Below, piece by piece: positions 1-64,000 of a stretch of 64,000 bases of DNA (positions within the stretch are counted from its first letter, which is position 1; the number at the start of each line of letters is the position of its first letter). Source of the stretch: a virus (Duplodnaviria; Heunggongvirae; Uroviricota; Caudoviricetes); the IMG/VR virus record IMGVR_UViG_3300015214_000024, positions 297,787-361,786 of that record; one strand, written 5' to 3'. A program made the translations under genes and the position numbers. A model generated the notes under the pieces. The model was not told where the DNA came from and searched no databases. It worked only from the letters and a program-made list of their open reading frames with translations.

Positions 1-351
1 AGGTATTTTCGTAACTTTGTCAATAATGTCGTCAAAATCATCAGTCATATGCCAATTGAGATCTTCACTAAATTCATCCCATTTGATATTACGCTGTTTT
101 GCTTCTTCCTTATAAGCATCTAAATAGTCCAAGTCAATCCACCTGTAGCGGAGTTCACCTTCATAAGTTTCGCTGATTGAAATTTCATATATTTGCTGTG
201 TTTGAGTATCAAAAACTGCGCTAATATGAAAATTATCATCTGAACTATCAAGGAATCGTGCATTTGGACCAAAACATTTCCAAAGGAATTCACTTCCGTC
301 AGTAATTTTGAAATCAATTGCTTTTGTGAAAGCTTCCATTTGTTTTGACAT
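1..351 (-). CDS. hypothetical phage protein, partial (runs off window)
   Basis: ATG at 351-349 overlaps the TAA of the upstream ORF (TAATG); open frame MSKQMEAFTKAIDFKITDGSEFLWKCFGPNARF... to position 1. Confidence 0.75.
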   Translation of the reverse strand, partial: MSKQMEAFTKAIDFKITDGSEFLWKCFGPNARFLDSSDDNFHISAVFDTQTQQIYEISISETYEGELRYRWIDLDYLDAYKEEAKQRNIKWDEFSEDLNWHMTDDFDDIIDKVTKIP

Positions 352-554
352 TAGATTGCCTCCAAACAATGCTCAGTGATTGAAACAGCCTTCCAGCCAT
401 CGCCATATCCATTGTTATATGGCGTATCCAGTTCTACGATGAACACTGTCATACCAGGAGCGTCAAATGCCACTCCGATTGTGGAACCTTTAATACCATC
501 CATGTCACCGCCAGTACGAACAAGCTTAACACGCTGATTAGGTGAGAATTTCAT
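351..554 (-). CDS. hypothetical protein
   Basis: 67-aa ORF with AAGGA SD, coupled to the next gene. Confidence 0.7.
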   Translation of the reverse strand: MKFSPNQRVKLVRTGGDMDGIKGSTIGVAFDAPGMTVFIVELDTPYNNGYGDGWKAVSITEHCLEAI

Positions 555-577
555 TTTCAGTCCTTTCGATTATGTTG

Positions 578-661
578 CGGAGTAGTGGGGATTCGAACCC
601 CATACCTTGCGGTACCCTCTGTTTTCGAGGCAGTGTTAGAACCTATCTAATTACGTACTCC
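578..661 (-). tRNA. tRNA-Ser(CGA), non-canonical 8/4 fold, possibly degenerate
   Basis: acceptor GGAGTA(C)GT/ACTACTCC (8 bp plus bulge), D-stem TTAGA/TCTAA, loop CTCGAAA, long V-arm, T-arm GGGG-TTCGAAT-CCCC; anticodon stem has two mismatches; CCA not encoded. Confidence 0.7.
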
Positions 662-892
662 AAAATTGTCAACCAGTTTTACTAATTCTTTTTCAGCCAA
701 ATACATTTCAACTTTAGTATTGTAAAACCTTAATATTTCTTTATTAAAATTATCAATTCCATATTTTTCAATAGCATATCTTATTCTTTTACCAGAACCC
801 ATATAACCATCATCGAGATTTTTAGTCGAATGGGCACCAATGTAAAACTTACCATTTATTTGGTTTGTTATTTTATAAACATAGTAAAACAT
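647..892 (-). pseudogene. truncated GIY-YIG (Seg-like) homing endonuclease
   Basis: YVYKITN...FYIGAH...DDGYMGSG catalytic domain only (81 aa); frame ends inside the tRNA-Ser(CGA) gene. Confidence 0.7.
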
Positions 893-930
893 ATTTTCAA
901 ATCCGGCGCGCTTGTCCGGTCAATCTTCCA

Positions 931-1122
931 TTAGTGTGAATATCTACATTCACTTATGCTATCACATTCAAATCCTGGAGCACCACAAATTGAACAGTCA
1001 AGCTTGGTTTGTCTAAACCATTCCTTTTTGCCGTTATGTGGATTGATTTCACAATAAAGTTCATTAATCCTGCCTGGTGACTTGAATGATCCAAACAACC
1101 AACTTAGCACTTTACCAAACAT
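931..1122 (-). CDS. small Cys-rich hypothetical protein
   Basis: 63 aa, strong AAGGAG SD, CxxC motif. Confidence 0.65.
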   Translation of the reverse strand: MFGKVLSWLFGSFKSPGRINELYCEINPHNGKKEWFRQTKLDCSICGAPGFECDSISECRYSH

Positions 1123-1171
1123 AGCATCTCCTTTCCTTTCTGTCTATAAAGGAAGAAATGAAATATGTCAA

Positions 1172-1263
1172 TGGCGGACAGTGAGGGATTTGAACCCTCG
1201 GAACCCCTTACGAGGTTCGGCACATTAGCAGTGTGCTGGTTTTAGCCACTCACCCAACTGTCC
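1172..1263 (-). tRNA. tRNA-Ser(GCT), canonical 7/5
   Basis: GGACAGT/ACTGTCC acceptor, GCACA-CTGCTAA-TGTGC anticodon arm, long V-arm, encoded GCCA. Confidence 0.95.
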
Positions 1264-1271
1264 ATAAAATT

Positions 1272-1361
1272 TGGAGGAAGACGGGATAATCGAAATCCAC
1301 ACCATATTTCAGGTGCCCACTCCTTAGCAGGGAGGTCCAGAACCTTTCTGGTTCATCTTCC
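1272..1361 (-). tRNA. tRNA-Ser(GCT), non-canonical 8/4 fold
   Basis: acceptor GGAAGATG/CGTCTTCC (8 bp), D-stem CCAGA/TCTGG, loop CTGCTAA, T-stem GGAT/ATCC (4 bp), TCCA end. Confidence 0.88.
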
Positions 1362-1366
1362 ATATA

Positions 1367-1487
1367 TACAACAAAGACAGGATTCGAACCTACGTGGTCC
1401 CAGGGCGTCAAATTAATTTGTCCGGATCCTAAGACCATCCCGCTTCTGGGCGGGCTACCTTAAACCTATCTCAGCCACTTCATTGTA
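1367..1487 (-). ncRNA. tRNA-like RNA with ~45-nt variable arm and 6-nt anticodon loop
   Basis: 10-bp terminal stem TACAATGAAG/CTTTGTTGTA, D-like arm, CCCGC-CCAGAA-GCGGG, TGGTCTTAGG...CCTGGGACCA hairpin, GTAGG-TTCGAAT-CCTGT. Confidence 0.65.
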
Positions 1488-1488
1488 T

Positions 1489-1579
1489 TGGAGGAGCCGT
1501 GGGTACTCGAAACCCATACCGTTTTTTAGGTATCAACCGCTTTCCAGGCGGTGGTTGCGCCCTGGCAACTAACGACTCC
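1489..1579 (-). tRNA. tRNA-Ser(GGA), non-canonical 8/4 fold
   Basis: acceptor GGAGTCGT/ACGGCTCC (8 bp), D-stem GTTGC/GCAAC, ACCGC-CTGGAAA-GCGGT, T-stem GGGT/ACCC, TCCA end. Confidence 0.88.
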
Positions 1580-1585
1580 GCAAAT

Positions 1586-2257
1586 TTAAACTACTGTTCT
1601 TCCTTTATACCATCCTATTGGAATTACCATATCCTTTTTAATTTTCTGGTTTTTAGATCCGTCAGTAATCCACATAGTTCCGAATTGTGAATTTTTCCTT
1701 CCAGTTTGGAAGCCATCATTTTTTTCTTTCCATTTTTTAATAGCACTATCAGATTTAGATAATTTACTAAATTCTTTAGCTTTTTCTGGATTCAAGCTAT
1801 GGAATTCTTTCATAGCTTCAGAACCTTTAACCCATCCTTTACATTCCACAAACCGCAATCTTGCTTTTTCAAGTATCCATTCATAACCTGGTTTACCAAA
1901 TGGTGAAATAAATTTATTCCATTCTGCCTTAGTTTCAAATCCTCGATCTTTGTAATAAGAGCCTTCTAAGTTGTATATTGTAAAGCCACCAGTTCCGCCA
2001 AGCATTAAATTATAAGTATTGTTATCTTTTACAAAATCTTCGTTAACTATTTCACGTTCTTTATTATTCATATCATTTTCATTATCAAAAATATATAATG
2101 TTTCTTTATCAAAGTTTTTTATTCCATATTTTTCTATAGCAGATTTTATTAATTTTCCTGAACCCATATAGCCATCATCTAAATCATCAGTAATATGCTT
2201 GCCAATATAGATCTTACCATTTAGTTTGTTTGTTATTTTGTAAATTATATTAAACAT
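1586..2257 (-). CDS. GIY-YIG (SegB-like) homing endonuclease
   Basis: IIYKITN...IYIGKH...DDGYMGSG...YNL; C-terminal GTMWITDG...GWYKGR DNA-binding motif; start reset to 2257 because the longer ORF overlaps a tRNA. Confidence 0.85.
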   Translation of the reverse strand: MFNIIYKITNKLNGKIYIGKHITDDLDDGYMGSGKLIKSAIEKYGIKNFDKETLYIFDNENDMNNKEREIVNEDFVKDNNTYNLMLGGTGGFTIYNLEGSYYKDRGFETKAEWNKFISPFGKPGYEWILEKARLRFVECKGWVKGSEAMKEFHSLNPEKAKEFSKLSKSDSAIKKWKEKNDGFQTGRKNSQFGTMWITDGSKNQKIKKDMVIPIGWYKGRTVV

Positions 2258-2277
2258 AAAAATCCATTCAATTTTTG

Positions 2278-2364
2278 AGGACAGTGTGGGATTCGAACCC
2301 ACGGGACCCTCGCAGGTCCTCCGGTTTTCAAGACCAGTGCAATCGGCCACTCTGCCAACTGTCC
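2278..2364 (-). tRNA. tRNA-Ser(TGA), canonical 7/5
   Basis: GGACAGT/ACTGTCC, CTGGT-CTTGAAA-ACCGG, long V-arm, GTGGG-TTCGAAT-CCCAC; CCA not encoded. Confidence 0.93.
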
Positions 2365-2372
2365 ATATATTT

Positions 2373-2461
2373 TGGCGGAGGGTAGGCGGAATCGAACCCC
2401 TGACCTTACGGTTCCACTAGTTTTCAAAACTAGGTGTGCATCCCCGGCACAATTACTCTCC
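2373..2461 (-). tRNA. tRNA-Ser(TGA), non-canonical 8/4 fold
   Basis: acceptor GGAGAGTA/TACCCTCC (one A-C mismatch), D-stem TGTGC/GCACA, CTAGT-TTTGAAA-ACTAG, bulged 4-bp T-stem, GCCA end. Confidence 0.8.
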
Positions 2462-2462
2462 A

Positions 2463-2490
2463 ATAAAAAACCCCCTAGTTTCCTAGGGGG
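2463..2490 (-). terminator. intrinsic terminator of the serine attenuator
   Basis: CCCCCTAG-GAAA-CTAGGGGG followed by TTTTTTATT, immediately before the first tRNA-Ser. Confidence 0.9.
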
Positions 2491-2524
2491 TGTAACAGCA
2501 AACCTATCATTCAATAGATACTGT

Positions 2525-2572
2525 TCACCCCATTGGGATGGACGAACTACTGGATGATGAAATAATGAACAT
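2525..2572 (-). CDS. attenuator leader peptide MFIISSSSSSSIPMG
   Basis: ATG TTC ATT ATT TCA TCA TCC AGT AGT TCG TCC ATC CCA ATG GGG TGA; CAGGAAAG SD upstream. Confidence 0.85.
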   Translation of the reverse strand: MFIISSSSSSSIPMG

Positions 2573-2607
2573 TCGTTTAATCTTTCCTGTTTGCTTTAAC
2601 TTTGTTC

Positions 2608-2636
2608 AGCTTATATTCTATTTAGTATTCTGTCAA
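2608..2636 (-). promoter_or_regulatory. sigma70-type promoter for the leader/tRNA-Ser operon
   Basis: TTGACA-17 nt-TAAGCT; a CTAAATA late-type motif lies within the spacer. Confidence 0.7.
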
Positions 2637-2665
2637 TAGTAAAATAATAAAAATTCTGATTTATT

Positions 2666-3304
2666 TTATGACCAATATTCATATAAACCAGACTGCATAG
2701 TATCCAGATATTCATCCCGGACACCGAAAAACTTAGCCAAATATCTTACCAACAAAGGTGTTGGAGGGGCGAATCGATCGATCAAATCCTCTTTGGAAAA
2801 ATCAATTATATCACCATTTTCCATTGTGATTGATTGCTTAACGTCACGAAACAGCCTAATTGCTTCTGATTTAACCTTTTGTCCATTTGGTATGTATGTC
2901 ATTTTACCGTGCTCATATGGATAAATCCCATATGGAATATATTTGAATGACGGTTCCATACCATAATCATTATTCAAAACTGAATTATAGTAATCCATTG
3001 AATCATTATATCGGTGCCAATCAGGCATACCAATATGGGTAAAAAGCATTATATTAGATAAGCCAGTTTCAGTTTGGTAACTCACAAACTGACTCATATA
3101 TGCTGATAAATTTTGTTTGTGCCCATCGCGCCAATAAAGTCTCATTTCAATATCTGAATCATCTTCAATCAGACGCAGAAAGGTATTAAAGTCAGAAATT
3201 TGGGTTTCAAGAGCATATTCGTACTGGTCCCAATCAACTCTCGGGTCGCGATCCACGATATTATGAAAACCGTAACCTAATACTTTATGAATCTTAAAGC
3301 CCAC
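2666..3304 (-). CDS. hypothetical protein
   Basis: 212-aa ORF, no recognised motif. Confidence 0.75.
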   Translation of the reverse strand: MGFKIHKVLGYGFHNIVDRDPRVDWDQYEYALETQISDFNTFLRLIEDDSDIEMRLYWRDGHKQNLSAYMSQFVSYQTETGLSNIMLFTHIGMPDWHRYNDSMDYYNSVLNNDYGMEPSFKYIPYGIYPYEHGKMTYIPNGQKVKSEAIRLFRDVKQSITMENGDIIDFSKEDLIDRFAPPTPLLVRYLAKFFGVRDEYLDTMQSGLYEYWS

Positions 3305-3353
3305 AAACTTCCCCCATTTTCTTATCCTCTAATAGCAGCTTTGTATTTTAATG

Positions 3354-4598
3354 TCAAAGGATAATTCGATCTGGAAAATATGGTTGAAGTATTTCAGGTA
3401 TTGCCACCCAGCCATCTGGCTGTTGATAATTTTCCAAAATAGCTACAAGAGTCCGACCAACAGCCAATCCGCTACCATTTAATGTATGGACCAAAGTAGT
3501 CTTTTTATCTCCTGGCAGCTTTACTCGTGCGGCCATACGTCGGGCCTGAAAATCGCCACAATTGCTGATCGAGCTAATTTCACGCCAAGCCTTTTGGCCC
3601 GGAAGCCAAACTTCCAAATCGTAAGTTTTTCTGGCGCCAAATCCCATATCACCCGCTGCTAATAAAACTCGCCTAAATGGTAAATCAAGTTTCTTAAGAA
3701 TCATTTCCGCAGCATTCAGCATATGCTGATGTTCATATCCGCTTTGGTCTGGAGTAGAAATGGTTACCATTTCTACTTTATGGAATTGATGTTGGCGTAT
3801 GAGCCCGTGAGTGTCTCTACCAGCACTGCCTGCTTCGGCCCTAAAGCACGGTGTTAGTCCAACCATACGCAATGGTAAATCACCATAATCCAAAATTTGA
3901 TTGGCAACCAAATTTGTCATTGGCACTTCGCCAGTTGGGATCAAATATCGACCATCTACGGTTTTAAACAAGTCCTCTTCAAATTTTGGAAGCTGACCGG
4001 TACCAAACATCGTTTGCTGATTCACCAAATAAGGAACATCTACTTCAGTAAAACCATATTCCTCAACGTGATGGTCAATCATAAACTGACCAATCACTCG
4101 GTGCAATTTAGCCAATGTGCCAGTCATCACATTAAAGCGAGTCCCTGCGATTTTTGTTGCTTGTTCAAAGTTAAATCCTGGAAGAAGGTGATGCTCTTTG
4201 ATTTCAAAATCAAATTCAGGAATGTCATCCTGATGTACTACAAGATTATTTTCCTCACCACCTTCTGGAACATCGTAGTGTGGAATATTTGGTACCTTAG
4301 CCCAAATGCTATCACGAACATCTTTCAACAAATCAACATTTTTCTTATAATGATCAATTTGCTCATTAGTTGCTTTTGCTTGTTCTTTCAGATCTTCAGC
4401 AGGTAATTTAAGCCTGTATGCATCACCAATTGCTTTATTAAGGTTGTTTCGTTCATTTTCAGCAGCTTGCAACTTTGTTGTATAAAGACGAAATTGCTCA
4501 TCAGCCCAAAACAAATCGTCAATTGCTCCTCCGCCGCGCCCCTTTAATGCACGTTTTACGGCTTCGCGATCAGTTCTGACATCATCAATATTAATCAT
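3354..4598 (-). CDS. serS: seryl-tRNA synthetase
   Basis: N-terminal coiled coil; LIPTGEVP, FRAEAG (motif 2), HQFHKVE, REISSISNC, HTLNGSGLAVGRTL (motif 3). Confidence 0.98.
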   Translation of the reverse strand: MINIDDVRTDREAVKRALKGRGGGAIDDLFWADEQFRLYTTKLQAAENERNNLNKAIGDAYRLKLPAEDLKEQAKATNEQIDHYKKNVDLLKDVRDSIWAKVPNIPHYDVPEGGEENNLVVHQDDIPEFDFEIKEHHLLPGFNFEQATKIAGTRFNVMTGTLAKLHRVIGQFMIDHHVEEYGFTEVDVPYLVNQQTMFGTGQLPKFEEDLFKTVDGRYLIPTGEVPMTNLVANQILDYGDLPLRMVGLTPCFRAEAGSAGRDTHGLIRQHQFHKVEMVTISTPDQSGYEHQHMLNAAEMILKKLDLPFRRVLLAAGDMGFGARKTYDLEVWLPGQKAWREISSISNCGDFQARRMAARVKLPGDKKTTLVHTLNGSGLAVGRTLVAILENYQQPDGWVAIPEILQPYFPDRIIL

Positions 4599-5244
4599 TC
4601 CAAAAATCCTTCATTCCACCGTTCATATACGACTTGGCTGTAATAATTTTTCCCGTTCTTTCATCCCAAGCCTGATTATCCTGAAAACGAATTGTGCGAA
4701 TTTTATCACCACGCTGGCCAGAGCCACTTTCCTTATACTGTTCAGTCTTTAGACTAGAAAGAACAGCATTATCCATTGATTGTAACTTATTTGCTAGGGC
4801 CTGTCGAGCCTCTTGGTAATTAGATTCTCTAGAACGGCTTTGGCGTACTTCCACCAAACCTGTTGGAATATGGATCAATCTGCAGGAACATTGGTGCTTA
4901 TTTCGGTGTTGGCCGCCTTTACCTGTCCCAGAAAACCATTCTACCCGTAAATCGCTATCGCGTATTTCAGTTTTTTCCATTTTGGCGTCAATTAAAGCGA
5001 CCTTTACTGACGAAGTATGGACTCTGCCCCTGCGCTCAGTTGGAGGTACACGCTGGAAACGATGGCCGCCAACTTCTTTCTTAAGATTGTCGTTTGGTTT
5101 TTTTAGCTCAATAAAATAGCCTTGACCCTCTGGGCCGTGGCGGTGCAGTCAGCCATCAAGAGCTTTGAGGTATGAGTGATACAAATCTTTCGCTAATAAT
5201 TGAGCGTCTTTTCCGCCTTCACCAGGCATAATAACTAATTTCAT
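4591..5244 (-). CDS. RF1-like class I peptide chain release factor lacking domain 1, with in-frame UGA at codon 32 (5151-5149)
   Basis: single frame MKLVIMPGEGGKDAQLLAKDL...DG*LHRH...EVGGHRFQRVPPTERRGRVHTS...GKGGQHRNK...RGDKIRT; AAGGA SD; the ORF track catches only 4591..4980. Confidence 0.85.
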
Positions 5245-5374
5245 ATTTTTATTCCTTTTTAAAACAATAGAGTATTATCGTGTGAAATGTTAAATCACAA
5301 CGTCAATTTTCTTTAAGTTCTAAAAAAGAGTAAAACACATTAATCAGTCCTTTTTGATTTCTACCAATATTTAG

Positions 5375-5815
5375 TCAATTCTGTTCCCAGTTTTTTAAAA
5401 TATCTGAACTTGAATTTGCTTTGTTTTCACCACCAACACCAAAAACTAACTGAACATCATACCGGAGAGCAGTTTCTGATTCTGGAATATTATCTTTAGT
5501 CCTATCGCCCCCATTCATAAATAAAATTTCATCACGTGGAAACATAGTTCGTGCCTTAACAATTGCCCAATCAGCAGATCCAGTAAGATCATCCTGTTCA
5601 GTCATCGGAACAACTAAATTAACACTTCGCATATTGCTTAAAATAGCACATCGAGTGGCCTGTGTCATAAATGGCTTGCCTTTCTTTCGAGTGAGCCAAG
5701 CATCAGAATTCGGAAACACTAACAGTATATCGCACATAGCTTTTGCAGCATTAATGTAGTCAATGTGACCTTCGTGTAAAGGATCAAAGCCACCAGTTAC
5801 TATGCCAATTTTCAT
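5375..5815 (-). CDS. HIGH-motif cytidylyl/adenylyltransferase family protein
   Basis: TGGFDPLHEGH, NSDAWLTRKKG, NGGDR, SSS motifs. Confidence 0.9.
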   Translation of the reverse strand: MKIGIVTGGFDPLHEGHIDYINAAKAMCDILLVFPNSDAWLTRKKGKPFMTQATRCAILSNMRSVNLVVPMTEQDDLTGSADWAIVKARTMFPRDEILFMNGGDRTKDNIPESETALRYDVQLVFGVGGENKANSSSDILKNWEQN

Positions 5816-5933
5816 TTGTTATTCCTCTAAAAATTTCTTCAACCTTAACAGGTTTTTACTAATTTGTCAAATCATATTAACAGCTATTGACGAGCAAGTC
5901 ATTATATTATATAAGATCATCATAACTTAGGAG

Positions 5934-6605
5934 ATGTTTATGACGGCTTGGCGATCAATTCGAAACGAAATTGAAGAAATGGATGCTACATTCGTTCTAG
6001 CCATTTCGGGCGGTGTTGATAGTATGGTCCTGTTGGATTTCTTCACGCGAACTGACGCTAATTTCGTTGTAGCACATTTTAACCACAATTTGCAACCTAT
6101 CAATGTAGAAATGCAAAAGCACGTTATTGATTATTGTATTAAGAACAATATCGAACATTACGTCGGCCAGGGGGTGAGTATTAAACTCAATTCTAAGCTT
6201 AATCATACATCAATTGAGGCTGAGGCACGTAAACAACGATATGATTTTCTTGAAGCTGTTGCTAAATCAGTCTCTAACGGTCGCCAGGCGGTTATTGTAA
6301 CTGGCCATCACCAAGATGATCAAGTCGAAACTGTTATGCTTAACTTATTCCGTGGCGTCGGGCTTCAGTCAGTGTTTATGGAAAAGAATAATGGTAGGCA
6401 ATATAGACCATTTTTAGACATTCCAAAATCGGAATTGTTAGAATGTGCTAGAAAGCGTGGCCTTGCTTGGATTGACGATCCAACCAATGCTGAAAACGAT
6501 GCAGAACGTAACTGGCTCCGCAACGAAATTATTCCACAAATTATGGAACGTAGAAACATCAGTAAAACGATTCCACTTTCTATTGAGAAATACCTCAAGA
6601 GTTGA
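5934..6605 (+). CDS. tilS: tRNA(Ile)-lysidine synthetase, catalytic domain only
   Basis: AISGGVDS PP-loop, HFNH, EAEARKQRY, GHHQDDQVET, RPFL, DPTN, RNWLR. Confidence 0.92.
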   Translation: MFMTAWRSIRNEIEEMDATFVLAISGGVDSMVLLDFFTRTDANFVVAHFNHNLQPINVEMQKHVIDYCIKNNIEHYVGQGVSIKLNSKLNHTSIEAEARKQRYDFLEAVAKSVSNGRQAVIVTGHHQDDQVETVMLNLFRGVGLQSVFMEKNNGRQYRPFLDIPKSELLECARKRGLAWIDDPTNAENDAERNWLRNEIIPQIMERRNISKTIPLSIEKYLKS

Positions 6606-6636
6606 CTTGTCCTGTTTCTTCTGCTAAGATGGATCT

Positions 6637-7773
6637 ATGAAAAACAAATTCAATCCTGATATGGACCTGATCCGAATTGCATTCGAGAATGCCAACGTTC
6701 CTGTGCGACTAGTTGGCGGCTGTGTCCGGGATATGCTGTTGGGCATTAATCCTAAGGATTGGGATATGACCACGCCGGCATTGCCTGATGATATTATCAG
6801 CATCTTGAGAGCAGCTAATATCGAATGCTTTGATATGAGCAACGGTCACGGCACTATTACTGCGGTGATTAACAGTGAGCCTTATGAAATCACTACATTA
6901 CGGCAGGATTTGGAAACTGATGGCCGTCACGCGGTTGTGGGTTTTACTGATGATTGGAAAGTTGACGCTGAACGTCGAGATTTCACGTTTAACGCAATGA
7001 GTATGGATTTTGACGGAGTCATTTATGACTACTTTGGTGGTATTGCTGATCTAAAAGCTGGCCTGGTACGTTTTGTTGGTGATGCTGAAAAGCGCATCCA
7101 AGAAGACTATTTGCGTATTCTGCGTTATTTTAGGTTTTTGGGCCGAATGCCCAAGCCAGAAGCAGACGTAGAAACACTGGCTATTATTTCAGCAAATCGC
7201 CAAGGACTGGCTAATATTTCTGGCGAACGTATTTGGTCTGAAATGAAGAAAATCTTCTCTGGTGAACACGTTGATTTCATTATGGATTTGATGGATCATT
7301 CAAAAATCACCGGTGCTATTGATTTGATGATTAATAAGCCGGCGGTTCCAGCATCTAGGGATCCAGTGACAATTTTGGCAGCGTATATTGATTTTGCGTT
7401 CGTTGAAATTGTGTGCGATCGTTGGAAGCTGTCCAGTAAAGAAGAAAGCCAGTTGGTGTATTTGACCAATTTTCGAAACATAATTGACGATGTCAAGGTA
7501 CTGAAAGAAGCTATTTTTGAAGGTACTGATCGTTATTATGTTTTGGAGTTGATGAAAATTCAACATCGAAAAGACGATTACGAGATTTTGAAAAATTGGA
7601 TCATTCCAACTTTTCCAGTATCTGGTAAGGATTTGATCGAAATTGGTGTAAAGCCAGGCCCAAATATGGGCTTCATCATTAAAGTATTGCGTAAATCATT
7701 TGTAGAATCAAACTATCAAATGACTAAAGAACAATTTCTTTCAATGGTTGATATAGATAAAAGCCCGGAGTAA
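6637..7773 (+). CDS. cca: class II tRNA nucleotidyltransferase (CCA-adding enzyme)
   Basis: VGGCVRD, DWD, RRDFTFNAM, EDYLRILRYFRF; DGRHAVV flexible loop. Confidence 0.9.
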   Translation: MKNKFNPDMDLIRIAFENANVPVRLVGGCVRDMLLGINPKDWDMTTPALPDDIISILRAANIECFDMSNGHGTITAVINSEPYEITTLRQDLETDGRHAVVGFTDDWKVDAERRDFTFNAMSMDFDGVIYDYFGGIADLKAGLVRFVGDAEKRIQEDYLRILRYFRFLGRMPKPEADVETLAIISANRQGLANISGERIWSEMKKIFSGEHVDFIMDLMDHSKITGAIDLMINKPAVPASRDPVTILAAYIDFAFVEIVCDRWKLSSKEESQLVYLTNFRNIIDDVKVLKEAIFEGTDRYYVLELMKIQHRKDDYEILKNWIIPTFPVSGKDLIEIGVKPGPNMGFIIKVLRKSFVESNYQMTKEQFLSMVDIDKSPE

Positions 7774-7785
7774 TCCGGGCTTTTT
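7759..7785. terminator. bidirectional intrinsic terminator
   Basis: AAAAGCCCGGA-GTAA-TCCGGGCTTTT between convergent genes. Confidence 0.85.
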
Positions 7786-8015
7786 CATTTCTTCCAAAAC
7801 ATTAAGCTTGATAGAGAAAATGTCTTCTCGACTACTTTTGGGTACTTTTTATTCAAGCGGTTAATTACAAAGCGCTCAAACAAGACTGGCGTCGCCAAAA
7901 TAGTCCTAGCATTCGCTACCATCTTAGCATCTTTATTGTGAATGATCACATTCTTCAAAATAAGCTTTGAGAATTGAACTTCTTTTTCAAATTGTTCACG
8001 AGTATAATTTGCCAT
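7785..8015 (-). CDS. small basic hypothetical protein
   Basis: 76 aa, TAGGAG SD. Confidence 0.75.
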   Translation of the reverse strand: MANYTREQFEKEVQFSKLILKNVIIHNKDAKMVANARTILATPVLFERFVINRLNKKYPKVVEKTFSLSSLMFWKK

Positions 8016-8239
8016 TTTAAAATCTCCTAAATAAGATTCTAAAATAACTTTTAGAATCCAGTGTCAGTTAAACCTTAGTCCTAACACCGGTTAATAATGG
8101 TGTTAGGACACAATTTTCGGAGGTTCACTACTTCGAGTAGGTTCCATTTGTGCTTGCATCCTTTTATGATTTAATGTATCGTAAATATATAACAAATGAC
8201 AGCAGTGTGTCAACGGTATTTATAGGTTGTGAGTAGTTT

Positions 8240-8617
8240 ATGCGAAAATTGACTGAGAGTGAACAAAAATTATGGAATGCAGTATGCCAATCTGTAATCA
8301 ATAGCCCACGAGTTCGCGTCAAGACATTAGTAAATGATAATATCATCCGCGCTTGCCCTTCGAAATATCTCGATCTCCACGGAATGACACAGGACCAGGC
8401 TTACCACAATATATCCTGCTTCATCCAACAGAACTATGATGCTAATCAGCGCGAAATTGTTATCATAACTGGCAAAGGTTCTAATGGAACTGGAAGCTTG
8501 AAAAGACTAGTTCCATATTGGTTGTCATCTACACTCAGTGATAAAGTTAGGTCTCATCGAATCGATCCTAAAAATACAGGCCAAGTATTAATATCTCTTA
8601 ATAAAAAAGTCGGTTAA
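8240..8617 (+). CDS. Smr/MutS2-domain endonuclease
   Basis: LDLHGMT, IITGKG, LKRLVPYWL; alpha-type N-terminal LTESEQKLWNAV segment. Confidence 0.9.
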   Translation: MRKLTESEQKLWNAVCQSVINSPRVRVKTLVNDNIIRACPSKYLDLHGMTQDQAYHNISCFIQQNYDANQREIVIITGKGSNGTGSLKRLVPYWLSSTLSDKVRSHRIDPKNTGQVLISLNKKVG

Positions 8618-9501
8618 AGCAAAGCTCTAACCGACTCTTCAATTTCATCCTTGTTCTTAGTACTCTTTAAACCACTTCGCTGTAAAGCTTCAATTAGTCG
8701 AGTAGTCATTTGTTCTTTTTGATCGCTATAGATTTCCATAGCAACCTTAAAGCCAACTTCAAAGCTCACTAAATCATCCTTAGTGAGCTTTCCTTTGAAC
8801 AGGATATCAACAACTGTTTCTGGGTCATCAATGTAACCAACTCTTGAAAATCTAGGAGTTGGACCAGCAGGAATTACACCCCTGTCCATCAAATAACCCA
8901 ATTGGCTTTCCCACCTATCAGCATCAACTTCGCAATAGATGTCACGATCATCTAAAATCATCCACCTACGTCGAAGACCGCGCTCAAGGTCGTATGCCCA
9001 AGAAACTTTAGCAATAGCGTTAATTGAATCTTCGCCAGCCAAATAACCAATATCCATCTTAGCCATCACGCCCAAAAGTGTTGACAAATAAACACCCTTG
9101 AATGCTGATGCAGCACCTGGAGAATAATGAGTAAATTTGAGCCATTCAGGGTTACCAGTGATTAAATCAATCTGGCAATAACCATTTTCCGGCTTCCCTT
9201 GAATTGGGATGGCAAAGTTTACCTGCAATGTATTCTTACCATTACCAGCCCGTTGAGCTTCAGGAAATGATAACAATGCGTGACTTTTAAATTTCTTCCA
9301 AGGAAATTTAATATCATCGACTGCGATATCAATGTCGCCACTGTCAGGTTGTTTACCCACAGACCCTAAAAGATTATCGTAGATATAATCTAGGTCGAAA
9401 CCAGGATATTGAATTGTCGATTGGAAATAATCAAGAGTGTCACGAATTTCTTCAAGCTTGATTCGTCTCACAGGGATATTTTTAAAAGCTGTACCACCCA
9501 T
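8614..9501 (-). CDS. Pol-beta-superfamily nucleotidyltransferase-like protein
   Basis: LGSVGK...SGDIDIAV and a third Asp in QIDLI. Confidence 0.7.
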   Translation of the reverse strand: MGGTAFKNIPVRRIKLEEIRDTLDYFQSTIQYPGFDLDYIYDNLLGSVGKQPDSGDIDIAVDDIKFPWKKFKSHALLSFPEAQRAGNGKNTLQVNFAIPIQGKPENGYCQIDLITGNPEWLKFTHYSPGAASAFKGVYLSTLLGVMAKMDIGYLAGEDSINAIAKVSWAYDLERGLRRRWMILDDRDIYCEVDADRWESQLGYLMDRGVIPAGPTPRFSRVGYIDDPETVVDILFKGKLTKDDLVSFEVGFKVAMEIYSDQKEQMTTRLIEALQRSGLKSTKNKDEIEESVRALL

Positions 9502-9561
9502 CGATTTTCTCCTTTCAAGTAGAGAATACGATATTAGTGATTAAATGTCAATACTGGGCGA

Positions 9562-10077
9562 TCATTCTCCGCCACCGTCTCCGCCTACATCACCATTTAC
9601 TAAATCTAATTCACCAGTACCCAAATCATTATCTGAATCTTGATCAAGATTGTCATTATCAGTGCCACCATACCACCATCTGCCATAAAAAGGAACTACA
9701 GGCGTGTGAGTTGATGAATTGCTACTTTTCTTTTTCTTTTTAGCTTCAGTCAATTCTTCATTATCGCCATCAGCTACAAATAGTAAAGTTTTGCTGAATC
9801 CTTCATTGATTGCATCCATAATGTGACCGTGGCCATCTAATAAATGATAATAGCCATCCAACAATACTGCGAAAGGTAAAGCATCGTGACGGCTGAATTC
9901 TCTATCATCGTGTGCTTTTTCGATCGGATGGGTGAAAAGAATTTTGGATATTGGAACTTGGCGCACGTCGACCACGTCACTATCAACTGAATCCCTGGCT
10001 TCGTTCACCAATAATGGCATATTATTTAAATATGGCGACATCTTTGGCTGATATGATGTAAAGTCGGCTGATTTCAT
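9562..10077 (-). CDS. hypothetical protein, possible ParB/Srx-like domain with acidic tail
   Basis: YHLLDGHGH resembles the ParB DGHHR motif. Confidence 0.55.
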   Translation of the reverse strand: MKSADFTSYQPKMSPYLNNMPLLVNEARDSVDSDVVDVRQVPISKILFTHPIEKAHDDREFSRHDALPFAVLLDGYYHLLDGHGHIMDAINEGFSKTLLFVADGDNEELTEAKKKKKSSNSSTHTPVVPFYGRWWYGGTDNDNLDQDSDNDLGTGELDLVNGDVGGDGGGE

Positions 10078-10119
10078 TTTATTAACCCTAGCTTATAAAC
10101 TATAGGGTATTTATTTGAT

Positions 10120-10665
10120 TTAACCATTAAACAGATAATCGATAGCCAACTTACCATTTAAATTTATATCCCGGGTCCCAATTCCAGTCCAAACTCCTAT
10201 TTCTGGCTTTGGTGGTAACCGAATTTCACGACAAAGACCTGAAATATCCATTTCATACCATTTATTTCGATCTTGATGGAAAAAATAGAAAGGCTTATTA
10301 TGGATCAAGCAATACATAGCGGTAGCCCAAGCAGTACCACCATCCACTACCATTGTGCTTGGATTGAAAGTGCCGATAGCATACACTGCATCAGTTTCCT
10401 TCACTTGATAATAGTTCCGTCTTAGCAAATTATTAACATATTTGCTCTTAGAAGGATAATGCCTGTTAAGATATGATTTAGCTTTTTTGAGCCACGGATC
10501 AGCAATAACTAAATTATTATATGGCAGTCGAACTATCTGCCCATTTGGGCAAGTGGTTTTATGTTCGTCAAATGAAAAATGAATAACCTCGTGGCCGTGA
10601 AGTGAAGCAACTTCACCCCATTCTGTATCCGCTCCTTCAGCGCCGCCAGATAACATTGTAACCAT
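10120..10665 (-). CDS. SLOG-like nucleotide-binding protein
   Basis: SGGAEGAD, LLRRN, GGTAWA motifs. Confidence 0.6.
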   Translation of the reverse strand: MVTMLSGGAEGADTEWGEVASLHGHEVIHFSFDEHKTTCPNGQIVRLPYNNLVIADPWLKKAKSYLNRHYPSKSKYVNNLLRRNYYQVKETDAVYAIGTFNPSTMVVDGGTAWATAMYCLIHNKPFYFFHQDRNKWYEMDISGLCREIRLPPKPEIGVWTGIGTRDINLNGKLAIDYLFNG

Positions 10666-10702
10666 AAAACAATTATAAAAAATATCAGTCTTCCAGTCAA
10701 GA

Positions 10703-10733
10703 AAATACCGGTGATTTTCATCACCGGTATTTT
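10703..10733. terminator. intrinsic terminator
   Basis: AAATACCGGTGA-TTTTCA-TCACCGGTATTTT. Confidence 0.75.
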
Positions 10734-10736
10734 GTA

Positions 10737-11576
10737 TTACTTACGCCATCCTGGGGGCGGTGCAGCATAAGTTGTAGTGTTTGAATAGCTTGGGAAAGCC
10801 TGTGGTGACGAATTCCTGTAAGGAAGAATAATACCACGAGCTTCAAGACCATTTGCATCATCATAATAAATGCAAACTAGCGCATCAGGGTAATTTGGAT
10901 CGCGCTTTTCAAAAGTAGTCGTAGTGGTTTGAAAAGTTTGCGCATCGCCATATTCAGTACCAAGATTTTGGCTGCTGAATGATTTCATCACGGCGTTATT
11001 ACCAGATGTTAATGTAGTATTCAAAGTGGCAGCACTTCTCGTTCCTCCTGAAGGAGCAGCCATAGCCACACTATCCAAGCCTGATCCTACTACATTGTTA
11101 CATACACTTGATCCTAATGGAGTATTCCAAAGTGGATCACTTGCGGTGCTTGTAAAAGTATAGCTAGGAAATGTATTAATCGGCGGAACATATTTTGGTC
11201 TAAATACCATCATACCTATGACACCAACGTTTTTCTTACCGCGTCCTGTTCGATTAGAATATGATCCTGAGGATGAACCAAATTGAAATTTCGCAGCAGT
11301 GTCTGCATCAACTTTCCAACCAGGAATGTTAAGTGTTTGCCAAGGTTCCAAAACATATCCTTGACTGTCAGCACCGGCAGGCTTTCCATCAATAACGCTC
11401 AAACCATCAACACTTGGAATGGCTAAAATGCGCTCTGGTGAATTGTTTTTAATTCTCAATTCATAATTTGAATTTGTTCGGCCTTCAACAAAGACCAAAC
11501 CCTGATGCTGATATTCAGTCAACGGCTGACCGTTAATAACTAGACTTAGTTCATATTGATTAGTATTATCAAACAT
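10737..11576 (-). CDS. conserved hypothetical protein adjacent to vWA gene
   Basis: 279-aa ORF with GGAGG SD; SVDGLSVIDG, IPGW motifs. Confidence 0.8.
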   Translation of the reverse strand: MFDNTNQYELSLVINGQPLTEYQHQGLVFVEGRTNSNYELRIKNNSPERILAIPSVDGLSVIDGKPAGADSQGYVLEPWQTLNIPGWKVDADTAAKFQFGSSSGSYSNRTGRGKKNVGVIGMMVFRPKYVPPINTFPSYTFTSTASDPLWNTPLGSSVCNNVVGSGLDSVAMAAPSGGTRSAATLNTTLTSGNNAVMKSFSSQNLGTEYGDAQTFQTTTTTFEKRDPNYPDALVCIYYDDANGLEARGIILPYRNSSPQAFPSYSNTTTYAAPPPGWRK

Positions 11577-11593
11577 TGTCGTGTCCTCCTTTA

Positions 11594-12364
11594 TTACAAA
11601 GATTGATCGCGCTCTGCTTGGGTATATGTTGCCGAAGCACGAAGTGCGTCGCCAGCAAACCCTTTCGCATAAGCGGTTCTAGTTCTTGTTGTAATAGAGG
11701 ACAATGCTGCCATTGAGCCAGCCATATTTGAAGTATTGTATTGAACTGTATTATTGGTACCAAAGCCCATTGCACTACCTTCGTGGAAAGCGTCAATGTT
11801 TGCACCCATAAACAAGAACGTCCAATCCTTGCCTTCTGCCTTTTCAACTAAAGCCTTAATAGCTGTTTTATTGAAACGATTAGAGCAATTTTCTTCACCA
11901 TCAGTTAAGATAACGACGATAACGCCAGGACGTTCCGCTTTTTTCTTTGATGAAATTACTGCATTAGCTTTAGTGATATTATCACCAATCGCATCTAGAA
12001 GATTGGTTGATCCGCTTGGTCGATAAGTGCTTGTGGTTAGCGGTTCTACGGTTTTGATGTCTTTGTTTTCGAAAATGTACTTGACTTGTGAGCCGTTAAA
12101 TTTACTTAACGTGAGTAAGCATTCACCATCACCAATTTGCTGTTCTTTTAGCCAAGAATTGAATGAATCGATAGTTTGCTGAGTTACACTAGACATACTT
12201 GAAGATTCGTCCAAAACAACGTGTATCAAAACACCATTTGAACCGGCTTTTTTAATTTTTTCATTGGTGGAAACATTTACTGTTGAAGTAGCAATTGTTT
12301 GTGCTTTTGGAGTGAATTGTGGGAAAGCGTTAGGCATCCCAGATGGAGTACGAATATTTCGCAT
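11594..12364 (-). CDS. von Willebrand factor A domain protein
   Basis: VLDESSSM (MIDAS), TNLLDAIG, ILTDGEEN. Confidence 0.9.
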   Translation of the reverse strand: MRNIRTPSGMPNAFPQFTPKAQTIATSTVNVSTNEKIKKAGSNGVLIHVVLDESSSMSSVTQQTIDSFNSWLKEQQIGDGECLLTLSKFNGSQVKYIFENKDIKTVEPLTTSTYRPSGSTNLLDAIGDNITKANAVISSKKKAERPGVIVVILTDGEENCSNRFNKTAIKALVEKAEGKDWTFLFMGANIDAFHEGSAMGFGTNNTVQYNTSNMAGSMAALSSITTRTRTAYAKGFAGDALRASATYTQAERDQSL

Positions 12365-12471
12365 TATTTGTTTTCCTTTACGTTGGGTCTTACGGTATCC
12401 TTAACGTGGATAATAACTTGCCCGATTAAATGAAGCATTTACTAGCTTCATTTCTATTTATACTAAAATGA

Positions 12472-12993
12472 TCACTTTTTGTCAATATTTCTTAGAATTA
12501 TTTCAGAAGCTTGATTAATATCCTCAATAATAGTAAATGGAATGTTATGGCGATCCAATAATTCCATTAATCGCATATCAATATCAATTGCACCTTGTTC
12601 GTCTTGATAGCGGCCAACAGGATCATATTTTGTCATACGCTTTAAGAAATAATTTTCGTTGTTATATGTTTTAAAGATCTCAACTACTAAAGGCTCGAAC
12701 CCAGTGAAATATTCGTGTGGTTTATACATTAGTCCTTGAACTAGTGGCGCATCAGTGATCACAAAATCAACCTTATCAGCAATACGATGCAGTTTACGAG
12801 CCTGCTTTGCTAAAATATAAAGTTGATCCTCTAGAAGTACATTCATACGATCTTCCCAAACAAGATCCTTTGCATATTCTGTAACTAACTCAACGTTTAA
12901 ATTTTTCTTTTTTAAATCAGCAAAAACTTGTGCAGTTGTGGTTGATTTGCCCGCGCCTGGGCCAGCAAAAAAATTTAAAATTGTGGCTTTCAT
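12472..12993 (-). CDS. P-loop ATPase/kinase (NadR/AAA_28-like)
   Basis: AGPGAGKST, ELVTEYAKD, ITDAP. Confidence 0.85.
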   Translation of the reverse strand: MKATILNFFAGPGAGKSTTTAQVFADLKKKNLNVELVTEYAKDLVWEDRMNVLLEDQLYILAKQARKLHRIADKVDFVITDAPLVQGLMYKPHEYFTGFEPLVVEIFKTYNNENYFLKRMTKYDPVGRYQDEQGAIDIDMRLMELLDRHNIPFTIIEDINQASEIILRNIDKK

Positions 12994-13502
12994 TTCAAAA
13001 TCCTATCCATTACGATGTTCATTGACACTACATTAGTGCCACTCATTGGGTAATATGGTATTCCGTGCTTTTCTAATATAGAAATGATGTTAATGTCGAT
13101 ATTCTTCGACGTTGCTTCATCGTGTGCTCGACCACTTTCTTCAAAGCCATAATTTCGAGTTAGCATAAAATTGATATTATTATATGAATTGAATACATCA
13201 ACTACGAGTGGTTCAAAGGTTGGATAATAATTTGGGATTTGGTATGCAAGTGCTAATATTCCTGGTGAATCAGTTACGACATAATCTACCTTTCCACGAA
13301 GACGTTCCATTCTTCGATTTTGCTTAGCAAATACGTACAATTGGTCTTTTAGAATTTTTAACTGTTCTTCATAAACAATGTCCTTAGCAACTTCTGTCAC
13401 CAATTCGACATTCAGGCCGCGTTCTTTTAATGTATAGAAAACCTTGGCGGCGGCGGTACTTTTACCAATACCTGGGCCACCCAAAATGTTTATAACTTTC
13501 AT
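12990..13502 (-). CDS. P-loop ATPase/kinase (NadR/AAA_28-like), tandem paralog
   Basis: GGPGIGKST, ELVTEVAKD, VTDSP. Confidence 0.85.
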   Translation of the reverse strand: MKVINILGGPGIGKSTAAAKVFYTLKERGLNVELVTEVAKDIVYEEQLKILKDQLYVFAKQNRRMERLRGKVDYVVTDSPGILALAYQIPNYYPTFEPLVVDVFNSYNNINFMLTRNYGFEESGRAHDEATSKNIDINIISILEKHGIPYYPMSGTNVVSMNIVMDRILK

Positions 13503-13572
13503 TATTATCTACCTCTTGAATTTCATTCAAATTAGCAGATATTGGAATAAAAATCAAATTAATAATAAAGCT

Positions 13573-14352
13573 TTAAGCCAGGACGGTAATCATTTCTATC
13601 ATAGTTAAAACTTGACCCCGTTGCGGACCACCACGTTTAAATGAAACGTGAATCCAAATTGATCTACCGTGTTCCATAATTAGTTGATCAAACGGTAAAT
13701 GATCTCGGATCCATTGCGCCCGTGTTAAATATTCACTATTGGCTAACCCTGCCCATTGGATATCGGCGGCCATTCCTCGATAATGTTGGGACCTACCACT
13801 ACCTCTCCTAAATCCACTGTTAATTCTGAATCCATTTGGATATCGTGCCTTTAATGGTTCTAATACATTGGTGCATAATGCTTTCAAATTACAGACGACC
13901 TCTGGCAATGAAAGTCCACACTGCGATGCAACTCGGTAAGGAAAAATGCATTTTGACGAAAGTTGGCCTAAATTGAAATTAGGAGAAAGTTGATAATTGT
14001 CAGCAGGATATGATGGAACATTTCCGCAAATTACATTACTGCCTTGGCCACCGGATCCTTGTGTAGTATCTGATGGAGCACCAGTATCTACGCCGCCAGC
14101 AGCAGCAAATTCTGCATCAACCTGCGCTTGTTGTTCTGGTGATAAAGTTGGCTTATCATCAACATCATCACTATCTGCTAATATACCATTGAAAGATGCA
14201 TTTGCTGAACCAATCCCGCCACTATCACCAACATACACATTAATTCCTTGTGCAATAACTTTATTCTTTTGAGTGTGTGCTGATAGATTTGACGTAGACC
14301 TTTGATCGTGATCGTCATTGTCTTGATCTTTAACAACCATCCATTTACCCAT
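13573..14352 (-). CDS. peptidase M15 peptidoglycan hydrolase with PAAR-like N-terminal region
   Basis: LSPNFNL, INSGFR, SQHYRGMAADI, WIHVS; N-terminal DDH...KVIAQGINVYVGD. Confidence 0.8.
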   Translation of the reverse strand: MGKWMVVKDQDNDDHDQRSTSNLSAHTQKNKVIAQGINVYVGDSGGIGSANASFNGILADSDDVDDKPTLSPEQQAQVDAEFAAAGGVDTGAPSDTTQGSGGQGSNVICGNVPSYPADNYQLSPNFNLGQLSSKCIFPYRVASQCGLSLPEVVCNLKALCTNVLEPLKARYPNGFRINSGFRRGSGRSQHYRGMAADIQWAGLANSEYLTRAQWIRDHLPFDQLIMEHGRSIWIHVSFKRGGPQRGQVLTMIEMITVLA

Positions 14353-14392
14353 AGTGAATTTTCCTATTATATTGTCAGGTATTTATTCAAGA

Positions 14393-14417
14393 CAAAAGGC
14401 GCACTAGGCGCCTTTTG
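14393..14417. terminator. intrinsic terminator ending the ncRNA/tRNA-Ala transcript
   Basis: CAAAAGGCGC-ACTAG-GCGCCTTTTG. Confidence 0.85.
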
Positions 14418-14754
14418 GTACCCTTTAAGAGAGAAGGACTAGAGATGATAAATCATTTCTAGAGTTATACTCCGGAGCGCTCGTCGCATCCGCCCCCCTG
14501 TGTGTGATTTATAGAGCCCTTCAGGTCTGACTCTTTTTGAAGGCTCAAATTTGACTTCCCGGACCATTAATGGTGCCAAGTGGAAGGTAATTCCAGTGTC
14601 GGCTTTCAGTGACTCGAGCCGTATTTCAAAAGCAACTTAACATACCTGCCCGGTGGTATGATCTCTCCAGTTTGTAAAATATTTACAGTGACCGTCTACT
14701 CGTTTGAAACAAGTGTGTGAGGAGGCTGTTCTCACCTTTAAGTTGCGAGCATCC
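14418..14754 (-). ncRNA. candidate ~340-nt structured ncRNA A
   Basis: no ORF of 60 aa or more apart from one over the tRNA; GC-enriched; nested long-range helices and many hairpins; lies between tRNA-Ala and a terminator. Confidence 0.65.
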
Positions 14755-14780
14755 AATATTATATAATAATATTGTATGTG

Positions 14781-14853
14781 TGGAGAATATCGGGCTCGAA
14801 CCGATCACCTCTTGAATGCAAATCAAGTGCTCTCCCAGATGAGCTAATTCCCC
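14781..14853 (-). tRNA. tRNA-Ala(TGC)
   Basis: GGGGAAT/ATTCTCC with G3:U70, CTTGA-TTTGCAT-TCAAG; CCA not encoded. Confidence 0.95.
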
Positions 14854-14855
14854 AT

Positions 14856-15243
14856 AAAGGTCCGCTTCAACAATAAACGAGACCAATACCATTATATTTA
14901 ATATAATGTAACATTAATACAAATGAATTTGTATTAATGGCTGTACAGGTTTGGTAAGCCTGTATGAATGTTTGGCAGATCAAGTTCTTACCTAACTTTT
15001 GCGCCGATCTGCTTCACAGTAAGTATCTCTCTTAGTTTATCACCAACTTTTTCCGGCTTCTAGCTAAGTAAGCATTTAAATGCTTGGATACTATAAATTT
15101 CGAAATTTATATAACGCTTGTAAGAATTACGATTGCATTGTACACTGCAACCAACTTGCTTTCACATTAAGCTTTTCGGCCATCTCCATATCTCATTTCA
15201 TTAGATGGGCCTATGATTAATCCAGGCTTAATGCTTCCACGCA
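14856..15243 (-). ncRNA. candidate ~390-nt structured ncRNA B
   Basis: ORF-free, contiguous hairpins, directly downstream of a sigma70 promoter. Confidence 0.6.
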
Positions 15244-15254
15244 TTAATATATTC

Positions 15255-15283
15255 AATATAGTAAACATCTATTACAATGTCAA
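15255..15283 (-). promoter_or_regulatory. sigma70-type promoter
   Basis: TTGACA-17 nt-TATATT. Confidence 0.75.
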
Positions 15284-15292
15284 CTATAATTG

Positions 15293-15388
15293 TGCAGGAA
15301 AGGTGGAATCGAACCACCTTTTATTACGCGCACTGTTAACCTGACGCCTACCCAATAAAAGGTCTGGCGCTACCACCGAGGCCCTGCA
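15293..15388 (-). ncRNA. tRNA-like element (acceptor stem plus T-arm, no normal anticodon arm)
   Basis: TGCAGG/CCTGCA termini; AGGTGG-TTCGATT-CCACCT. Confidence 0.5.
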
Positions 15389-15395
15389 AGTTAAA

Positions 15396-15779
15396 TTATG
15401 GCTTCCTTGAAGAAATAATTTTAACTATGTCATTAGCACCTTTGGAAACACCAATAGATCCTAATATAATAAAAATAACAGTCCAAAATGATTCCGGAAA
15501 CGCTGCCAATGCTTGGGCAAAGGCCAACAACGTTGCTGGATGAAACCACCCAACACAGAACATAATGACTATCATAAAAAATGCAACCGGACGCGGCCAG
15601 CGCATTATACCATCAGCAGCTTTTTCATTACTTATCACGTCACTAATTCCAGAAGTCAAATTCCCAAATTTAGTTTTGACAGATCTGAACCAGCCCCGAA
15701 TTTTTCCTACTTTTTTTGTAGTTTCAGTTACCACAGTTTCTGCGGTAGCTTCAATACTGGTTTCTTGTTCTTTATCCAT
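15396..15779 (-). CDS. holin (GTA 3TM-type)
   Basis: RWPRP motif followed by transmembrane helices and PESFWTV. Confidence 0.7.
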   Translation of the reverse strand: MDKEQETSIEATAETVVTETTKKVGKIRGWFRSVKTKFGNLTSGISDVISNEKAADGIMRWPRPVAFFMIVIMFCVGWFHPATLLAFAQALAAFPESFWTVIFIILGSIGVSKGANDIVKIISSRKP

Positions 15780-15834
15780 TCTTGGATACCTCCATCTGCA
15801 CCATTATTTATGGTTTTGGAGATATCTGGCAAGA

Positions 15835-16416
15835 TTACTTATAAAGAGTTATGATTGATTCAGGCTGATCTAAAAGTGCTGCCACCAATCTAAGTAGTTC
15901 AGATGGATTATATGACAATCCAAGCTGATATGCATTCTCCACGTAGCCTTGTTGCGATGACATAACTGACATAATTTCAGCCTTATCACGCTCATCCATT
16001 TGATTGAGGTGTAATCTAAATATTTCCATCATTGCAACTAACGATGTAGTGAGGCGGCCATCATTGAGACGATCAAAATGATCTTTCATCCTCCTAACAA
16101 CGTCTGATAGTTTTTCAGACGATCGTCCACCCCAGGATTCTTTCAAATATACATCATCTTCCAGCATATTAATTCTAGTGTCAAAATTAGTTTGCTTTGA
16201 CTCCAATCTATATTTTTCATTTATTAGCATTTGGACATCATTTGATAATCTTTGAACTTCTTTTGTTAAATTTTCATTAGCTTCAACTTGTTTATTCATT
16301 AAACTAACCATTTGAAATATTTGGTCGTGCAATTGGAGCACTGATTCACCAAATAAGCTAAGCTGTTCTTCCGTAGAAGGAAGAAGGGGATGAGCATTAT
16401 TATCAACTAAATCCAT
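15835..16416 (-). CDS. coiled-coil hypothetical protein
   Basis: 193-aa ORF. Confidence 0.7.
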   Translation of the reverse strand: MDLVDNNAHPLLPSTEEQLSLFGESVLQLHDQIFQMVSLMNKQVEANENLTKEVQRLSNDVQMLINEKYRLESKQTNFDTRINMLEDDVYLKESWGGRSSEKLSDVVRRMKDHFDRLNDGRLTTSLVAMMEIFRLHLNQMDERDKAEIMSVMSSQQGYVENAYQLGLSYNPSELLRLVAALLDQPESIITLYK

Positions 16417-16419
16417 ATT

Positions 16420-16710
16420 TTACCACTCCATCAAATCTGCTGGAGATTTATTAAGGGCAGTATCTATGACTTCATCATATCCAATCTGACGTCTTATACC
16501 GCGGATATTTTTACTTTTATCTTTAGCTTGTTTAAGGGCAGATTTGATGGACTCAGGATCATTATCGATAGTTTTCATCCTGATACCAAACATAATAGCT
16601 TGAAGCTCAGCCAGGGCATCCAGTTTGCCTGACAGATAATTTATATCACCATCGCCTACCATAGTTATCTCCTTATATGCCAAGCTAACATAGAAAAGTT
16701 TTTCAGTCAA
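16420..16710 (-). CDS. hypothetical protein
   Basis: 96-aa ORF, start uncertain. Confidence 0.6.
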   Translation of the reverse strand: MTEKLFYVSLAYKEITMVGDGDINYLSGKLDALAELQAIMFGIRMKTIDNDPESIKSALKQAKDKSKNIRGIRRQIGYDEVIDTALNKSPADLMEW

Positions 16711-16738
16711 AGAAAAAGCAGCCTAAGCCGCCTTTTCT
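16711..16738 (-). terminator. terminator after tmRNA
   Basis: AGAAAAGGCGGC-TTAG-GCTGCTTTTTCT. Confidence 0.75.
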
Positions 16739-16975
16739 GTTAAATTCTGTTGCTAGGTTTTAACTACCCCGGCAGGCTGCTTACGCAGCAAGAGCCATAA
16801 CTGTATTATCATTGTCAGTTATTTTATTTAGTAACTTGTCTCGAGATTCTTACTTCTTGCACGTCGATCCTGGTTCAGGCCCTAAAAAGGTTTCCAGTAT
16901 TGCCACCGGTTGGTGGACCTGCCGGGTTCCGCCCCCGGGTCCGCTACAGCGTTCATTCACTGTCATCAACTTGTT
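16739..16975 (-). ncRNA. ssrA: circularly permuted two-piece tmRNA
   Basis: acceptor piece ending CAGGTCC-ACCA (16911) precedes a 28-nt spacer and a coding piece starting GGGCCTG (16882); 7-bp stem with G3:U70; tag ORF 16816-16781 DNDNTVMALAA*. Confidence 0.92.
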
Positions 16976-16981
16976 ACAACA

Positions 16982-16989
16982 TATTTATA
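16982..16989 (-). promoter_or_regulatory. T4-type late promoter upstream of tmRNA
   Basis: TATAAATA exact match; TTGACA also 18 nt upstream. Confidence 0.65.
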
Positions 16990-17000
16990 CAACATATCTA

Positions 17001-17448
17001 AATATGCTGTCAAGAACTATCTTCACATTAAGCTTACCTCGCCGGCAAGATTAATCTCAGCAAACAAAGGATTGTCACCCAATGCTAATGTATAAAAATA
17101 GTTCTTGACAGAATATTTAATATGATTGGGCTATAAAGGGATCGTTCGAGGATCCGAATACTAAATGCCCAACCATAATGGTTTATGATAAGCTTACGTT
17201 TCGCCAGTATTTCTACTAACAGTGGCTGAAAGAACACAATTCTCCATACCTAACCTGCTATCAATAAACTGTTAATTTTAGATCCGAAAACATATTAAAG
17301 CCAGGGTTCCGGAAAATAGCTTTATATGCCCACACATTATGAATAATAGATTTACCGTAGGACGGAATCACACCCAACAAAATCGCTTGCAAGCCGATTT
17401 TTGTCCCCTACTCGGTGACGCTTCTGAGGCGCACGATCTAAAATTAGC
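17001..17448. ncRNA. candidate ~450-nt structured ncRNA C
   Basis: no credible ORF; 14-bp and 20-bp long-range inverted repeats plus internal hairpins; strand uncertain. Confidence 0.55.
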
Positions 17449-17450
17449 AT

Positions 17451-18134
17451 TTAATTAATATAAACATCCTTACTAGGAATGTCAACCGGTATTATCTCAT
17501 TGACTATTCCATATTTGGCTGCAAGTGGGGCAGGTACAAAATAGTCAATAGCCATATCATTTGTGCGAAGCAGTAAACGATCGTCAATACCGTACAGCAT
17601 CAAATAGGCCCAATATACTGCCGTAGCTGCTTGATCTGGTTTTTCTTCACCAGTTTTCTCATTTACAAATTTGGCCGAATGATACATAAACATAGAATCT
17701 GAATATGCCATCCGATATATTCCGGCTTGGAATATCATAGTACACGCTGAATAGCACATTGCACGTTTGGGCACTAACGTGGCCATCTGGCGCGTCGCCA
17801 CCAAATTTGCGATTTTGGCAGATGGTTCAAGCTCGCCTCCGGGTGACGCAATAATAACCACTTCAGTTTGCGGCTTCAACGCTGCTTTAAATTTCACATA
17901 AGTGTCTTCACTTATTGGCCCAGAAACAACTATAGCGTGATCGCCATCAACCAATTTAATAATGCTTTGTTCTGTAGAAACGTAATCAAAAGGATTGTAG
18001 TTAACTAACTTCTGTCCACTTTCAGTCAATTCTACTCTACTGGTTTTAAAAAATGGATGGGTTAATCGAAGTTCTCGAATATACATCGTAACAACTGATA
18101 TACACAATAAAGTAATTACGATGTTTTTAAACAT
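17451..18134 (-). CDS. membrane-anchored ClpP/crotonase-fold protein
   Basis: N-terminal TM helix; IASPGG, CYSAC, MYHSA, AAKYGIV. Confidence 0.7.
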   Translation of the reverse strand: MFKNIVITLLCISVVTMYIRELRLTHPFFKTSRVELTESGQKLVNYNPFDYVSTEQSIIKLVDGDHAIVVSGPISEDTYVKFKAALKPQTEVVIIASPGGELEPSAKIANLVATRQMATLVPKRAMCYSACTMIFQAGIYRMAYSDSMFMYHSAKFVNEKTGEEKPDQAATAVYWAYLMLYGIDDRLLLRTNDMAIDYFVPAPLAAKYGIVNEIIPVDIPSKDVYIN

Positions 18135-18138
18135 AACC

Positions 18139-18300
18139 CTACCATTTCCTCATTGGGCAGCCTGCGGCTTTAATTTTAACTTTGAATGGCATTAAACAAC
18201 CGCAGTGTCTACACATTTTTGGTAGCTTTAAATACCATTCACACTTCTCACAAATAGCCAGCCGATCGGCAGCCATCTGAATATCTTTTTTAGTCACCAT
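18139..18300 (-). CDS. 53-aa Cys-rich, probable Zn-binding protein (below ORF-track cutoff)
   Basis: MVTKKDIQMAADRLAICEKCEW...CRHCGCLMPFK...CPMRKW. Confidence 0.75.
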   Translation of the reverse strand: MVTKKDIQMAADRLAICEKCEWYLKLPKMCRHCGCLMPFKVKIKAAGCPMRKW

Positions 18301-18309
18301 CAGATATTA

Positions 18310-18645
18310 TTATCCTTTGGTGAACATTCCGCCTGCTGGTGCTGCGGATGCAGGAACAATTCCTGTAGTGATTTGCGTATAAGCATCTGATATTTCTTTG
18401 CGTGGAGTGGTGCGTGAAATAATTGCAGATCCTGAAAACGTAATAGTCGGCTTATCGTCAGCAGTAACCATAAATGGTGCAGGCATTACACCTTGCTGAG
18501 TCAACATCCAACCAACCGGTGATTTCAATGTAAGACTACCAGCATCGGATGATTGATTGTCTTCAATACGGCCAACAATTTCTTCACCAGTCACAAGCTT
18601 GATGGCTATAAGGTCGCCAGCGCTAGGTTGTTTTTGAATAAGCAT
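18310..18645 (-). CDS. conserved T4-like phage protein (Sm-like fold)
   Basis: IKLVTGEEIVG motif. Confidence 0.7.
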   Translation of the reverse strand: MLIQKQPSAGDLIAIKLVTGEEIVGRIEDNQSSDAGSLTLKSPVGWMLTQQGVMPAPFMVTADDKPTITFSGSAIISRTTPRKEISDAYTQITTGIVPASAAPAGGMFTKG

Positions 18646-18656
18646 ACATTTTTCCT

Positions 18657-19586
18657 TCAAATAGCTAAGGTTAGGTCTAATGGCCTAAATATGGTTTTAG
18701 TATCGTCAATCGATGATTTAATCCAATACTGGCCTTTTTCATTCTTTATAGTTAACACATCCGATCCAATTTGTAAATCAGTTTGTTGTGAATCGGCCAA
18801 TTTATTAGCTGTTCTTTTGATTGTTCGATTCCAACAAGTCTTAGACAAAATGATGCACGTATTTCCTGCTGACAAATGAGGGCGAGTGTCTATCGTACCA
18901 CCTTTATTGTAATATAAACTTTTCTGGTCAGCAGGCAATCCTAAATATTTCCTAAAGTCAAATCCAAATATTTGGTTAAATTCTTCATCTTTAGATAAAA
19001 GCTCATTCGCAAATGCAGTAGTGGCATATTTTGTAACTAAAGGTCTGTTAATATAAAGGAGTTTAAAATTGGATCCAAACGATCCCCACGTTTTATTAAC
19101 TTTTGCTCCTGAATATTTCTCGCGTGAATCAAGTATGGTAGTGTTATTAACGTCCTCAACCATCAAAATATAAGCAATTTTACCATCAACCATACCACTC
19201 ATAATTAATGACATATCATCTTTAATTAAATTGAGTCGGCCTTTATCACTGTTAATGCTCCAGAGCATATTCGCACATAGGTTATGAACTTCTGGTCGTT
19301 CACGTTTGAATTCAATATTTCGCATTCTACCAAGAATTTTTCCAATTGCGTCTTGGCGCTTTCTTCCTCGGTTATATTCCCAACCTACTATTTCACAAAA
19401 AATATGCTCAAAGCTTTCACCATTTTCATTGCTGGCCCGAAAGTGTGACTGATTTGGTTTATTTCTTGGCCGATATTTTGAACATTGTAGACTTTCATCA
19501 ATCCAGCCCAGCATCTGTTCTTTTAAATATTTCTTTGAAGGTTTAAATGTCGTCTTCTTCATTCTCTTTTTTATTTTTTGTTTCAT
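18657..19586 (-). CDS. hypothetical protein, possible PD-(D/E)XK nuclease
   Basis: GESFE...QDA...IEFK spacing; basic. Confidence 0.55.
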   Translation of the reverse strand: MKQKIKKRMKKTTFKPSKKYLKEQMLGWIDESLQCSKYRPRNKPNQSHFRASNENGESFEHIFCEIVGWEYNRGRKRQDAIGKILGRMRNIEFKRERPEVHNLCANMLWSINSDKGRLNLIKDDMSLIMSGMVDGKIAYILMVEDVNNTTILDSREKYSGAKVNKTWGSFGSNFKLLYINRPLVTKYATTAFANELLSKDEEFNQIFGFDFRKYLGLPADQKSLYYNKGGTIDTRPHLSAGNTCIILSKTCWNRTIKRTANKLADSQQTDLQIGSDVLTIKNEKGQYWIKSSIDDTKTIFRPLDLTLAI

Positions 19587-20154
19587 CGTAATTTACTTTA
19601 CATATTGGGCAGAGTAGTTTACGCGAATCGTCGTGGTGGCTATCTCTGAGTTTCTTTATTCTATCAACTTCCAACTCATCCATAAACCGATACTGTCCAT
19701 CGTTTATAAGTTGCAGTTGTGTCTTATCCACTTCGTTTCTAAAGCGGATTGAAACGTAACTTATGACACATTTCACAGGAAGTCGAATTAATTTTCCATC
19801 TTCATCTTTTTTAAAGAAATCTTCCCACTTTGGATCCCACGATTTTCTGTAATCCCCCTCGGGAAAATAATATTCTACTCTATTTTGGGTGATAAAAATA
19901 TCATCAACCATATTGGTGCGAAGATATTCGCCCAAAGATGGAAAATCCTTAAAATAGTCCTCAGACCTGTTATTAGAATACTCAGCACAATAGTGAAACC
20001 ATTCACTTTCGTGCTTTGTCAAAATATGAAGCTGTTCTGGGAAACTTTCCTCCAAACTGTTACCAAAAATCAACCTATGCATAAACGATGCACTTTGATA
20101 CCGCCCATCACCTGGACTATAATATGGATGTGATTCATTATAAATTTCTGGCAT
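19543..20154 (-). CDS. hypothetical protein
   Basis: 203-aa ORF. Confidence 0.7.
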   Translation of the reverse strand: MPEIYNESHPYYSPGDGRYQSASFMHRLIFGNSLEESFPEQLHILTKHESEWFHYCAEYSNNRSEDYFKDFPSLGEYLRTNMVDDIFITQNRVEYYFPEGDYRKSWDPKWEDFFKKDEDGKLIRLPVKCVISYVSIRFRNEVDKTQLQLINDGQYRFMDELEVDRIKKLRDSHHDDSRKLLCPICKVNYDETKNKKENEEDDI

Positions 20155-20160
20155 ATTTCC

Positions 20161-20418
20161 TCACTTCATAAGTGTTGTAAGCGTTTGTGCGTGTTCACGA
20201 ACAGTTTTGGATCTAAATCTAATTGTAAAATCCTTATTGTGACCGAGGTGAACAAACGAATAGTCATCAAAATCAGTATGTTCAACAAAACAGTCAATTT
20301 GATTATCCATCAATACTGACCAAAGATTTTCCCATTGGTCACAAGTTATATTTTTAACTGACCAGCAAATAGCATATTGGGTTAAGCTATCGTGATTTAT
20401 GCGGTTTTCAGTAGCCAT
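20161..20418 (-). CDS. hypothetical protein, resembles the next ORF
   Basis: WSVLMDNQIDC vs WTMLMDANVDC. Confidence 0.7.
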   Translation of the reverse strand: MATENRINHDSLTQYAICWSVKNITCDQWENLWSVLMDNQIDCFVEHTDFDDYSFVHLGHNKDFTIRFRSKTVREHAQTLTTLMK

Positions 20419-20427
20419 CCGGATTCT

Positions 20428-20649
20428 TTACTTGACTATGTTGATCATTGTTTTAACCAACTCTCGTTCGTGGGTAGTTTTAAAAAATATTGAATGGATG
20501 CCATATTGGGTATCAGATAATGATTGAACATAATCCAAATCAGTCACACAGTCAACATTGGCATCCATTAGCATTGTCCAAAAATCTTCAAAAGAAGCCT
20601 TCGGTTGCTGTTGGAGTTGAAGTTCAACAATGTAAGGTGTCAAATTCAT
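20428..20649 (-). CDS. hypothetical protein
   Basis: 73-aa ORF. Confidence 0.7.
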   Translation of the reverse strand: MNLTPYIVELQLQQQPKASFEDFWTMLMDANVDCVTDLDYVQSLSDTQYGIHSIFFKTTHERELVKTMINIVK

Positions 20650-20702
20650 ATAAGATTAATCCCGATACAAGAAAAACTTGTACCGAGATTAGCTTAAATG
20701 AA

Positions 20703-20987
20703 TTATAAAGTCAAGCCGCCGAGATCGCGTCGAATCAAGGATTTTGCAAAATCACTAGCAATCAAATCAGTATATCCACCAATTAATTCACCGTCAATGA
20801 AAATTTGTGGCACCGTCTTTGGCTTATGACCAAGTCGATTTTCAAGATCTTCTAAGACGCCATCAGTGTTAATGTCATAATTTGTATAAAGTAAATTGTT
20901 TGCTTGGAGCCATTTTTTTGCATTTACGCAATACGGGCAGAATGGCTGCTCTCTTGTAAAAATTTCTATTTTCATATCTAACCTCAT
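20703..20987 (-). CDS. glutaredoxin
   Basis: CPYC, TVPQIF, IGGY. Confidence 0.95.
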   Translation of the reverse strand: MRLDMKIEIFTREQPFCPYCVNAKKWLQANNLLYTNYDINTDGVLEDLENRLGHKPKTVPQIFIDGELIGGYTDLIASDFAKSLIRRDLGGLTL

Positions 20988-21205
20988 TGGTAAAATTTAT
21001 GTAAATGTTCGTGGTGTATAATTTCACATTCAATCGATTTTAAGTATTCTTCAGAAAATTTACACCATTTATCAAAATCAGTCTTGTTTAAATCATAAAA
21101 AACGTGTTCTCTTGTAGCATCGTCATATCCACGATATTCAAACAGCAAAGAATTATTTTCATTGAAACATACTGGTATTTCATAAATGTGTTTATGAATA
21201 AACAT
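20984..21205 (-). CDS. hypothetical protein
   Basis: 73-aa ORF in operon. Confidence 0.6.
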   Translation of the reverse strand: MFIHKHIYEIPVCFNENNSLLFEYRGYDDATREHVFYDLNKTDFDKWCKFSEEYLKSIECEIIHHEHLHKFYQ

Positions 21206-21206
21206 T

Positions 21207-21725
21207 CTAATACCTACTACTTAGGTAATCTATATTATAATAATTAAAATATTCCTGCTTTGTCATTTCCTTGAATACATTACTATTATTTAAAACCCGA
21301 GTCATTTCGGAAATAGTCAAATTTAGGAAATCTCCAGACAAAACAATTGTTTGACTATCTTGTATCAAGAATGGCTCACCGTGCTTAATTTCAATATAAG
21401 ATTTAATTGTGGTCCCAGGATATTGTGCAAATATTTGATCATTTTGGTTGTTCCAAGTTCTGACCGTAAACCGATCACTGCGAATTCGGTCTTCAGCAGC
21501 CACTTGTTCGTTGGCTTGCACAATCAAATCATTCAAATATTCTTTTTGATCCTTACCGCCACGGATCTTCAAAATCCCCAATGCTTGTTTAATCCAAGGC
21601 TGTACGCTTAGTGAATTAATATCTTCGTCACTCATTTCAGGCAACTTATCAATTAATTCTTGCAAACGTGGTTTTTTCTTAGCAGTTGCCAAAAGTAAAA
21701 CATCAGGAGTATATTTCGATCTCAT
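21207..21725 (-). CDS. hypothetical protein
   Basis: 172-aa ORF in operon. Confidence 0.7.
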   Translation of the reverse strand: MRSKYTPDVLLLATAKKKPRLQELIDKLPEMSDEDINSLSVQPWIKQALGILKIRGGKDQKEYLNDLIVQANEQVAAEDRIRSDRFTVRTWNNQNDQIFAQYPGTTIKSYIEIKHGEPFLIQDSQTIVLSGDFLNLTISEMTRVLNNSNVFKEMTKQEYFNYYNIDYLSSRY

Positions 21726-21726
21726 A

Positions 21727-21930
21727 TCAAGCCATCATCGCATTTAAAACCTGATCGTCAATGATCTTATATAAACCACTATCGATTAAATCCTGTGTAA
21801 TGATGATCGTTTCCTTATCTCCATCCAGAAATTCAAATTTTGAAGTGCCCCAGGATGCTTGAACACATAAGGCATTCTCCATTTTTCCATTTCTAAATAT
21901 TTTATAGTAACGATCTTTATCACAATTCAC
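21727..21930 (-). CDS. hypothetical protein
   Basis: 67-aa ORF coupled to the nrdB stop. Confidence 0.6.
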   Translation of the reverse strand: MNCDKDRYYKIFRNGKMENALCVQASWGTSKFEFLDGDKETIIITQDLIDSGLYKIIDDQVLNAMMA

Positions 21931-23057
21931 AAGCTAAGACCTTTAAACGTGTCGTCAGTGACATCCTTTTTAATAGCACCAGTTAGGTAGCTGGAGATTT
22001 CAGTTTCCTGCGGAGCAACCTGAACTTCCACATTTCCGCCACCAATCCATTTTACAGTCCATCCTAATGGGTTGTCCACCACATCTTTAAACATTTTCTG
22101 ATATCCAATATTGATCAATCGACGGTTAGTGATATATTCCACATATTCGCAAAGAATTTCATAAGTCAAACCAATCATTGATCCATCTTTAAACAGATAT
22201 TTGGCCCAATTCTTTTCTTGATCAGCTACTTGTCTGAATATCTCAATAACAAGTGGTTCACATTCCTTTTGTATCTTGGCAAAATCTGGATCTTCCTTTG
22301 GGAGCAATTTTAATATTTGCTGAGTAGAAGCTAAGTGAACATTTTCATCGCGAGCAATGAATTTAATTATCTTAGCATTGCCCTCCATTTTCTTTAATTC
22401 AGCAAACGCCCAAGAGCAAGCAAAACTTACATAAAATCGAACACCTTCTAATGCATTGACTGAATTTAAGCACATCCAAAGAGCTTTCTTTAAGTCATAC
22501 ATATTAATATCAATTTCCTGGCCATTAATCATATGCTTACCACAACCAAGCAAATTGTAATAACCAGATAGCCGATTTAATTCATCATAATATTTGGTGA
22601 TGTCTTTAGCGCAGTCGACAATTTCCTGAATATCCAAAATACCATCAAATACTTCACTTGGATTCGGATATAAATTGCGAATAATGTGAGTATATGACCT
22701 TGAATGGATTGATTCAAAGAAACTCCAAACCAAAAACCAATTCTCTAATTCAGGTAGACTGGTTATTGGTAAAAATGACAATACTGGTGCGCGGCCCTGA
22801 ACCGAATCGAGTAAAATTTGTCGACGGATGTTTGAGATGAAAATATGCTTTTCGTGCTCGGAAAGCAGCTTGAAATCTTTTGAGTCTTTGGAGAGATCAA
22901 TTTCGGTCTCTCTCCAAAAGAACCCCATTTGTTTTTCAACCAGCTTCTCAATTTGTGAATATTTTTGAATATCGTAACGAGCAATATTAACTGGCTCTCC
23001 GAAAAAAGAGCTTGAATTCAAATAATTAATCGTTTCAGTCCCAAATGTATGACTCAT
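21927..23057 (-). CDS. nrdB: ribonucleotide reductase class Ia beta subunit
   Basis: FFW, LLDSVQGR, ESIHSRSY, LEGVRFYVSF, RDENVH, VAPQETE. Confidence 0.97.
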   Translation of the reverse strand: MSHTFGTETINYLNSSSFFGEPVNIARYDIQKYSQIEKLVEKQMGFFWRETEIDLSKDSKDFKLLSEHEKHIFISNIRRQILLDSVQGRAPVLSFLPITSLPELENWFLVWSFFESIHSRSYTHIIRNLYPNPSEVFDGILDIQEIVDCAKDITKYYDELNRLSGYYNLLGCGKHMINGQEIDINMYDLKKALWMCLNSVNALEGVRFYVSFACSWAFAELKKMEGNAKIIKFIARDENVHLASTQQILKLLPKEDPDFAKIQKECEPLVIEIFRQVADQEKNWAKYLFKDGSMIGLTYEILCEYVEYITNRRLINIGYQKMFKDVVDNPLGWTVKWIGGGNVEVQVAPQETEISSYLTGAIKKDVTDDTFKGLSL

Positions 23058-23117
23058 TTAATATACCTTATTACTTAAAAAAACATTATAATACAAAATT
23101 ATTTCACAAATCAATTT

Positions 23118-25412
23118 TTAAATTGCACACGCTTCACAATCCTCAGAATCATCTACATCAGATTGCAGCAATTCCGGAAGTGATTCATCATCTTCAATCT
23201 CACCAGCCATATCATTAGTATTATTATAATAGAAAGTCTTAATACCCCATTTATAAGCATTGACCATCATTTTCAAATGCTCACTCATTGGTACTTTATG
23301 CTCTGGATAGAATTTTGGATTGTAGCTTGTATTTGCAGAAATGGTTTGGTCAATATAACGCTGCAAAATAGCAACAATCTTCAAATATCCTTCTGGTGAC
23401 TTTTGATCCCAAAGCAAATCGTATTTGTTCTTCAAACGTTTGATTTCCGGAACCACTTGCTTCAAAACACCGTCCTTGGACTGTTTAATTGAAACCAATG
23501 ATCGTGGTGGCTCGATGCCATTTGTAGCATTGGAGATCTGGCTCGAACTTTCACTTGGCATAAGTGCCATCAAAGTTGAATTGCGAATGCCAACATTTAC
23601 CAAACGATCACGAAGTTCTTCCCAATCCATTTTATTTGAAGGAGCGACAAGTTCGTCGACTTCCTTCTTATAAGTATCAATTGGTAAAATTCCCTTTGAA
23701 TATTTGGTGTCTTTGTATTTGTCACACGGACCAAATTCTTCAGCCAAATCAACAGAAGCCTTAATCAAGTAATATGACCAAGCTTCTACATATTCATCAA
23801 TCAAAGCCAAGCCAGTAGCATCAATGTCTTGATAGTTCAAGTCGTGCTTTGCAAGCCAATATGCAAAGTTGATAATACCAACACCAAGGTTTCTACGGGC
23901 CTTTGTTGCAATCTCAGCAGCCAATACTGGATAATTTTGATATGAGATCAAGGCATCAAGACCTCTTACAGCCAAATTACAAACTGATTCAAAATCACTC
24001 GGCTTTCTAATGTTACCCCAGTTGATTGCGCTCAAAATACAAGTTGATATTTCACCAGCAGCATCATTCAAGTCATTGAGTGGATTGGTTGGCAATGTGA
24101 TCTCTGTGCAAAGGTTGGACATATAAACCGTAGCTTTTTCAGGAATGAAAGAACTATGAGTATTGCAGTGATCAACATTCATCAAATATATACGACCAGT
24201 ATCCTGGCGTTCCTGAACAAATGCACTGAACAAATCAATTGCCTTAATTTTATCCTTCTTAATCTTTGGATTGCGCTCTGCCCTCTCATAAAGAGTCTTG
24301 AAATGGTCTTGATCATTGAAGAATGCTTCATAGAGTCCAGGAACATCGTGTGGCGAGAATAATGTAATATCACCGCCGGTTAACAAACGCTCATACATAA
24401 GCTTATTAAATTGAACACCATAATCTACGTGACGTGCTCGACTTTCTTCCGTTCCCTTATTGTTCTTCAAAACAAGCAAGTTTTCAACTTCCAAATGCCA
24501 AATTGGATAGTAGAAGGTCGCCGCGCCGCCGCGAATGCCACCCTGTGAGCAACTTTTAACGGCCGCTTGAAACATCTTAATAAAAGGAATCAATCCAGTA
24601 TGCTTGGCTTCGCCGCCGCGAATTGGACTACCTTCGGCGCGGAGGCGACCAACGTTCAAACCAATACCCGCTTTCTGGCTGATATATTTTACGATTGCAG
24701 ATGTTGATGCATTGATAGAATCAAGTGAGTCATCACAATCAATCAAGACACACGATGCATATTGGCGGCTCGGTGTTCTGACGCCAGCCATAATCGGTGT
24801 TGGCAAGCTAATATCAAACTTACTAATCGCATCATAATATTTTTTAACATATTTCATACGAGTTTCTTTTGGATAATTAGCAAACAACGTTGCTGAAACC
24901 AAAATGTAACACATTTGCGGTGTTTCATAAATTTCGCCAGAAACTCTGTTCTTAACCAAATACTTACCACGAAATTGTTCCATTGCGGCAAAAGTTAGCA
25001 AGTCATCACGAGTGTGATCAATCATTGCATTAAGTTCGTCAAACTCTTCCTTAGTGTAAAGCTCTAGGATTTGCTTATCATAATATTTTTTATCAATAAC
25101 ATTCTTGACGTGGTCATAAAGATGAATTGGTGTATATTGACCATATACTTCTTTACGCAAGTGGTAGTTGATTAGACGACCCGCAACATATTGATAATTT
25201 GGTGTGTCTTGTGTGATTAATTCTGCGGCTGCTTTGATTAAAATTTCTTGTATTTCGCTCGTCTTCATTTTATTTTTGAATTGAATTTGAGATTTGATTT
25301 CAATGTCGGAGGCCGAGACTCCGGTAATTCCTTCACAGGAATTTAAAACAACTCTGTGAAATTTGGATAAATCCAATGGTGCGGTTGTGCCATCACGCTT
25401 AGTTACGAGCAT
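23118..25412 (-). CDS. nrdA: ribonucleotide reductase class Ia alpha subunit
   Basis: ATP-cone VTKRDG, PTPIMAG, SCVL, SNLCTEI, KTFYY, C-terminal CEAC. Confidence 0.98.
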   Translation of the reverse strand: MLVTKRDGTTAPLDLSKFHRVVLNSCEGITGVSASDIEIKSQIQFKNKMKTSEIQEILIKAAAELITQDTPNYQYVAGRLINYHLRKEVYGQYTPIHLYDHVKNVIDKKYYDKQILELYTKEEFDELNAMIDHTRDDLLTFAAMEQFRGKYLVKNRVSGEIYETPQMCYILVSATLFANYPKETRMKYVKKYYDAISKFDISLPTPIMAGVRTPSRQYASCVLIDCDDSLDSINASTSAIVKYISQKAGIGLNVGRLRAEGSPIRGGEAKHTGLIPFIKMFQAAVKSCSQGGIRGGAATFYYPIWHLEVENLLVLKNNKGTEESRARHVDYGVQFNKLMYERLLTGGDITLFSPHDVPGLYEAFFNDQDHFKTLYERAERNPKIKKDKIKAIDLFSAFVQERQDTGRIYLMNVDHCNTHSSFIPEKATVYMSNLCTEITLPTNPLNDLNDAAGEISTCILSAINWGNIRKPSDFESVCNLAVRGLDALISYQNYPVLAAEIATKARRNLGVGIINFAYWLAKHDLNYQDIDATGLALIDEYVEAWSYYLIKASVDLAEEFGPCDKYKDTKYSKGILPIDTYKKEVDELVAPSNKMDWEELRDRLVNVGIRNSTLMALMPSESSSQISNATNGIEPPRSLVSIKQSKDGVLKQVVPEIKRLKNKYDLLWDQKSPEGYLKIVAILQRYIDQTISANTSYNPKFYPEHKVPMSEHLKMMVNAYKWGIKTFYYNNTNDMAGEIEDDESLPELLQSDVDDSEDCEACAI

Positions 25413-25517
25413 AATTACTATAATCCTTATTTTTATCTTTTCGTTGGGTTCTATATTTAACTAATCGTGAACCGATATTTTCTACAAATTTAATTAAAAA
25501 TCGCAGAAAAGTCTATA

Positions 25518-25955
25518 TTATAAGATTGTATATGAACCTTTTTTATTTGATTTGAATTTGTTTTGAATATTCAATGATGGTAGAACTTCATCAAAGTCTA
25601 CAATATCCATTCCGTAGTTCAATGCCTTGCCATTGATCACCGCAATCATTACATCGCGTTGTTTTTCTGAATCAATAGCATATACTAGATATGAATCGTC
25701 AATACCATCAATCATCATTAATGCCGTTTGATGCATCATAATGCCTCTTGAATATTCACAAATTTCATCGTGATAAACCATATCCCAAGGATTCATCCAA
25801 TTTTCCGGATTGTCTGGATCAACGGTTCTTTTAGAAAATGGATAGAGCATCCAAAATTTATTGATAGAATCTAATTTCTGATCAGTGTCTAAATCAGCAA
25901 TACTATCTCTAAATTGTCTCCAGGAACGGAGACGTAATTCTTTTCCTCTAGACAT
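25518..25955 (-). CDS. hypothetical protein
   Basis: 145-aa ORF. Confidence 0.7.
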   Translation of the reverse strand: MSRGKELRLRSWRQFRDSIADLDTDQKLDSINKFWMLYPFSKRTVDPDNPENWMNPWDMVYHDEICEYSRGIMMHQTALMMIDGIDDSYLVYAIDSEKQRDVMIAVINGKALNYGMDIVDFDEVLPSLNIQNKFKSNKKGSYTIL

Positions 25956-25970
25956 TAATTGCCTTTCTTT

Positions 25971-27815
25971 TTATATAATCATAGAACTTATAATAGTTTT
26001 GGTAGTCGGTGTCCCAAGTGAAGAGACTGCATTAATTTTAATGTTTTGGGCTGAATTATCAGGTACTACAGTTAAAACTAAGCCAGAACCTGATCCACCG
26101 ATTTCAACAAAATCGTCTGAAAAACTAATGTTCGCAGCGCTTACATTGTTTGGCGTAGTTTCAAAATATATAATTTTAATAGTTCCTGTTCTTAAAATAT
26201 TAGTCCCACCATTTGGTATTCTCATAGCGTAATTTACAATTACTGAGTTGCCTTTATATGCATTTGGCTGTGCCACGGTTGCACTAGGATATGCAATAGT
26301 AGCCAAGGTCAAATTTGTCGACGAGGCTGGATTGTACAAGACTGAACCAATTACAGTTAAATCTCCACAAACAGTCAAATCTTTAATACCTAAGGATATT
26401 ACGGTGAAATCTTGAGCATTAAGAATAGTTGTAGTAGCAGAAAAATTATCTATTCTTGGGTTTGCGGTACCACATACTGCCGATGTCTGATTAGCAAACC
26501 AATCAGACATTGAACTACAAAATGTAGTTGAGGCGCCAAACCTTATTGATTTTCCAGTTGTATTATTGTACCTATTGCGGAAACTTATTACTGATGTAGC
26601 ATTTCCGAATACATCCAATGCATAAGCAGTATAGTTATTAAAAATTGAATTTGAAATGGTAATATTGCTTATTTTATAAGATGATGCAGTGTGGCGGTAT
26701 TGGGTGTCAAAATCATATGTTACATCAGTACCGATTTTTACATTCAATAAGCCACCATTGAATTGGTGGCGATCAATTATAACATCATTCGCCCCATCAA
26801 TAATATTAAAATCGTGGGCAGCGCCTGAAGTTGAACACTGTATAAATTTAATTCTACCAACTTCCGCTGTAGCATTATTAAAAGATGATATTAGGACCGA
26901 GCTGGAAGCATCGATTATACTATCACCCGTCTGCCAGTTGTTATCACTAACGAAATCAAAAGTGCATTTTTCAAAAATAGTATCAGTGAGTCTATTAAGT
27001 CTCACTACCTGACGTTTTTTAACACTCGATACATCACTGACTTGATTTGATTGGAACGATATACCATAAAAGTACATTTTATTACAATCAACTACAGAAG
27101 GCGTTAAGTTTCCATCACCAAAATCAGTACCCATATCAAAATCGACTTGACCATATGAGTCACCTGATATTAAAACAGCATCGTCATTGTCATCAATTGA
27201 CAGTTCAACATCGAGATAAATTATCGTTTTTCCTGGATCACCAATCAAGGTCATACCTGGATAACCAACCAAATTTTGTCTAATTCTATATACGCCAGCT
27301 GGTAAATACAACGCCACATTTCGTCTTACTGCGGCCGTCGATGACCCAACCTCACCAAATTCTTCACTGAAAAGGTTCTTAGTAGCTCTAATTAAAGCAC
27401 CAGTGTCGTCAGTATTAAAATCACCGACGGCTTTATAATCTTTAACACTAACAAATTCATCAAATTTTTCTTGATAGCTTCGGATAGTAGCGTTAAATGT
27501 CGTCGGATCTAGATCCGTATTATTGGCATCTTCCACATAACCAGTGCTGGCAGTAAAATAATCCAAGCCCAATGGAGCACCTTTCTGCATCAACTGCTGG
27601 TATGCCATCGGACTCTTGTATGAATAGTTGAAACTGCTGGCCGGTGTATATTGGGTAATGATTTCAGTATTGCCCGGATGAATAGGACCGTTACCGATAA
27701 AAAGCTGGCGAGAATCTAAAGCCCATCCTAATTCTGCTTCATTCAATGCAGACGGAAGTTCACGATACAAACCTGTTCTATGTTGTATTCTACTGATTTG
27801 TGTAATCGCAGCCAT
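25971..27815 (-). CDS. virion structural protein with beta-helix (tail/baseplate-associated)
   Basis: QISRIQHRTG...ELGWALDSRQLFIG; VSVKDYKAVGD...DDT...LYLPAGVY pectate-lyase-like start. Confidence 0.7.
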   Translation of the reverse strand: MAAITQISRIQHRTGLYRELPSALNEAELGWALDSRQLFIGNGPIHPGNTEIITQYTPASSFNYSYKSPMAYQQLMQKGAPLGLDYFTASTGYVEDANNTDLDPTTFNATIRSYQEKFDEFVSVKDYKAVGDFNTDDTGALIRATKNLFSEEFGEVGSSTAAVRRNVALYLPAGVYRIRQNLVGYPGMTLIGDPGKTIIYLDVELSIDDNDDAVLISGDSYGQVDFDMGTDFGDGNLTPSVVDCNKMYFYGISFQSNQVSDVSSVKKRQVVRLNRLTDTIFEKCTFDFVSDNNWQTGDSIIDASSSVLISSFNNATAEVGRIKFIQCSTSGAAHDFNIIDGANDVIIDRHQFNGGLLNVKIGTDVTYDFDTQYRHTASSYKISNITISNSIFNNYTAYALDVFGNATSVISFRNRYNNTTGKSIRFGASTTFCSSMSDWFANQTSAVCGTANPRIDNFSATTTILNAQDFTVISLGIKDLTVCGDLTVIGSVLYNPASSTNLTLATIAYPSATVAQPNAYKGNSVIVNYAMRIPNGGTNILRTGTIKIIYFETTPNNVSAANISFSDDFVEIGGSGSGLVLTVVPDNSAQNIKINAVSSLGTPTTKTIISSMII

Positions 27816-27853
27816 TTGTTTTAACTCACTTTATCCCTATCCATATTGTATAT

Positions 27854-28537
27854 TTATTGTCCTGCTTGGTTATAGAATTTTTGCACCATCTCCAGCCATC
27901 GATCAGTGTATTCTTCAAATTCGCGGCCTTCGAGATAGAATTCTTTATAATCGTCATCCCTCGATGCCATAAAGATTACACCAAATTGAATATCAGTATT
28001 GAACATATGATTATGAGCCATAGCATATGCTACTAGCTGAAAGAAATAACTTTCAATCCATTCACGCTTCTTTATCTTTTTGGCATTTTTATGGTCCATT
28101 ATCGCAGGGGTCCCATTAAATTCCCCAACTAAATCAGTCGTGCCAGCATAAAGTGATGGATAAAATAGCTTTACTTCATATCCATATACTTCATTTACTT
28201 TAGTCAACCCCCTACCAATGATAGTATCTGCCATTTTTCGGGCTTGCTTATATATAAAATTGGATTTTTCTACTCTAGGCTTGCCAGCAATGTGGTCTTC
28301 CACATATCCGTGCATTATGGTACCGACATCAGTGGCGTGCTTGACTTGACGATGGGCTTCTTCTTCACCGATGCGCTGTTTCCAAGCCTCAATGGCTGAT
28401 TTGTCTGTCATCGCTGACAAGATAGTAGTAACACTTGGTAATTTATTACCATTTTCAGGTTCTAAATAATGGCGGCGGCCATCGTCATAAGTCACAGATT
28501 CTAATATAGGATAATCATATTTTTGTCGTATAAACAT
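27854..28537 (-). CDS. PD-(D/E)XK exonuclease
   Basis: LPSVTTIL, GTIMH, YAGTTD, IMDHK, QLVAYA. Confidence 0.9.
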   Translation of the reverse strand: MFIRQKYDYPILESVTYDDGRRHYLEPENGNKLPSVTTILSAMTDKSAIEAWKQRIGEEEAHRQVKHATDVGTIMHGYVEDHIAGKPRVEKSNFIYKQARKMADTIIGRGLTKVNEVYGYEVKLFYPSLYAGTTDLVGEFNGTPAIMDHKNAKKIKKREWIESYFFQLVAYAMAHNHMFNTDIQFGVIFMASRDDDYKEFYLEGREFEEYTDRWLEMVQKFYNQAGQ

Positions 28538-28545
28538 TAATTATT

Positions 28546-29448
28546 TCATTTCTTATAAATTATTGATTCAATTAATGCAATATTCTTTTCAGTTAATGGC
28601 ATACCAAGCTGTTCAATTACATATCCAACCATAATACCATTATCTAAAATATTAGAATTTGCACTAATATCCATAACTTTATTATACAACGTTTGCTTAT
28701 CTTTATCAATATTTTCAGAAACTATATGACTTCCGAGATCGGTTTCACTTTCTGAAACTTTTGATGTTACTTGGGCTACGAACTGCTGTGGATCAATATC
28801 AGGAAATGGTGAAAATCCCATTGATTCGATCACATCTTGATGGGATTGTGCCCATTTAGCAAAGTTCAAAGCATATGCTTTTTCATAAACTGGGCCAAGT
28901 TTTAATTCGTCATTATAGCTATATTCATAGTCTCGGCCGTCATTCCATTCAAAGTTGAAATGGATACCACCAGCTTCACCCAAAAGCTCATCCTCAAAAC
29001 TTTCCCATCCGGATTGGAAATTTAAAACCCAATCTTCTAAAGTTTCAGTTTCTTTCTTTGCATCTACCATACCATCGTGCATATGTTGTAATAATTTTGG
29101 AAATATTTCATTTGCACCTTTTTCAGTCTTAATATAATCTGGAGCAAAATATTCGTCAAAATGATCAACGGCATATTGCCAACGTGCATCTTCAGCAGCT
29201 TCGTCGTACCACTCATCGCCAGCTTCATCAATTGGTTTTTTTCTTAAAGATTTCAAAAAACTAAAACCTTCGCCACCAGAATCTTTTAGACTGCTTGATA
29301 AAAGACCATTAAAATCTGGAGATTCCTCATTTTCAGTAGTGCGCTCAAGCTCAGCCTTTTTAAGTTCTGCGCCTAACGTGTCACTTTCAGTTAATCCTGC
29401 TAATCGTTTAAGTCTTTCAAATTCCATTTTAGTATCCTCAGGAAACAT
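28546..29448 (-). CDS. acidic probable head/internal protein
   Basis: RLKRLAGL motif, Glu-rich. Confidence 0.6.
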   Translation of the reverse strand: MFPEDTKMEFERLKRLAGLTESDTLGAELKKAELERTTENEESPDFNGLLSSSLKDSGGEGFSFLKSLRKKPIDEAGDEWYDEAAEDARWQYAVDHFDEYFAPDYIKTEKGANEIFPKLLQHMHDGMVDAKKETETLEDWVLNFQSGWESFEDELLGEAGGIHFNFEWNDGRDYEYSYNDELKLGPVYEKAYALNFAKWAQSHQDVIESMGFSPFPDIDPQQFVAQVTSKVSESETDLGSHIVSENIDKDKQTLYNKVMDISANSNILDNGIMVGYVIEQLGMPLTEKNIALIESIIYKK

Positions 29449-29776
29449 TATCTTTTACATTTTTCATAGCAATTTTCTGGGTGTGAGTTTCACCCGGGCC
29501 TTCAGGCGCTTGATAATCCATAATTACATATTCGCCCTTAATATCTGCTTTTCCAGTATTTGAAATTAACTGTTTAATATTATTGACTTCTTCAGTATTA
29601 TCTTTATCAATCATATTGTTAGACATATTGTTTAATTCGTCAATAAATCTATCAATTTTAATCTGTTTAATCTGACTAGCATCAAGTCTGAGTAAGAGCG
29701 ACTCAACGTCAGATGACAACGGCGTCTCAATTTCTTGTTCTTGGCCTTGTTGTTCGTCAAACTCAAATAGTCTCAT
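29438..29776 (-). CDS. probable head/internal protein
   Basis: MRLFEF N-terminus. Confidence 0.6.
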   Translation of the reverse strand: MRLFEFDEQQGQEQEIETPLSSDVESLLLRLDASQIKQIKIDRFIDELNNMSNNMIDKDNTEEVNNIKQLISNTGKADIKGEYVIMDYQAPEGPGETHTQKIAMKNVKDNVS

Positions 29777-31149
29777 TACTTGCCACCTTTTAAAATTTTA
29801 GCAGCAATCTTTAACTGCTTCTTTTCTGATTCACTTAAAAGATACATTGGCATTGGTGATTCATTGTATTTTTTAGCAAACTTAATTGCTGCCATCTGTG
29901 ATTCATCCAATTTAACAGTCTTACCACCAATAACGATTGATTCTCCCATCAAAGCTTCTTCAGGATCCTTCTTTTCGTAATCTTCTGCTTCAGCTGATTC
30001 TTCGCCATCTGGTGCAATTGGGGCAATCGGCGCTGGGACTTCATCGTCAAGTGATAAATCGTTTGGTGTTGATCCGTCACCAATATGCTTTTCCAAAGCA
30101 CGAGCATAACTGTCAAATAAGTCACGCAATTCTTGCACACTATCTGATGCTTTTTGTAGTGCATCTTCAGCTTTACGTGCAAACCCGTTAGCTGTTGGAG
30201 CACCAAAGTTTTCTTTCATTCCGTCCACAAGAGGCAAAACGTCATCAGTGGCCATACTTGAAATGTCTTCAATTTGCTTTTGCAATCTTGAGACAATATC
30301 TTTGGTTGCTAAGACGATTTCTGCTCGTTGTAGCTCGGCTTCTTCAAGCATAACGCTTTCAGTGAGTTTAGTCATTTTTTCAATCTTACTCATTTCGCCT
30401 TCCTTTAAATTACCAATGTTAAAATTTATATTAACTCCTGGGATATTTAATATTTCTTGTTCTTCTTCTTGATCATCACCAATAGTGTATATTGATGTAT
30501 CAGATGGTTCAATTTCTTGTTCTGCTGGTGCAGGCACTGGCATAGCGCCTGGCTTTGAAGCGGCATTAACTGGTGCGATACTTTCTTGATCAGATGGATT
30601 TGAAATCTTTAATACGTCACCATCTAACCCATTGATCTTGTCTGGGTTCAATACCGATACGTAAATATTATTTTCGTTTGATGGGGCATCAATTGGATTT
30701 GCGTCCCTTGGATCAAATTTAATATAATCTTCAGGTGTAGAATTTGGATTTTGCAATCGTTGAGTTAACATTTTTTCTAAATTATATTGGTCTTCCCTCC
30801 AATATAAATCCGGTCTATTTGTGCCATCCCCGGATATAGCAGCCCCGTTATTTGGGTCAATTTTATATTCCAAATCTTCTTTAAACTTTACCTTTTTTTG
30901 TGGGTAAATTTCTTTCAAATATACTCTAAGTGCTTCATTTAACAAAGATATTGGCGATGAGATATTACCAATAACTAATGATTCGAGAAATATTTTCGAA
31001 CGCATTTCACCAGTTCTAATTAATAATTTTTCTAGTAATGGGATAGGTAACGATTCGAAAAATGTCATATCAACGAAATATGACTCTTTCAGATCTTTCT
31101 TAAGCATAGAATAATGCTTGTCTGAAAAATTTATATCATCAAGATTCAT
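29776..31149 (-). CDS. probable prohead core/internal protein
   Basis: acidic coiled coil, xxE-S sites, late promoter upstream. Confidence 0.6.
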   Translation of the reverse strand: MNLDDINFSDKHYSMLKKDLKESYFVDMTFFESLPIPLLEKLLIRTGEMRSKIFLESLVIGNISSPISLLNEALRVYLKEIYPQKKVKFKEDLEYKIDPNNGAAISGDGTNRPDLYWREDQYNLEKMLTQRLQNPNSTPEDYIKFDPRDANPIDAPSNENNIYVSVLNPDKINGLDGDVLKISNPSDQESIAPVNAASKPGAMPVPAPAEQEIEPSDTSIYTIGDDQEEEQEILNIPGVNINFNIGNLKEGEMSKIEKMTKLTESVMLEEAELQRAEIVLATKDIVSRLQKQIEDISSMATDDVLPLVDGMKENFGAPTANGFARKAEDALQKASDSVQELRDLFDSYARALEKHIGDGSTPNDLSLDDEVPAPIAPIAPDGEESAEAEDYEKKDPEEALMGESIVIGGKTVKLDESQMAAIKFAKKYNESPMPMYLLSESEKKQLKIAAKILKGGK

Positions 31150-31214
31150 ACATTGAGCCCAAAGTAAGTGAATTCACCTGATATTTATTAAATATGGCTT
31201 CTTAAAATACAAAT

Positions 31215-31838
31215 TTAATGAACAGTTGGATTCGACAAATATTCCACTTCAAGTCCAGAATTTTCATTAATTGCTTTGAAATATTCAATATAACGTTCTA
31301 ATTGTTCAATATGTTCTTCAATCTCATCTAATGAACTCGAGGATTGCATATCCCACAACATAACAAAAGACGCGACCACTTCTGAGGGATAATGATCATA
31401 TCCCTCACTTATCACATCGTGAACATTTAAAGTCATCTCATCAACAATTCTTGTTAATGCATTTACCTTACCAAATAATTCACCAATTTGACCACTGTAT
31501 TTTATCATTAAGTCTTGATCATACTGCAAATAATTATGAATTACATTAATATCCACAATTCTAGCTTGCAGATCATCAACTTTATCATTAATATGATCAA
31601 TTACAGCTTTGGCACTTTCTTTTAATTCTTCCAAAGTTAAAAATAGAAATTCAGGTACATCCTCATTTGAGGAGGTAGTTTTTGATTCTTTCCTTAATAT
31701 AAAGTGCTTGATATTGCGAAGAATTGAATTTGCTTTCATATAGTTGCTGCTTCCACTCAATGTTATTATTTTTGGCTCGTTGCCAAACTGCCTTTTCCTG
31801 CAGAGCTTTGTCTCGTAGACGTTGATACTCTTCATCAA
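31215..31838 (-). CDS. hypothetical protein (true start probably near 31650)
   Basis: the N-terminal part of the called ORF overlaps the upstream gene. Confidence 0.55.
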   Translation of the reverse strand: MMKSINVYETKLCRKRQFGNEPKIITLSGSSNYMKANSILRNIKHFILRKESKTTSSNEDVPEFLFLTLEELKESAKAVIDHINDKVDDLQARIVDINVIHNYLQYDQDLMIKYSGQIGELFGKVNALTRIVDEMTLNVHDVISEGYDHYPSEVVASFVMLWDMQSSSSLDEIEEHIEQLERYIEYFKAINENSGLEVEYLSNPTVH

Positions 31839-32331
31839 GTTCCATTATAGCATCAATTTCCTTGTCGTGCAAATTATGACCTTGATTTAAAATCTTAAGA
31901 ATGGCTTGAGCAGCTTCATACACAAACACTGGTTCAAGTTTTTGCTTTGTTACAACATTTGAAATATGATAATTTGGTTCTTTTTTACCATTAACTGATT
32001 CAACAAGAGTTTTTTCGATCTTCCAAGTTCCTACTTGAATTGCATTATCACTTACCTTTTCAGTAATAATAGCTTCACGCAATTCTACATTGGACCTAGA
32101 TTCTTCAATCATATCAGGCATTAAATTATTAATAGCCATAATATGTCGACGGATCTGATCAGCATCATCACCAGCCATTGCTGGGGGTGGTGCTACTGGC
32201 GCAGAAACATTGTAATTTTCATTGATTGGGGTTGAGGGAGTATTTGAATAAAAATCTTCTTCATCTAAATTGTTAAGAAGACTCTGTATGCGGCGCATTT
32301 CCGCCATATCTTCTGGTGTTGGACCGTTCAT
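31663..32331 (-). CDS. probable head-associated protein
   Basis: 222-aa ORF in late cluster. Confidence 0.65.
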   Translation of the reverse strand: MNGPTPEDMAEMRRIQSLLNNLDEEDFYSNTPSTPINENYNVSAPVAPPPAMAGDDADQIRRHIMAINNLMPDMIEESRSNVELREAIITEKVSDNAIQVGTWKIEKTLVESVNGKKEPNYHISNVVTKQKLEPVFVYEAAQAILKILNQGHNLHDKEIDAIMELDEEYQRLRDKALQEKAVWQRAKNNNIEWKQQLYESKFNSSQYQALYIKERIKNYLLK

Positions 32332-32532
32332 TTAATCTCTCCAAACGTCTGGTTTTTGTACTACCCTATACTTATCACCATCACGTTCTAAAATACCACG
32401 GCCCATAAGAAAAAACGCAAGATGGTCTTCTCGTTCATCGAGCGACTCACCTGTTTTAATCTTTTCGACAATTTGATGCTCTTCTTCACTTAGAGCAATT
32501 TTGGCACCTGAAATTAATTCGTACAATTTCAT
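32332..32532 (-). CDS. small hypothetical protein
   Basis: MKLYELI...LSEEE...RGIL. Confidence 0.65.
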   Translation of the reverse strand: MKLYELISGAKIALSEEEHQIVEKIKTGESLDEREDHLAFFLMGRGILERDGDKYRVVQKPDVWRD

Positions 32533-32533
32533 A

Positions 32534-33592
32534 TTAGATCTCGTTATATTTAACCCACAAAGCATCCACTAACGGGCATAGAAAATCTAGTCCACCGTTT
32601 GCACCTTCAATCCAGCTTTGCAAAGCACTACCAAAATCACACAATGCGGTCTTAACCATAGCAAGCTGCTCAGCATCAATTTGTGGTTCAGTTGTTTGTT
32701 CAGGATTAGTTAACATACTAATCAAACAGGCTTTAGAAGTCTCGTCCATATAATCAATAATCGACAAGATTTGATTTAGATCTGGAGATTCTAGTTCAGT
32801 AATTTCATCCTGTTGAGCTTCTGATTCGATTGGCGATAGGCCTGACATTTTTCTTAAGCCATTCATACCAACACCTGGTATTGCAGTTAAACCGCCAACC
32901 GGTGATATAACTATAGAAGACTCAAACAGTGCTTCAACGTTTTTCATTTCTGCAATTAAAGATGATTCTACGATTTTAAATTTATAACCATCTTCATCAT
33001 TAATTAAAACAGGGACCACTGTATTCTCAAACATACCACGCTTTAGTTGTGCTTTAGAGTCTTTTCGATCATTTTTTTTCTTTTTGTCTTGGACGATGCG
33101 ATGTTGGAACTGCCCTTTTGATAGTTCACGTGCTGGATCATACCCACCAGCTTTTGCTTTACCAGCCAATTGGCTTAGATTTGGTTTAGAATCTTTAGCT
33201 TCATCAACTTCTTTTTTAGCTTCTTGCTTGTGCCAATAAAGTAAATTATGAGCTTCGTGACCAGAGTGAGCAGTATCAACTATTTTATTTTGTTTATTAT
33301 CCCAAATTTCATATTGGCCATTAGACCCAGTTTCAATAGTAAATCTTGGCTTTTTTTCTTCAACAGATTCGTCAACACTTTGATATTCTTGGAACAGATT
33401 TTTAACAAAATTAACATCCTCGGCATCGGCACCATCTTTCAAAGCAGCTACAACTTTACCCTCATCAAAGGATGATATTGATTTATAAAAATCAGTAGCT
33501 TCTTCAGGACTGATTGATAACATCTCAGCCAAAGATTTCACAATACTATAATTATTGCGTTCTAAATATTCTCTAAGCGTTCTCATCATCAA
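32534..33592 (-). CDS. probable internal head protein
   Basis: MRTLREYLE start, LRKMSGL motif, DE-S/DE-A sites. Confidence 0.6.
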   Translation of the reverse strand: MMMRTLREYLERNNYSIVKSLAEMLSISPEEATDFYKSISSFDEGKVVAALKDGADAEDVNFVKNLFQEYQSVDESVEEKKPRFTIETGSNGQYEIWDNKQNKIVDTAHSGHEAHNLLYWHKQEAKKEVDEAKDSKPNLSQLAGKAKAGGYDPARELSKGQFQHRIVQDKKKKNDRKDSKAQLKRGMFENTVVPVLINDEDGYKFKIVESSLIAEMKNVEALFESSIVISPVGGLTAIPGVGMNGLRKMSGLSPIESEAQQDEITELESPDLNQILSIIDYMDETSKACLISMLTNPEQTTEPQIDAEQLAMVKTALCDFGSALQSWIEGANGGLDFLCPLVDALWVKYNEI

Positions 33593-33755
33593 TCTCCATA
33601 GTGTCTGTTTTAAAATAATCTTGTGGATTATTTATAATGCTTCCTTTGTTAGGACCTGACATACATTTATACAACTTAATTTGCTCACCGTCGATCACTT
33701 TCCATATAGGACGAAGTTTTGCAGGCTTTAAGTTTTTTAAATTTGAAACTTTCAT
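33573..33755 (-). CDS. small hypothetical protein
   Basis: 60 aa, CMSGPNKG. Confidence 0.6.
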   Translation of the reverse strand: MKVSNLKNLKPAKLRPIWKVIDGEQIKLYKCMSGPNKGSIINNPQDYFKTDTMEIDDENA

Positions 33756-34183
33756 TTTTGAATCCTATAATGTTGCGGATCATTCCAGAATCTAGCTACC
33801 TGTATTAGCTCTTTTGAAACTTCACGCAAATGGTCATCGAGCTTTTCAATTCTTCGCGATTGTTCACTGATTCTTTCAGCAATGCGATCTTCACGATCAT
33901 CAAGTGCTTCCTTGTATTCTTTCTCGAGAGCCTTCAAATTTTCCATCATTTCAGCTCGAAGCTTGGCAATATCATCACATACTTTCTGTATGTCTTTATT
34001 AAATCCTGCTGTCATATTTTCACAGTTAGCTTCAGATGTTTTTTGTTTGGTCTCTAAAACTTGAACTCGGTCTGAAAGCAATGAAAATGGCTTCTTCCAG
34101 TTATTTCGAAACAAACGAATCATAAAACCTGAAAACACAATCGCCACTATTGCTATTGGTATGATAATGTCTAACGATGCCAT
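33752..34183 (-). CDS. membrane-anchored coiled-coil protein
   Basis: N-terminal TM helix plus heptads. Confidence 0.7.
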   Translation of the reverse strand: MASLDIIIPIAIVAIVFSGFMIRLFRNNWKKPFSLLSDRVQVLETKQKTSEANCENMTAGFNKDIQKVCDDIAKLRAEMMENLKALEKEYKEALDDREDRIAERISEQSRRIEKLDDHLREVSKELIQVARFWNDPQHYRIQK

Positions 34184-34187
34184 ATTT

Positions 34188-35039
34188 TTATCCTGGTAAG
34201 TTGTTTGTTATACCCAGCAATTTTGGCAATAACATTTTTTGGGCGCTTATGTTGGTTGCTGATACCACATAGCCTTTGCCGCCACCATTAATGCGAGTAA
34301 TATCTAAAAGAATATACATCGCATTTCCATCTTCGCAGTCAAATAATACTTCTTCTGAATATCTTCTTTCACCACTGATTAAAAAATTTTGTAAATTTAT
34401 TTTAAACTCTTCACGCTGTGATTGGTCTATAAACTCCAACCATCCTTTTCGATAAAAATCTCTTTCCAACCAACCTAACATTCCTATAAGCATCTCATTC
34501 ACATAAACACAATTACCATTATTATCAATTTTTAAAAGCCCAATCGGAGATGCTTTTGCTAAGCTTTGATACATCTCTTGACTTTCTTCCAATTCTTGTG
34601 TTCGTTCTTTAACTAAATCTTCCAACTTATTCTGTTGAGTGAACACAAGCATTTCTAATCTTATGCGTTCGTGTGCTTCTTGAAGCGCTTTTAATATTTC
34701 ATCAGGAGATAAACTTTTCTCAATGTAATCAAATGCACCCTCTTTCAAAGCCGTTATTGCATTTTCCTTTGTTGCATAAGCAGTCAATATCAATGTCAAT
34801 ATGGGCCGATTAATCAAATTAATACTTTCAAACAAATCCAAGCCATTATCTCGTCCTAATTTCAAATCTAAAATGATAATATCAGGACTAAATTCGTGAA
34901 GCTTGGTTATTGCTGATTTCAGATTGAATGCTGTTTGAATTTCCACTTTCATCATAGATGCGATACCGACCAAGGAATCGGAAAAATCCTTATCGTCTTC
35001 TACAATCAACAATTTAACTGGATTCATTTCAATACCCAT
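34188..35039 (-). CDS. response regulator: receiver + coiled coil + PAS, no DNA-binding domain
   Basis: LLIVEDD, IILDLKL, ILTAY, GAFDYIEK; LEDLVKERTQEL; PAS (SPIG...YVN). Confidence 0.9.
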   Translation of the reverse strand: MGIEMNPVKLLIVEDDKDFSDSLVGIASMMKVEIQTAFNLKSAITKLHEFSPDIIILDLKLGRDNGLDLFESINLINRPILTLILTAYATKENAITALKEGAFDYIEKSLSPDEILKALQEAHERIRLEMLVFTQQNKLEDLVKERTQELEESQEMYQSLAKASPIGLLKIDNNGNCVYVNEMLIGMLGWLERDFYRKGWLEFIDQSQREEFKINLQNFLISGERRYSEEVLFDCEDGNAMYILLDITRINGGGKGYVVSATNISAQKMLLPKLLGITNNLPG

Positions 35040-35087
35040 TCAAACTTACTTCACGAGTATTTATTATAATGTTGTTCTAAAGGTAAT

Positions 35088-35786
35088 TTACATTTTTTTG
35101 TTGAATTTTAGATCTACTTGAGCATACTTATCAAGTTCACCGCTTAATGTGGCGCAGCCGTTGTGTTTTTTCATTATGTCTTGGACAATTGATAATCCCA
35201 ATCCTATACCAAATGATTTGGTAGAAATTAACGGTTCAAATAGTTGCTCAGATGACGAAGTGTCAATTCCTGGACCATTGTCATAGATAGAAATTATAGT
35301 ATGTTGATCAGTAATTGATGAAGTAATATTAACGTATCCAGCACCTTTGCCGACTTCTGGATCCATTATTGCTTCAATTGAATTTTTAAGAATATTTAAA
35401 AATACTCTATGCATACGATCAGGATCGATATTTAAATGGAGATTGGGGGAGACATCATTGTTAATTTGTATTGATGAGGGCTTAACTAAATCCTCGAGCA
35501 CTTTATCAATTAATTGACTTATATTAATTCGTCGCTTAATCAATTTAGTATGTCGAGTAAAATCAAGCAAATCATTTACTATGTTATTGCATCGATCTAT
35601 ATTTCTAAAAATTCTTGATAAAATCTCATCAATTTTTTCATCAACAACGTATTCTTCATTTAATCGATTTTGCATTAGGAATAGTGAATTGCGAATAGTG
35701 CCCAACGGGTTTTTCAACTCGTGGGCAACTACCGCAGTCAATTCACCTAAAATTTCAAATTTCTGCTTGTTTTGGTCATTAGACAT
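35088..35786 (-). CDS. sensorless histidine kinase (HisKA + HATPase_c)
   Basis: AHELKNPL H-box, NILKNSIEA N-box, DNGPGI, FEP, GIGLGL. Confidence 0.93.
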   Translation of the reverse strand: MSNDQNKQKFEILGELTAVVAHELKNPLGTIRNSLFLMQNRLNEEYVVDEKIDEILSRIFRNIDRCNNIVNDLLDFTRHTKLIKRRINISQLIDKVLEDLVKPSSIQINNDVSPNLHLNIDPDRMHRVFLNILKNSIEAIMDPEVGKGAGYVNITSSITDQHTIISIYDNGPGIDTSSSEQLFEPLISTKSFGIGLGLSIVQDIMKKHNGCATLSGELDKYAQVDLKFNKKM

Positions 35787-36322
35787 TAATTTGGAGCCGT
35801 ACCGTCTGTATCGTTTGATGGCAATGAAGACATATAATCATAAGCGTCTACTGAATTTGAATCAGTAAGGGCATCGATAGCAATATATTGGTTTACCTGC
35901 CAAGTGCATACACCGCTGATATAATCAGCCATAACATTATTAAACGCTATAAATTGCGTATAATCCATAGCAATAAAGTTATATTCAGTATCAAAGCATC
36001 CGCTAAAATTACTCAAACTACCATTTGCTAAAAGCGAAGTAGCGACCTGGCTATAAATTGATCTTTTGTATATAGACACATCAAAGTGGTGACTTTGATA
36101 CCACATTCCTTGCGTCTCTAGTATTCCTATAGTAAAATTGTCAAGTTCTCTCTTTTTATAGATTTTTGTCAATGTAACTTGTTCACTCAACAGTTGATTT
36201 TCAGGTATTGCCTGTTGCGGATCATCCCATACAATATCATTATAATCGTACAAATCACCACCATTAGTGGCATTAATTCCAGGATGGTAATAGGTCAAAA
36301 CCGTAATTAAATCTGGTATCAT
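35786..36322 (-). CDS. tail-fibre assembly-like protein (DUF4376-like)
   Basis: similar to 37315..37914. Confidence 0.55.
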   Translation of the reverse strand: MIPDLITVLTYYHPGINATNGGDLYDYNDIVWDDPQQAIPENQLLSEQVTLTKIYKKRELDNFTIGILETQGMWYQSHHFDVSIYKRSIYSQVATSLLANGSLSNFSGCFDTEYNFIAMDYTQFIAFNNVMADYISGVCTWQVNQYIAIDALTDSNSVDAYDYMSSLPSNDTDGTAPN

Positions 36323-36356
36323 TTTAATATCTCCTTACTAGGTATGTTTTTGTATA

Positions 36357-36851
36357 TCAATTGTATTTACAGATATGGACTTCGCAAGGAAAGGTTATCT
36401 CTAACATTTCTATAACAGATTCAATATCTTCTATCAACTTATTACCTTTGATTAATTTATCTTCTTCTTTGATCCATCCCATATATACCAATGCTTGGAA
36501 ACAGTACTCAAAACAGTAAGAATTTCTTTTATTTTGAAGCCAGGACCAACCAAAAAACCATCCAATGATACTTAAAAAATCATACGGTGAGCCAACTTTA
36601 CTTTCACACCAAGCTTTCAATTTTTCAATGTCAGAATGATGTAAAGTTAGCTGTAAATCAAATGCTCTTCTTGGCGGGACAGCAACTGATTTATCAGATA
36701 GTGGGAGCATAACAGTCCACGGAATTTGGGCTGAATATGCAGCATCATCAATTATTATGCAAACGTGGCTCCAAGGTTCACCCAATCTCCACGATATTAA
36801 ACGGCCAACAAATGAATTCGGTTTTAAAAAACGGAAAATAACGTTTGTCAT
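36357..36851 (-). CDS. permuted papain-like (NlpC/P60-related) amidase
   Basis: WSHV...GSPYDF...YCFEY (His before Cys). Confidence 0.75.
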   Translation of the reverse strand: MTNVIFRFLKPNSFVGRLISWRLGEPWSHVCIIIDDAAYSAQIPWTVMLPLSDKSVAVPPRRAFDLQLTLHHSDIEKLKAWCESKVGSPYDFLSIIGWFFGWSWLQNKRNSYCFEYCFQALVYMGWIKEEDKLIKGNKLIEDIESVIEMLEITFPCEVHICKYN

Positions 36852-36902
36852 ATCAAGTCCCTTGCTATAAAAAGCAATCAAATATTACTTTTGTAAAAAT
36901 AT

Positions 36903-37313
36903 TTATTGCTTTTTACGTTTGCGAGCTTCTGATCGTTCTGTTGCTTCCAATGCAGTTTTTTGTTTATGACAAGGCTTACATAAAGTCTGTAAATTCTCCA
37001 AATCCCAAGCCCACGTTTGCCCGCTTGCTTGATATAATGGAACAATGTGGTCCAGATCCCATCCATTAGGGCCTTTTTTGTCACAAATAGTATGACATTT
37101 CGCACATTTACCTTTATCTCGTCTCCAAACTATTTTCCTAGTATATGAAGGCCAGAAATAAAATTTATATATTTGAACACATTCTTTATGCCAAGTTGAT
37201 TTAGTCAGTTTACCATTTTTCAATTTTTTAGTTATTGGCTTATTACACCATCTACATATTCCAGGTCGTATGTCATTAAAATGACAAGGTAATGGAAATT
37301 TTCTATGACTCAT
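36903..37313 (-). CDS. HNH endonuclease
   Basis: RDKGKCAKC...DHIVPL...NLQTLCKPCH. Confidence 0.9.
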   Translation of the reverse strand: MSHRKFPLPCHFNDIRPGICRWCNKPITKKLKNGKLTKSTWHKECVQIYKFYFWPSYTRKIVWRRDKGKCAKCHTICDKKGPNGWDLDHIVPLYQASGQTWAWDLENLQTLCKPCHKQKTALEATERSEARKRKKQ

Positions 37314-37314
37314 A

Positions 37315-37914
37315 TTATAATGGATAATCAGTATCTAAAGATATTTGAGCCGCCTGAATCGACTGTTCAGTAGAAATACCCCCTGGCCCTGAACCATCGA
37401 AATTATTATTAGGCCAATAATTGGCTGGATTGAAATTATTGATAGCATTAACATCGCTGAGAGAATCGATTCGGGTTTTTAATACCCACGACCAGGCAAA
37501 AACCATAGATACATATGCGCCCATTGATACACCGAATGCCGAAAGAGTTGAACCATCCATTAGTATGTTTTGGTTATCCAAAGTCCTCCAGGAAAAATCA
37601 GCTGGCAACGTTGTTCCAACTAATACAGACGTCACTGCACCGGTGATGTTAGCCTTTGCTAATGTGTCACAGTCATATACGTTTCCTTGAAAATAAAAAC
37701 CACCATCATCTAAAAAAACATCTCGATAGTTGTTTATTTCTTTTTGTTTTTCACGCACAACCAGATCTGCCCAATCCGAATCTAGCTGAGATTGAGAAGG
37801 CAGTGGATCACCACTCTCCCATATAATTGACGAATAATCTGACGGATCAGGACTAATGCAAATTACTCCAGGATATTTTTCAGATAATAAATTCATATAA
37901 TTTTTTTGAATCAT
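37315..37914 (-). CDS. tail-fibre assembly-like protein (DUF4376-like)
   Basis: INNYRD...GGF...YDCD...WRTLDN. Confidence 0.65.
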   Translation of the reverse strand: MIQKNYMNLLSEKYPGVICISPDPSDYSSIIWESGDPLPSQSQLDSDWADLVVREKQKEINNYRDVFLDDGGFYFQGNVYDCDTLAKANITGAVTSVLVGTTLPADFSWRTLDNQNILMDGSTLSAFGVSMGAYVSMVFAWSWVLKTRIDSLSDVNAINNFNPANYWPNNNFDGSGPGGISTEQSIQAAQISLDTDYPL

Positions 37915-37928
37915 TTTATAAATCCTTA

Positions 37929-38612
37929 TTAAATTTCAGTAATACTCCAGGTAGTATTATTATTTCCACCAAAGTCGTGCGCGCCGTCGCTTCCTCGACC
38001 CAAGTACCAAGTACCAGATCCAGCTGTAATGCCAATTCTCATTGAATAAGTAATCGATGAAGTAGTTCCTGGCTGATGAACAAAATGAATAGAAGCCTGT
38101 CTAGCACCATTAACATCAGATGATGATAGAAAACCAGAAACTGATGGAAACCAAGCCTCAGTGGCAGTCAAGAAAGTGTTACCAGCAAAGAGCGCTATAA
38201 CAGTACCACGACCTAACGTTGATACGCCAACTGGTGCAGAATAATTGATAATTATATTCGATGAAGTTGATGTTGGTGTTATTGATTGAGACATTATCTG
38301 ACTGCCTTGAGATATAGTAACCGTGGTAGATGCGTCAATCGTTGATCCACCAGTTAAGATACCGATACTACCTGAATAAAAATTTTTAATCGAAAATGCA
38401 CTTGTTAAAGGTACCCAAGCGGTGCCAGTATCTCGATAAATTATATTTTGATCGGTTGCAATATAAAGGTGGCCGGTATTACCAAACGACGGAATGGATG
38501 AATATAGGCCAGATGTCATTTTATCGTTACCTCCACCATTCAACATCACTAAAGTTCCGTTGACATCTGGCGTATTAGTAAACGAATGTGATCCGTAAAT
38601 TGGTGTTGACAT
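37929..38612 (-). CDS. tail-fibre-related protein
   Basis: Ser/Thr/Gly-rich, ITPTSTSSNIII, terminal SITEI. Confidence 0.65.
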   Translation of the reverse strand: MSTPIYGSHSFTNTPDVNGTLVMLNGGGNDKMTSGLYSSIPSFGNTGHLYIATDQNIIYRDTGTAWVPLTSAFSIKNFYSGSIGILTGGSTIDASTTVTISQGSQIMSQSITPTSTSSNIIINYSAPVGVSTLGRGTVIALFAGNTFLTATEAWFPSVSGFLSSSDVNGARQASIHFVHQPGTTSSITYSMRIGITAGSGTWYLGRGSDGAHDFGGNNNTTWSITEI

Positions 38613-38626
38613 TACTTATTGTTCCT

Positions 38627-39364
38627 TTAACTCGTAATTCTTGGTCTACTGTTATTATAACATATGCCAGTAGTGTAAGTTAATGCAGTACCGGATCCAG
38701 AAATCATATTAGCATTTCTAGTATAATCAATGCAATTTGATATTGATCCCGAGCCGGCTTCCAGGAAAGCATAACGCGATACTAAGCCTGCCACGATACC
38801 ATCCCTTAACCCTTTTAAATTGTAAATTGTTAATATTTCGTCAGCTGATAAAATTCGATTATACAATGCCACACCATCAATCATACACGTACTTGACTCA
38901 TTCGTACCGCCAGATGTTTGTGGATATCCATTTAGATAAATTTGCGTAGTATTTGCTGCCGTCTGATTTGAATTAGTAGACGTGCCTGCCAACGATCCAT
39001 TAATATATAAAGAATGAGTCTGCGATCCTCCGGAAATGGCTGTGCAAGTATAAGCTACGTGTATCCAGCTACCATTTGATAACGTTGGCGAACCGGCAGT
39101 GGTATTTACCAATGTTATACCACCCCAAGTCCAAGCATAAAATTGGCCGGCAACATTTCGAGCACCGAGCTGAACGCCACTAGTAGGTGATGTCGATGCT
39201 GTGGCTGACCCATCATATATGCCAATCATTGATGATGTTGTGGTCGAACCCCATCCATTAAAATTAACCCATCCCATAAGAGTCAAGGCACTAGCTGTTG
39301 AAGGCATATTAGACGCCGGATAGGAAGAAAGATATGTGCCGCCTGCTGAGCATTGAACCGCCAT
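38627..39364 (-). CDS. LamG/concanavalin-like virion protein
   Basis: TLMGWV, WIHVAYT, LYING, IDGVALYNRILSADEI. Confidence 0.85.
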   Translation of the reverse strand: MAVQCSAGGTYLSSYPASNMPSTASALTLMGWVNFNGWGSTTTSSMIGIYDGSATASTSPTSGVQLGARNVAGQFYAWTWGGITLVNTTAGSPTLSNGSWIHVAYTCTAISGGSQTHSLYINGSLAGTSTNSNQTAANTTQIYLNGYPQTSGGTNESSTCMIDGVALYNRILSADEILTIYNLKGLRDGIVAGLVSRYAFLEAGSGSISNCIDYTRNANMISGSGTALTYTTGICYNNSRPRITS

Positions 39365-41145
39365 TAGCTTATCTCCGTTATCAATTCTGCCAAATACCAA
39401 GCACTTGATGAAAGTGTACCACCATTTCGAGTCAACTCAAACTCATAAAAAGTACCAGCAGTCAGTCCCAATGATGCTAATGAAACTGACACTGTGGTAT
39501 ATTGATAAAACGCATTCGTCGGTATGGTCAACGTAGTTAATGTCGTGGCCGCAGACCAAGACCCGACGGCTGCGTTATTAGGTATAGCTCTTGAATATAA
39601 TCGCAAAACAACTGTAGATGGTGATCCAGGGGCAGTTGCAGCGCGACCTTTAATATGAAATGCTATAGTCGTTGAACCAGTTGGTATAGTTGAATAAAAA
39701 CCAACACCATTCTCAGATCCGGTGGCGAACGACCTAACTAATAGAGAATTTCTTGATGGATCATTAATAACTGGAGCAAGCAAATTTACTGGCCAATCTG
39801 AATTATTCGGACTTTCAAACGATGCAGCTGAAAAAGCATTTCTATATGATGTAGTAGTATTGATAGTAACCGTAGCAAGATTGCTACCTGAATTTACTGC
39901 TGAAACATTAGTTCCTGCAAAGTTAATAGAATTGTATGTGCCTCCAATGTCAACGCCATTTGATTGGATTCCTACTACGTTTGCTGAAGGGGCCATCGTT
40001 TGCCCATTTGCCAAAACGGTAACATTAATGGTATGAGTATTTCCAGTAACAGTGATTGTAAGTGAATTTGCTGACGTCAATACAATCTTATCTGGAAATA
40101 TAATCGTATTATTAGCCGTGTCATACAATGTAACTCCAACATTTCTAGTATTCAAATTATGGGCTACCACTGCTGAATATAAATTACCAGAAACCAATGT
40201 CCAAGAACTAATCGTAGTAGAATATGATGTCGCGGCACTTGCCCAAGTTTGATTCACCCAAGCACTACCATTCCAAGTTAATAGCTGGTTTGATGATGGT
40301 GATGAAATATTTGTGTCAGTCAAACTTGAAAGTGTATCAGCTGACCAAGAATAAGCAGAACCACTCCATCTCAATTTAGTATTGGTGCCAGAAGGGGCAA
40401 TCAAGTTTAATGCATTAGTGCCATTGCCAACCAAAAGGTTGTTAGCTGTGACGGATGATCTTCCAGTACCACCATTCGCCACATTTAATGTCCCGCCAAG
40501 AGTTATTATTCCTGATGTTGCTGAGGTAGGAGTTAGCCCAGTAGTTCCGCCACTGAATGTAGTCACGCCAGTGCTTGATGTCAAATATGTATTTGTGTCA
40601 AGGGTCCAAGTATCAGTTCCTGTCCTTCTGGCTAAACCTGTACCACTCAACCCTTCTAAAGCAGCCAAATCATTTGCTAACGCAAATGTTAAAGTACCTG
40701 ATGAAATGATAGGAGAACCGCTAATAGTTAAACCTGCGGCCGGTTGTGAAGCCGCAATAGATGTGACAGCTGATGACCAGCCAAAGGTTCCAGCACTTAA
40801 AAGATATAAAAATTGACCAGTTGATCCAGGGGAAGATGGCCAAGTTAATTGTATATTTGATGTGATAGTATCTGGAGCAGCAAAAGAAATAAAATTAGAT
40901 TCATCAGTATCATAAAAACGCATTCTGGCAGGAGTGGATGATCCGACGCTTTTTAGATTGATTGAACCGTCATATATTCCAGATGATCCTGACCCTACTA
41001 TTAAATTGATTGATCCGCCGCTATCGGTTGTAGACGACCCGGTTGTGATATTAAAAGATTCACCATTTGGACTTTCAGGATTAGATGAATCACTTCCATT
41101 TCTGGTAGAGATATCACCCTGTTGTTTTATATTACCAATCTTCAT
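39364..41145 (-). CDS. tail fibre protein
   Basis: TLNVANGGTG, LSSLTDTNISSPSSNQLLTWNG fibre repeats. Confidence 0.75.
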   Translation of the reverse strand: MKIGNIKQQGDISTRNGSDSSNPESPNGESFNITTGSSTTDSGGSINLIVGSGSSGIYDGSINLKSVGSSTPARMRFYDTDESNFISFAAPDTITSNIQLTWPSSPGSTGQFLYLLSAGTFGWSSAVTSIAASQPAAGLTISGSPIISSGTLTFALANDLAALEGLSGTGLARRTGTDTWTLDTNTYLTSSTGVTTFSGGTTGLTPTSATSGIITLGGTLNVANGGTGRSSVTANNLLVGNGTNALNLIAPSGTNTKLRWSGSAYSWSADTLSSLTDTNISSPSSNQLLTWNGSAWVNQTWASAATSYSTTISSWTLVSGNLYSAVVAHNLNTRNVGVTLYDTANNTIIFPDKIVLTSANSLTITVTGNTHTINVTVLANGQTMAPSANVVGIQSNGVDIGGTYNSINFAGTNVSAVNSGSNLATVTINTTTSYRNAFSAASFESPNNSDWPVNLLAPVINDPSRNSLLVRSFATGSENGVGFYSTIPTGSTTIAFHIKGRAATAPGSPSTVVLRLYSRAIPNNAAVGSWSAATTLTTLTIPTNAFYQYTTVSVSLASLGLTAGTFYEFELTRNGGTLSSSAWYLAELITEIS

Positions 41146-41220
41146 ATTTGTTTACGCCCGACATAAAAATAGTGGCAAGTTCGCACCTGCCACTATTTAT
41201 GGTTATTTGTTAGCTAAAAT

Positions 41221-42354
41221 TTAGCCAAAAATTATGTAAGACCAAGTACCTGCAATTGTACCGTATGAGGACAAATCTACTGTAGTTGTGTTTGCATCGG
41301 TCAATGTAATAGTATCTGGAAGAATTTGCTGATTTGCTTCGTCATAAATTTGAATGAGTACTGAAGCAACATTCAAACTATGCGCAATTGCAAGTGTACC
41401 AGTTGTCAAATCACCATCAACAAACGTGCCACGAACCATACGTGAAGCAACAATTTGTGCTGGTGTAACTGTAACGTTATTAGTACCGTCATAGCTTGGG
41501 ATTGTAGTTGATGCACCAACTGATCCAGCAGTCAAACCAGCAATATCAAGAGCGACAGTTGGGTCACCAGCAACACCGTCACCATTAGTAACTGTCAGAC
41601 CTTCTTCACCAGCAGCGGTTGAAGCTGTGATTGTGCGTGAAGCATATGTATCGTCAGCAGTACGAACCACAAAGCCGTCAGCAGTAACACCATAAACAAC
41701 GTTAAGTGTGGTGAATGCATCGGTGAAAGTGGTGTAAGCTGGTGCTGAACTGTCTTCACTATCAAAAATAACAATTTGATCAGCTAAGACTGGAGCAGTC
41801 TTTTCTGTCATACTGTGATTTGAGAAAGAAATTGTCAACAAATCATTGTCAGCAACATCTGAAGCGACCGTAGTAATACCAACACCACCAGCAAAAGTTA
41901 GGGTGTCGTTTGTGATATCAGCCTGTGCCGTGCCAGTATCACCAGCAACGTTTACATAGCCAGTTAAAGGAACAGTTACCCAGGAAAGAGCACCTGAACC
42001 ATCAGTAGTCAAAACTTGGTTGCTTGAACCGTCAGCTGCTGGAAGAGTCCAAGTAACACTGCCAGCCATTGTGGAAGCAGCTTTGAAGCCGGCAAATTCC
42101 GTACCAGCATCATCATAAAATGCAAAAACAGATGCACCATTTGTTGTTGGTAGTATGGAAACCATACCGTCAACGCCAGTGCCGACGCCTGCACCTGGTT
42201 TAAATGTTAAACTACCACCGTCCGCATTGCCGGTATCAGCAGAGCCAAGCTCGAATGCCAAGGTATCTGCATTTACTGCATCAGTTGAACTACTGTGTGT
42301 AGTAACTATACCTTCAATTAATAAATTACCATATCTCATATGAAAACCTCGCAA
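41221..42354 (-). CDS. tail fibre/virion protein
   Basis: WTLPAADGSSNQVLTTDGSGALSW motif; C-terminal domain shared with neighbours. Confidence 0.7.
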   Translation of the reverse strand: MRGFHMRYGNLLIEGIVTTHSSSTDAVNADTLAFELGSADTGNADGGSLTFKPGAGVGTGVDGMVSILPTTNGASVFAFYDDAGTEFAGFKAASTMAGSVTWTLPAADGSSNQVLTTDGSGALSWVTVPLTGYVNVAGDTGTAQADITNDTLTFAGGVGITTVASDVADNDLLTISFSNHSMTEKTAPVLADQIVIFDSEDSSAPAYTTFTDAFTTLNVVYGVTADGFVVRTADDTYASRTITASTAAGEEGLTVTNGDGVAGDPTVALDIAGLTAGSVGASTTIPSYDGTNNVTVTPAQIVASRMVRGTFVDGDLTTGTLAIAHSLNVASVLIQIYDEANQQILPDTITLTDANTTTVDLSSYGTIAGTWSYIIFG

Positions 42355-42395
42355 GAAAGAGAAAAACGTTCTTCAAGGATATTTATTTGAGATGC

Positions 42396-43418
42396 TTATT
42401 TCATTAAGTTATGAGGTAACTTCTTGCTTGCCAAATTGTGAATTACTGTTTTATCGTGATCCGGACGAACGTATTTTGCCATACAGGTTTTAAATTCAAA
42501 TAGTGAAAAACTATCAGCTGGTCTAATCACAGCACCTTCGTGTTTTTCAAAATCAATTTCCTGAATTGCTTTTTGTATTTTATCCTGATCCCATAGACCA
42601 TCATAAACAACCTCAACAGGTGTCAGATCAAGCAATTGAAAATATTCAAGTGTTTCATCCCAGGAAAGGCAAATATTTTTATCAGTCCAAATAGAATATC
42701 CATACAAGTAACTATCCAATTTGTCATAATGAATAGAATGTGTGCTATATAGATCTTCACCACAGACCCGCCATCCATCTGGAATATTCGCTTGAAACTG
42801 TGACCACAAGGCCTTCACTCTGCCACTAATTGGATGTGTTCTTTCATTGAAGGACCTACCGTGGATATAATCATTATACATAGTTACATTTGATCCGTCC
42901 ATTTTAATAGTAACTATTACCCGGCGGCCAGTGAACGATGAATAGTCTTTCAATACTCTATCATCTTTGCCAATACACCCACTCCACGGTAAATGGTAGG
43001 TCCTAGGATATTTTACATAATTGGTGAATTGTTCAAGCATTCCACCTTTGGCTAATATTTTTTGAACACTTGGGTCGTGGAAAAGCTCGCCCATAGTTCG
43101 GCGACCGTCTTCCATAATCAAATTTCCCCATTTATCATATTCATAATCTGGATAAAGATGATCAGGAATTATTTTATTTTTAATCCCACAAGCAGCCCGA
43201 ACTTCTTCTAAAGTGAATTCTGTCGTTTCACACATAATATGATGTTCTTCACAGACACTTGCGCCATTATCGAGAAAATAGCCGCCATTATCAAAAAGTC
43301 GACGTTCTATAATGTGATGAGCATCCTTCGCATCTTTACCACAAAAGACACATTTATAATTATCACGTGCGAATGTTCCTTCTCGGAATTCATCCCGAGT
43401 GAGCAATTTAGATTTCAT
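42396..43418 (-). CDS. HNH domain fused to RNA ligase-type nucleotidyltransferase
   Basis: RDNYKCVFC...HHII...N...CEEHH; KYPRTYHL, KMDGSN, EGAVIR, AKYVR. Confidence 0.8.
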   Translation of the reverse strand: MKSKLLTRDEFREGTFARDNYKCVFCGKDAKDAHHIIERRLFDNGGYFLDNGASVCEEHHIMCETTEFTLEEVRAACGIKNKIIPDHLYPDYEYDKWGNLIMEDGRRTMGELFHDPSVQKILAKGGMLEQFTNYVKYPRTYHLPWSGCIGKDDRVLKDYSSFTGRRVIVTIKMDGSNVTMYNDYIHGRSFNERTHPISGRVKALWSQFQANIPDGWRVCGEDLYSTHSIHYDKLDSYLYGYSIWTDKNICLSWDETLEYFQLLDLTPVEVVYDGLWDQDKIQKAIQEIDFEKHEGAVIRPADSFSLFEFKTCMAKYVRPDHDKTVIHNLASKKLPHNLMK

Positions 43419-43449
43419 TTTTATGTTATCCGTTAAGGATACCTTTCTT

Positions 43450-43764
43450 TTAACTTACCACCAAATGCCAATTTATAACAGAATCACCAAAAGATCGCAA
43501 GCTCAAAGTTAAGGTATTAGAATTTACTAAAAAAACTTCATCAGGCATAACCATCCGATCGTTCTCGTCGTATAAAGAAAATTGGACGTATTTTTGTCCT
43601 AAATCGTGCTCAATTATGACATTGCCATTAATATCAAGATCTGACAAATTGATAGTTTGACTATGGCGGATCTTTTGCCAAACGTTTTTAACGCCGTCAT
43701 AGGCGATCATTGACCCTGGGGCTGCTGATTGATTACTAATCTGTTTAATTCTAACTAAACTCAC
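43450..43764 (-). CDS. small virion protein
   Basis: IEHDLG...YDEN...PD domain shared with the fibre C-termini. Confidence 0.6.
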   Translation of the reverse strand: MSLVRIKQISNQSAAPGSMIAYDGVKNVWQKIRHSQTINLSDLDINGNVIIEHDLGQKYVQFSLYDENDRMVMPDEVFLVNSNTLTLSLRSFGDSVINWHLVVS

Positions 43765-43832
43765 GCACCCGCACGCCTTTCATTAAATGTTCATCTATTA
43801 CTTATTTTATCTGGGTAATTAATTTCTCAGTA

Positions 43833-45149
43833 TTAATAGAAATATGTCACTACTAGCTCATCATATTGATCAAGCTGATAGCCTGCCAGAACAGGATTAA
43901 AGGTCAACGTATGGGAAGTCATATCGAAAGTAAAGGCAGTTGAAGCAACACCATTTACATCAATTTCAACAAGTTCTTTCATATCATTAGGTACAGAAAA
44001 AACCGTTTGATTATCGGATGAAACTGATAATACAATATTAGTAAGTGTCAGGTTATTATTCGTTGGTGGTATATGAGTAATTTCAGCTACATTTGGCAAT
44101 GTAACACTTTCTGCTACATCGACGTTCTTAAAATCTAATCCAACATATTCTCCAACGAAAACCCCGTCGTGATAAACTTTAAGCATCGATGTATCCTCAT
44201 CAAACAAATGTGAAACTATACCGCCCAATAACGCTATACAATCATCTTCAATAATAAAATTTTCAACTGAATTACTTCTAAACGTCGAATTTAAATTTTT
44301 ATCTCTATTAATATACTGACTTAAATAATTCTTTTTATATTTACCACCTACGTAATTGTATAAAATAAAACACGAATCATTATATCTAAAAATCTTATCA
44401 TTATCGGCAGATCCGCCAGTCAAAGCGGTCTGAAATGATGCAGTTTCACCCATCGCCCAATGATTATCAGTATATTCATAAACTGTCACATCATCTACTT
44501 TAAACCAAAATTTGTTTAAGGACTTGCTTGGTTCATTTTTTGACACCACTATGGATGAATTCTGCAATGAAACATATTCTTCCAAAGCAGTCCACGAAAA
44601 GGCATTTTTAACGTAAATTTCCATTTGGTTATTTTGAAGTACGCCCCATACGGATTTACTAAAGCCGTCGTTTATTCCTGGCATCTTTTCAGTAATTTTG
44701 AAATCGTTCATAGGCAACCATCCCAATACGGATGGTGCTATTTCAACGCATTGATATAGGGCAAATCCCTTGTCGTAAAATTCATAAGGATTTAATGAAT
44801 ATTGACCCTCATCGGGCATCAATTTTGGGAATAATGTGGAATTTTCTATGGCCTGCGTTAAGCTAGTTCTGTTCCAAGGATTGCTATAACGAGCGACGCC
44901 AAATAAAGCTTGGTATAATGTTCTGGGAGAATCATCATAAGCATCAAGATACCTTGAAAAGCTAACATTTGGTATTTGTCGTAAGGCTGGTGCCTCATAT
45001 AATATTTCAGCACTTTCGGATATAATTGTTTTCAAGTATTCATAATTCTCTGATCCAATTGTGCCATTTGATGGTAAAACATCAAGTCCAGTTGTAACCA
45101 GAAAGAAAACAATGTTCTGACCAGGACCCAAATCACCATCACATATCAT
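43833..45149 (-). CDS. probable structural protein
   Basis: 438-aa ORF in the tail cluster. Confidence 0.65.
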   Translation of the reverse strand: MICDGDLGPGQNIVFFLVTTGLDVLPSNGTIGSENYEYLKTIISESAEILYEAPALRQIPNVSFSRYLDAYDDSPRTLYQALFGVARYSNPWNRTSLTQAIENSTLFPKLMPDEGQYSLNPYEFYDKGFALYQCVEIAPSVLGWLPMNDFKITEKMPGINDGFSKSVWGVLQNNQMEIYVKNAFSWTALEEYVSLQNSSIVVSKNEPSKSLNKFWFKVDDVTVYEYTDNHWAMGETASFQTALTGGSADNDKIFRYNDSCFILYNYVGGKYKKNYLSQYINRDKNLNSTFRSNSVENFIIEDDCIALLGGIVSHLFDEDTSMLKVYHDGVFVGEYVGLDFKNVDVAESVTLPNVAEITHIPPTNNNLTLTNIVLSVSSDNQTVFSVPNDMKELVEIDVNGVASTAFTFDMTSHTLTFNPVLAGYQLDQYDELVVTYFY

Positions 45150-48097
45150 AAACCAAATCCTAAATTCAAAACTGTCCCACTTACTGTCTTATTTTCAGCC
45201 ACAATATTATTTGTGCCAAGATATAAACTTCCGCCTACATCTTGATTAATAACCGTATTGTAAGTAGACGAATTAGTGATTAATGTAGTAACTATTGTTT
45301 TGCCACCAGTAATTCTAAAAATAGAATTTTGCGTGTTTGCAGCATCAATATTGTGAATTATTACATTACCACCACTTATATTAAATGATGCTGACGAATT
45401 GTCAATATATTGTTTTACACCATTAATATAAAGTGATCCAGAACCAATGACGACGTTCTCAAGTAGCTCACAGGACCATAATTCTAATGATCCGCCAGCT
45501 ATAGTTATCACACCATTGATTTTCGAATTTCTTATAATCATTTTACCACTATTAACTGTAATATCACCGTTAATAGTCATATTCTCGAAATGAACTTCAT
45601 CATCAGCCAAAGTTAAATTAACAATAGTTGGAGAATTTAGTTTAATATCTCTCCAAAGTGTTTCGTGAACCATTCCAGATGATGCACTTTCCATAATCAA
45701 ATTTGGTATGGTAGTAGGCATTTGAACTATAACATTTTCCGAAGCCCCAGTACCAATTAAATTAATTCCTGGCTTGAATTCGAAATTATCGTGAAGTATG
45801 AATTGTGCAATCGCTCCCGGAGTAATGTAAATTGACGAATCATATCCAAAAGTGCTTTCAGTAATGCCCATATAGATGTCATTTAATTCATCAACATTGT
45901 CAACATAGTATAAACGCGAAGGTCGAATTATCGCTTGACCTAATAGCTCATCAATTTTTTCAATATGATCAGTCAACACTGATGTGGATGAATATGAAGA
46001 AGCAATATATTCTACGTGAACTTGATCACTTGAAATTGAATCTAAATCACCAGTTCCATTTAAGGTATTGTTTGATCCTATATCATTTATACCAAGTTGA
46101 TAAGGACTGTCACCAGTTTTTTCAATCTTACCATAAGTACCATCATCTTGCTTTGTAGAAACAAGGTTCAAGTATAGGAAATTGTTTCCACTATTATCAG
46201 CGGTATCAGTGATGGATTCTCCTGAACCATCCGCATCAATTTGCCCAACATTGACTACTGACAAATAGCCTGCACTATGCTCAATATGTCCAACAACCGC
46301 ACTATCACGTATATAGGTTTTTGATCCAACCCCATCAATTATGAAATTAGCTTGTGGTGAATTGATTCCACGTATTACTAACTTGTGCCCTGATGTGTCT
46401 GAATTGTAAAGATTTGCTGCCCAGTTACTGTCAATAATTTCACTATCAGCAGATAATTCAAGAATATTAATTGCTGAATCGGGAGATATGAAGTTTGAAT
46501 TGTATAATTTAAACGAGCCATTGTTGACCATAAAAGCTGAAGTTGATGAATATACATTGATATGGTCAGTAATTAACATCGCCCCGTTGGTTATTTGAAT
46601 TTCCGAATCAGTAAAGGTTGCATCAGCAAAGCCTATGATCTTCAAATCTTTATCAACAATAACGTTTTCACCGTCATATGATCCAGATGCTACTATAATT
46701 GTTTGATCAGCTTGTGCCTGCGTGACTGCATATTCCAAAGTTTGATATGGTCTATTGTAGGATCCAGTGTTCGAGTTACTACCATTTTCGGCAACCCATA
46801 TTACATTATCCAATGATGAGACCGCCTGCCCCAATACTGCATCAATTCCAACTAAATGTGATGTTATGGATGCTTCACGAACATCACGCTTTTCAAGTGG
46901 ATTATTAGGTATATTATAATTCGTTGGATTGTAGAATGATGAAAGATCAGATGCTTCAGTGACAAAATATGCTCGTGATCCCATTAGTACGTCAGCTTGA
47001 GCATCTCTGCCCACATTATTAATGACCCAATCACAATCTCCAGTTTTGTTAATATAACTCCATCCAGTCACTTGCTTGAATGAAACATTGTCAATTAACA
47101 ACAAACCAGTATCAGAAGTTGATCTAATACTATTGTTGGTGCCAATTGTGGAATTGTCATCATCATAATCAAAAGTTGGCGCATTGCGTATTTCAACATC
47201 ACCACCAACGTGATCAATCATTGGGGCCTTAATTGCTGAATGTATAATTAACGAAGTGTAAGTTGAAACCAATCCACCATCCGAATCAGTATTGTATAGT
47301 TCCGCAGGACCATTTGCAGAAATATGAGTTTTAATCAAAGTATTCTTTAAAATCAACAAGCCAATACCAGTCACACCATTTTGATCTTCACGAGTTAATG
47401 ATCCAGAATCAATGGTTACTGTTCCGTTATTGATTAAAATTTCATCAACGTTGTTTTCAAACTTGATACCAGTTGCTTTAACCGAAGTATTTAAAGCAGT
47501 AGTCATTTTACCAAAAATAGTAACGTCAGCATCGTCAATAGCTAGAAAAGTTATCGACTTGGATACTGTCAAGTCCTCAGAATACGTGCCTGCGTAAATG
47601 ACAATAGTATCGCCATCATCAACTACGATGTTTGCTTCATTAATTGTTTTAAATGGCGCCTCTTTTGATCCATCACCAGTTGTGGCAACTGATTGATCAA
47701 CATAATAGGTAAGACCGGCTTGAGAATTAGATATTCCTGGGACTTTATACCAAACTAAATGACCATTACCATCAGTACCTAATAAATCACCAGCATCGCC
47801 ATCATTATCTGGAAATTGTAGCCCATTTAAAATTAAATGACCACCAATACCGGGTTGTATTATTATATCCTGCCCAGCATTGGATATGATGCTATATCCA
47901 TTTAAATTTAAATCGCCACCAAGCGTAGGGTCAGGATCAAGTCCAATATCGATAGTGCCACCAGGGCCTGTTCCAGTTAAGCCGATAATGACAGAATGTC
48001 GATCCTCACTGTATTCCAGACTTACACCAGTATCGGCTTCGAGCCATTTTGTTGTTGAGGAACCGGTGAAAATATCAAATAGACTTATCTTGGCCAT
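45146..48097 (-). CDS. large right-handed beta-helix virion protein (repeated modules)
   Basis: DPTLGGDLNLNG; GDGSKEAPFKTI and GSYNRPYQTL beta-helix caps. Confidence 0.75.
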   Translation of the reverse strand: MAKISLFDIFTGSSTTKWLEADTGVSLEYSEDRHSVIIGLTGTGPGGTIDIGLDPDPTLGGDLNLNGYSIISNAGQDIIIQPGIGGHLILNGLQFPDNDGDAGDLLGTDGNGHLVWYKVPGISNSQAGLTYYVDQSVATTGDGSKEAPFKTINEANIVVDDGDTIVIYAGTYSEDLTVSKSITFLAIDDADVTIFGKMTTALNTSVKATGIKFENNVDEILINNGTVTIDSGSLTREDQNGVTGIGLLILKNTLIKTHISANGPAELYNTDSDGGLVSTYTSLIIHSAIKAPMIDHVGGDVEIRNAPTFDYDDDNSTIGTNNSIRSTSDTGLLLIDNVSFKQVTGWSYINKTGDCDWVINNVGRDAQADVLMGSRAYFVTEASDLSSFYNPTNYNIPNNPLEKRDVREASITSHLVGIDAVLGQAVSSLDNVIWVAENGSNSNTGSYNRPYQTLEYAVTQAQADQTIIVASGSYDGENVIVDKDLKIIGFADATFTDSEIQITNGAMLITDHINVYSSTSAFMVNNGSFKLYNSNFISPDSAINILELSADSEIIDSNWAANLYNSDTSGHKLVIRGINSPQANFIIDGVGSKTYIRDSAVVGHIEHSAGYLSVVNVGQIDADGSGESITDTADNSGNNFLYLNLVSTKQDDGTYGKIEKTGDSPYQLGINDIGSNNTLNGTGDLDSISSDQVHVEYIASSYSSTSVLTDHIEKIDELLGQAIIRPSRLYYVDNVDELNDIYMGITESTFGYDSSIYITPGAIAQFILHDNFEFKPGINLIGTGASENVIVQMPTTIPNLIMESASSGMVHETLWRDIKLNSPTIVNLTLADDEVHFENMTINGDITVNSGKMIIRNSKINGVITIAGGSLELWSCELLENVVIGSGSLYINGVKQYIDNSSASFNISGGNVIIHNIDAANTQNSIFRITGGKTIVTTLITNSSTYNTVINQDVGGSLYLGTNNIVAENKTVSGTVLNLGFGL

Positions 48098-48152
48098 GAA
48101 TTTATCCTACGTGTAAATTTACCAACTATTTAGTCAGATCTTATAGGTGATA

Positions 48153-48184
48153 GAAAAACCCCGGAGGATTTTGTCCTCCGGGGC
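48153..48184 (-). terminator. intrinsic terminator
   Basis: CCCCGGAGGA-CAAAA-TCCTCCGGGG-TTTTT. Confidence 0.85.
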
Positions 48185-48215
48185 CGTATTCTTTTTCTAA
48201 AACTCTAATTAAAAA

Positions 48216-48644
48216 TTAGATAGTTTCTGCGGCAGTTACAGCAACTGAAATAGTACCAGCATCAATACTTGCTGCCTTTACAATAGCTGCTTCCAAAGCA
48301 TCAGACAAAACTGCTTGCTTTGTATCACCAGTATCTTTTGCTTCCTTGAAGCCAGCTACACGATTGGTAGCAAAGCGGAAACTTAGGTCACCTGGTGCCA
48401 ATGCGCCCAAGATGATTGGGGTTTCAAACATTTCGATAGTTTCAACAAGAACGTCGAAAAGAGTCTTGTTAACATCGACGTCAAAAGTTCCGCCAACGCT
48501 ACCATCAAAACCAGTTGTTGGTACGCCTTCTTTTAGAGTTAAAGCTGAGTTAGCGCCGCTGAAAGTTGCGGTTACTGTGAAAAACTGATTGTCACCGCCA
48601 ACAAATTCAGCGCCAGCTACTTGACCGTTTACTTTAGTTGTCAT
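48216..48644 (-). CDS. probable abundant virion protein
   Basis: own late promoter, CAGGAG SD and terminator. Confidence 0.65.
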   Translation of the reverse strand: MTTKVNGQVAGAEFVGGDNQFFTVTATFSGANSALTLKEGVPTTGFDGSVGGTFDVDVNKTLFDVLVETIEMFETPIILGALAPGDLSFRFATNRVAGFKEAKDTGDTKQAVLSDALEAAIVKAASIDAGTISVAVTAAETI

Positions 48645-48743
48645 TTTGGAGTATCTCCTGTTTATATTAACTATTAGAAATCCAATCCTGCAGGATATGT
48701 TTTAGTGATTTCTTCTTATTATTTATGATTTTAGTGATAAGAA

Positions 48744-48905
48744 TTACTTTTTACCCTTTTTCTTTTTAGGTTTTGGCGGATTTTCACCATAAACTGAGCG
48801 TCTTATCACTTCGCCCGAGCCAAGCGGCATTGCCACCGAGGCAATAGCACCAGATGCCGTCGCGCCGGCAGACGCATTTTCCTGTATAATTTCATTTATT
48901 TTCAT
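48744..48905 (-). CDS. small probable internal head protein
   Basis: MKINEIIQENASAGATASGAIA...KKKKGKK. Confidence 0.65.
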   Translation of the reverse strand: MKINEIIQENASAGATASGAIASVAMPLGSGEVIRRSVYGENPPKPKKKKGKK

Positions 48906-49563
48906 TTTTCTTTGGTCTCCCTGGGCCTCTTGATGTCTTATAAGCATCTTTATTATTGTCCAAATCAGGATCTTCCAATTTTGCCTTTTTAGCCACCGTT
49001 TCTAATATTGGCAATATATCTGCCTTACCAACATAAGAACGAAAGCTTTGTATTAATCGTGTAAAAACTAAAACCTTATCAGTTTCTGATTCAAATTCCC
49101 ACTCACCACACAGACGGCGGATAGATTTTAAAGTAGTATCACTGACCTTCAATTGATTTTCTGCGTATAATAAAAATCTGCGATCAAATTCAACATTTTG
49201 CTGGCCCTTGATAGCCTGGTTAACGAATGTACGAAGAGTTGGCATATTGAAGGTCAAAGACTGAATAAAATGTTTACTCTCTTCAGGGTCTTTAAATTTT
49301 ACTTGTTCAGCCGCTCTATCACTAAAAAGTAAATTGATTAAAACGTCCAAGTCATTACCCTTTAAAGATCCATCGGCCTGCAATCTACTGCCACCCAAAT
49401 AGTCAGCGATGGCTGATGCGCCATAAAATTCCGATTTCAATATCCTAATAGCACACAAGTAGGCAAAGAAGATATTTGCAAAATCCCTCGCAGTATATTT
49501 GCTTGTGCCAAAAATATTCTTATTCAAAATATTCGCTTCAGTGATTGAATTCAAGAATTCCAT
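48892..49563 (-). CDS. hypothetical (probable virion) protein
   Basis: 223-aa ORF. Confidence 0.7.
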   Translation of the reverse strand: MEFLNSITEANILNKNIFGTSKYTARDFANIFFAYLCAIRILKSEFYGASAIADYLGGSRLQADGSLKGNDLDVLINLLFSDRAAEQVKFKDPEESKHFIQSLTFNMPTLRTFVNQAIKGQQNVEFDRRFLLYAENQLKVSDTTLKSIRRLCGEWEFESETDKVLVFTRLIQSFRSYVGKADILPILETVAKKAKLEDPDLDNNKDAYKTSRGPGRPKKNENK

Positions 49564-49580
49564 AATATTTCCTCTTTATT

Positions 49581-50435
49581 TTATTTACTGGTTTCGAGGA
49601 TTTCTTTAAAACGCTTTTCAATATTTTGCTGCATTTCTGCTGAATAGTTTTCTGAAATGGCCAATCTAAATGCCTCAACGGTATCATATTCATCAACATT
49701 GAAAGTTGATTTAGGGAAGAAATAGTCAATTATCTCATATGGGTTCACTAATGCTCTAACTGGCAATCGAATATCTCTACCATAAAGCTTTTTAAATTCT
49801 TCTTTGGTGATTTTTTTAATCTGTTTTACCCTACCACTACCATTTTTCTTTTTAGGATGGTGTCGGTATTCAAATGTTATACCCTTATGGCGGTCAAGTT
49901 TCGGTCCTGCAAAAGCTACAGGAATTCCATCTTCGTTTATGACTTCTCTCAATGATTGAGTCAAAGCTGATATATAGAAATTCCTATAAAATCCCTTGTT
50001 GTATTCTGTCCGATGTGACGGATCTGGTGAAGCAAACATAAATTTCAAAACTTCATAATCGCCCAAGATGAAATCAACCTGAACGTTGTGATTACTGCGA
50101 AGCTGATATAAAAGAGAGACAATCTTTAAGGACGCTCTTGCTCGAACCTCCATTGTGGGGAAACTTTTCTTTAAAAGCTCTTCAATAGTGGCCAAATCAA
50201 TAGCTTCATCGCCGGATGATTTTGATACGGCAATGTCAATATCACCCATAATATCTTTCTTACCCAACTGTCCATCTAAGCACATTGATGAACTCCCAAG
50301 AGTCCGTTCACGTATAGATGGATTGGCAAACATACCGTGGTGGCCAAGCCTTGACTCCAAATCATTGATAATTATCTCAAGCTCATTTCGGGTTACTGGA
50401 CCTATGTTGTCCACGTGAAACATATTACCACTCAT
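49581..50435 (-). CDS. Pol-beta-superfamily nucleotidyltransferase-like protein, paralog of 8614..9501
   Basis: LGSS...MGDIDIAV, VQVDFILG. Confidence 0.7.
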   Translation of the reverse strand: MSGNMFHVDNIGPVTRNELEIIINDLESRLGHHGMFANPSIRERTLGSSSMCLDGQLGKKDIMGDIDIAVSKSSGDEAIDLATIEELLKKSFPTMEVRARASLKIVSLLYQLRSNHNVQVDFILGDYEVLKFMFASPDPSHRTEYNKGFYRNFYISALTQSLREVINEDGIPVAFAGPKLDRHKGITFEYRHHPKKKNGSGRVKQIKKITKEEFKKLYGRDIRLPVRALVNPYEIIDYFFPKSTFNVDEYDTVEAFRLAISENYSAEMQQNIEKRFKEILETSK

Positions 50436-51565
50436 ATATAACCTCCCTGAAGGGCATTAAGACCAATTGACGAATGATTTGGCTTTTCAGCCGCAGACTC
50501 AACACACAAATCAATAAAATGTATTTTATCCTTGGCTGTTGAAAAAGCATCTAAATTGCGCTGATGAGTATATTCATCAATATAGCATTTACCATATGGA
50601 GTTTCAATAAACATAGACTTATATGATGAAAGATAATCATCTTCCATATCATTAACCATTTTGAGATACTTCCCAACAATAGCCTTAATAATGATATAGT
50701 TTCGGTTAAAAAACATACTGTCATTGAGAGAGATTAGTTGACTCCAAGTTGGATTACTTAAAACCCATCGTTTTTTCTGACTAGTTGCGAGCGGACCGCA
50801 CGAATAGTGAGTTGCAATTTCAGATATCAATTCCTGATAAATTCCGCCCGTTGAGGCAACTCCAGGCTTGGGCGCACTAAGCTTCTTGCGTATTTCGTGC
50901 AAGAACTTATTCATAATCGTAAATCGGTCTTTGTTGACCAATTTATAAATCATATCACCGTTTTTAAAGACTAAACCTTCAATCCAACTATCAGGATTGT
51001 TGGTGCCATATTGGCTTGGAATATCAAGCAATGTCTTTTTCATTTGAACCAGGGCTTCGGATCGACTCAAACCCTGCTTAAACAGCGCCTGAACAGCGTC
51101 ATAATCAATTTTGTATGGACGATTCATTTTAAAAGACCAAGTTCCGTGATTTGAAACGTCAATAGTCTCAGTATTAATGCTTAAGGATCCAGATTCAACA
51201 CACAAAACAATCATCTGATGTTCATCATATGGAACAACATTTGTCACTGGAGTATCGATAATTTCAATCTCAACTTCAGTGCCGGCTTTCATAGAAATGG
51301 CGCCAGTTTGAACAAAACTGTGAATCACTTCCATATATTTGGCAAAATGCTTACCTAAAATATGTCTAGCCTCATATATAGTCCGGCCAGGTTTTCTCCC
51401 ATCCTTCTTATCCCTGGACATATAAAGGACGCCATTTTCGTCTAATCCGAACGAAAGATTGGACCCATCAACCTTTTCGGTTACTTCAAATTTACCAATA
51501 TTATCAATGAAATATTGAAACTCGTCGTCCTTTATTTTTTCATCACATAGGTGCCTAATGCCCAT
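50432..51565 (-). CDS. ATP-dependent ligase-fold (KxDG) nucleotidyltransferase
   Basis: TEKVDGSN, EIEII, IEGLVFK, YKLV. Confidence 0.7.
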   Translation of the reverse strand: MGIRHLCDEKIKDDEFQYFIDNIGKFEVTEKVDGSNLSFGLDENGVLYMSRDKKDGRKPGRTIYEARHILGKHFAKYMEVIHSFVQTGAISMKAGTEVEIEIIDTPVTNVVPYDEHQMIVLCVESGSLSINTETIDVSNHGTWSFKMNRPYKIDYDAVQALFKQGLSRSEALVQMKKTLLDIPSQYGTNNPDSWIEGLVFKNGDMIYKLVNKDRFTIMNKFLHEIRKKLSAPKPGVASTGGIYQELISEIATHYSCGPLATSQKKRWVLSNPTWSQLISLNDSMFFNRNYIIIKAIVGKYLKMVNDMEDDYLSSYKSMFIETPYGKCYIDEYTHQRNLDAFSTAKDKIHFIDLCVESAAEKPNHSSIGLNALQGGYI

Positions 51566-51631
51566 AAAAAATCCCGTATTGAGTGAAATAGTAACTCTCA
51601 ATACAGGATTTTTAGTTTTATGTCAAGGACT

Positions 51632-52501
51632 TTAAACGGCGTTGATTGCTTTCAAATAACTATATCCTAAAGCAGCAAGTGTTCTACTATTCTTTGAAAA
51701 ACTTTGGGTAAATCCACGCTTAGCATCATTAATTGCCTGCTGGCGGTCTGCTGCTGAAATATGCAAACTATTTAAGGTCTTGCCCATTTTGGTAGAAATC
51801 TGTGATGCTGATAGGCTGCCTGCATCTGCTGGTTCACTACCAGTTGCTTGAGACTTGTCTTCTTCACCATCTGCGGCTTCTTCACCGGATTTATTAGCAT
51901 TAGTTTCAGGTTCAGCCTTGAATTTTGTTTGATTTTGAGGAAGATTTTCATATCCAAGATCATCAATATCAATGTGCTTTTCTTCAGCGCGAGTTTCAAT
52001 TGCATCACCAACACCATAAAAATAAGCAAATGACAATGCTGGAATAAAATCTTCTATGTTTACAATCTTACCAGTTGCTCGATCAGTTTCTGGCTTAACC
52101 TGCTTAACTGCGTCATTAAAGGTGGCATCACCCATTTTATATTGGGTCTTTAAGAATTGCTTTAAATTATCAACAGTAAGCTCTTGATTAAATCTCTTAC
52201 TATATTTGCCCCAATCTGCCATAAATTTAGCCTGATCGTCCATAGCCTGCATTGCGCCTTGGCGCTCAGCCGCCCATTGTTGGCCGAAAATTTTAGCACC
52301 AATCTTAGTCATCAAGCTAACATCTTGATCTGAAGGGTGATTAAATTCCATCAATTTTCTGTTAAGAGCAAACAAATCTTCTTTATCCATAGATTCTAAA
52401 ATTAAATCAAGTTCATATTCACTAGCATTTCCAAGTGATTCTGTCAAGGTAGACATTTCGTCTTGATAAAGTTTGGTTACTGCATCAATATATTCTCTCA
52501 T
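51632..52501 (-). CDS. probable head/internal protein
   Basis: LTES/ILES sites, acidic. Confidence 0.6.
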   Translation of the reverse strand: MREYIDAVTKLYQDEMSTLTESLGNASEYELDLILESMDKEDLFALNRKLMEFNHPSDQDVSLMTKIGAKIFGQQWAAERQGAMQAMDDQAKFMADWGKYSKRFNQELTVDNLKQFLKTQYKMGDATFNDAVKQVKPETDRATGKIVNIEDFIPALSFAYFYGVGDAIETRAEEKHIDIDDLGYENLPQNQTKFKAEPETNANKSGEEAADGEEDKSQATGSEPADAGSLSASQISTKMGKTLNSLHISAADRQQAINDAKRGFTQSFSKNSRTLAALGYSYLKAINAV

Positions 52502-52746
52502 TTGGATTGCCCCTCTTTGAGTTGTCGAATTCTTTTACGAGTCTTTCCAAAATCTCTCGACTTGAGCGAATTAACTAATCTTCGTGAAATTTCTTCAGCT
52601 TCCTCAACAGAAAAATTCTCTTCAATATATTTCAAAAGATTTATTCCGCTTGATATGAATTGTTCCGATCTAGATTCCAATACAAGATACTTGTCGCGAT
52701 TTCTCGCCATTGAATGTAGTTCAGATAAGATACTTTTATTGCTCAT
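52498..52746 (-). CDS. conserved hypothetical protein
   Basis: 82-aa helical ORF. Confidence 0.7.
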   Translation of the reverse strand: MSNKSILSELHSMARNRDKYLVLESRSEQFISSGINLLKYIEENFSVEEAEEISRRLVNSLKSRDFGKTRKRIRQLKEGQSK

Positions 52747-52795
52747 AGAAAAACTCTCTGGTATTTTACATTATTTATTTGATTCTGCTTTTTAA

Positions 52796-54307
52796 TCAAT
52801 TTGAGTTCTTCATCTTGAGAATTTTAGCCAATCTCTGTTCTGGTGATATAACCTCCTGCTTCAGTGAATCTGGGGTCATTTTTTCTATCTTTTCCATTAT
52901 AGGATTTGAAGATGGCTTAGGTAGCGGGTCAGGTGCTGGTGCAGTTGATCCTATGTTTATGCCCAAATCTGCCCTTGCTTGTTTACCAAATAATACTGCC
53001 TTAACATCGTTTACTGATTCAATTGGAGTATCATCATCTTCATCACTATTAGACAAGCGCAATGCATCTTTATCAAGCAACAATGTAATTTTTCTATGAG
53101 TACCATTGCTTGAACGAGTCTTTAGAAATTGGAATTGATATTCACCACGATCACGCATAGCAGCCGAGCAGAAGATTGATACCAAGTTATCACAAGTTTG
53201 AATTTTTGATAGGCCGCCTTGGATCATAGCGTGATTGTGGTCTGCTTCATCCACCGCACCTCTGCCTAACTGGCTTGCGCTGGCGCCTAAAATATCATAT
53301 TCTGCTAACAAACCACGAAGCTCTTCAGAAACATACTTATCTTTCTGATAAACATTGTTAACGTCAACCTTATTACTATTTGGATGCATCAAATCCATAT
53401 AGTCAACTAGCAACGCATCTGGCTTTCTACCGTGTTGAACTTCATATTCTTTCAAATAGGCCTTGATTTGATTAGTTGTGGTTCCGGCCGGCATATATTT
53501 AACAATGAACGATCCACCCTTTTTAGAACTCAATGCCACCTTTGTTTCAAGATCATCCATCTTTTTATACATTTCATAAGATGGAATGCCTGCAATCATA
53601 GTGTACATTCTTCGAGCGATGAGTTCTTCACTCAATTCGAATGACAAATAAACCACGTGCATTGGCTCAAATGATCTAGTATCACCATTTTTAAGCTCAT
53701 AGCTGGTACCATAGTACCAATTCAATCCCAAATTTTGCAGAACAAGACTTTTACCGACGCCCGAGCCAGCAGCAAAAATTGTCAATTCGCCTCTGTTTAA
53801 TCCACCATATAATACTTCATCGAATTGTTTCCACCCGGTGGCAACAGTTTTGTTTTGCCTAATACGTTCCATCAATTCTCTAGGATTGCTGAAAATATTT
53901 GTACCAAGATCCTTTTGAAGTGAAACTTGAACCGCTTGTTTGACCATTGATTCGACTTCACCATAATTGCCCTTATCAATAAAGTCTAATGATTCGTTAA
54001 CCGCGTGAACAATTGCTGATCGTTGACAAAACTTTTCAACATTATCTAATACCCACGAACTATCGTGAGTAGTCATATCGTATTGGGTTAATCTTTTGCC
54101 TGTCTCAGCATAAATTTGATCATTATTAGGCAAAGAATTAAATTTCTCAGTATGATACTGAACATATTTGACTATTGGTTGCAATTCTGTATCAAAATAT
54201 TTGGTTTTTATAATACTATTTGCTCGCTGGAATACACTTTCATCAGCCAGCATATATGAAAGCATCAGTTCTTGTTTATCATACCCGAATTCTAAATCAT
54301 ATTTCAT
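52796..54307 (-). CDS. replicative DnaB-like helicase (T4 gp41-like)
   Basis: AGSGVGKS, YLSFEL, LVDYMDL, SASQLGR. Confidence 0.93.
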   Translation of the reverse strand: MKYDLEFGYDKQELMLSYMLADESVFQRANSIIKTKYFDTELQPIVKYVQYHTEKFNSLPNNDQIYAETGKRLTQYDMTTHDSSWVLDNVEKFCQRSAIVHAVNESLDFIDKGNYGEVESMVKQAVQVSLQKDLGTNIFSNPRELMERIRQNKTVATGWKQFDEVLYGGLNRGELTIFAAGSGVGKSLVLQNLGLNWYYGTSYELKNGDTRSFEPMHVVYLSFELSEELIARRMYTMIAGIPSYEMYKKMDDLETKVALSSKKGGSFIVKYMPAGTTTNQIKAYLKEYEVQHGRKPDALLVDYMDLMHPNSNKVDVNNVYQKDKYVSEELRGLLAEYDILGASASQLGRGAVDEADHNHAMIQGGLSKIQTCDNLVSIFCSAAMRDRGEYQFQFLKTRSSNGTHRKITLLLDKDALRLSNSDEDDDTPIESVNDVKAVLFGKQARADLGINIGSTAPAPDPLPKPSSNPIMEKIEKMTPDSLKQEVISPEQRLAKILKMKNSN

Positions 54308-54312
54308 ATTTG

Positions 54313-55326
54313 TTATGTTCTCATTATATTTGCTGTTTTAAATCGAGTTTCCAATTCAATGGAAGTGCCTGTATAGATTGAATTGTAAATCGTATATAAT
54401 GTATAAAGCCTGCCGCACTCTTTAACCGATTGGGCACAATCCTTGATATCTTTTGGCCATTTGGGCAGTGATACTGAAAAGCCGTACTTGCCAGCATCCT
54501 GAACTAGTCTCAAGCCAGTATTTTCCATATCCGGAATAATTATAACTTTTTTGCGTGATTTAATCAATATTTCTGCTTCAACTTCATTCATTGTATTTGT
54601 CATTAAGGCCACTCCACCAATTGCCTTCGCATCAGTCGGGCCTTCGACGGCCACCACAGTATCTGCTTTATCATTCAGCATATCCATATTATAGATATAA
54701 TTTTCTGGACGTTCCATCATATATTTTGCTATTCCAACAGGCGGTTTTTTCTCATAATACCTTGACGTCCATCCTACCACCTTACCATTCCAATAAAAAG
54801 GCAATATAAACCGTTTATTCATTTGTAGTCGCGTATCAGGGCTCCACATAACCTGTTTGTCCAATAACAGAAACGGAACCTCAGATGAGATATATTCTAC
54901 GACTTTGTTGAATTCTGGGTCGCAAAATCCAGATTGGATTAGATCAATTATCGGCTTAGAATCTTGCGGCAACTTTACAATTGGGTAGGCACTTGGGACT
55001 TCTGGTATTATACGTTTACGGACTGTATTATTACCAAATCGTATTTCGATTGGTATTTCACTTATATCAGCACCTAAAGTCTTCAAAAAATCAAGGCACT
55101 TTTTGTTTGGTCGATTGCCTTCAGTATAGCCAGTAGAAAATTTACAATTGAAGCAGTTATAGACGAAGCCAAGTGGTTCAATTTTTAAGCCGCCGCGCAT
55201 CTTAGTATCATTTCGGGCTTCACCCTGTTTGATACACATTGGGCAGTTAAATTTGAAGCCATTTCTATTCTTTTTAGAAGAGGTTGGCAAATGTTTAAGT
55301 AAAAGTTGTGTTACTACGTCAGTCAT
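54313..55326 (-). CDS. DNA primase (T4 gp61-like)
   Basis: CPMC/CFNC Zn ribbon, VEGPTDA TOPRIM, IKDC. Confidence 0.9.
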   Translation of the reverse strand: MTDVVTQLLLKHLPTSSKKNRNGFKFNCPMCIKQGEARNDTKMRGGLKIEPLGFVYNCFNCKFSTGYTEGNRPNKKCLDFLKTLGADISEIPIEIRFGNNTVRKRIIPEVPSAYPIVKLPQDSKPIIDLIQSGFCDPEFNKVVEYISSEVPFLLLDKQVMWSPDTRLQMNKRFILPFYWNGKVVGWTSRYYEKKPPVGIAKYMMERPENYIYNMDMLNDKADTVVAVEGPTDAKAIGGVALMTNTMNEVEAEILIKSRKKVIIIPDMENTGLRLVQDAGKYGFSVSLPKWPKDIKDCAQSVKECGRLYTLYTIYNSIYTGTSIELETRFKTANIMRT

Positions 55327-55389
55327 ACCAATTTCATTATTTTATACACCAAAAGTCAGTATAAAATAATAGTAAATGGTTAGTCAAGA

Positions 55390-56187
55390 TTAATTTCGAT
55401 ACAGGACTTTTGTAATTTGGCCATCTTGATTTTGTTGCGGGACGTATTTAAATCGAACCCATTTCGCATTTGCTTGAAATGTGAACGGCTCAATGCCAGT
55501 GAATTGGTCATAATTTTTCCAAGGCATTAACTCGTCTAACCAAATTGGAGACCAATCGCTTTGAATTGGCACATCGTTTAGGGATATTTCCACATAAAAC
55601 TTACCAGTGTAATTTTCACAATAAACAGCAATAGTATGAAGACCATCATCGCGATATTGATTTGAATCTGCCTTAAATGGGCCAGCAACCCAAAAAGTTT
55701 CACTTTCTTCAGTAGTATCAGTCGATGGCGTGTAGTCATCTGGCAAAACACTCACAGATTTTACTGGAGTTGGCATCACTCCTTCTATCAATTCAAAATA
55801 ACTGAGAGTATTTACTGTTTGGTCAATAAAATATGGTTCCGGAGTTCCATCTGCCACAACTGTGAGCGAATAGTAAAAATAAGCTGGTGATAAATCAACG
55901 GTGTCAACTACTTCAAATACAGCTTGTGCTCGACCTCTAATGGCATCAGTAATATCAAGCTGTTTATAAAATTGGAATTCATTAGTATCATAACTGAAGA
56001 CATTTAATATTACCATCTTATCAGTTAGATCAATCACTTGCGAGTCTAAATCTCTTATTTTGAAATCGACTACAGTCTTTGTTCCTTTGAATACTTTGAA
56101 GTTAGTATCAGTTAGGGGTAGATTGGCGGATTGCGGACTTGATAGAGTAGTATCAATCAATTGATTATACGAATAGAAAGTGACCAT
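55390..56187 (-). CDS. probable virion structural protein
   Basis: beta-rich, late promoter upstream. Confidence 0.6.
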   Translation of the reverse strand: MVTFYSYNQLIDTTLSSPQSANLPLTDTNFKVFKGTKTVVDFKIRDLDSQVIDLTDKMVILNVFSYDTNEFQFYKQLDITDAIRGRAQAVFEVVDTVDLSPAYFYYSLTVVADGTPEPYFIDQTVNTLSYFELIEGVMPTPVKSVSVLPDDYTPSTDTTEESETFWVAGPFKADSNQYRDDGLHTIAVYCENYTGKFYVEISLNDVPIQSDWSPIWLDELMPWKNYDQFTGIEPFTFQANAKWVRFKYVPQQNQDGQITKVLYRN

Positions 56188-56252
56188 TTGGCAATCCTTT
56201 TATTTTTTACGCAGATAAATAATTATACATTCAACAACGTATTTATTATAAG

Positions 56253-56639
56253 ATGACTATGATCACAACCACAGATTTTTTCCAGTTGCAGACCAAATTT
56301 CCGTTTCTATCTTGCATTAGATTTAGGAATGAAGATTTAGTCGGTATAGTACAAAATATTGACAATCAAGTTATCAGCTTTTATGTATATAATCGCTTAT
56401 CTACAAAACACGAAAAAACATCATTTCTAAACTTAGGCCAAGAATGGTGGGATAACAGTAACCGCCTCATCCCAATTGATATTTTCTTAAAAGACGATTT
56501 TGAATATTATAAAAAAATCCACCATTGCTTTCCTAAAAAAGAAGTCACTAACATTATGGGGCATACTGTATGTTTAGATGACCAATTCAATAAAAGAATC
56601 AAGAAACGCAGAAGTCAATTGGTCCGTAATCCAAAATAA
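56253..56639 (+). CDS. conserved hypothetical protein
   Basis: 128-aa ORF. Confidence 0.7.
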   Translation: MTMITTTDFFQLQTKFPFLSCIRFRNEDLVGIVQNIDNQVISFYVYNRLSTKHEKTSFLNLGQEWWDNSNRLIPIDIFLKDDFEYYKKIHHCFPKKEVTNIMGHTVCLDDQFNKRIKKRRSQLVRNPK

Positions 56640-56882
56640 TCATCCCATTATATTGCAAAAAGACACATAAGCATTAAATGCGTCCAAGTCTGGGAAATCC
56701 AAATAATAATTAGTTAAATTATCAAGGGTTGGATGGGTGTATGGTGTTAAAGTTACGTCTATTGATTTCAAAAAGTCAACAACATTATCCAGCCAGATCG
56801 AAGTTCCCGTTTCCATACAAATAAAATTGCCACTTTGTCGGCCCCGAGTATTAACCGTTGCTATTAGTTTTGATCGTATCAT
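56640..56882 (-). CDS. hypothetical protein
   Basis: 80-aa ORF coupled to the mini-DnaE gene. Confidence 0.55.
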   Translation of the reverse strand: MIRSKLIATVNTRGRQSGNFICMETGTSIWLDNVVDFLKSIDVTLTPYTHPTLDNLTNYYLDFPDLDAFNAYVSFCNIMG

Positions 56883-57463
56883 ACCACCGCACGTTCTGAT
56901 TCAATTTTGACCATCAAACACCCAATAGCTACCGCATATGCAAAACTGTGAGCTCGTTTGAAGTAATAACCTTCATCATCGGCTATTTTATCCCATATTG
57001 TGTTCTTAATCTGAGACCAAGTTTTATCTTTATACCATTTGTGTTTTCTTCTAATTAAAGCCAAAAATGTAGCTAAATCCTCAATACTTTGGATTGGATA
57101 TTTGTTAATCAGATCATAATAATCAGCAATATGTGGAAGTTGTTCAACTACAGTTTTATCGTTCAACAAACTCCAATTTGGTTCTATGGATAGCAATAGA
57201 TTTAAATGATTTTCGTTCTCGATCCCTTCATACATTGATGCATTTAGAAAATCTATCTTGAACAACCCTAACTCAGACGCCAACTCATCATCAACTCCTG
57301 CCAATCCTGTTATAGGATCTGCTGGAACATTTTGAAAATAAAACCCCGACGGGTGGGGTGATAATTCACCATTCTTATGCAAAGAAGCTCTGATACACTT
57401 CAATCCTTCAAGAGCTTTGTCTCTATCATAAAAATCTATATCAATATCGGTCGAAACGGTCAC
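56879..57463 (-). CDS. miniature DNA polymerase III alpha (DnaE)-like protein
   Basis: DIDIDF, HPSG, LFKIDFL, YYFKRAHSFAYA in 194 aa. Confidence 0.8.
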   Translation of the reverse strand: MTVSTDIDIDFYDRDKALEGLKCIRASLHKNGELSPHPSGFYFQNVPADPITGLAGVDDELASELGLFKIDFLNASMYEGIENENHLNLLLSIEPNWSLLNDKTVVEQLPHIADYYDLINKYPIQSIEDLATFLALIRRKHKWYKDKTWSQIKNTIWDKIADDEGYYFKRAHSFAYAVAIGCLMVKIESERAVV

Positions 57464-57731
57464 GGAAACCCTCCACCATCGATTTGGATAAGCTATTGAT
57501 TACTCTTTTCATCTGCTGGACTTCAGTAGTCAAAATTCGCAATTGCTTTTGAGTTTTAGCCAATTCTGCAACCACCCTATCGTGCTGTTCTTTAGTGACA
57601 ACTGATGCTTTTTTACCCTTAGTTTCAACCACTACAGTATCTTGCAATATTTCTATTTTCTTATCATCCTGGCCAGATACTTTTGTGGTTTCGGCATCAT
57701 TCCCATTGTACATAGACGCTCTATCAATCAT
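57441..57731 (-). CDS. coiled-coil hypothetical protein
   Basis: 96-aa ORF. Confidence 0.65.
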   Translation of the reverse strand: MIDRASMYNGNDAETTKVSGQDDKKIEILQDTVVVETKGKKASVVTKEQHDRVVAELAKTQKQLRILTTEVQQMKRVINSLSKSMVEGFRDRFDRY

Positions 57732-58417
57732 AATCCATAATCCTTGACAATTTGCTCTACAAATTGCTGGTCCTTCGCTTTACGGCGCATAGCCTGTTGC
57801 CACCAGTTTATATCCAAATACTTATTAAGTAAAATTAACTGTTCATCGCTCATTCTATTCATCAAGCCCTGAGCTTTTTCTGAAGTAAAAAATACCCAAG
57901 GACTAATCCTTCCCGATCGAAGCCAATCCAATGCCTGCTGATTGGATATTTCATTAAAGAAATTAGTCCAATCTTGATCATTTTCTGAAGCCCATTTATC
58001 GATAAACTTAACAGTTTTACCAACCGCATCGTCAATTGATTCTTGACGCATATTCATCTTTACAAAATATTCATATGTGGAATCCTTATTCCAAGAAGAC
58101 ATTTTGTAATTATTTTTGATCATAAAATCAATGTAAGCCAAATAATTAGTAATATTATAATCATCTACAAAGAAACCAAATTTTACAAATGAAATATATG
58201 CAGTCGAATTCATAAAATCTTCGTAAGTCAGGCCGCCTTTCTTATTCAAATACAGCCCAGACTTTTTGCACCAATGTAGCCAGGAAGCAAAAGCAATCCT
58301 AACGTGCTTATCATCCTTGTTCATCCACCTTCGCTTCTTTTCGCAAAGATGGACCTCAAGTGTTTTTTCTCTCGAAAATTCTTTTTTACAAAAATGGCAC
58401 TGAAATTTATCAGTCAT
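57728..58417 (-). CDS. Zn-finger-containing protein in replication cluster
   Basis: CHFC...HLC; GRISPW. Confidence 0.7.
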   Translation of the reverse strand: MTDKFQCHFCKKEFSREKTLEVHLCEKKRRWMNKDDKHVRIAFASWLHWCKKSGLYLNKKGGLTYEDFMNSTAYISFVKFGFFVDDYNITNYLAYIDFMIKNNYKMSSWNKDSTYEYFVKMNMRQESIDDAVGKTVKFIDKWASENDQDWTNFFNEISNQQALDWLRSGRISPWVFFTSEKAQGLMNRMSDEQLILLNKYLDINWWQQAMRRKAKDQQFVEQIVKDYGL

Positions 58418-58920
58418 TATTTCTTCAATTCTTTTATTTCTTTAATCAAAACTTTCACTTCATCGTCTTGTAAACCAGATTCTTCAACCATACTTATCAG
58501 TTGCTCTTTACTGTTAATTGAAACAAGAAAATCCAATTCATTATTAGATGCTGTTGGATAATATTGCTTTAAAAAATTATTCAATTTAGATTTTTTCTCC
58601 CTCGAGAAGCCCTTAATCCATTCGTGATTAACTTTCTGACCAATGCCACATTGCGCTAATAACATATAAAGCAATTCTGGATGTTTTGACAAGCACGGAT
58701 CCCATAAATTTCGATTAATCATTTCGTTAACCATTTGGATATAGTATTCGTTTATTTCTCGCGAGCCCTTCACTGCACTAATCCAACGCATTATGACCAA
58801 TGGTGAAAATGCCTTCTTTTCTTCATCAGTTAACGTCTTATAGAAACCAAAGTTGCGCTTATCAATTTGTTCCATCACTCTAAATATGTCTAGAGGAGGT
58901 TTCTTTTTGCCATCAGTCAT
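58417..58920 (-). CDS. probable clamp-loader small subunit (T4 gp62-like)
   Basis: FSPLVIMRWIS...N...HEWIK...LKQYY pattern and context. Confidence 0.6.
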   Translation of the reverse strand: MTDGKKKPPLDIFRVMEQIDKRNFGFYKTLTDEEKKAFSPLVIMRWISAVKGSREINEYYIQMVNEMINRNLWDPCLSKHPELLYMLLAQCGIGQKVNHEWIKGFSREKKSKLNNFLKQYYPTASNNELDFLVSINSKEQLISMVEESGLQDDEVKVLIKEIKELKK

Positions 58921-58973
58921 TCTTGTATATCCTTTCTACCACACTAATACATCGTTGGGCCAAAATCAATATA

Positions 58974-59480
58974 TCATTGATATCTTCTTGTTTTTTTGGA
59001 TTGAATATTCCTTATAGTCTCTGTTGTCACATTATAATATTTTGCTAAATTAGATATTGTTTCATCTGACGATCTGATATCGCATATATCTTCCCAAGTT
59101 AAACCGTAAATACGAATTTCACCAGCAACCCCAAGAGTCGCAGTAATGGCTTGATAGGTATTACCGAATTTAATATTTCTGGCTACTTTAATTGAGCATC
59201 CAAATTTATTTTTTATTTCTTGAGCAGTTCCAGAAAAATAATATATTTGTTCGATTATTTCTGGTGTTAGTATTCGCTTTTTAGTATGTGCTGGCTGGCC
59301 AGGAATTCCAATGCCATTAGTGAAATTTTTATAATTTTTTCTACTTTTGATGTCATTGACAGTCGTTATAGATACGTCAAATTTTTTGGCTATATCTTTC
59401 GATGTCGAACTAGACTTAAAAATATCAATCACATCTTTTTTTGTTAATTTTTGGTTCATTTCAATTCGTTTATTAAACAT
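58974..59480 (-). CDS. protein with three tandem HTH repeats
   Basis: LTxxDVxDI...IAKKFDVS...IK repeated three times. Confidence 0.75.
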   Translation of the reverse strand: MFNKRIEMNQKLTKKDVIDIFKSSSTSKDIAKKFDVSITTVNDIKSRKNYKNFTNGIGIPGQPAHTKKRILTPEIIEQIYYFSGTAQEIKNKFGCSIKVARNIKFGNTYQAITATLGVAGEIRIYGLTWEDICDIRSSDETISNLAKYYNVTTETIRNIQSKKTRRYQ

Positions 59481-59490
59481 TGTTTTGGTT

Positions 59491-59502
59491 TATTTATAAA
59501 TA
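59491..59502. promoter_or_regulatory. overlapping divergent T4-type late promoters
   Basis: TATTTATAAATA contains TATAAATA on both strands between divergent genes. Confidence 0.6.
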
Positions 59503-59546
59503 TTAGCAGAGTTAGACATTTAAGTCAAAAATTAGGAGATTTTAAG

Positions 59547-60296
59547 ATGGGTAGACCACTTAATAAGCGAAACTTTAAATCAGGTGCTGGAAACCAGCTT
59601 GCAGTTCGTGCAAAAATTGGCTCCAATGCAGAAGGTGACGGTTTCATCGTAAAGCAAACCGGTTCAGATCGTTACATCGTAACCGTTGGTGCAAATACTG
59701 GTACAGTATATTTGGTTGATAAATCAAATGGCTCACTTGCTGCAAACGAAGCAACTATCACATTCCAAGATGCCGAGCTTAATACTAAGAGAGTAAAGAA
59801 GCTGTTATCACACCGTGCTATTTTCTTTGACGATACTTCAGCTGGTTGGTCATTTGACCCAGCAACTGGTGCGTTGTGGGAAGCTGCTGATGTCGAGGAT
59901 GGCTTCGCCCCAACAGTTGTTATCACAATCGACACTCAACCAAGCGATTCGTCCGTCAATGAAGGCGAAGGTGCTTCTTTCTCAGTTTCTGCATCATCAG
60001 AACCTTCAACCACACTTTCATACGAATGGAACACTGTTGATGGTGAAGATTTAACACCAATCAGCAATACTGGTGTTTATACTGGTGCAGATACTGATAC
60101 ATTAACGATTTCAGATGCTACTGGCTTGGATTCAACTGACTTCATCGTCGTAATTTCGGCAACAGGTGCTGAAACTGTATATTCTGATGTCGTGACATTG
60201 ACCGTTGTCCCAACACAATTTTTAAAATTTCAGAAAAAAAATAAAGAGGGGTTAGAAATAGCCCCTCTTTTATATCATACAGCTTACGTCAATTGA
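59547..60296 (+). CDS. virion protein with C-terminal Ig-like domain
   Basis: MGRPLNKR start after TAGGAG; ITIDTQPSDSSV...LSYEW...TLTISD. Confidence 0.75.
   Translation: MGRPLNKRNFKSGAGNQLAVRAKIGSNAEGDGFIVKQTGSDRYIVTVGANTGTVYLVDKSNGSLAANEATITFQDAELNTKRVKKLLSHRAIFFDDTSAGWSFDPATGALWEAADVEDGFAPTVVITIDTQPSDSSVNEGEGASFSVSASSEPSTTLSYEWNTVDGEDLTPISNTGVYTGADTDTLTISDATGLDSTDFIVVISATGAETVYSDVVTLTVVPTQFLKFQKKNKEGLEIAPLLYHTAYVN
60243..60271. terminator. bidirectional terminator
   Basis: AAAGAGGGGTTA-GAAA-TAGCCCCTCTTT. Confidence 0.8.
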
Positions 60297-60779
60297 ATCA
60301 GGAAGTTTTACTTTAGGTTCGGAAAAATATACACAAAGTGGCTGCGGTCCAGTAGTTAATGGTATGCTTATTAAATTATCATTGAATAATGCAGGACTTG
60401 TCCATTTTAGATCTGGATAAAAATTGATAATTTTGACAGGAAGGAATTCAGGCATTGAACTTGATAATGGATTAAATGCGAATGCTTGAAAATCTCGACC
60501 ATTAAATTTCTTAATTTCAATCAATTCAAGTTCGCTAAATTCCATTTCACCAGTAACGATTGCCCAGTCCCAAGGAACGTGTACAATGTATGGTCCGATT
60601 TGCAATTCAACACCAGCTTTGGTATATTCCTCAATAAACACTAAAGGTAAAAATCGGTAATCGACATCTTTTAAATTGCTATAATCAAAAACACAAAAGT
60701 TGATATCAACATTTGGATCATTGAATGATATATTGTTCATATCAAAAGGCATATTCTCTGCGGTCAGTAATTTGATCAT
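60270..60779 (-). CDS. conserved hypothetical protein
   Basis: 169-aa ORF. Confidence 0.7.
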   Translation of the reverse strand: MIKLLTAENMPFDMNNISFNDPNVDINFCVFDYSNLKDVDYRFLPLVFIEEYTKAGVELQIGPYIVHVPWDWAIVTGEMEFSELELIEIKKFNGRDFQAFAFNPLSSSMPEFLPVKIINFYPDLKWTSPALFNDNLISIPLTTGPQPLCVYFSEPKVKLPDSIDVSCMI

Positions 60780-60841
60780 TATTTTATTTTTCCATTTAGC
60801 TAAATATATTAAAGTTATTCATATCAAAAGATGAGTTTAAA

Positions 60842-61696
60842 ATGTTGCCAGCACAATTCATTAAAAACAAATACTATCTCATTTACTATAAGATAATAGA
60901 TCGGGCTAAGTCAAGAAATATTTCTGGATATATTGAGCGACACCACGTTATACCTAAATCACTTGGCGGATCTAACGACAAATCCAATATGGTTTGCTTG
61001 ACTGCGAAAGAGCATTTTATATGTCATAGACTATTGACAAAATTTACTACAGGTAAATTTAAACTATCGATGGATCGGGCGGCCTGGAGAGTCAGCCACA
61101 TACAAATCAAAAATAAAGAGGTATTAATAACATCATCACAATATGAAAAATTGAAGACAAACGCAGCAAAAGCACAAAGCATTTTAATGACAGGAACCCC
61201 AAAATCTCCAGAACATATTGAAAATATGAAAAAAGCATTTAAAGGCCGTCCTTCATCTTTTAAAGGAAAGCATCATACTGAAGAAAATAAATTGCGCCAT
61301 TCTAAAATTTTAAAAGAAAAATATGCCTCTGGCGAACTTTTTAAATCACAAGAGACTATTGAAAAACACAGAGCAAGTCGACAAGGATATAAACATTCAG
61401 AAGAAACTAAAAGAAAAATTTCCGAATCTCAAATAGGTAAAACAGTAATCGTCAAAGAAGAAACTAAGGAAAAAATTTCCAAGACTCTGAAAGCTCGATA
61501 TAAAGATCAGGTCCACCATTTGAAAGGTAGACCTGCTCACAATAGAGGTAAAAGTAGGACCGATGCCGAAAAAGCAAAAATGTCAGCTGGTCACCAAAAT
61601 CGTGAGCATATTGTCTGCGAACACTGTAATAAATCAGTCCCGAAGCCAAATTATTCAAGATGGCACGGAAGTAATTGTCGAGCCATCTTGAATTAA
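60842..61696 (+). CDS. HNH homing endonuclease with NUMOD3 repeats
   Basis: ERHHVIPKSLGG...N...LTAKEHFICH; GKHHTEE and HSEETKRKIS repeats. Confidence 0.9.
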   Translation: MLPAQFIKNKYYLIYYKIIDRAKSRNISGYIERHHVIPKSLGGSNDKSNMVCLTAKEHFICHRLLTKFTTGKFKLSMDRAAWRVSHIQIKNKEVLITSSQYEKLKTNAAKAQSILMTGTPKSPEHIENMKKAFKGRPSSFKGKHHTEENKLRHSKILKEKYASGELFKSQETIEKHRASRQGYKHSEETKRKISESQIGKTVIVKEETKEKISKTLKARYKDQVHHLKGRPAHNRGKSRTDAEKAKMSAGHQNREHIVCEHCNKSVPKPNYSRWHGSNCRAILN

Positions 61697-61703
61697 AATT
61701 ACC

Positions 61704-63197
61704 TTATAAATTTATTTTAGTTACTTTATGTGGGAATTCTTTTAGTTTATAGAAAGCTTTGCGCTTTGTCAAATGTCTTTTACTGTATTTTAAAGAACTT
61801 GTAATGTCCCACACTTCAACGTGGTCTTTATCAGCAGCTTTTCTAACACCACGACCTAATGTTTGAATTACTTTAATAAAGCTTTTACCAACCTCAATAA
61901 CAACCAAGTTGAAAATACGTGGTATATTGATACCGGTGGACACGATGCCAGATGTTGCACCAACAATTACGTTATCACTATCATTAATTCGGTCATACTC
62001 TGCAACTCGAGCTTTTGATTTGTCCTTTCCTGAAATAAAAGTCATTTCAGGAATCAATTCTGCCAAAAGCTTACCACAGTCAATTCTATCAAAAACTACT
62101 AAGGTGTTTCCAGTCTTGGCGATATCCTGTATCATAGTAGCAATTTTTTCCATACGCTTTCTATTCTTAAGCAAATAGTCAAGCTCTTCGTGATATGTCT
62201 TGTATTCGCCAGTATCTTGTACTTGCATTATATTAATATTACAACTACTTAAGAATCCAGCGTCTTGAAGTTCCTTTGTTGTAACTTCATTAACTGTTTC
62301 TCCCAACAATGCCTTGACAGAAACTTTCTGAAATTCATATTCTGGCAAGGTACCAGTCATTCCCCACCTCAAAGGAGTATTTCGAAATGGTCCAGTTAGA
62401 AGATCATTCATAGCATCTTGTTTTGCGCCGTGACACTCATCAACAATCACAGCCACCACTCCATCAAGGAAAGTTTCAATGACATTTAAACCGTCAATAA
62501 TTCCCATTTTCATCAAATTATTAAGACTCTGCCAAGTCACAATTGTGTGCTGACAACCAAGTTCTTTACGATCACCGTAAAAGACTCCAGCATCTAAACC
62601 AACATTTATGTAATCTTTATAAGTTTGATTGACCAAGTCCTTGGTAGGAACAATGATAATTGTCCGTGGTTTCTCAATTAGTTCGTCGTTTTTATAAACT
62701 GTCGCTTTTTCAACGACATAACTCATTGCAGCACTGAAAATTGTCTTACCAAAACTGACTGTAAGCTCTTGTACTGATTGTCGATTTTCAACAAAGTGCT
62801 TTACTGCTTCTATTTGATAATCACGCAACGTAATTGGCTGACCTTCAGCCGGGTGGCCTTTTGGCCAAACTTTACCATCGAAAATGTTTTCATCAAAATC
62901 GGCAAAAGTTATATCATATTTTTGTCGCTGGTCATCAAGAAGAATCTCATAACCATCGTTTTGCACAATTGGAAGCAAGATGTCTAATAAATTTAGATAA
63001 GTGTCACCACCAATTGTGCAAAAGGACTTCTTGCCATCCCATCTACCCATCCTAACACTTGGCTGGAATCGAGCACCAGGAACTTCATATTTTACTGCAT
63101 TTACCAATTTACGCCTTGTACCAGGATTTAAATTGGAGAACTTAATGTTCACCTCATCAAATACAGTTAATAGTGTTTGATTTTCGTTCAATTCCAT
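61704..63197 (-). CDS. uvsW: SF2 helicase (T4 UvsW-like)
   Basis: LRDYQ, GKT, VDECH, GMTGT, TGINIP, QTLGRGVR. Confidence 0.9.
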   Translation of the reverse strand: MELNENQTLLTVFDEVNIKFSNLNPGTRRKLVNAVKYEVPGARFQPSVRMGRWDGKKSFCTIGGDTYLNLLDILLPIVQNDGYEILLDDQRQKYDITFADFDENIFDGKVWPKGHPAEGQPITLRDYQIEAVKHFVENRQSVQELTVSFGKTIFSAAMSYVVEKATVYKNDELIEKPRTIIIVPTKDLVNQTYKDYINVGLDAGVFYGDRKELGCQHTIVTWQSLNNLMKMGIIDGLNVIETFLDGVVAVIVDECHGAKQDAMNDLLTGPFRNTPLRWGMTGTLPEYEFQKVSVKALLGETVNEVTTKELQDAGFLSSCNINIMQVQDTGEYKTYHEELDYLLKNRKRMEKIATMIQDIAKTGNTLVVFDRIDCGKLLAELIPEMTFISGKDKSKARVAEYDRINDSDNVIVGATSGIVSTGINIPRIFNLVVIEVGKSFIKVIQTLGRGVRKAADKDHVEVWDITSSLKYSKRHLTKRKAFYKLKEFPHKVTKINL

Positions 63198-63206
63198 TTA
63201 CTATCC

Positions 63207-63701
63207 TCAAATGCTCGCATCTTCAATTCCCGCAGCTCTTAATTTTGTTATATTGGATATTTGCCAATTTTTGATATCAAGTGATTTAATCAATCCAGTA
63301 AATTGATTCCTAACTAATGCGAAATAATTCAACAAATAGGAAAAATCTACGTATTCATCGTCACCTTCAACATATTTTTCAGCTTCTCGGACTGTCAGTT
63401 GTTTGTTGTATTTGGTTGTATAATATTCCAACCGCTCTTTTCTTATTTTTCGAAGCCGAATATTCAAATACTCAACAATACTTTCAATCTCTTGAAGTTG
63501 ACTATACCTATACTCAAACAGCCCAGGTAGGCGGGCCGAAGCTTGTTCTAAATTACCTTTAACTGAAATTTCTGCTTTGGCAGCTTTCAATTGTTCTTCA
63601 AAATATTGAACTGCATCAGGTATCAAGTCTAATTTCGCTTCTAAACAAATTTGATTGTACCAATAATTAAGTCCACATTGCTGTGCCGCCACCTGGGTCA
63701 T
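63207..63701 (-). CDS. uvsY: recombination mediator (T4 UvsY-like)
   Basis: helical, EKYVEGD, KNWQISNITKLRAAG; adjacent to uvsW. Confidence 0.75.
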   Translation of the reverse strand: MTQVAAQQCGLNYWYNQICLEAKLDLIPDAVQYFEEQLKAAKAEISVKGNLEQASARLPGLFEYRYSQLQEIESIVEYLNIRLRKIRKERLEYYTTKYNKQLTVREAEKYVEGDDEYVDFSYLLNYFALVRNQFTGLIKSLDIKNWQISNITKLRAAGIEDASI

Positions 63702-63726
63702 TATTACCTCATTTTATGATGACCAT

Positions 63727-63942
63727 TCAGTAAGGAAGGTCATCATCCTCTTCGTCGTCTTCAGAATCATCAATTTTCAAGTATTCATCAAGTTGATCAT
63801 TAATACCATATAAATCTTCTCTATCCATACCATCCATAACTGCGGCATCGACCATTTCTTCAAAAAAACCTTCGTGATCCGACTCAACAATATACTCAAG
63901 AGCCTTTGTTATCGCCAAATCAACCAGTTCACGTAAATTCAT
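63727..63942 (-). CDS. small acidic hypothetical protein
   Basis: 71 aa, AAGGA SD. Confidence 0.65.
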   Translation of the reverse strand: MNLRELVDLAITKALEYIVESDHEGFFEEMVDAAVMDGMDREDLYGINDQLDEYLKIDDSEDDEEDDDLPY

Positions 63943-64000
63943 ACCAATTCCTTTTCTTTTTTTCTTTTTACTTTAAAGATTATGATTCTAAACGTCGATT

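Follow-up and report, generated by a model that had tools for sequence, protein, structure and literature searches.

Conserved (8/4) tRNA-Ser genes as the probable core serine-decoding set of a megaphage lineage

The serine tRNA locus

The window, that is, the whole 64,000-nucleotide stretch of DNA analysed here (positions 297,787 to 361,786 of IMG/VR record IMGVR_UViG_3300015214_000024), is part of a 455-kb phage genome. An array of six tRNA-Ser genes plus a tRNA-like RNA occupies its minus strand at window positions 578–2461, and all six tRNA-Ser positions given by an earlier note, which was made from the sequence alone, were confirmed on that strand. Four array genes have an 8/4 shape (8-bp acceptor stem, 4-bp T-stem) and two are canonical 7/5 genes. 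The features of the locus are as follows.

3354..4598, minus strand: phage seryl-tRNA synthetase (SerRS), 414 aa; Pfam Seryl_tRNA_N and tRNA-synt_2b
2666..3304, minus strand: 212-aa ORF between the SerRS gene and the array; conserved, without a Pfam match
2525..2572, minus strand: leader ORF MFIISSSSSSSIPMG; read from the sequence
2462..2491, minus strand: terminator-like hairpin and T-tract; intrinsic-terminator scan
2373..2461, minus strand: tRNA G, tRNA-Ser(UGA), 8/4; ARAGORN and hand fold; G73, CCA encoded
2277..2364, minus strand: tRNA F, tRNA-Ser(UGA), canonical 7/5; ARAGORN and Rfam tRNA (55.2 bits); U73, CCA not encoded
1586..2257, minus strand: GIY-YIG (SegE-like) homing endonuclease gene within the array; weak Pfam PF19835 match
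1489..1579, minus strand: tRNA E, tRNA-Ser(GGA), clean 8/4; ARAGORN (drawn as 8/4) and hand fold; U73, CCA encoded
1369..1484, minus strand: tRNA-like RNA D; Rfam tRNA at 21 bits, below threshold
1272..1361, minus strand: tRNA C, tRNA-Ser(GCU), clean 8/4; hand fold; U73, CCA encoded
1172..1263, minus strand: tRNA B, tRNA-Ser(GCU), canonical 7/5; ARAGORN and Rfam tRNA (55.7 bits); G73, CCA encoded
647..892, minus strand: truncated GIY-YIG homing endonuclease remnant, 81 aa; Pfam PF19835, 36 bits
578..661, minus strand: tRNA A, tRNA-Ser(CGA), 8/4 with a bulged C; hand fold; G73, CCA not encoded

Further details of the earlier description also held: the acceptor sequence GGACAGU is common to the 7/5 genes B and F, U73 occurs in three genes (C, E and F), and the 8/4 genes represent all four Ser isoacceptor classes (UGA, GGA, GCU and CGA).

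The SerRS gene is upstream of the array, at a distance of about 0.9 kb, and its product is 64–89% identical to those of related megaphage contigs and about 50–57% identical to alphaproteobacterial SerRS. The 212-aa ORF was found in all relatives; it had no Pfam match, and its AlphaFold2 model (pLDDT 70) had no Foldseek match in the PDB. Genes for a CCA-adding enzyme and a TilS-like protein are located near the array. The leader ORF contains seven Ser codons (UCA, UCA, UCC, AGU, AGU, UCG and UCC) and is conserved in 6/6 relatives at a distance of 111–126 nt before the first tRNA. Moreover, the terminator-like hairpin ends directly 5′ of the first tRNA and is retained in 6/6 relatives via compensatory changes. 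Since it stands immediately upstream, transcription of the array would depend on read-through.

RNA D has a 7/5 frame, G73, a variable arm of about 45 nt and a 6-nt "anticodon" loop (CCAGAA). It recurs in five relatives with loops of 4 to 7 nt, and ARAGORN detected it under forced settings only. An intron-bearing tRNA was rejected for this element, as the forced call was an implausible Val(GAC) tRNA with a 46-nt intron. RNA D probably does not decode.

The endonuclease gene inserted at 1586..2257 scored 22.2 bits with PF19835 (cut-off 25) and is absent at the array site in the relatives whose arrays were examined for it (L040 and L041). The 3′ end of the endonuclease remnant overlaps the 5′ end of tRNA A. 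With the whole region as query, the GenBank phage matches were all annotated homing endonucleases, and blastn of GenBank phages with the C-D-E stretch returned nothing related. Salicola phage SCTP-2 was rejected as a relative, sharing only homing-endonuclease similarity and canonical 7/5 tRNA-Ser.

A comparison of ARAGORN with manual folding, as proposed in the earlier note, confirmed that annotators miss the 8/4 genes (two of the four by ARAGORN, all four by Rfam). ARAGORN called only B, E, F and G in the array, missing A and C. The Rfam tRNA model (RF00005) at its gathering score called only B and F, both at 55 bits, and all 8/4 genes fell below threshold. The Rfam tRNA-Sec model (RF01852; gathering score 47) gave 36 bits for G and 31 bits for A; C and E had no match to either the tRNA or the tRNA-Sec model, even below threshold. 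In other phages, most or all of the Ser set went undetected by ARAGORN. Under standard annotation, phages with 8/4 sets would therefore wrongly appear to be without serine tRNAs.

Fold and covariation of the 8/4 genes

Hand folding gave clean 8/4 structures only for C (GCU) and E (GGA). The eighth acceptor pair of C is G-C; the rival fifth T-stem pair would be U·C. In tRNA G the acceptor stem has an A5·C mismatch, the 3′ T-stem strand has one bulged G (GGGG/CC-g-CC), and just 3 bp form in the variable arm. tRNA A requires a bulged C after position 6 of the acceptor stem, and 3/5 pairs of its anticodon stem form, with mismatches A27·A43 and C31·A39. The 5-bp D-stems named in the earlier note were recovered in the hand folds, with D-loops of 5–7 nt, and the GG of the D-loop and the TTCGA of the T-loop are kept in all four 8/4 genes of the window. 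Because position 8 is paired, these genes have no free U8. Furthermore, a covariance model built from E alone placed all four in one 8/4 frame (34–119 bits), and the 7/5 genes scored about 19 bits. Scores with the covariance models R1/R2 were 34/79 bits for G, 55/89 bits for C and 45/81 bits for A, and the R2 score of E was 99 bits.

The geometry was further evaluated in an alignment of 38 8/4 tRNA-Ser sequences. Since MAFFT alignments of the paralogues disagreed with the structure, covariance-model-guided alignments were used instead. Paired cells amounted to 94.2%, as compared with 64% in shuffles (0/500 reached the observed value) and 39–46% in slid controls, although the pair counts are somewhat inflated by the fitting of the alignment to the 8/4 model. 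The eighth acceptor pair was Watson-Crick in 38/38 sequences (GC 13, UA 11, AU 10, CG 4) and the 4-bp T-stem was paired in 100% of cells, whereas the rival fifth T-stem pair formed in only 16/38. The 5-bp D-stem was 88% paired, with changes on both sides at 5/5 pairs, and the 5-bp variable-arm stem was 96.8% paired. Overall, both-sided changes occurred at 25/27 pairs, with compensatory changes in all helices. Together with the hand folds, this covariation bears out the identification of the genes as 8/4 tRNA-Ser. G1-C72, G2-C71 and A3-U70 were nearly invariant and are common to the 7/5 copies and host tRNA-Ser, and the discriminator was U in 25 sequences, G in 12 and A in one. All 38 anticodons were UGA, GGA, GCU or CGA, in 7-nt loops with U33 and a purine at 37 (CU-NNN-AA, as in the 7/5 copies).

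The mismatches and bulges in G and A could mean that some or all of the four genes are non-translational, either decaying pseudogenes or regulatory or decoy RNAs. The conserved, probably non-decoding RNA D in the same array and the inactive allo-tRNA(UAU) species mentioned in the allo-tRNA account of Mukai et al. (2017, Nucleic Acids Res 45:2776; PMC5389517) point in the same direction. However, the exclusive use of serine anticodons in ordinary loops, the compensatory changes throughout the helices and the retained D- and T-loop motifs make this reading highly improbable. Moreover, the irregularities themselves are conserved: an orthologue in the L046 contig with 80% identity to G keeps the T-stem bulge, and another with 93% identity to A keeps the same bulge as A. 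(The L047 orthologue of E is 97% identical.) As they recur in these closest orthologues, the irregularities of G and A are lineage features rather than fresh decay. With them, the two tRNAs could be weaker or partly disabled.

Conservation among phages and the proposed role

Six megaphage contigs (L040, L041, L044, L045, L046 and L047), whose SerRS is 64–81% identical, carry the 8/4 UGA, GGA, GCU and CGA genes in the same order downstream of SerRS. The CGA copy, which had been predicted to be the least conserved, is thus present in 6/6 relatives. All four 8/4 isoacceptors occur in 7/7 clade genomes or contigs holding the array, whereas the 7/5 copies per locus number 2, 2, 2, 2, 1, 0 and 0. 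Three unrelated phages (L013, L021 and L022) possess Ser tRNAs in large tRNA clusters, all of them 8/4, and no SerRS. The earlier view of a second or back-up set finds no support in this distribution. Because the number of 7/5 copies varies and unrelated phages carry 8/4 only, the 8/4 genes appear to be the conserved core serine set of the clade, not a spare. The comparative data reverse the expectation, with 8/4 as the stable inherited tRNA-Ser form and 7/5 as an optional extra, in the clade and in the unrelated phages. Judged by sequence identity, the isoacceptors of the megaphages could not be clearly matched as orthologues to those of the smaller phages. Two more distant IMG/VR candidates (L002 and L003; SerRS 46–49% identical) were set aside, having no clear 8/4 Ser gene; their single 42-bit match folds as 7/5.

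Resemblance to the host tRNA-Ser of Alphaproteobacteria is a trait of the 7/5 copies, tRNA F being 74–82% identical to alphaproteobacterial tRNA-Ser. A host origin of the 8/4 shape was rejected, as five alphaproteobacterial genomes have 7/5 tRNA-Ser only. No match at E ≤ 1e-10 was obtained in 151 sampled Alphaproteobacteria, a weak negative given strict filters and few candidates scored per genome.

The 8/4 genes might be a structurally distinct back-up that sustains serine decoding once ordinary tRNA-Ser has been destroyed by nucleases or toxins of the host. Their body differs from that of the likely host, as judged by the sampled Alphaproteobacteria, and allele turnover among related phages is fast, with orthologues 56–97% identical. 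In addition, phage tRNA sets have been proposed to counter host tRNases, and tRNA-Ser UCN isoacceptors are known targets of mycobacterial VapCs (van den Berg et al., 2023, eLife 12:e85183; PMC10264068). However, the tRNA-Ser nucleases cited in that study are VapCs that cut within the anticodon, and the 8/4 anticodon loops are the same as those of the 7/5 copies, so that an altered acceptor/T domain cannot hide the anticodon from them. In the literature searched, no bacterial nuclease turned up that recognises tRNA-Ser by its acceptor/T geometry, and the single characterised bacterial Schlafen cleaves tRNAs for Lys, Met and Ala in their anticodon arms. Considering also that it is the 8/4 set that is constant and the 7/5 set that varies, a back-up function is quite unlikely.

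In seven genomes or contigs the SerRS gene adjoins the array in conserved synteny. Phage tRNA-Ser, whether 8/4 or 7/5, frequently have U73, the examined host-type genes all having G73. These features would fit a co-adapted, partly orthogonal pair of 8/4 tRNAs and phage SerRS that makes phage serine decoding independent of host SerRS. Nevertheless, full 8/4 sets exist in phages without SerRS, L039 and L043 have a SerRS gene and no Ser array within the locus, and acceptor pairs 1–3 are the same as in host tRNA-Ser. Allo-tRNAs of the 8/4 type were serylated and active in E. coli translation, E. coli SerRS charging them, in the experiments outlined by Mukai et al. (2017; PMC5389517). Such a private pair is very doubtful.

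We consider it likely, on this comparative evidence, that all four genes encode functional elongator tRNAs for serine, of the (8/4) tRNA-Ser/allo-tRNA class, and form the core serine-decoding set of an alphaproteobacterial megaphage lineage. Observed directly were the fold, which is conserved, the anticodons for serine, the surroundings of the genes and the usage of codons, and from these we infer that the array is expressed, that its transcription is attenuated, and that its products are serylated and used in translation. The 8-bp acceptor would stack on the 4-bp T-stem to give 12 bp in all, as in 7/5 tRNA. The 8/4 genes would be transcribed as one array with the two host-like 7/5 copies, behind the seven-serine leader peptide and the terminator, and their tRNAs would be aminoacylated by the neighbouring phage SerRS and probably also by that of the host. 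The genome has 39% GC, with UCA, UCU and AGU making up 34%, 19% and 19% of Ser codons, and the array contains its only Ser tRNAs among 69 tRNA genes. The 8/4 tRNAs would supply decoders for these AT-rich serine codons, of which the 7/5 copies (UGA and GCU) would read the most used, although the argument from codon compensation is indirect. The array most likely serves an AT-rich phage in the ordinary decoding of serine codons.

Ordinary decoding alone does not account for the retention of the 8/4 shape, and what selection keeps this body while likely hosts use 7/5 is a testable question. We speculated that the 8/4 genes may be kept as a serine-decoding channel that cannot be touched by a host tRNase or toxin reading acceptor/T/D geometry or needing a free U8, or by a phage factor disabling host-type tRNA-Ser. 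This proposal is unlikely; if true, SerRS, the Ser-codon attenuator and the anticodon-defective RNA D would together form a single self-regulating serine module that resists defences. Allo-tRNAs already serve as a chassis for tRNA engineering, and the 38 natural 8/4 tRNA-Ser with matching phage SerRS genes extend the material for it.

Comparison with known tRNA systems

Bacterial tRNA-Sec has an 8/5 structure with a 13-bp branch and a UCA anticodon and is serylated by SerRS. The 8/4 genes resemble this selC product in their 8-bp acceptor, long D-stem and long variable arm. A tRNA-Sec identity was ruled out by the serine anticodons, the 12-bp branch and RF01852 scores of 31–36 bits, for A and G only, below 47. 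With canonical 7/5 tRNA-Ser they share serine anticodons, the first three acceptor pairs (G1-C72/G2-C71/A3-U70), a class II variable arm and a 12-bp branch; they differ in the 4-bp T-stem, the 5-bp D-stem with a small loop, a variable arm abutting the T-stem and, in most sequences, U73.

Like the sets of van den Berg et al. (PMC10264068), they are phage-borne tRNAs that differ from host versions. The differences in those sets are anticodon-loop substitutions at known cleavage sites, whereas here the loops are ordinary and the acceptor/T/D architecture differs.

Judged by fold and sequence, the window genes belong to the already known (8/4) tRNA-Ser class of Mukai et al. (2017; PMC5389517), a subgroup of allo-tRNAs described there in phages, in line with the earlier statement that such tRNAs had been reported in them. 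As the class is characterised there, the shared features are a 12-bp branch made of an 8-bp acceptor and a 4-bp T-stem, a long variable arm, a discriminator of G73 or U73, and serine anticodons. The class is placed there in phage tRNA clusters, including those of alphaproteobacterial phages, with A73 tRNA-His lacking G-1, and inactive allo-tRNAs are placed near toxin-antitoxin loci. Its (8/4) tRNA-Ser appeared as false positives of a tRNA-Sec model, and A and G likewise match the tRNA-Sec model below threshold. The D-arm agrees in part: the stem is long and the loop short, but the loop has 5–7 nt here versus a tetraloop in the allo-tRNAs of that account. Relative to it, two members have single-nucleotide bulges, in the acceptor stem (A) and the T-stem 3′ strand (G). 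Unlike its main description, the present array combines a full four-isoacceptor 8/4 set with 7/5 tRNA-Ser copies, is immediately preceded by a phage SerRS gene and by a Ser-codon leader and terminator, and is borne by a 455-kb phage.

Organization and folds of the tRNA-Ser array

The IMG/VR virus record holding the window is 455,147 bp long with a CheckV completeness of 100%, and ARAGORN predicted 69 tRNA genes in this genome, the majority of them plus-strand genes at 180–262 kb. In the whole-genome ARAGORN search, all Ser tRNAs were confined to window positions 578-2461 on the minus strand.

Features of the array in transcription order (8/4, 8-bp acceptor stem and 4-bp T-stem; 7/5, canonical 7-bp acceptor stem and 5-bp T-stem)
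2461-2373, minus: G, tRNA-Ser UGA, 8/4, first
2364-2277, minus: F, tRNA-Ser UGA, 7/5, second
2257-1586, minus: intact GIY-YIG homing endonuclease gene (SegE-like), between F and E
1579-1489, minus: E, tRNA-Ser GGA, 8/4
1484-1369, minus: D, tRNA-like RNA, between E and C
1361-1272, minus: C, tRNA-Ser GCU, 8/4
1263-1172, minus: B, tRNA-Ser GCU, 7/5
Between B and the GIY-YIG remnant: 63-aa ORF
892-647, minus: truncated GIY-YIG remnant (SegE-like), before A
661-578, minus: A, tRNA-Ser CGA, 8/4, last

Both GIY-YIG insertions are missing from the compact arrays of the related contigs L040 and L041, and the truncated remnant overlaps the 5′ end of A by 15 nt.

The four 8/4 tRNA-Ser genes (UGA, GGA, GCU, and CGA) described in the earlier note were confirmed by hand folding, covariance-model scores, and covariation. 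C and E folded cleanly by hand. In both, the acceptor stem is 8 bp long and is joined by a 2-nt linker to a D-stem of 5 bp with GG in the D-loop; the anticodon stem (5 bp) carries a 7-nt loop containing U33 and A37; and the variable-arm stem (5 bp) abuts the 4-bp T-stem, which is capped by a TTCGA T-loop. Both genes have U73 and encode CCA. Hand folding of G revealed an A5.C mismatch, a bulged G in the T-stem (GGGG/CC(g)CC), and a variable arm of only 3 bp, while in A a C had to be bulged out following acceptor position 6 and the two ends of the anticodon stem were A.A and C.A. These irregularities were also present in the closest orthologues of G and A, both in L046 (80% and 93% identity, respectively), and the C31.A39 mismatch was found in most CGA orthologues. 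With E as the only sequence in an 8/4-frame covariance model, scores were 55 bits for C, 45 for A, and 34 for G, versus ~19 for the 7/5 genes. Moreover, a four-sequence model searched against the whole genome recovered A, C, E, and G at 79–99 bits, with the next best match at 32.

The fold was also strongly supported by covariation. In a 38-sequence alignment, whose fitting to the 8/4 model somewhat favours the pairing counts, 94.2% of the cells of the 8/4 structure were paired, versus 63.8% in shuffles and 39–46% in slid controls, and none of 500 shuffles matched the observed pairing. Both-side changes occurred in 25 of the 27 pairs, and the 4-bp T-stem was paired in 100% of cells. The decisive eighth acceptor pair was Watson-Crick in 38/38 sequences (GC 13, UA 11, AU 10, CG 4); the fifth T-stem pair, which belongs to the 7/5 alternative, formed in only 16/38, since U nearly always occupies its 5′ side and pairing then needs a chance 3′ A or G. 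Despite the model-fitted alignment, the two columns concerned have ungapped neighbours as anchors.

Standard annotators did miss 8/4 genes, as had been anticipated from the sequence: ARAGORN called only B, E, F, and G within the array, omitting A and C, and the Rfam tRNA model at gathering score detected only B and F, and none of the four. In a permissive Rfam scan, A and G gave sub-threshold matches to the tRNA-Sec model, and nothing matched C or E.

Conservation of the 8/4 set

Some 0.9 kb upstream of the array, the phage encodes a SerRS of 414 aa. The homologues closest to it (64–89% identity) come from metagenomic contigs reaching 166 kb in length, and the next tier (~50–57%) is alphaproteobacterial (Sphingomonas, Polymorphobacter, Brevundimonas, and Magnetospirillum). 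In addition, the phage genome contains a permuted alpha-type tmRNA (window 16736-17017, minus strand; RF01849, 91 bits; RF04321, 82 bits) and an A73 tRNA-His without G-1. Together, these features point to an alphaproteobacterial host.

The syntenic loci share the order Smr, CCA-adding enzyme, TilS-like, cytidylyltransferase-like, RF-1-domain, SerRS, ~211-aa ORF, and tRNAs. The RF-1-domain gene (window 4591-4980, minus strand; 129 aa, and 87–188 aa in relatives L039-L047) is short and overlaps the SerRS gene at the latter's start; in relatives, a conserved 31-aa ORF stands ahead of it, and the ~211-aa ORF is often followed by another class II aaRS of 393 aa with an HGTP_anticodon domain.

Six related megaphage contigs (L040, L041, and L044-L047) each carry 8/4 tRNA-Ser UGA, GGA, GCU, and CGA in the same order, including the CGA gene (6/6) whose conservation had been doubted. 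The window, L040, L041, and L046 have two 7/5 copies each, L045 has one, and L044 and L047 have none; the additional UGA and GCU copies of L044 are likewise 8/4. The 8/4 genes are constant across relatives whereas the 7/5 copies vary from zero to two, which argues against the earlier proposal that the 8/4 genes are a back-up set escaping tRNA-Ser nucleases. Sampled Alphaproteobacteria have only 7/5 tRNA-Ser, so the phage shape differs from that of the likely host, and this, together with rapid allele turnover between related phages, is in line with evasion. However, the 8/4 genes have ordinary anticodon loops, nucleases cited as cleaving tRNA-Ser in the literature examined cut within the anticodon, and the characterised bacterial Schlafen cleaves anticodon arms of other tRNAs. 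We consider evasion improbable, and the roles should be reversed, with the 8/4 genes forming the core and the 7/5 genes being accessory.

The closest orthologues of the window 8/4 tRNAs are scattered (E, 97%, L047; A, 93%, L046; C, 82%, L041; G, 80%, L046), and same-position genes of the remaining relatives share only ~60% identity with them. Allele turnover is mosaic, with sequence swapped and shape and anticodon retained. Among the aligned sequences, the CGA 8/4 tRNAs of several relatives (L041:12349-12437, L044:11365-11451, and L045:9080-9168) have a non-canonical T-loop, AGCAUNU instead of UUCGANU, and also lack GG in the D-loop, which suggests a co-varying alternative elbow.

An IMG/VR pattern scan further revealed three unrelated, GC-richer phages of 100–133 kb (L013, L021, and L022), in whose large tRNA clusters the Ser tRNAs are exclusively 8/4, with tandem GGA, UGA, CGA, and GCU genes in L022. 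A SerRS gene is absent from all three of these phages.

Other unusual tRNA genes

D fits a 7/5 frame with G73; its D-arm is Leu/Ser-like, and its variable arm spans ~45 nt and bears a conserved AATTAATTTGA-like loop. It follows the GGA gene in the window and precedes it in relatives.

D and its counterparts
1369-1484, minus: D, window
L040:10677-10804: counterpart
L041:11621-11751: counterpart
L044:8683-8810: counterpart
L046:11203-11337: counterpart
L047:6931-7063: counterpart

Because the size of the 'anticodon' loop ranges between 4 and 7 nt across relatives, D probably does not decode.

Outside the window, two tRNA-His genes of unlike type (G000:C1:180242-180314 and 180628-180699) were both missed by ARAGORN. 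One has A73, no G-1 pair, and a possible 8-bp acceptor stem (GTGGCATA/TGTGTCAC), and could be of either the alphaproteobacterial or the 8/4 type; the other is canonical (G-1:C73). Comparable pairs occur in L039 and L043, relatives with the SerRS gene and no Ser array in the locus. Two amber-suppressor-like tRNA(CUA) genes (G000:C1:15281-15358 and 165512-165586) were also identified, and TAG is the stop in only 10 of 217 long ORFs genome-wide. Two further ARAGORN tRNA predictions have an 'anticodon' of 4 nt (CUUA; 183179) or 2 nt (183417).

Serine decoding and comparison with known (8/4) tRNA-Ser

The anticodons are serine in 38/38 aligned sequences. G1-C72, G2-C71, and A3-U70, nearly invariant in this alignment and common to the 7/5 copies and alphaproteobacterial tRNA-Ser, reportedly fall within the E. 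coli SerRS identity set, as described by Normanly in 1992. The genome has 39% GC, and its Ser codons are UCA 34%, UCU 19%, AGU 19%, AGC 13%, UCG 8%, and UCC 7%; the anticodons present twice (UGA and GCU) therefore read the commonest codons.

A 15-codon leader ORF encoding seven serines (MFIISSSSSSSIPMG) precedes G by 111 nt. Between them stands a strong terminator hairpin, with a T-tract that runs directly up to G (window 2462-2572, minus strand, for leader and hairpin). The window leader codons UCA, UCC, AGU, and UCG draw on all four isoacceptor classes. Leader and hairpin are kept ahead of the first tRNA in 6/6 relatives, with hairpin pairing preserved by compensatory changes. This arrangement fits a candidate switch sensing slow Ser-codon reading, consistent with ordinary serine decoding.

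(8/4) tRNA-Ser is known from bacteriophages, Proteobacteria, and Clostridia through the work of Mukai et al. 2017 (PMC5389517), who also noted its co-occurrence with A73 (8/4) tRNA-His in tRNA clusters of alphaproteobacterial phages and demonstrated serylation and translation of 8/4 allo-tRNAs in E. coli. The four window genes have the structure that defines this family and therefore belong to an already known class, although their D-loop exceeds a tetraloop and two members are bulged. F (7/5) shares 74–82% identity with alphaproteobacterial tRNA-Ser, versus 60–74% for the 8/4 genes. What may be new relative to Mukai et al. 2017 is that a full four-isoacceptor 8/4 set is conserved throughout a megaphage clade, coexists with variable, host-like 7/5 copies, and is linked both to a phage-encoded SerRS and to a leader with Ser codons.

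Follow-up and report, generated by a model that had tools for sequence, protein, structure and literature searches.

Attenuators built on leader peptides are familiar from the enterobacterial amino-acid operons and from pheST (trpL, hisL, leuL, thrL, pheL and pheM), and prfB, the gene for RF2, regulates itself through an in-frame UGA near its start, which is passed by a programmed +1 frameshift. According to the tripeptide rule, a PxT motif predicts UAA/UAG specificity of a release factor, and a factor of RF1 type should not read UGA. We know of no leader attenuator that senses serine, and neither a UGA-gated short release factor nor leader attenuators in front of phage tRNA genes were found in the literature. 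Phages with recoded stop codons (code 4 and code 15), equipped with suppressor tRNAs and release factors, are described in PMC10746230 and the references given there.

The locus analysed here belongs to a phage genome of 455 kb, a stretch of 64,000 nt of which is the window to which our coordinates refer. All of its elements, namely a release factor (RF) gene, serS, a leader with an attenuator and an array of tRNA-Ser genes, were located on the minus strand, as the original prediction had stated; the coordinates below are those of features on this strand. That prediction also joined the elements into one integrated serine-decoding module. This part of it survives incompletely: a leader sensor does precede the tRNA-Ser genes, and serS does stand beside all of them, but the RF does not appear to be a member. 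The reading which we favour, and consider probable, is a unit supplying SerRS and tRNA-Ser whose tRNAs are under an attenuator; the RF beside it would be gated independently. Such a unit would consist of a complete phage SerRS, made from its own Shine-Dalgarno (SD) sequence, and the only tRNA-Ser genes of the phage.

Like the attenuators of trpL type, the region in front of the tRNA genes holds a short leader ORF in which regulatory codons form a run, as well as mutually exclusive antiterminator and terminator structures between which the position of the ribosome would decide. The leader ORF (MFIISSSSSSSIPMG-UGA, 2525..2572) has 15 codons and contains seven successive Ser codons (UCA UCA UCC AGU AGU UCG UCC), which sample those read by all the downstream isoacceptors. 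In the whole 455 kb, this is the only run-bearing mini-ORF with tRNA genes on the same strand at most 800 nt downstream, and these tRNAs are cognate; one other mini-ORF with a Ser run occurs in the genome, as the antisense of an acidic gene. The ribosome-binding site of the leader is AGGA, located 12 nt before the ATG, a spacing found in 7 of 390 genes and lying outside the mode of 6-9 nt. A promoter-like site (TTTACT-17-TAGAAT, 2615..2643) with 9 of 12 consensus matches is present about 40 nt before the leader ORF; it counts for little, as such sites are not more numerous in the region than expected after shuffling.

In the fold computation, GGGGUG, an inner hairpin and CACCCC form one helix, the putative antiterminator (2487..2531), with a free energy of -23.0 kcal/mol while the 3' arm of the terminator is still unmade. 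Its GGGGUG arm overlaps the stop codon of the leader, and the computed helix persists when a ribosome masks Ser codons 1-6 but is lost (-3.6) when the ribosome occupies the stop codon. The CACCCC segment is common to this helix and to an intrinsic-terminator-like element (2462..2491), composed of a G+C-rich hairpin of 9 bp (2491..2470, -17.9 kcal/mol) and a U-tract ending at 2462, directly abutting the start of the first tRNA gene at 2461. The fold of the attenuator region has a z-score of -4.1. Since positions 2462 and 2461 leave no room for a promoter between them, transcription can reach the first two tRNAs only through the terminator. When charged tRNA-Ser is scarce, a ribosome would stall in the Ser run of the leader, leaving GGGGUG free to pair with CACCCC, and the resulting antiterminator would let transcription enter the tRNA genes. 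With fast decoding, the ribosome would reach the leader UGA inside GGGGUG, the antiterminator would be blocked and the terminator would form. In equilibrium folding the terminator always wins, and the switch would therefore rest on co-transcriptional kinetics.

Differences from the trpL-type attenuators concern both the target and the default state. The phage-encoded element would regulate tRNA genes, not biosynthetic or synthetase genes, and would sense serine. Its 1:2 'protector' hairpin is weak (-7.7 kcal/mol), and the untranslated default is therefore probably readthrough. It should be added that the phage may transcribe with an RNA polymerase of its own, on which intrinsic terminators may have no effect. 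We infer both that the leader is translated and that the switch answers to Ser-tRNA.

A simpler interpretation is that the hairpin at 2491..2470 is a plain terminator of an RF-serS-ORF212 operon, that the Ser mini-ORF arose by chance, and that the tRNAs are expressed by leaky readthrough or from phage-specific promoters. The poor SD sequence of the leader and the weak promoter match are consistent with it, as is the fact that a search for the same Ser leader in distant relatives found none. Chance, however, would have to place seven successive cognate codons right before the only tRNA-Ser genes, the leader stop codon within an antiterminator strand, and the CACCCC of the terminator in an alternative helix of -23 kcal/mol. 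The Ile-rich mini-ORF of the same genome, mentioned below, also speaks against this interpretation, and so do natural variants among close relatives, which support the leader and the terminator alike. Among the changes listed for run X6 (three substitutions of the contig are unlisted), none disrupts the Ser run; those within the leader comprise Met14 to Leu and two synonymous changes, one in a Ser codon (TCG to TCA) and one in a Pro codon. The terminator stem persists, and is longer, in runs X6 and X8, where C has become U opposite a G and the two arms carry insertions that pair with each other; similarity in X8 stops at 2531, and the leader is outside the view there. We thus regard a plain terminator as rather unlikely, yet as the most serious competitor of the attenuator.

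The array behind the attenuator includes four tRNA-Ser genes identified by ARAGORN (UGA, UGA, GGA and GCU; 2461..1172). All tRNA-Ser genes of the 455-kb genome are found here, and the main tRNA island is 67 kb away. The first gene, tRNA-Ser(UGA) at 2373..2461, has a non-canonical fold; it was called by ARAGORN in default mode only, and its best Rfam match is of tRNA-Sec type (36 bits). It is followed by a canonical tRNA-Ser(UGA) (2277..2364; ARAGORN and Rfam), a GIY-YIG (SegE-like) homing endonuclease gene inserted between the tRNA genes (1586..2257; Pfam SegE_GIY-YIG; PHROG 314, E 1e-36), tRNA-Ser(GGA) (1489..1579; ARAGORN) and tRNA-Ser(GCU) (1172..1263; ARAGORN). Between the latter two lies a weak tRNA-like sequence (1369..1484; Rfam tRNA, 21 bits, E 0.12), in which the T arm is good and a long insertion is present. 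A further tRNA-like sequence of tRNA-Sec-type fold, with CGA in the anticodon loop (579..661; Rfam tRNA-Sec, 31 bits, E 4.5e-4), received no ARAGORN call, and the last nucleotides of a short GIY-YIG ORF (892..647) lie within its 5' end. As to the demand from Ser/Thr-rich fibre proteins, which the original prediction suggested as a possible pressure alongside tRNA-Ser-directed toxins and SerRS inhibitors, the ORFs at 37.9-41.1 kb contain 14-15% Ser, and the share of this residue in the phage proteome, 7.3%, is unremarkable.

The RF gene (4591..5244) has its own AAGGA 8 nt ahead of the ATG, and its 217 codons specify a short class I release factor of RF1 type with PPT and GGQ motifs and without domain 1. 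The GGQ motif of peptidyl-tRNA hydrolysis is invariant across the family alignment, and the PPT tripeptide, within a conserved QR(V/I)PPTE block, aligns with PVT of Thermotoga maritima RF1. The protein thus resembles RF1 (prfA) in its GGQ and PxT motifs, in domains 2-4 and in its best PDB and NCBIfam matches, the PDB order being RF1 (E 1e-30), RF2 (1e-15) and PrfH (1e-6). It differs in the lack of domain 1 and in length (217 versus about 360 aa): the alignment begins at RF1 residue 92-115, the full four-domain architecture is absent, and the scores against the NCBIfam RF1 models (134 and 127 bits) are far below the equivalog cut-offs (400 and 423), as the protein is truncated. A short release factor without domain 1 is also represented by PrfH (RF-H, of the RtcB-PrfH ribosome rescue and repair pair); unlike PrfH, however, the phage protein retains the motif of stop-codon recognition, and it matches the PrfH equivalog weakly, with 55 bits against a cut-off of 167. 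A promoter-like site with 10 of 12 consensus matches was noted inside the gene, at 4807..4779.

The RF ORF is broken by a single in-frame TGA at codon 32 (5149..5151), which, when aligned with T. maritima RF1 (1rq0), falls on the Trp conserved in the 'GW' motif. The Pfam PCRF C-end and RF-1 domains flank it on both sides in the same frame. Among related loci, a TGA occupies the same Trp position in all 80 viral and all 79 metagenome cases (159/159), and none of the changes listed in four further runs of relatives falls there; the codon 5' of it is mostly Gly, and the base 3' of it is A, C or G, never T. The UGA gate is therefore, as judged from these alignments, a genuine conserved trait of the RF family with nothing specific to serine. 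As in prfB, a UGA stands in frame early in an RF gene and would tie the output of the gene to the efficiency of UGA termination. Unlike prfB, which shifts by +1 on CUU UGA behind an upstream SD, the gene keeps its frame, the homology running on across GGC UGA CUG; the UGA lies at a Trp codon of domain 2, and the factor is of RF1 type (PPT). Production of the full-length RF would require decoding of this UGA, most likely by near-cognate readthrough by Trp-tRNA in competition with host RF2. As UGA is not expected to be recognised by an RF1-type factor, the gate would respond to host RF2 and to Trp-tRNA, not to the activity of its own product.

That the TGA represents damage, a sequencing error (that is, a pseudogene) or the signature of a code 4 phage is barely conceivable. 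One TGG-to-TGA change would be sufficient, but its recurrence at the same codon in every one of the 159 loci refutes this explanation. Like the recoded phages this is a large phage encoding a release factor, tRNAs and synthetases, with two CUA-anticodon tRNAs in the genome and TAG rare as a stop. Unlike in them, TGA is an ordinary and frequent stop here, which terminates 133 of 390 long ORFs (34%), including serS and the gene upstream of RF; 13 of the 80 viral relatives of the RF gene likewise end in TGA. In-frame stops occur in single genes only, and a scan of the genome and of the 80 viral RF loci revealed no UCA-anticodon tRNA.

The neighbouring serS (3354..4598) encodes a full-length bacterial-type seryl-tRNA synthetase of 414 aa (Pfam Seryl_tRNA_N and tRNA-synt_2b), whose TIGR00414 score of 452 bits exceeds the cut-off of 302, with residues 1-407 covered. 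Its ATG (4598-4596) and the RF stop TAA (4593-4591) overlap by 8 nt (ATGATTAA), just as the original prediction described. The same prediction saw no obvious SD for serS, whereas the sequence contains AAGGA at 4607..4611, 8 nt 5' of the ATG. In a profile of 390 long ORFs of the genome, SD 4-mers peak at a spacing of 6-9 nt, and 10 genes have AAGGA at a distance of 8 nt; the serS site is thus of the modal form and the same as that of the RF gene. The start region folds weakly (-6.1 kcal/mol across 60 nt), with a probability of about 0.6 that the SD is unpaired.

These features bear on the integrated module in its strict form, in which serS would be translated mainly by ribosomes that pass the UGA by readthrough and then start again at the overlapping ATG, so that two sensors jointly gate the kit. 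The 8-nt overlap is what such a mechanism would use, all the parts point the same way, a scan of the region showed no terminator-like site from the RF gene to the leader, and the layout is retained in close relatives (run X3, 96-99% identity). A typical SD in open RNA, on the other hand, suggests that serS does not depend on the readthrough ribosomes for its initiation. Of the traits of obligate coupling, the stop/start overlap is present, but an accessible SD is present as well. Some coupling to RF translation may occur, as an overlap of 8 nt is an ordinary arrangement for it.

The position of the attenuator, downstream of serS and ORF212, is a further difficulty for the integrated module; it would gate the tRNAs only, and the two sensors would not control one unit. 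Conserved linkage of RF and serS, which the original prediction expected, was not observed either. In a survey of 160 related RF loci, each with 8 kb on both sides, serS was never found within 8 kb of RF (0/160); the genes downstream of RF in these loci are heterogeneous and unrelated, and two other viral (phage) contigs that carry serS have neither the RF nor an adjacent tRNA-Ser. The layout is common only to near-identical relatives (83-99% DNA identity), and sharing it at this distance says nothing about selection for linkage. Moreover, RF lies among other translation genes, in a general island that also has an IleRS-type gene, a LysRS gene, a gene for a CCA-adding enzyme and a TilS-like one. 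The two synthetase genes named last lie far from their own cognate tRNAs, and an Ile-rich mini-ORF precedes the IleRS-type gene. We consequently find the jointly gated module improbable, and the short RF looks like an independently gated neighbour of the serine supply unit, not like a component of it.

The UGA might also act on the downstream genes by polarity, without any coupling. With most ribosomes stopping at codon 32, about 560 nt of the RF mRNA would go untranslated, and premature termination of Rho type would lower transcription of serS, ORF212 and the tRNAs, so that readthrough would tune the whole operon at the level of transcription. Polarity of nonsense codons is well established in bacteria and may be extended to this operon-like layout; however, the promoter-like sites inside the RF gene (4807..4779) and before the leader could feed the downstream genes, and the linkage is not conserved, hence we assign this mechanism a low likelihood. 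ORF212 itself (212 aa, 2666..3304) has no detectable relatives: it gave no match in Pfam, NCBIfam or PHROG and no relative in viral_contigs, and the Atlas offered none that was usable, its highest feature score being 0.82 against a lead threshold of 0.9. It varies among close relatives and is not covered in runs X6 and X8.

The preferred reading remains that one unit supplies SerRS and tRNA-Ser, with its tRNA genes behind an attenuator. There is a small chance that UGA readthrough, by coupling or by polarity, sets the output of SerRS and of the tRNA-Ser precursor while the leader fine-tunes the tRNAs, with the two sensors acting in series. If this were true, the phage would carry serial sensors on a kit replacing serine decoding, perhaps in answer to attack by the host on tRNA-Ser or SerRS.

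When the TGA at codon 32 is read through, the short release-factor gene (5244..4591, minus strand) forms a frame of 217 codons which matches the C-terminal end of the Pfam PCRF domain and the RF-1 domain. The closest solved structures are those of RF1 (E 1e-30), followed by RF2 (1e-15) and PrfH (1e-6), and the protein bears the GGQ motif together with PPT, which corresponds to the PxT tripeptide of RF1. It begins at the start of RF1 domain 2, domain 1 being absent, and the TGA, called here the gate, corresponds in the alignment to the Trp of a 'GW' pair of T. maritima RF1. A frameshift at this position was ruled out, as the homology runs on in the same frame, and so was genetic code 4, since TGA is a common true stop in the phage genome (G000). 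Reading of the gate as selenocysteine was set aside, given that a conserved Trp occupies this position. The parent IMG/VR record comprises 455,147 bp, of which the window spans 297,787-361,786, is rated complete by CheckV, and is contained whole in public runs from landfill metagenomes; no RNA run was among those listed as containing it. Reading it with the standard code gives 390 ORFs of 120 aa or longer, which together occupy 73% of the sequence and are ended by TAA in 237 cases, by TGA in 133 and by TAG in 20; since it closes 133 of the 390 long ORFs, TGA is an ordinary stop codon of this phage.

The release factor belongs to a large family, for which we found 1,423 protein hits, 408 viral contigs and at least 492 metagenome stretches. 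Its closest protein relatives (P0001-P0006) are 63-95% identical to it and have W at the gate, encoded either by TGG or by TGA translated under code 4. A scan of viral contigs with this single protein yielded no useful close relative, and the relatives revealed by the metagenome scan were all at 52% identity or less. An in-frame TGA was present at the same aligned position in all of the 80 best viral loci (of 408 contigs) and in 79 of the best 80 metagenome loci, the remaining one being devoid of N-terminal coverage. In these 80 viral and 79 metagenome loci the gate codon was never TAG or TAA, the codon preceding it was almost always Gly, and the base following it was A in 103 cases, G in 30, C in 26 and T in none. 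Moreover, TGA also serves as the true stop in 13 of the 80 best viral release-factor genes. Four further public runs hold relatives of the phage gene at 83-99% identity, and in these GGT rather than GGC precedes the gate, with no change of the TGA listed. Conservation of the gate across the relatives thus indicates that it is a selected feature of this release-factor family.

The most economical reading would be that the gate is decoded by near-cognate Trp-tRNA, whose readthrough competes with RF2. A tRNA with the UCA anticodon was found neither in G000 nor in any of the 80 viral loci in which tRNA genes were sought. Among 136 distinct genes, folding around the UGA was only modestly stronger than in the rest of the gene, and for this reason a conserved stimulatory hairpin at this codon cannot be regarded as established. 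The genome encodes a second tRNA-Trp(CCA) (G000 215,657-215,730) whose D stem contains the pair U11-A24, the first copy having C11-G24. The Hirsh mutation, which turns E. coli tRNA-Trp into a UGA suppressor, creates this U11-A24 pair, and its occurrence in the second phage tRNA-Trp may bear on UGA readthrough. Two tRNAs with the CUA anticodon are also present (G000 15,281-15,358 and 165,512-165,586), in a genome where just 20 of 390 long ORFs end with TAG. A separate observation is a six-codon mini-ORF, MCFTLF (5320-5340, minus strand), located 75 nt 5' of the release-factor start, preceded by a Shine-Dalgarno (SD) sequence of the AAGGA type and ended by TAG, the codon read by RF1-type factors.

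The single-strand layout noted in the original prediction was confirmed, as every element lies on the minus strand. A cytidylyltransferase-like gene (5815..5375) precedes the release-factor gene, which is followed by serS (4598..3354), encoding seryl-tRNA synthetase (SerRS), and by ORF212 (3304..2666), a frame of 212 aa without relatives. A scan of viral contigs with the ORF212 protein gave no useful close relative, and this ORF falls outside the sequence coverage in X6 and X8, two public runs with close relatives of the region. Neither megablast against phages, in which 82 nt of an endonuclease gene constituted the sole match, nor an exact tRNA pattern search provided a useful close relative, and Rfam detected no T-box or other riboswitch in positions 1-6500 of the window.

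The stop codon of the release factor (4593-4591) and the serS ATG (4598-4596) overlap as ATGATTAA. It may be that serS is partly coupled to translation of the release factor, or that the early stop exerts polarity on the operon. The claim that serS has no obvious SD sequence of its own proved incorrect, as AAGGA occurs at 4611..4607, 8 nt 5' of its ATG. The spacing of SD tetramers in G000 peaks at 6-9 nt, AAGGA at a spacing of 8 precedes 10 long ORFs of this genome, and the release-factor gene likewise starts with AAGGA, 8 nt and ATG. The serS start region is weakly folded (-6.1 kcal/mol over 60 nt), and its SD sequence is unpaired with a probability of about 0.6. Most likely, therefore, serS initiates on its own SD sequence.

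Linkage between the release factor and serS, also postulated previously, was not supported by the synteny check: a tblastn match to SerRS was found in none of 160 release-factor loci, covering up to 8 kb on each side. Of 121 distinct evaluable loci, about half have a protein-coding gene downstream of the release factor, 15 have a tRNA gene there, and in 46 nothing lies close. No synthetase occurred among the protein neighbours in these loci; they formed numerous clusters with no relation to one another, among them metallophosphatase, phosphatase-like, RNase H-like and unknown families. In the related phage loci L002-L163, the biggest neighbour cluster (11 loci) was that of a calcineurin-like metallophosphatase, and other neighbours resembled dual-specificity phosphatases or RNase H-like proteins. 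Genes for tRNA were present in 62 of the 80 viral loci, mostly as large same-strand arrays of all kinds that are not Ser-specific. A related serS was detected in only two other viral contigs, at 46-49% identity, and in both of them neither a release factor nor tRNA-Ser adjoins serS. In the phage under study, PP-loop (TilS-like) and CCA-adding-enzyme-like genes lie at 5934-7773 on the plus strand, and a class I synthetase of 851 aa (Ile/Leu/Met/Val type), with an adjoining class I LysRS, is encoded downstream on the minus strand (2387-6530 of L164, a G000 stretch). These genes place the release factor in a general translation island, and clustering of this kind best accounts for its contact with serS. 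Without synteny support, adjacency of translation genes in the islands of giant phages should not be taken for functional integration.

Between ORF212 and the first tRNA gene lies a leader of 15 codons, which together with its terminator occupies 2572..2462 (minus strand). The leader starts with ATG, TTC, ATT and ATT, continues with seven Ser codons (TCA, TCA, TCC, AGT, AGT, TCG and TCC), and ends with ATC, CCA, ATG, GGG and the stop TGA; its Ser codons span those read by the downstream UGA, GGA and GCU anticodons. It is followed by a G+C-rich hairpin of 9 bp with a U-tract (dG -17.9), which ends one base before the tRNA, so that the first two tRNAs can be transcribed only through it. Omission of the terminator 3' arm, which mimics the state during transcription, lets GGGGUG, which includes the first two bases of the leader stop codon, pair with CACCCC of the terminator 5' arm and stack on an inner hairpin to give one helix of -23.0 kcal/mol. 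This antiterminator helix stays intact when the ribosome footprint is masked at Ser codons 1-6, and it is destroyed (-3.6 kcal/mol) with the ribosome on the leader stop codon. If the switch operates as modelled, the phage would use a test peptide to gauge how much charged tRNA-Ser is available, and would make more of its own tRNA-Ser in response.

The leader-terminator region outfolds 200 of 200 shuffled sequences (z = -4.1). Throughout the 455 kb, seven ATG-initiated mini-ORFs of up to 40 codons contain a run of at least five identical residues, and the leader is the only one of them with same-strand tRNAs within 800 nt downstream, these tRNAs being cognate. Another mini-ORF with a Ser run (G000 445618) was discarded as the antisense of an acidic gene. 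The leader changes listed for X6, on a contig with three of its 12 substitutions unlisted, are TCG to TCA (Ser kept), CCA to CCG (Pro kept) and ATG to TTG at codon 14. In both X6 and X8, the terminator has a C replaced by U opposite a G, and its two arms have gained matching insertions, so that the stem is kept and lengthened to 10 bp; similarity to X8 ends at 2531, and the leader is outside its coverage. Weak points of the attenuator model are the distance of 12 nt between the leader AGGA and its ATG, a promoter-like site with a match of 9/12, and an equilibrium fold that always prefers the terminator. Neither the scan of tRNA-upstream regions nor the exact tRNA pattern revealed a distant relative with the same Ser leader, and runs of one amino acid upstream of tRNAs showed no general enrichment in 988 regions (7 cognate and 75 non-cognate). 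As serS lies upstream of the leader, the latter can control the tRNA array only. Two ribosome-based 'sensors' do exist, as predicted, but they control different things, and the idea of one module was not supported: the UGA gates the release factor, and the Ser leader can gate only the tRNA array.

All the tRNA-Ser genes of G000 adjoin serS, 67 kb off the main tRNA island (most of the 69 tRNA genes lie at 180-262 kb on the plus strand); unlike SerRS, the neighbouring synthetases are far from their cognate tRNAs. The array, on the minus strand, consists of two tRNA-Ser(UGA) genes (2461..2373 and 2364..2277), a GIY-YIG (SegE-like) homing endonuclease gene (2257..1586), tRNA-Ser(GGA) (1579..1489), a weak tRNA-like sequence (1484..1369), tRNA-Ser(GCU) (1263..1172), a 63-aa ORF, a short GIY-YIG ORF of 81 aa (892..647), and a tRNA-like sequence whose anticodon loop contains CGA (661..579). 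TCA is the top Ser codon (33%), in agreement with the two UGA-anticodon genes, and ORFs at 37.9-41.1 kb contain 14-15% Ser, the proteome value being 7.3%. The tRNA-like genes at 2373-2461 (UGA) and 579-661 (CGA) score better with the Rfam tRNA-Sec-type model than with the general tRNA model (36 and 31 bits), and both adjoin canonical tRNA-Ser genes; they appear to form an additional, non-canonical group of substrates for SerRS. In the weak sequence at 1369-1484 (21 bits, E 0.12), the T arm is good and the anticodon/variable region is longer by about 39 bases. Both GIY-YIG ORFs, SegE-like and interleaved with the tRNA-Ser genes, lie at 647-892 and 1586-2257; the short one terminates within the CGA tRNA-like sequence, and the long one is present in X6, together with the two UGA tRNAs, at 99.9% identity.

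Other leader-like elements were noticed as well. A mini-ORF of 16 codons, four of them for Ile, MKTLNLIKNIRIIKAR (L164 6573-6623, i.e. G000 297,572-297,622, minus strand), precedes a GGCCAG/CTGGTC hairpin that lies immediately 5' of the SD sequence of the 851-aa synthetase gene. At G000 ~209,640-209,900 (plus strand), a strong terminator with an 11-bp stem and a T-tract lies 15 nt 5' of a Val-Phe-Ile-Asp-Arg-Ala-Arg tRNA block, and a 34-codon ORF before this terminator has 17 of 33 residues cognate to the block, about 35% being expected; the region is a candidate multivalent leader attenuator. In the related phage contigs L031 (~11,540-11,620) and L145 (~5,160-5,240), homologous mini-ORFs end with RTTTTG and RTTTTV, 33-35 nt 5' of tRNA-Thr genes, and the hairpin there takes in the stop codon and has no clear U-tract.

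To our knowledge, programmed readthrough has rarely been documented in viruses infecting bacteria. In a limited full-text literature search, no UGA-gated phage release factor was found, and no leader attenuator located before tRNA genes. Recoded phages carry RF1 or RF2 along with suppressor tRNAs (PMC10746230), but G000 uses the standard code, which makes its situation different. The UGA gate of the short release-factor-type protein, present in every relative seen, represents a natural and strongly selected readthrough site. If the attenuator works as drawn, the textbook control of amino-acid operons would extend to tRNA genes, and it would supply a definite rule for the conditions under which giant phages put their tRNAs to use.

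What the first reader, a model, noticed from the sequence alone, without database searches (positions are those of the whole stretch)
2463..2636. Serine-sensing ribosome-mediated attenuator controlling a phage tRNA-Ser operon
Seen (minus strand): promoter TTGACA-17-TAAGCT, then SD CAGGAAAG and a 15-codon leader MFIISSSSSSSIPMG (2572-2525). Its seven consecutive Ser codons UCA UCA UCC AGU AGU UCG UCC sample all four Ser isoacceptor classes. The leader stop lies inside GGGGUG-AACAG, which pairs with CUGUU-A-CACCCC around an inner AUCUAUU/GAUAGGU helix. That antiterminator uses the 5' arm of the terminator CCCCCUAG-GAAA-CUAGGGGG-U6, which ends immediately before the first tRNA-Ser gene. A 1:2 hairpin (GUUC..CCAU/AUGG..GAAC) is also possible. 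Established: this is the geometry of his/trp/thr attenuators. Inference: stalling on Ser codons frees segment 2 and allows read-through into six tRNA-Ser genes. Classical attenuators control biosynthetic or synthetase operons; I know of none that senses Ser-tRNA to switch on tRNA genes, nor one in a phage. It could act as a tripwire for host defences that cleave, block or de-charge tRNA-Ser.
Basis: partly seen in the sequence, partly recalled or inferred. Interest (0 to 1): 0.96.

Follow-up and report, generated by a model that had tools for sequence, protein, structure and literature searches.

The report
Serine-codon attenuator gating phage tRNA genes
A giant phage puts a tiny serine-rich test gene and a switchable transcription stop in front of its six serine tRNA genes, one of four such codon-matched switches in its genome, so it probably makes each tRNA set mainly when ribosomes read those codons slowly; I found no published case of this control for tRNA genes.

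Summary
Confirmed. In a 455-kb phage, a promoter, a 15-codon leader with seven Ser codons, an antiterminator and an intrinsic terminator precede six tRNA-Ser genes. Eight relatives keep exactly seven Ser codons through synonymous changes (including TCC/AGC), keep the frame, and carry different but intact terminator stems. Masked folding shows the antiterminator holding while the ribosome sits at or before the last Ser codon and collapsing just after, as for E. coli thrL and hisL run as controls. The element is not a one-off: three more leaders head this genome's His/Tyr/Glu, Leu/Asn/Pro and 12-amino-acid tRNA blocks, each matched to its block, and an unrelated GenBank phage has four. So it is most likely ribosome-mediated attenuation used as supply feedback on tRNA genes. 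A serine-specific defence tripwire is possible but unshown. No RNA or bench evidence exists; the switch must be kinetic. I found no published precedent. The scan noted this class before, on this genome and on many other phages (unchecked notes).

The parts
2608..2636 (-). Sigma-70-type promoter (TTGACA, 17 nt, TAAGCT) with an internal TAAATA motif at 2624-2619
   Evidence: TTGACA and TAAATA invariant in 8 aligned sequences; same layout before the other three tRNA blocks; TAAATA enriched upstream of ORFs genome-wide, 88 vs 10.6 expected. Function inferred.
2582..2589 (-). Ribosome-binding site CAGGAAAG
   Evidence: AGGA kept in the aligned relatives
2525..2572 (-). Leader ORF, 15 codons, seven Ser codons at 2560-2540
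   Evidence: Nine leaders, each with exactly seven Ser; synonymous changes, TCC/AGC switch, 3-nt insertion, TGA/TAA stop
2535..2558 (-). Segment 1 (anti-antiterminator): AUCAU, CAGUAG and CAUCCC pair with 2531-2526 and 2517-2506
   Evidence: 94.4% of cells paired in 8 sequences, no two-sided change; -16.0 kcal/mol
2487..2531 (-). Antiterminator (2:3): GGGGUGAACAG with CUGUU-A-CACCCC around an inner helix; overlaps the terminator 5' arm
   Evidence: 93.1% of cells paired, one two-sided change A-U to U-A
2465..2491 (-). Intrinsic terminator (9-bp stem, GAAA loop, U6)
   Evidence: stems of different sequence and length in relatives, with the CCC core fixed
2373..2461 (-). tRNA-Ser(UGA), first gene, imperfect stems
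2277..2364 (-). tRNA-Ser(UGA), canonical 7/5
1489..1579 (-). tRNA-Ser(GGA), fits 8/4 and 7/5 equally
1272..1361 (-). tRNA-Ser(GCU), best fit 8/4
1172..1263 (-). tRNA-Ser(GCU), canonical 7/5
577..661 (-). tRNA-Ser(CGA)
3354..4598 (-). Phage seryl-tRNA synthetase gene, upstream of the switch and so not gated by it
   Evidence: TIGR00414 452 bits, cutoff 302; best named cellular relatives are Sphingomonadales, 52-56%

Best explanation
A ribosome-mediated transcription attenuator that ties synthesis of the phage's tRNA-Ser block to the speed of Ser-codon decoding. Host RNA polymerase starts near 2600 and a ribosome translates the leader. If Ser codons are read fast, the ribosome reaches codons 12-16, covers GGGGUG, the terminator forms and transcription stops near 2465. 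If Ser codons are read slowly, the ribosome covers segment 1 only, GGGGUGAACAG captures the terminator's 5' arm before the 3' arm emerges, and polymerase reads into six tRNA-Ser genes. Without translation the 1:2 helix forms and termination is the default. Because the output is tRNA, the loop is negative feedback on functional tRNA-Ser supply; any cause (cleavage, 3'-end blocking, uncharging, a small or decaying host pool) would trip it. It is one of four such units that together cover 19 amino acids. Shown: anatomy, conservation, codon match, predicted alternative structures. Inferred: translation, coupling, termination, the response itself and its trigger in nature.
For: Nine related leaders keep exactly seven Ser codons, with third-position changes and a two-base TCC/AGC switch that keeps Ser, a frame-preserving insertion and a TGA/TAA stop swap. 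Cost to free the terminator arm is 8-12 kcal/mol with the A site on Ser codons, 5 at codon 12, about 1 from codon 13 to the stop; same shape for footprints +10 to +16, in the relatives, and in E. coli thrL and hisL controls. Other leaders in the genome match their blocks: 9/14, 15/20 and 27/27 sensing-window codons, all 12 amino acids of the largest block present (binomial p 2e-7 to 2e-5). The leader travels with the tRNA block, not with serS: it follows different upstream genes in relatives, and where serS-thrS is followed by the His/Tyr/Glu block the leader is His/Tyr/Glu-rich. Unrelated phage LR756502.1 has four matched leader/terminator units, one Ser/Arg. No multi-subunit RNA polymerase or tubulin found in the genome, so nothing suggests a phage nucleus that would uncouple translation. 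Such attenuation works in alphaproteobacteria (S. meliloti trpE(G), PMC6614838).
Against: No transcript, ribosome or reporter data. With the whole terminator transcribed the terminator fold is preferred at every ribosome position (-31.2 vs -29.9 kcal/mol), so the switch depends on folding kinetics that I did not model. Covariation in the antiterminator is one two-sided change, reached by 75 of 500 shuffles, and none in the 1:2 helix; the relatives are kin, not independent. In L009, L012 and L015 a weak rival hairpin still costs 4-5 kcal/mol at the stop codon. Codons 2-4 (Phe, Ile, Ile) also lie in the sensing window. No pause site was demonstrated.
Confidence: 0.87

Rival explanations
1. Same switch, but selected specifically as a tripwire against host defences or toxins that destroy or block tRNA-Ser, rather than as general supply feedback.
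For: Ser alone has a dedicated single-amino-acid unit, six genes in two structural types and serS next door. A type I-A retron depletes all four E. coli serine tRNAs (PMC12475279). Rescue from retron-Eco7 by tRNA-Tyr depends on promoter strength (PMC11555353), so dose matters.
Against: Matched leaders exist for 19 amino acids in this genome. In PMC12475279 T5 tRNA-Ser was cleaved too and did not rescue the phage. The host and its defences are unknown.
Confidence: 0.3
2. A codon-blind coupling sensor: any slowing of ribosomes on the leader (antibiotic, general shut-off, slow initiation) opens the terminator; the Ser run is kept mainly for RNA pairing.
For: UCAUCAUC and AGUAG are also segment 1 of the RNA switch, which explains part of their invariance; any stall at codons 2-11 keeps the antiterminator.
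Against: Ser identity survives changes at unpaired or re-paired positions including TCC/AGC; four leaders here and four in another phage each match their own block, which pairing alone cannot explain.
Confidence: 0.07
3. A fixed terminator or processing hairpin that sets a constant low read-through or is bypassed by a phage antitermination factor or late transcription; the ORF is incidental.
For: The terminator wins at equilibrium; a phage-type TAAATA motif sits inside the promoter.
Against: Conserved RBS, start, frame, Ser count and stop; conserved overlap of two exclusive helices; switch point exactly after the last Ser codon. TAAATA lies upstream of the leader, so it does not bypass it.
Confidence: 0.04
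4. Bivalent Ser/Ile sensor that also gates the downstream ileS-lysS genes.
For: All nine leaders have 1-4 Ile codons; ileS lies downstream on the same strand here and in relatives; my scan found no strong terminator or consensus promoter between the switch and ileS.
Against: Ile positions vary (Phe, Leu, Arg, Thr, Asn substitutions); ileS has its own Ile-rich leader in four relatives and here; transcript length is unknown.
Confidence: 0.2

Closest known systems
Leader-peptide transcription attenuators of amino-acid operons (E. coli hisL, thrL, trpL, leuL, pheL; S. meliloti trpL-trpE(G))
   Same: Short leader with a run of cognate codons, 1:2 / 2:3 / 3:4 helices, U-tailed terminator, and the same computed switch profile as thrL and hisL.
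   Different: Controls tRNA genes instead of enzymes; sits in a phage; senses Ser; logical signal is shortage of functional tRNA rather than of amino acid; no Rfam leader family matches.
E. coli pheM-pheST attenuator and T-box control of synthetase genes (from my own knowledge, not tested here)
   Same: Expression of part of the charging/decoding machinery responds to charged-tRNA level.
   Different: Targets are synthetases; T-boxes bind uncharged tRNA directly without a ribosome. Here serS lies upstream and is not gated.
Anabaena trn operon repressed by TrcR (PMC8421152, PMC10272220)
   Same: A silent tRNA array switched on under translational stress.
   Different: Works through a protein repressor at initiation, is not codon-specific, and is on a plasmid; the 2021 paper has no mention of attenuation or leader.
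Phage tRNAs that counter tRNA-targeting defences (PMC11555353, PMC11464382, PMC10264068)
   Same: Phage-supplied tRNA can offset host tRNA loss; amount matters.
   Different: Described as promoter-driven supply or cleavage-resistant variants; no sensing switch reported in the passages read.
B. subtilis sinR serine-codon sensing (PMC3862929)
   Same: Slow reading of Ser codons used as a signal (abstract).
   Different: Acts on translation of a protein gene, with no leader or terminator.

Membership tests
Ribosome-mediated (leader-peptide) transcription attenuator | Short translatable leader ORF between promoter and controlled genes | tested here: met
   RBS, ATG, frame and stop kept in nine phages; translation itself not observed
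Ribosome-mediated (leader-peptide) transcription attenuator | Control codons cognate to the function of the downstream genes | tested here: met
   7 Ser codons before six tRNA-Ser genes; p 1.6e-5
Ribosome-mediated (leader-peptide) transcription attenuator | Intrinsic terminator before the first controlled gene | tested here: met
   (predicted; termination not measured)
Ribosome-mediated (leader-peptide) transcription attenuator | Antiterminator mutually exclusive with the terminator, free only when the ribosome is on the control codons | tested here: met
   Masked folding with E. coli thrL/hisL controls; conserved pairing
Ribosome-mediated (leader-peptide) transcription attenuator | Statistically significant covariation of the antiterminator | tested here: inconclusive
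   One two-sided change, 75/500 shuffles
Ribosome-mediated (leader-peptide) transcription attenuator | Transcription-translation coupling in the infected cell | tested here: inconclusive
   No own RNA polymerase or tubulin found; host not identified
Ribosome-mediated (leader-peptide) transcription attenuator | Read-through rises on limitation of the cognate charged tRNA and depends on the control codons | not testable with these tools
   Needs a reporter or RNA data
Classical amino-acid operon attenuators (his/thr/trp/leu/phe/ilv families) | Controls biosynthetic, transport or synthetase genes; homologous to a described leader family | tested here: not met
   First genes are tRNAs; no Rfam leader match at E<=1
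T-box riboswitch | Stem I with specifier loop and T-box antiterminator motif | tested here: not met
   No Rfam T-box match in 1-6000; the leader is too short and is an ORF

The most novel reading that the evidence does not exclude
Jumbo phages run a genome-wide, ribosome-based surveillance of the cell's decoding capacity: tRNA genes are sorted into blocks, each behind a leader written in that block's codons, with related leaders before some synthetase genes, so the phage detects which tRNAs are missing (including those destroyed by host immunity) and replaces only those; serine has its own alarm line backed by structurally unusual tRNA-Ser.
Probability: 0.55. Interest if true: 0.92.

Novelty: new variant of a known kind. 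Interest (0 to 1): 0.82.

Why it matters
Why phages carry tRNAs is a long-open question (codon compensation, replacing a decaying host pool, evading tRNA-targeting defence). A switch that reads decoding speed says the tRNAs are a conditional supply, and it gives a direct handle: the leader is a ready-made reporter of which tRNA runs short during infection, and locking it on or off tests the competing ideas. It also extends attenuation to a new target class (tRNA genes), to serine, and to viruses, and offers a compact tRNA-Ser sensor for studying retrons and toxins that hit tRNA-Ser.

Tried and rejected
No RNA holder listed among sequencing runs; contigs of four DNA runs only showed related phages and were not counted as independent support. 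Pattern scans for the switch found nothing in IMG/VR, JGI metagenomes or GTDB genomes; one search was a malformed pattern. SerRS-based scans returned distant, mostly cellular loci; in 80 such loci (886 kb) seven short poly-Ser ORFs turned up, which I took for chance and did not follow. The genome search could not draw relatives. One search used a mis-indexed structure and is void; redone. One search crashed before the E. coli controls, so the full-length equilibrium state was not computed for them. My first genome scan for single-residue runs missed the mixed leaders; the terminator-first scan found two and inspection the third. No leader found before tRNA-Cys, the lone Ala/Arg/Met/Leu tRNAs, serS, lysS or gluS. 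T4 gp55 has no tblastn match in the genome, so TAAATA cannot be assigned to a late sigma factor. The thrS leader's computed switch runs the wrong way for simple stalling-opens-RBS logic, left unresolved. Literature searches showed no attenuator on tRNA genes or in a phage tRNA locus; subscription journals are largely not covered.

Full report
Setting. The window is part of a 455,147-base virus record with about 70-80 tRNA genes and several synthetase genes (serS, thrS, ileS, leuS, lysS). Its SerRS is closest, among named cellular proteins, to Sphingomonadales enzymes at 52-56%, so an alphaproteobacterial host is likely but not shown. All confidently called tRNA-Ser genes of the genome sit in one block at window 2461-577, away from the main arrays, which have none.

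The observation. The antiterminator region folds at -23 kcal/mol (z -3.96) and the full leader at z -4.3. Six tRNA-Ser genes follow (UGA, UGA, GGA, GCU, GCU, CGA), two of them only below ARAGORN's default threshold. In the whole genome this is the only short ORF with a run of five or more identical residues followed by a terminator. Holding the terminator fixed and shuffling the upstream segment, 4 of 1000 shuffles sequester its 5' arm as strongly.

Conservation. Fifteen related phage SerRS proteins (64-89% identity) led to syntenic contigs. Eight distinct relatives show the Ser block, and all eight have promoter, RBS, leader and terminator in front of it. Each of the nine leaders has exactly seven Ser codons. 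Third positions vary, the last Ser is TCC in three and AGC or AGT in six (two base changes that keep Ser), four carry a 3-base insertion, and one has TAA for TGA. The flanking codons vary freely. This is selection on a translated Ser run. Terminator stems differ in sequence and length while the CCC core that also pairs with the leader's Gly codon is fixed (these stems were picked by requiring pairing, so their perfection is by construction). The antiterminator keeps 93% of cells paired with one two-sided change, which is not significant alone (75/500).

Switch geometry. I masked the RNA through +13 from the P site for each ribosome position and computed the cost of freeing the terminator's 5' arm before its 3' arm emerges. 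It is 7-8 kcal/mol for codons 2-8, about 12 for Ser9-Ser11, 5 at codon 12 and about 1 from codon 13 to the stop; 3.5 with no ribosome. Footprints of +10 and +16 shift the drop by one codon. Relatives give the same shape, with a weak rival hairpin at the stop in three of them. E. coli thrL and hisL, fetched as controls, behave alike (13 falling to 0.3; 7 falling to 0.6-2). Once the whole terminator is present it wins at equilibrium, so the switch has to be kinetic; that step is inferred from the classical model, not simulated. No multi-subunit RNA polymerase or tubulin was found, so host polymerase in the cytoplasm is the simplest assumption, and this kind of attenuation is documented in Sinorhizobium (PMC6614838).

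The wider system. A terminator-first scan of the genome found two more units and inspection a fourth. All share the promoter layout TTGACA/TAAATA, an AGGA-type RBS and a G-rich leader end that pairs with the terminator arm. Taking the sensing window from the folding profile, codons match the block behind them: Ser 7/11, His/Tyr/Glu 9/14, Leu/Asn/Pro 15/20, and 27/27 for the block of 12 amino acids, all 12 represented, with the two non-matching Glu codons lying beyond the switch point (binomial p 2e-7 to 2e-5; cross-matches at or below expectation, bar two Ser codons in the His/Tyr/Glu leader). Rearrangements act as a natural experiment: the Ser leader follows different genes in different relatives, and in the two closest SerRS relatives serS-thrS is followed by the His/Tyr/Glu block with its own leader. 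The leader therefore belongs to the tRNA block, not to serS. An unrelated 642-kb GenBank phage reached by BLAST has four more matched units, one Ser/Arg-rich before Arg-Ser-Ser-Ser-Arg tRNAs. The scan's notes report these units on this genome and the same class in many other phages; they are unchecked AI notes and I count them as leads only. I found the His/Tyr/Glu and 12-amino-acid units before reading them and the Leu/Asn/Pro unit in a call run alongside; the ileS leader and the 8/4 fold came from notes.

What it is for. More tRNA does not cure lack of serine, so the useful signal is shortage of functional tRNA-Ser (inference). Defence is a plausible cause: a type I-A retron depletes all four serine tRNAs, though T5 tRNA-Ser did not rescue there (PMC12475279), and tRNA rescue from retron-Eco7 is dose-dependent (PMC11555353). 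But sensors for 19 amino acids argue for general feedback, with defence as one trigger (about 0.3 that it is the main one for this unit). Possible co-sensing of Ile with read-through to ileS is open (about 0.2).

Comparison and verdict. It works like hisL/thrL and meets every testable defining feature of a leader-peptide transcription attenuator, but belongs to no described leader family and controls tRNA genes in a virus. The nearest functional parallel, the Anabaena trn operon, uses a repressor. Nine literature searches showed no precedent, within an open-access library.

Noticed in passing
window 4591-5244 (-): Truncated release-factor gene, best match RF1 (PRK00591 E 5e-39 when read through), with an in-frame TGA at codon 32 in the context GGY TGA CTR, kept in all 12 loci where the start was matched. 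Looks like programmed UGA readthrough making the factor depend on RF2 activity.
   Followed up: partly
window 1369-1484 (-): Conserved tRNA-like RNA inside the Ser block: long acceptor helix, long variable arm, intact T arm, but an anticodon arm that varies freely between relatives. Possibly a decoy or structural RNA rather than a decoder.
   Followed up: partly
window 1272-1361 and 1489-1579 (-): tRNA-Ser genes that fit the 8/4 fold, a type described for alphaproteobacterial phages in PMC5389517; lead from note e1-5618072.
   Followed up: partly
window 1586-2257 and 647-892 (-): Two GIY-YIG/SegE-like ORFs inserted in the tRNA block; the short one follows what looks like the 5' half of a further tRNA-Ser(UGA) at about 930-894.
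   Followed up: partly
L016:4104 (G000 180103), G000 191195, G000 209726: Three further leader/antiterminator/terminator units heading the His/Tyr/Glu, Leu/Asn/Pro (with leuS inside) and 12-amino-acid tRNA blocks.
   Followed up: yes
L016 about 2750-2850 (G000 upstream of thrS at 178848); L003, L004, L009, L013, L015, L110, L111: Conserved 6-8-codon Thr/Arg leader with long hairpins before phage thrS; no intrinsic terminator; switch direction unresolved.
   Followed up: partly
G000 about 297634-297530 (-), 150 bases left of the window: Ile-rich leader whose 5' part pairs with the ileS ribosome-binding site (cost 9-15 kcal/mol free, 2-6 with a ribosome on it), kept in L005, L006, L009, L012 and absent in L013, L015, L021; lead from note e1-5618052.
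   Followed up: partly
L108:22931, 25421, 38949, 39657 (LR756502.1): Four codon-matched leader/terminator units before Phe/His/Trp/Lys, Arg/Ser, Glu/Tyr and Ile/Gly/Ala tRNA blocks of an unrelated 642-kb phage, without Shine-Dalgarno motifs.
   Followed up: yes
window 5934-7773 (+): PP-loop (TilS-like) and CCA-adding/poly(A) polymerase family genes next to the release factor and serS: a tRNA maturation cluster, syntenic in relatives.
   Followed up: no
G000 15281 and 165512: Two tRNA genes with CUA anticodons (possible amber suppressors) and a tRNA with an 8-base CUUA loop at 183179.
   Followed up: no
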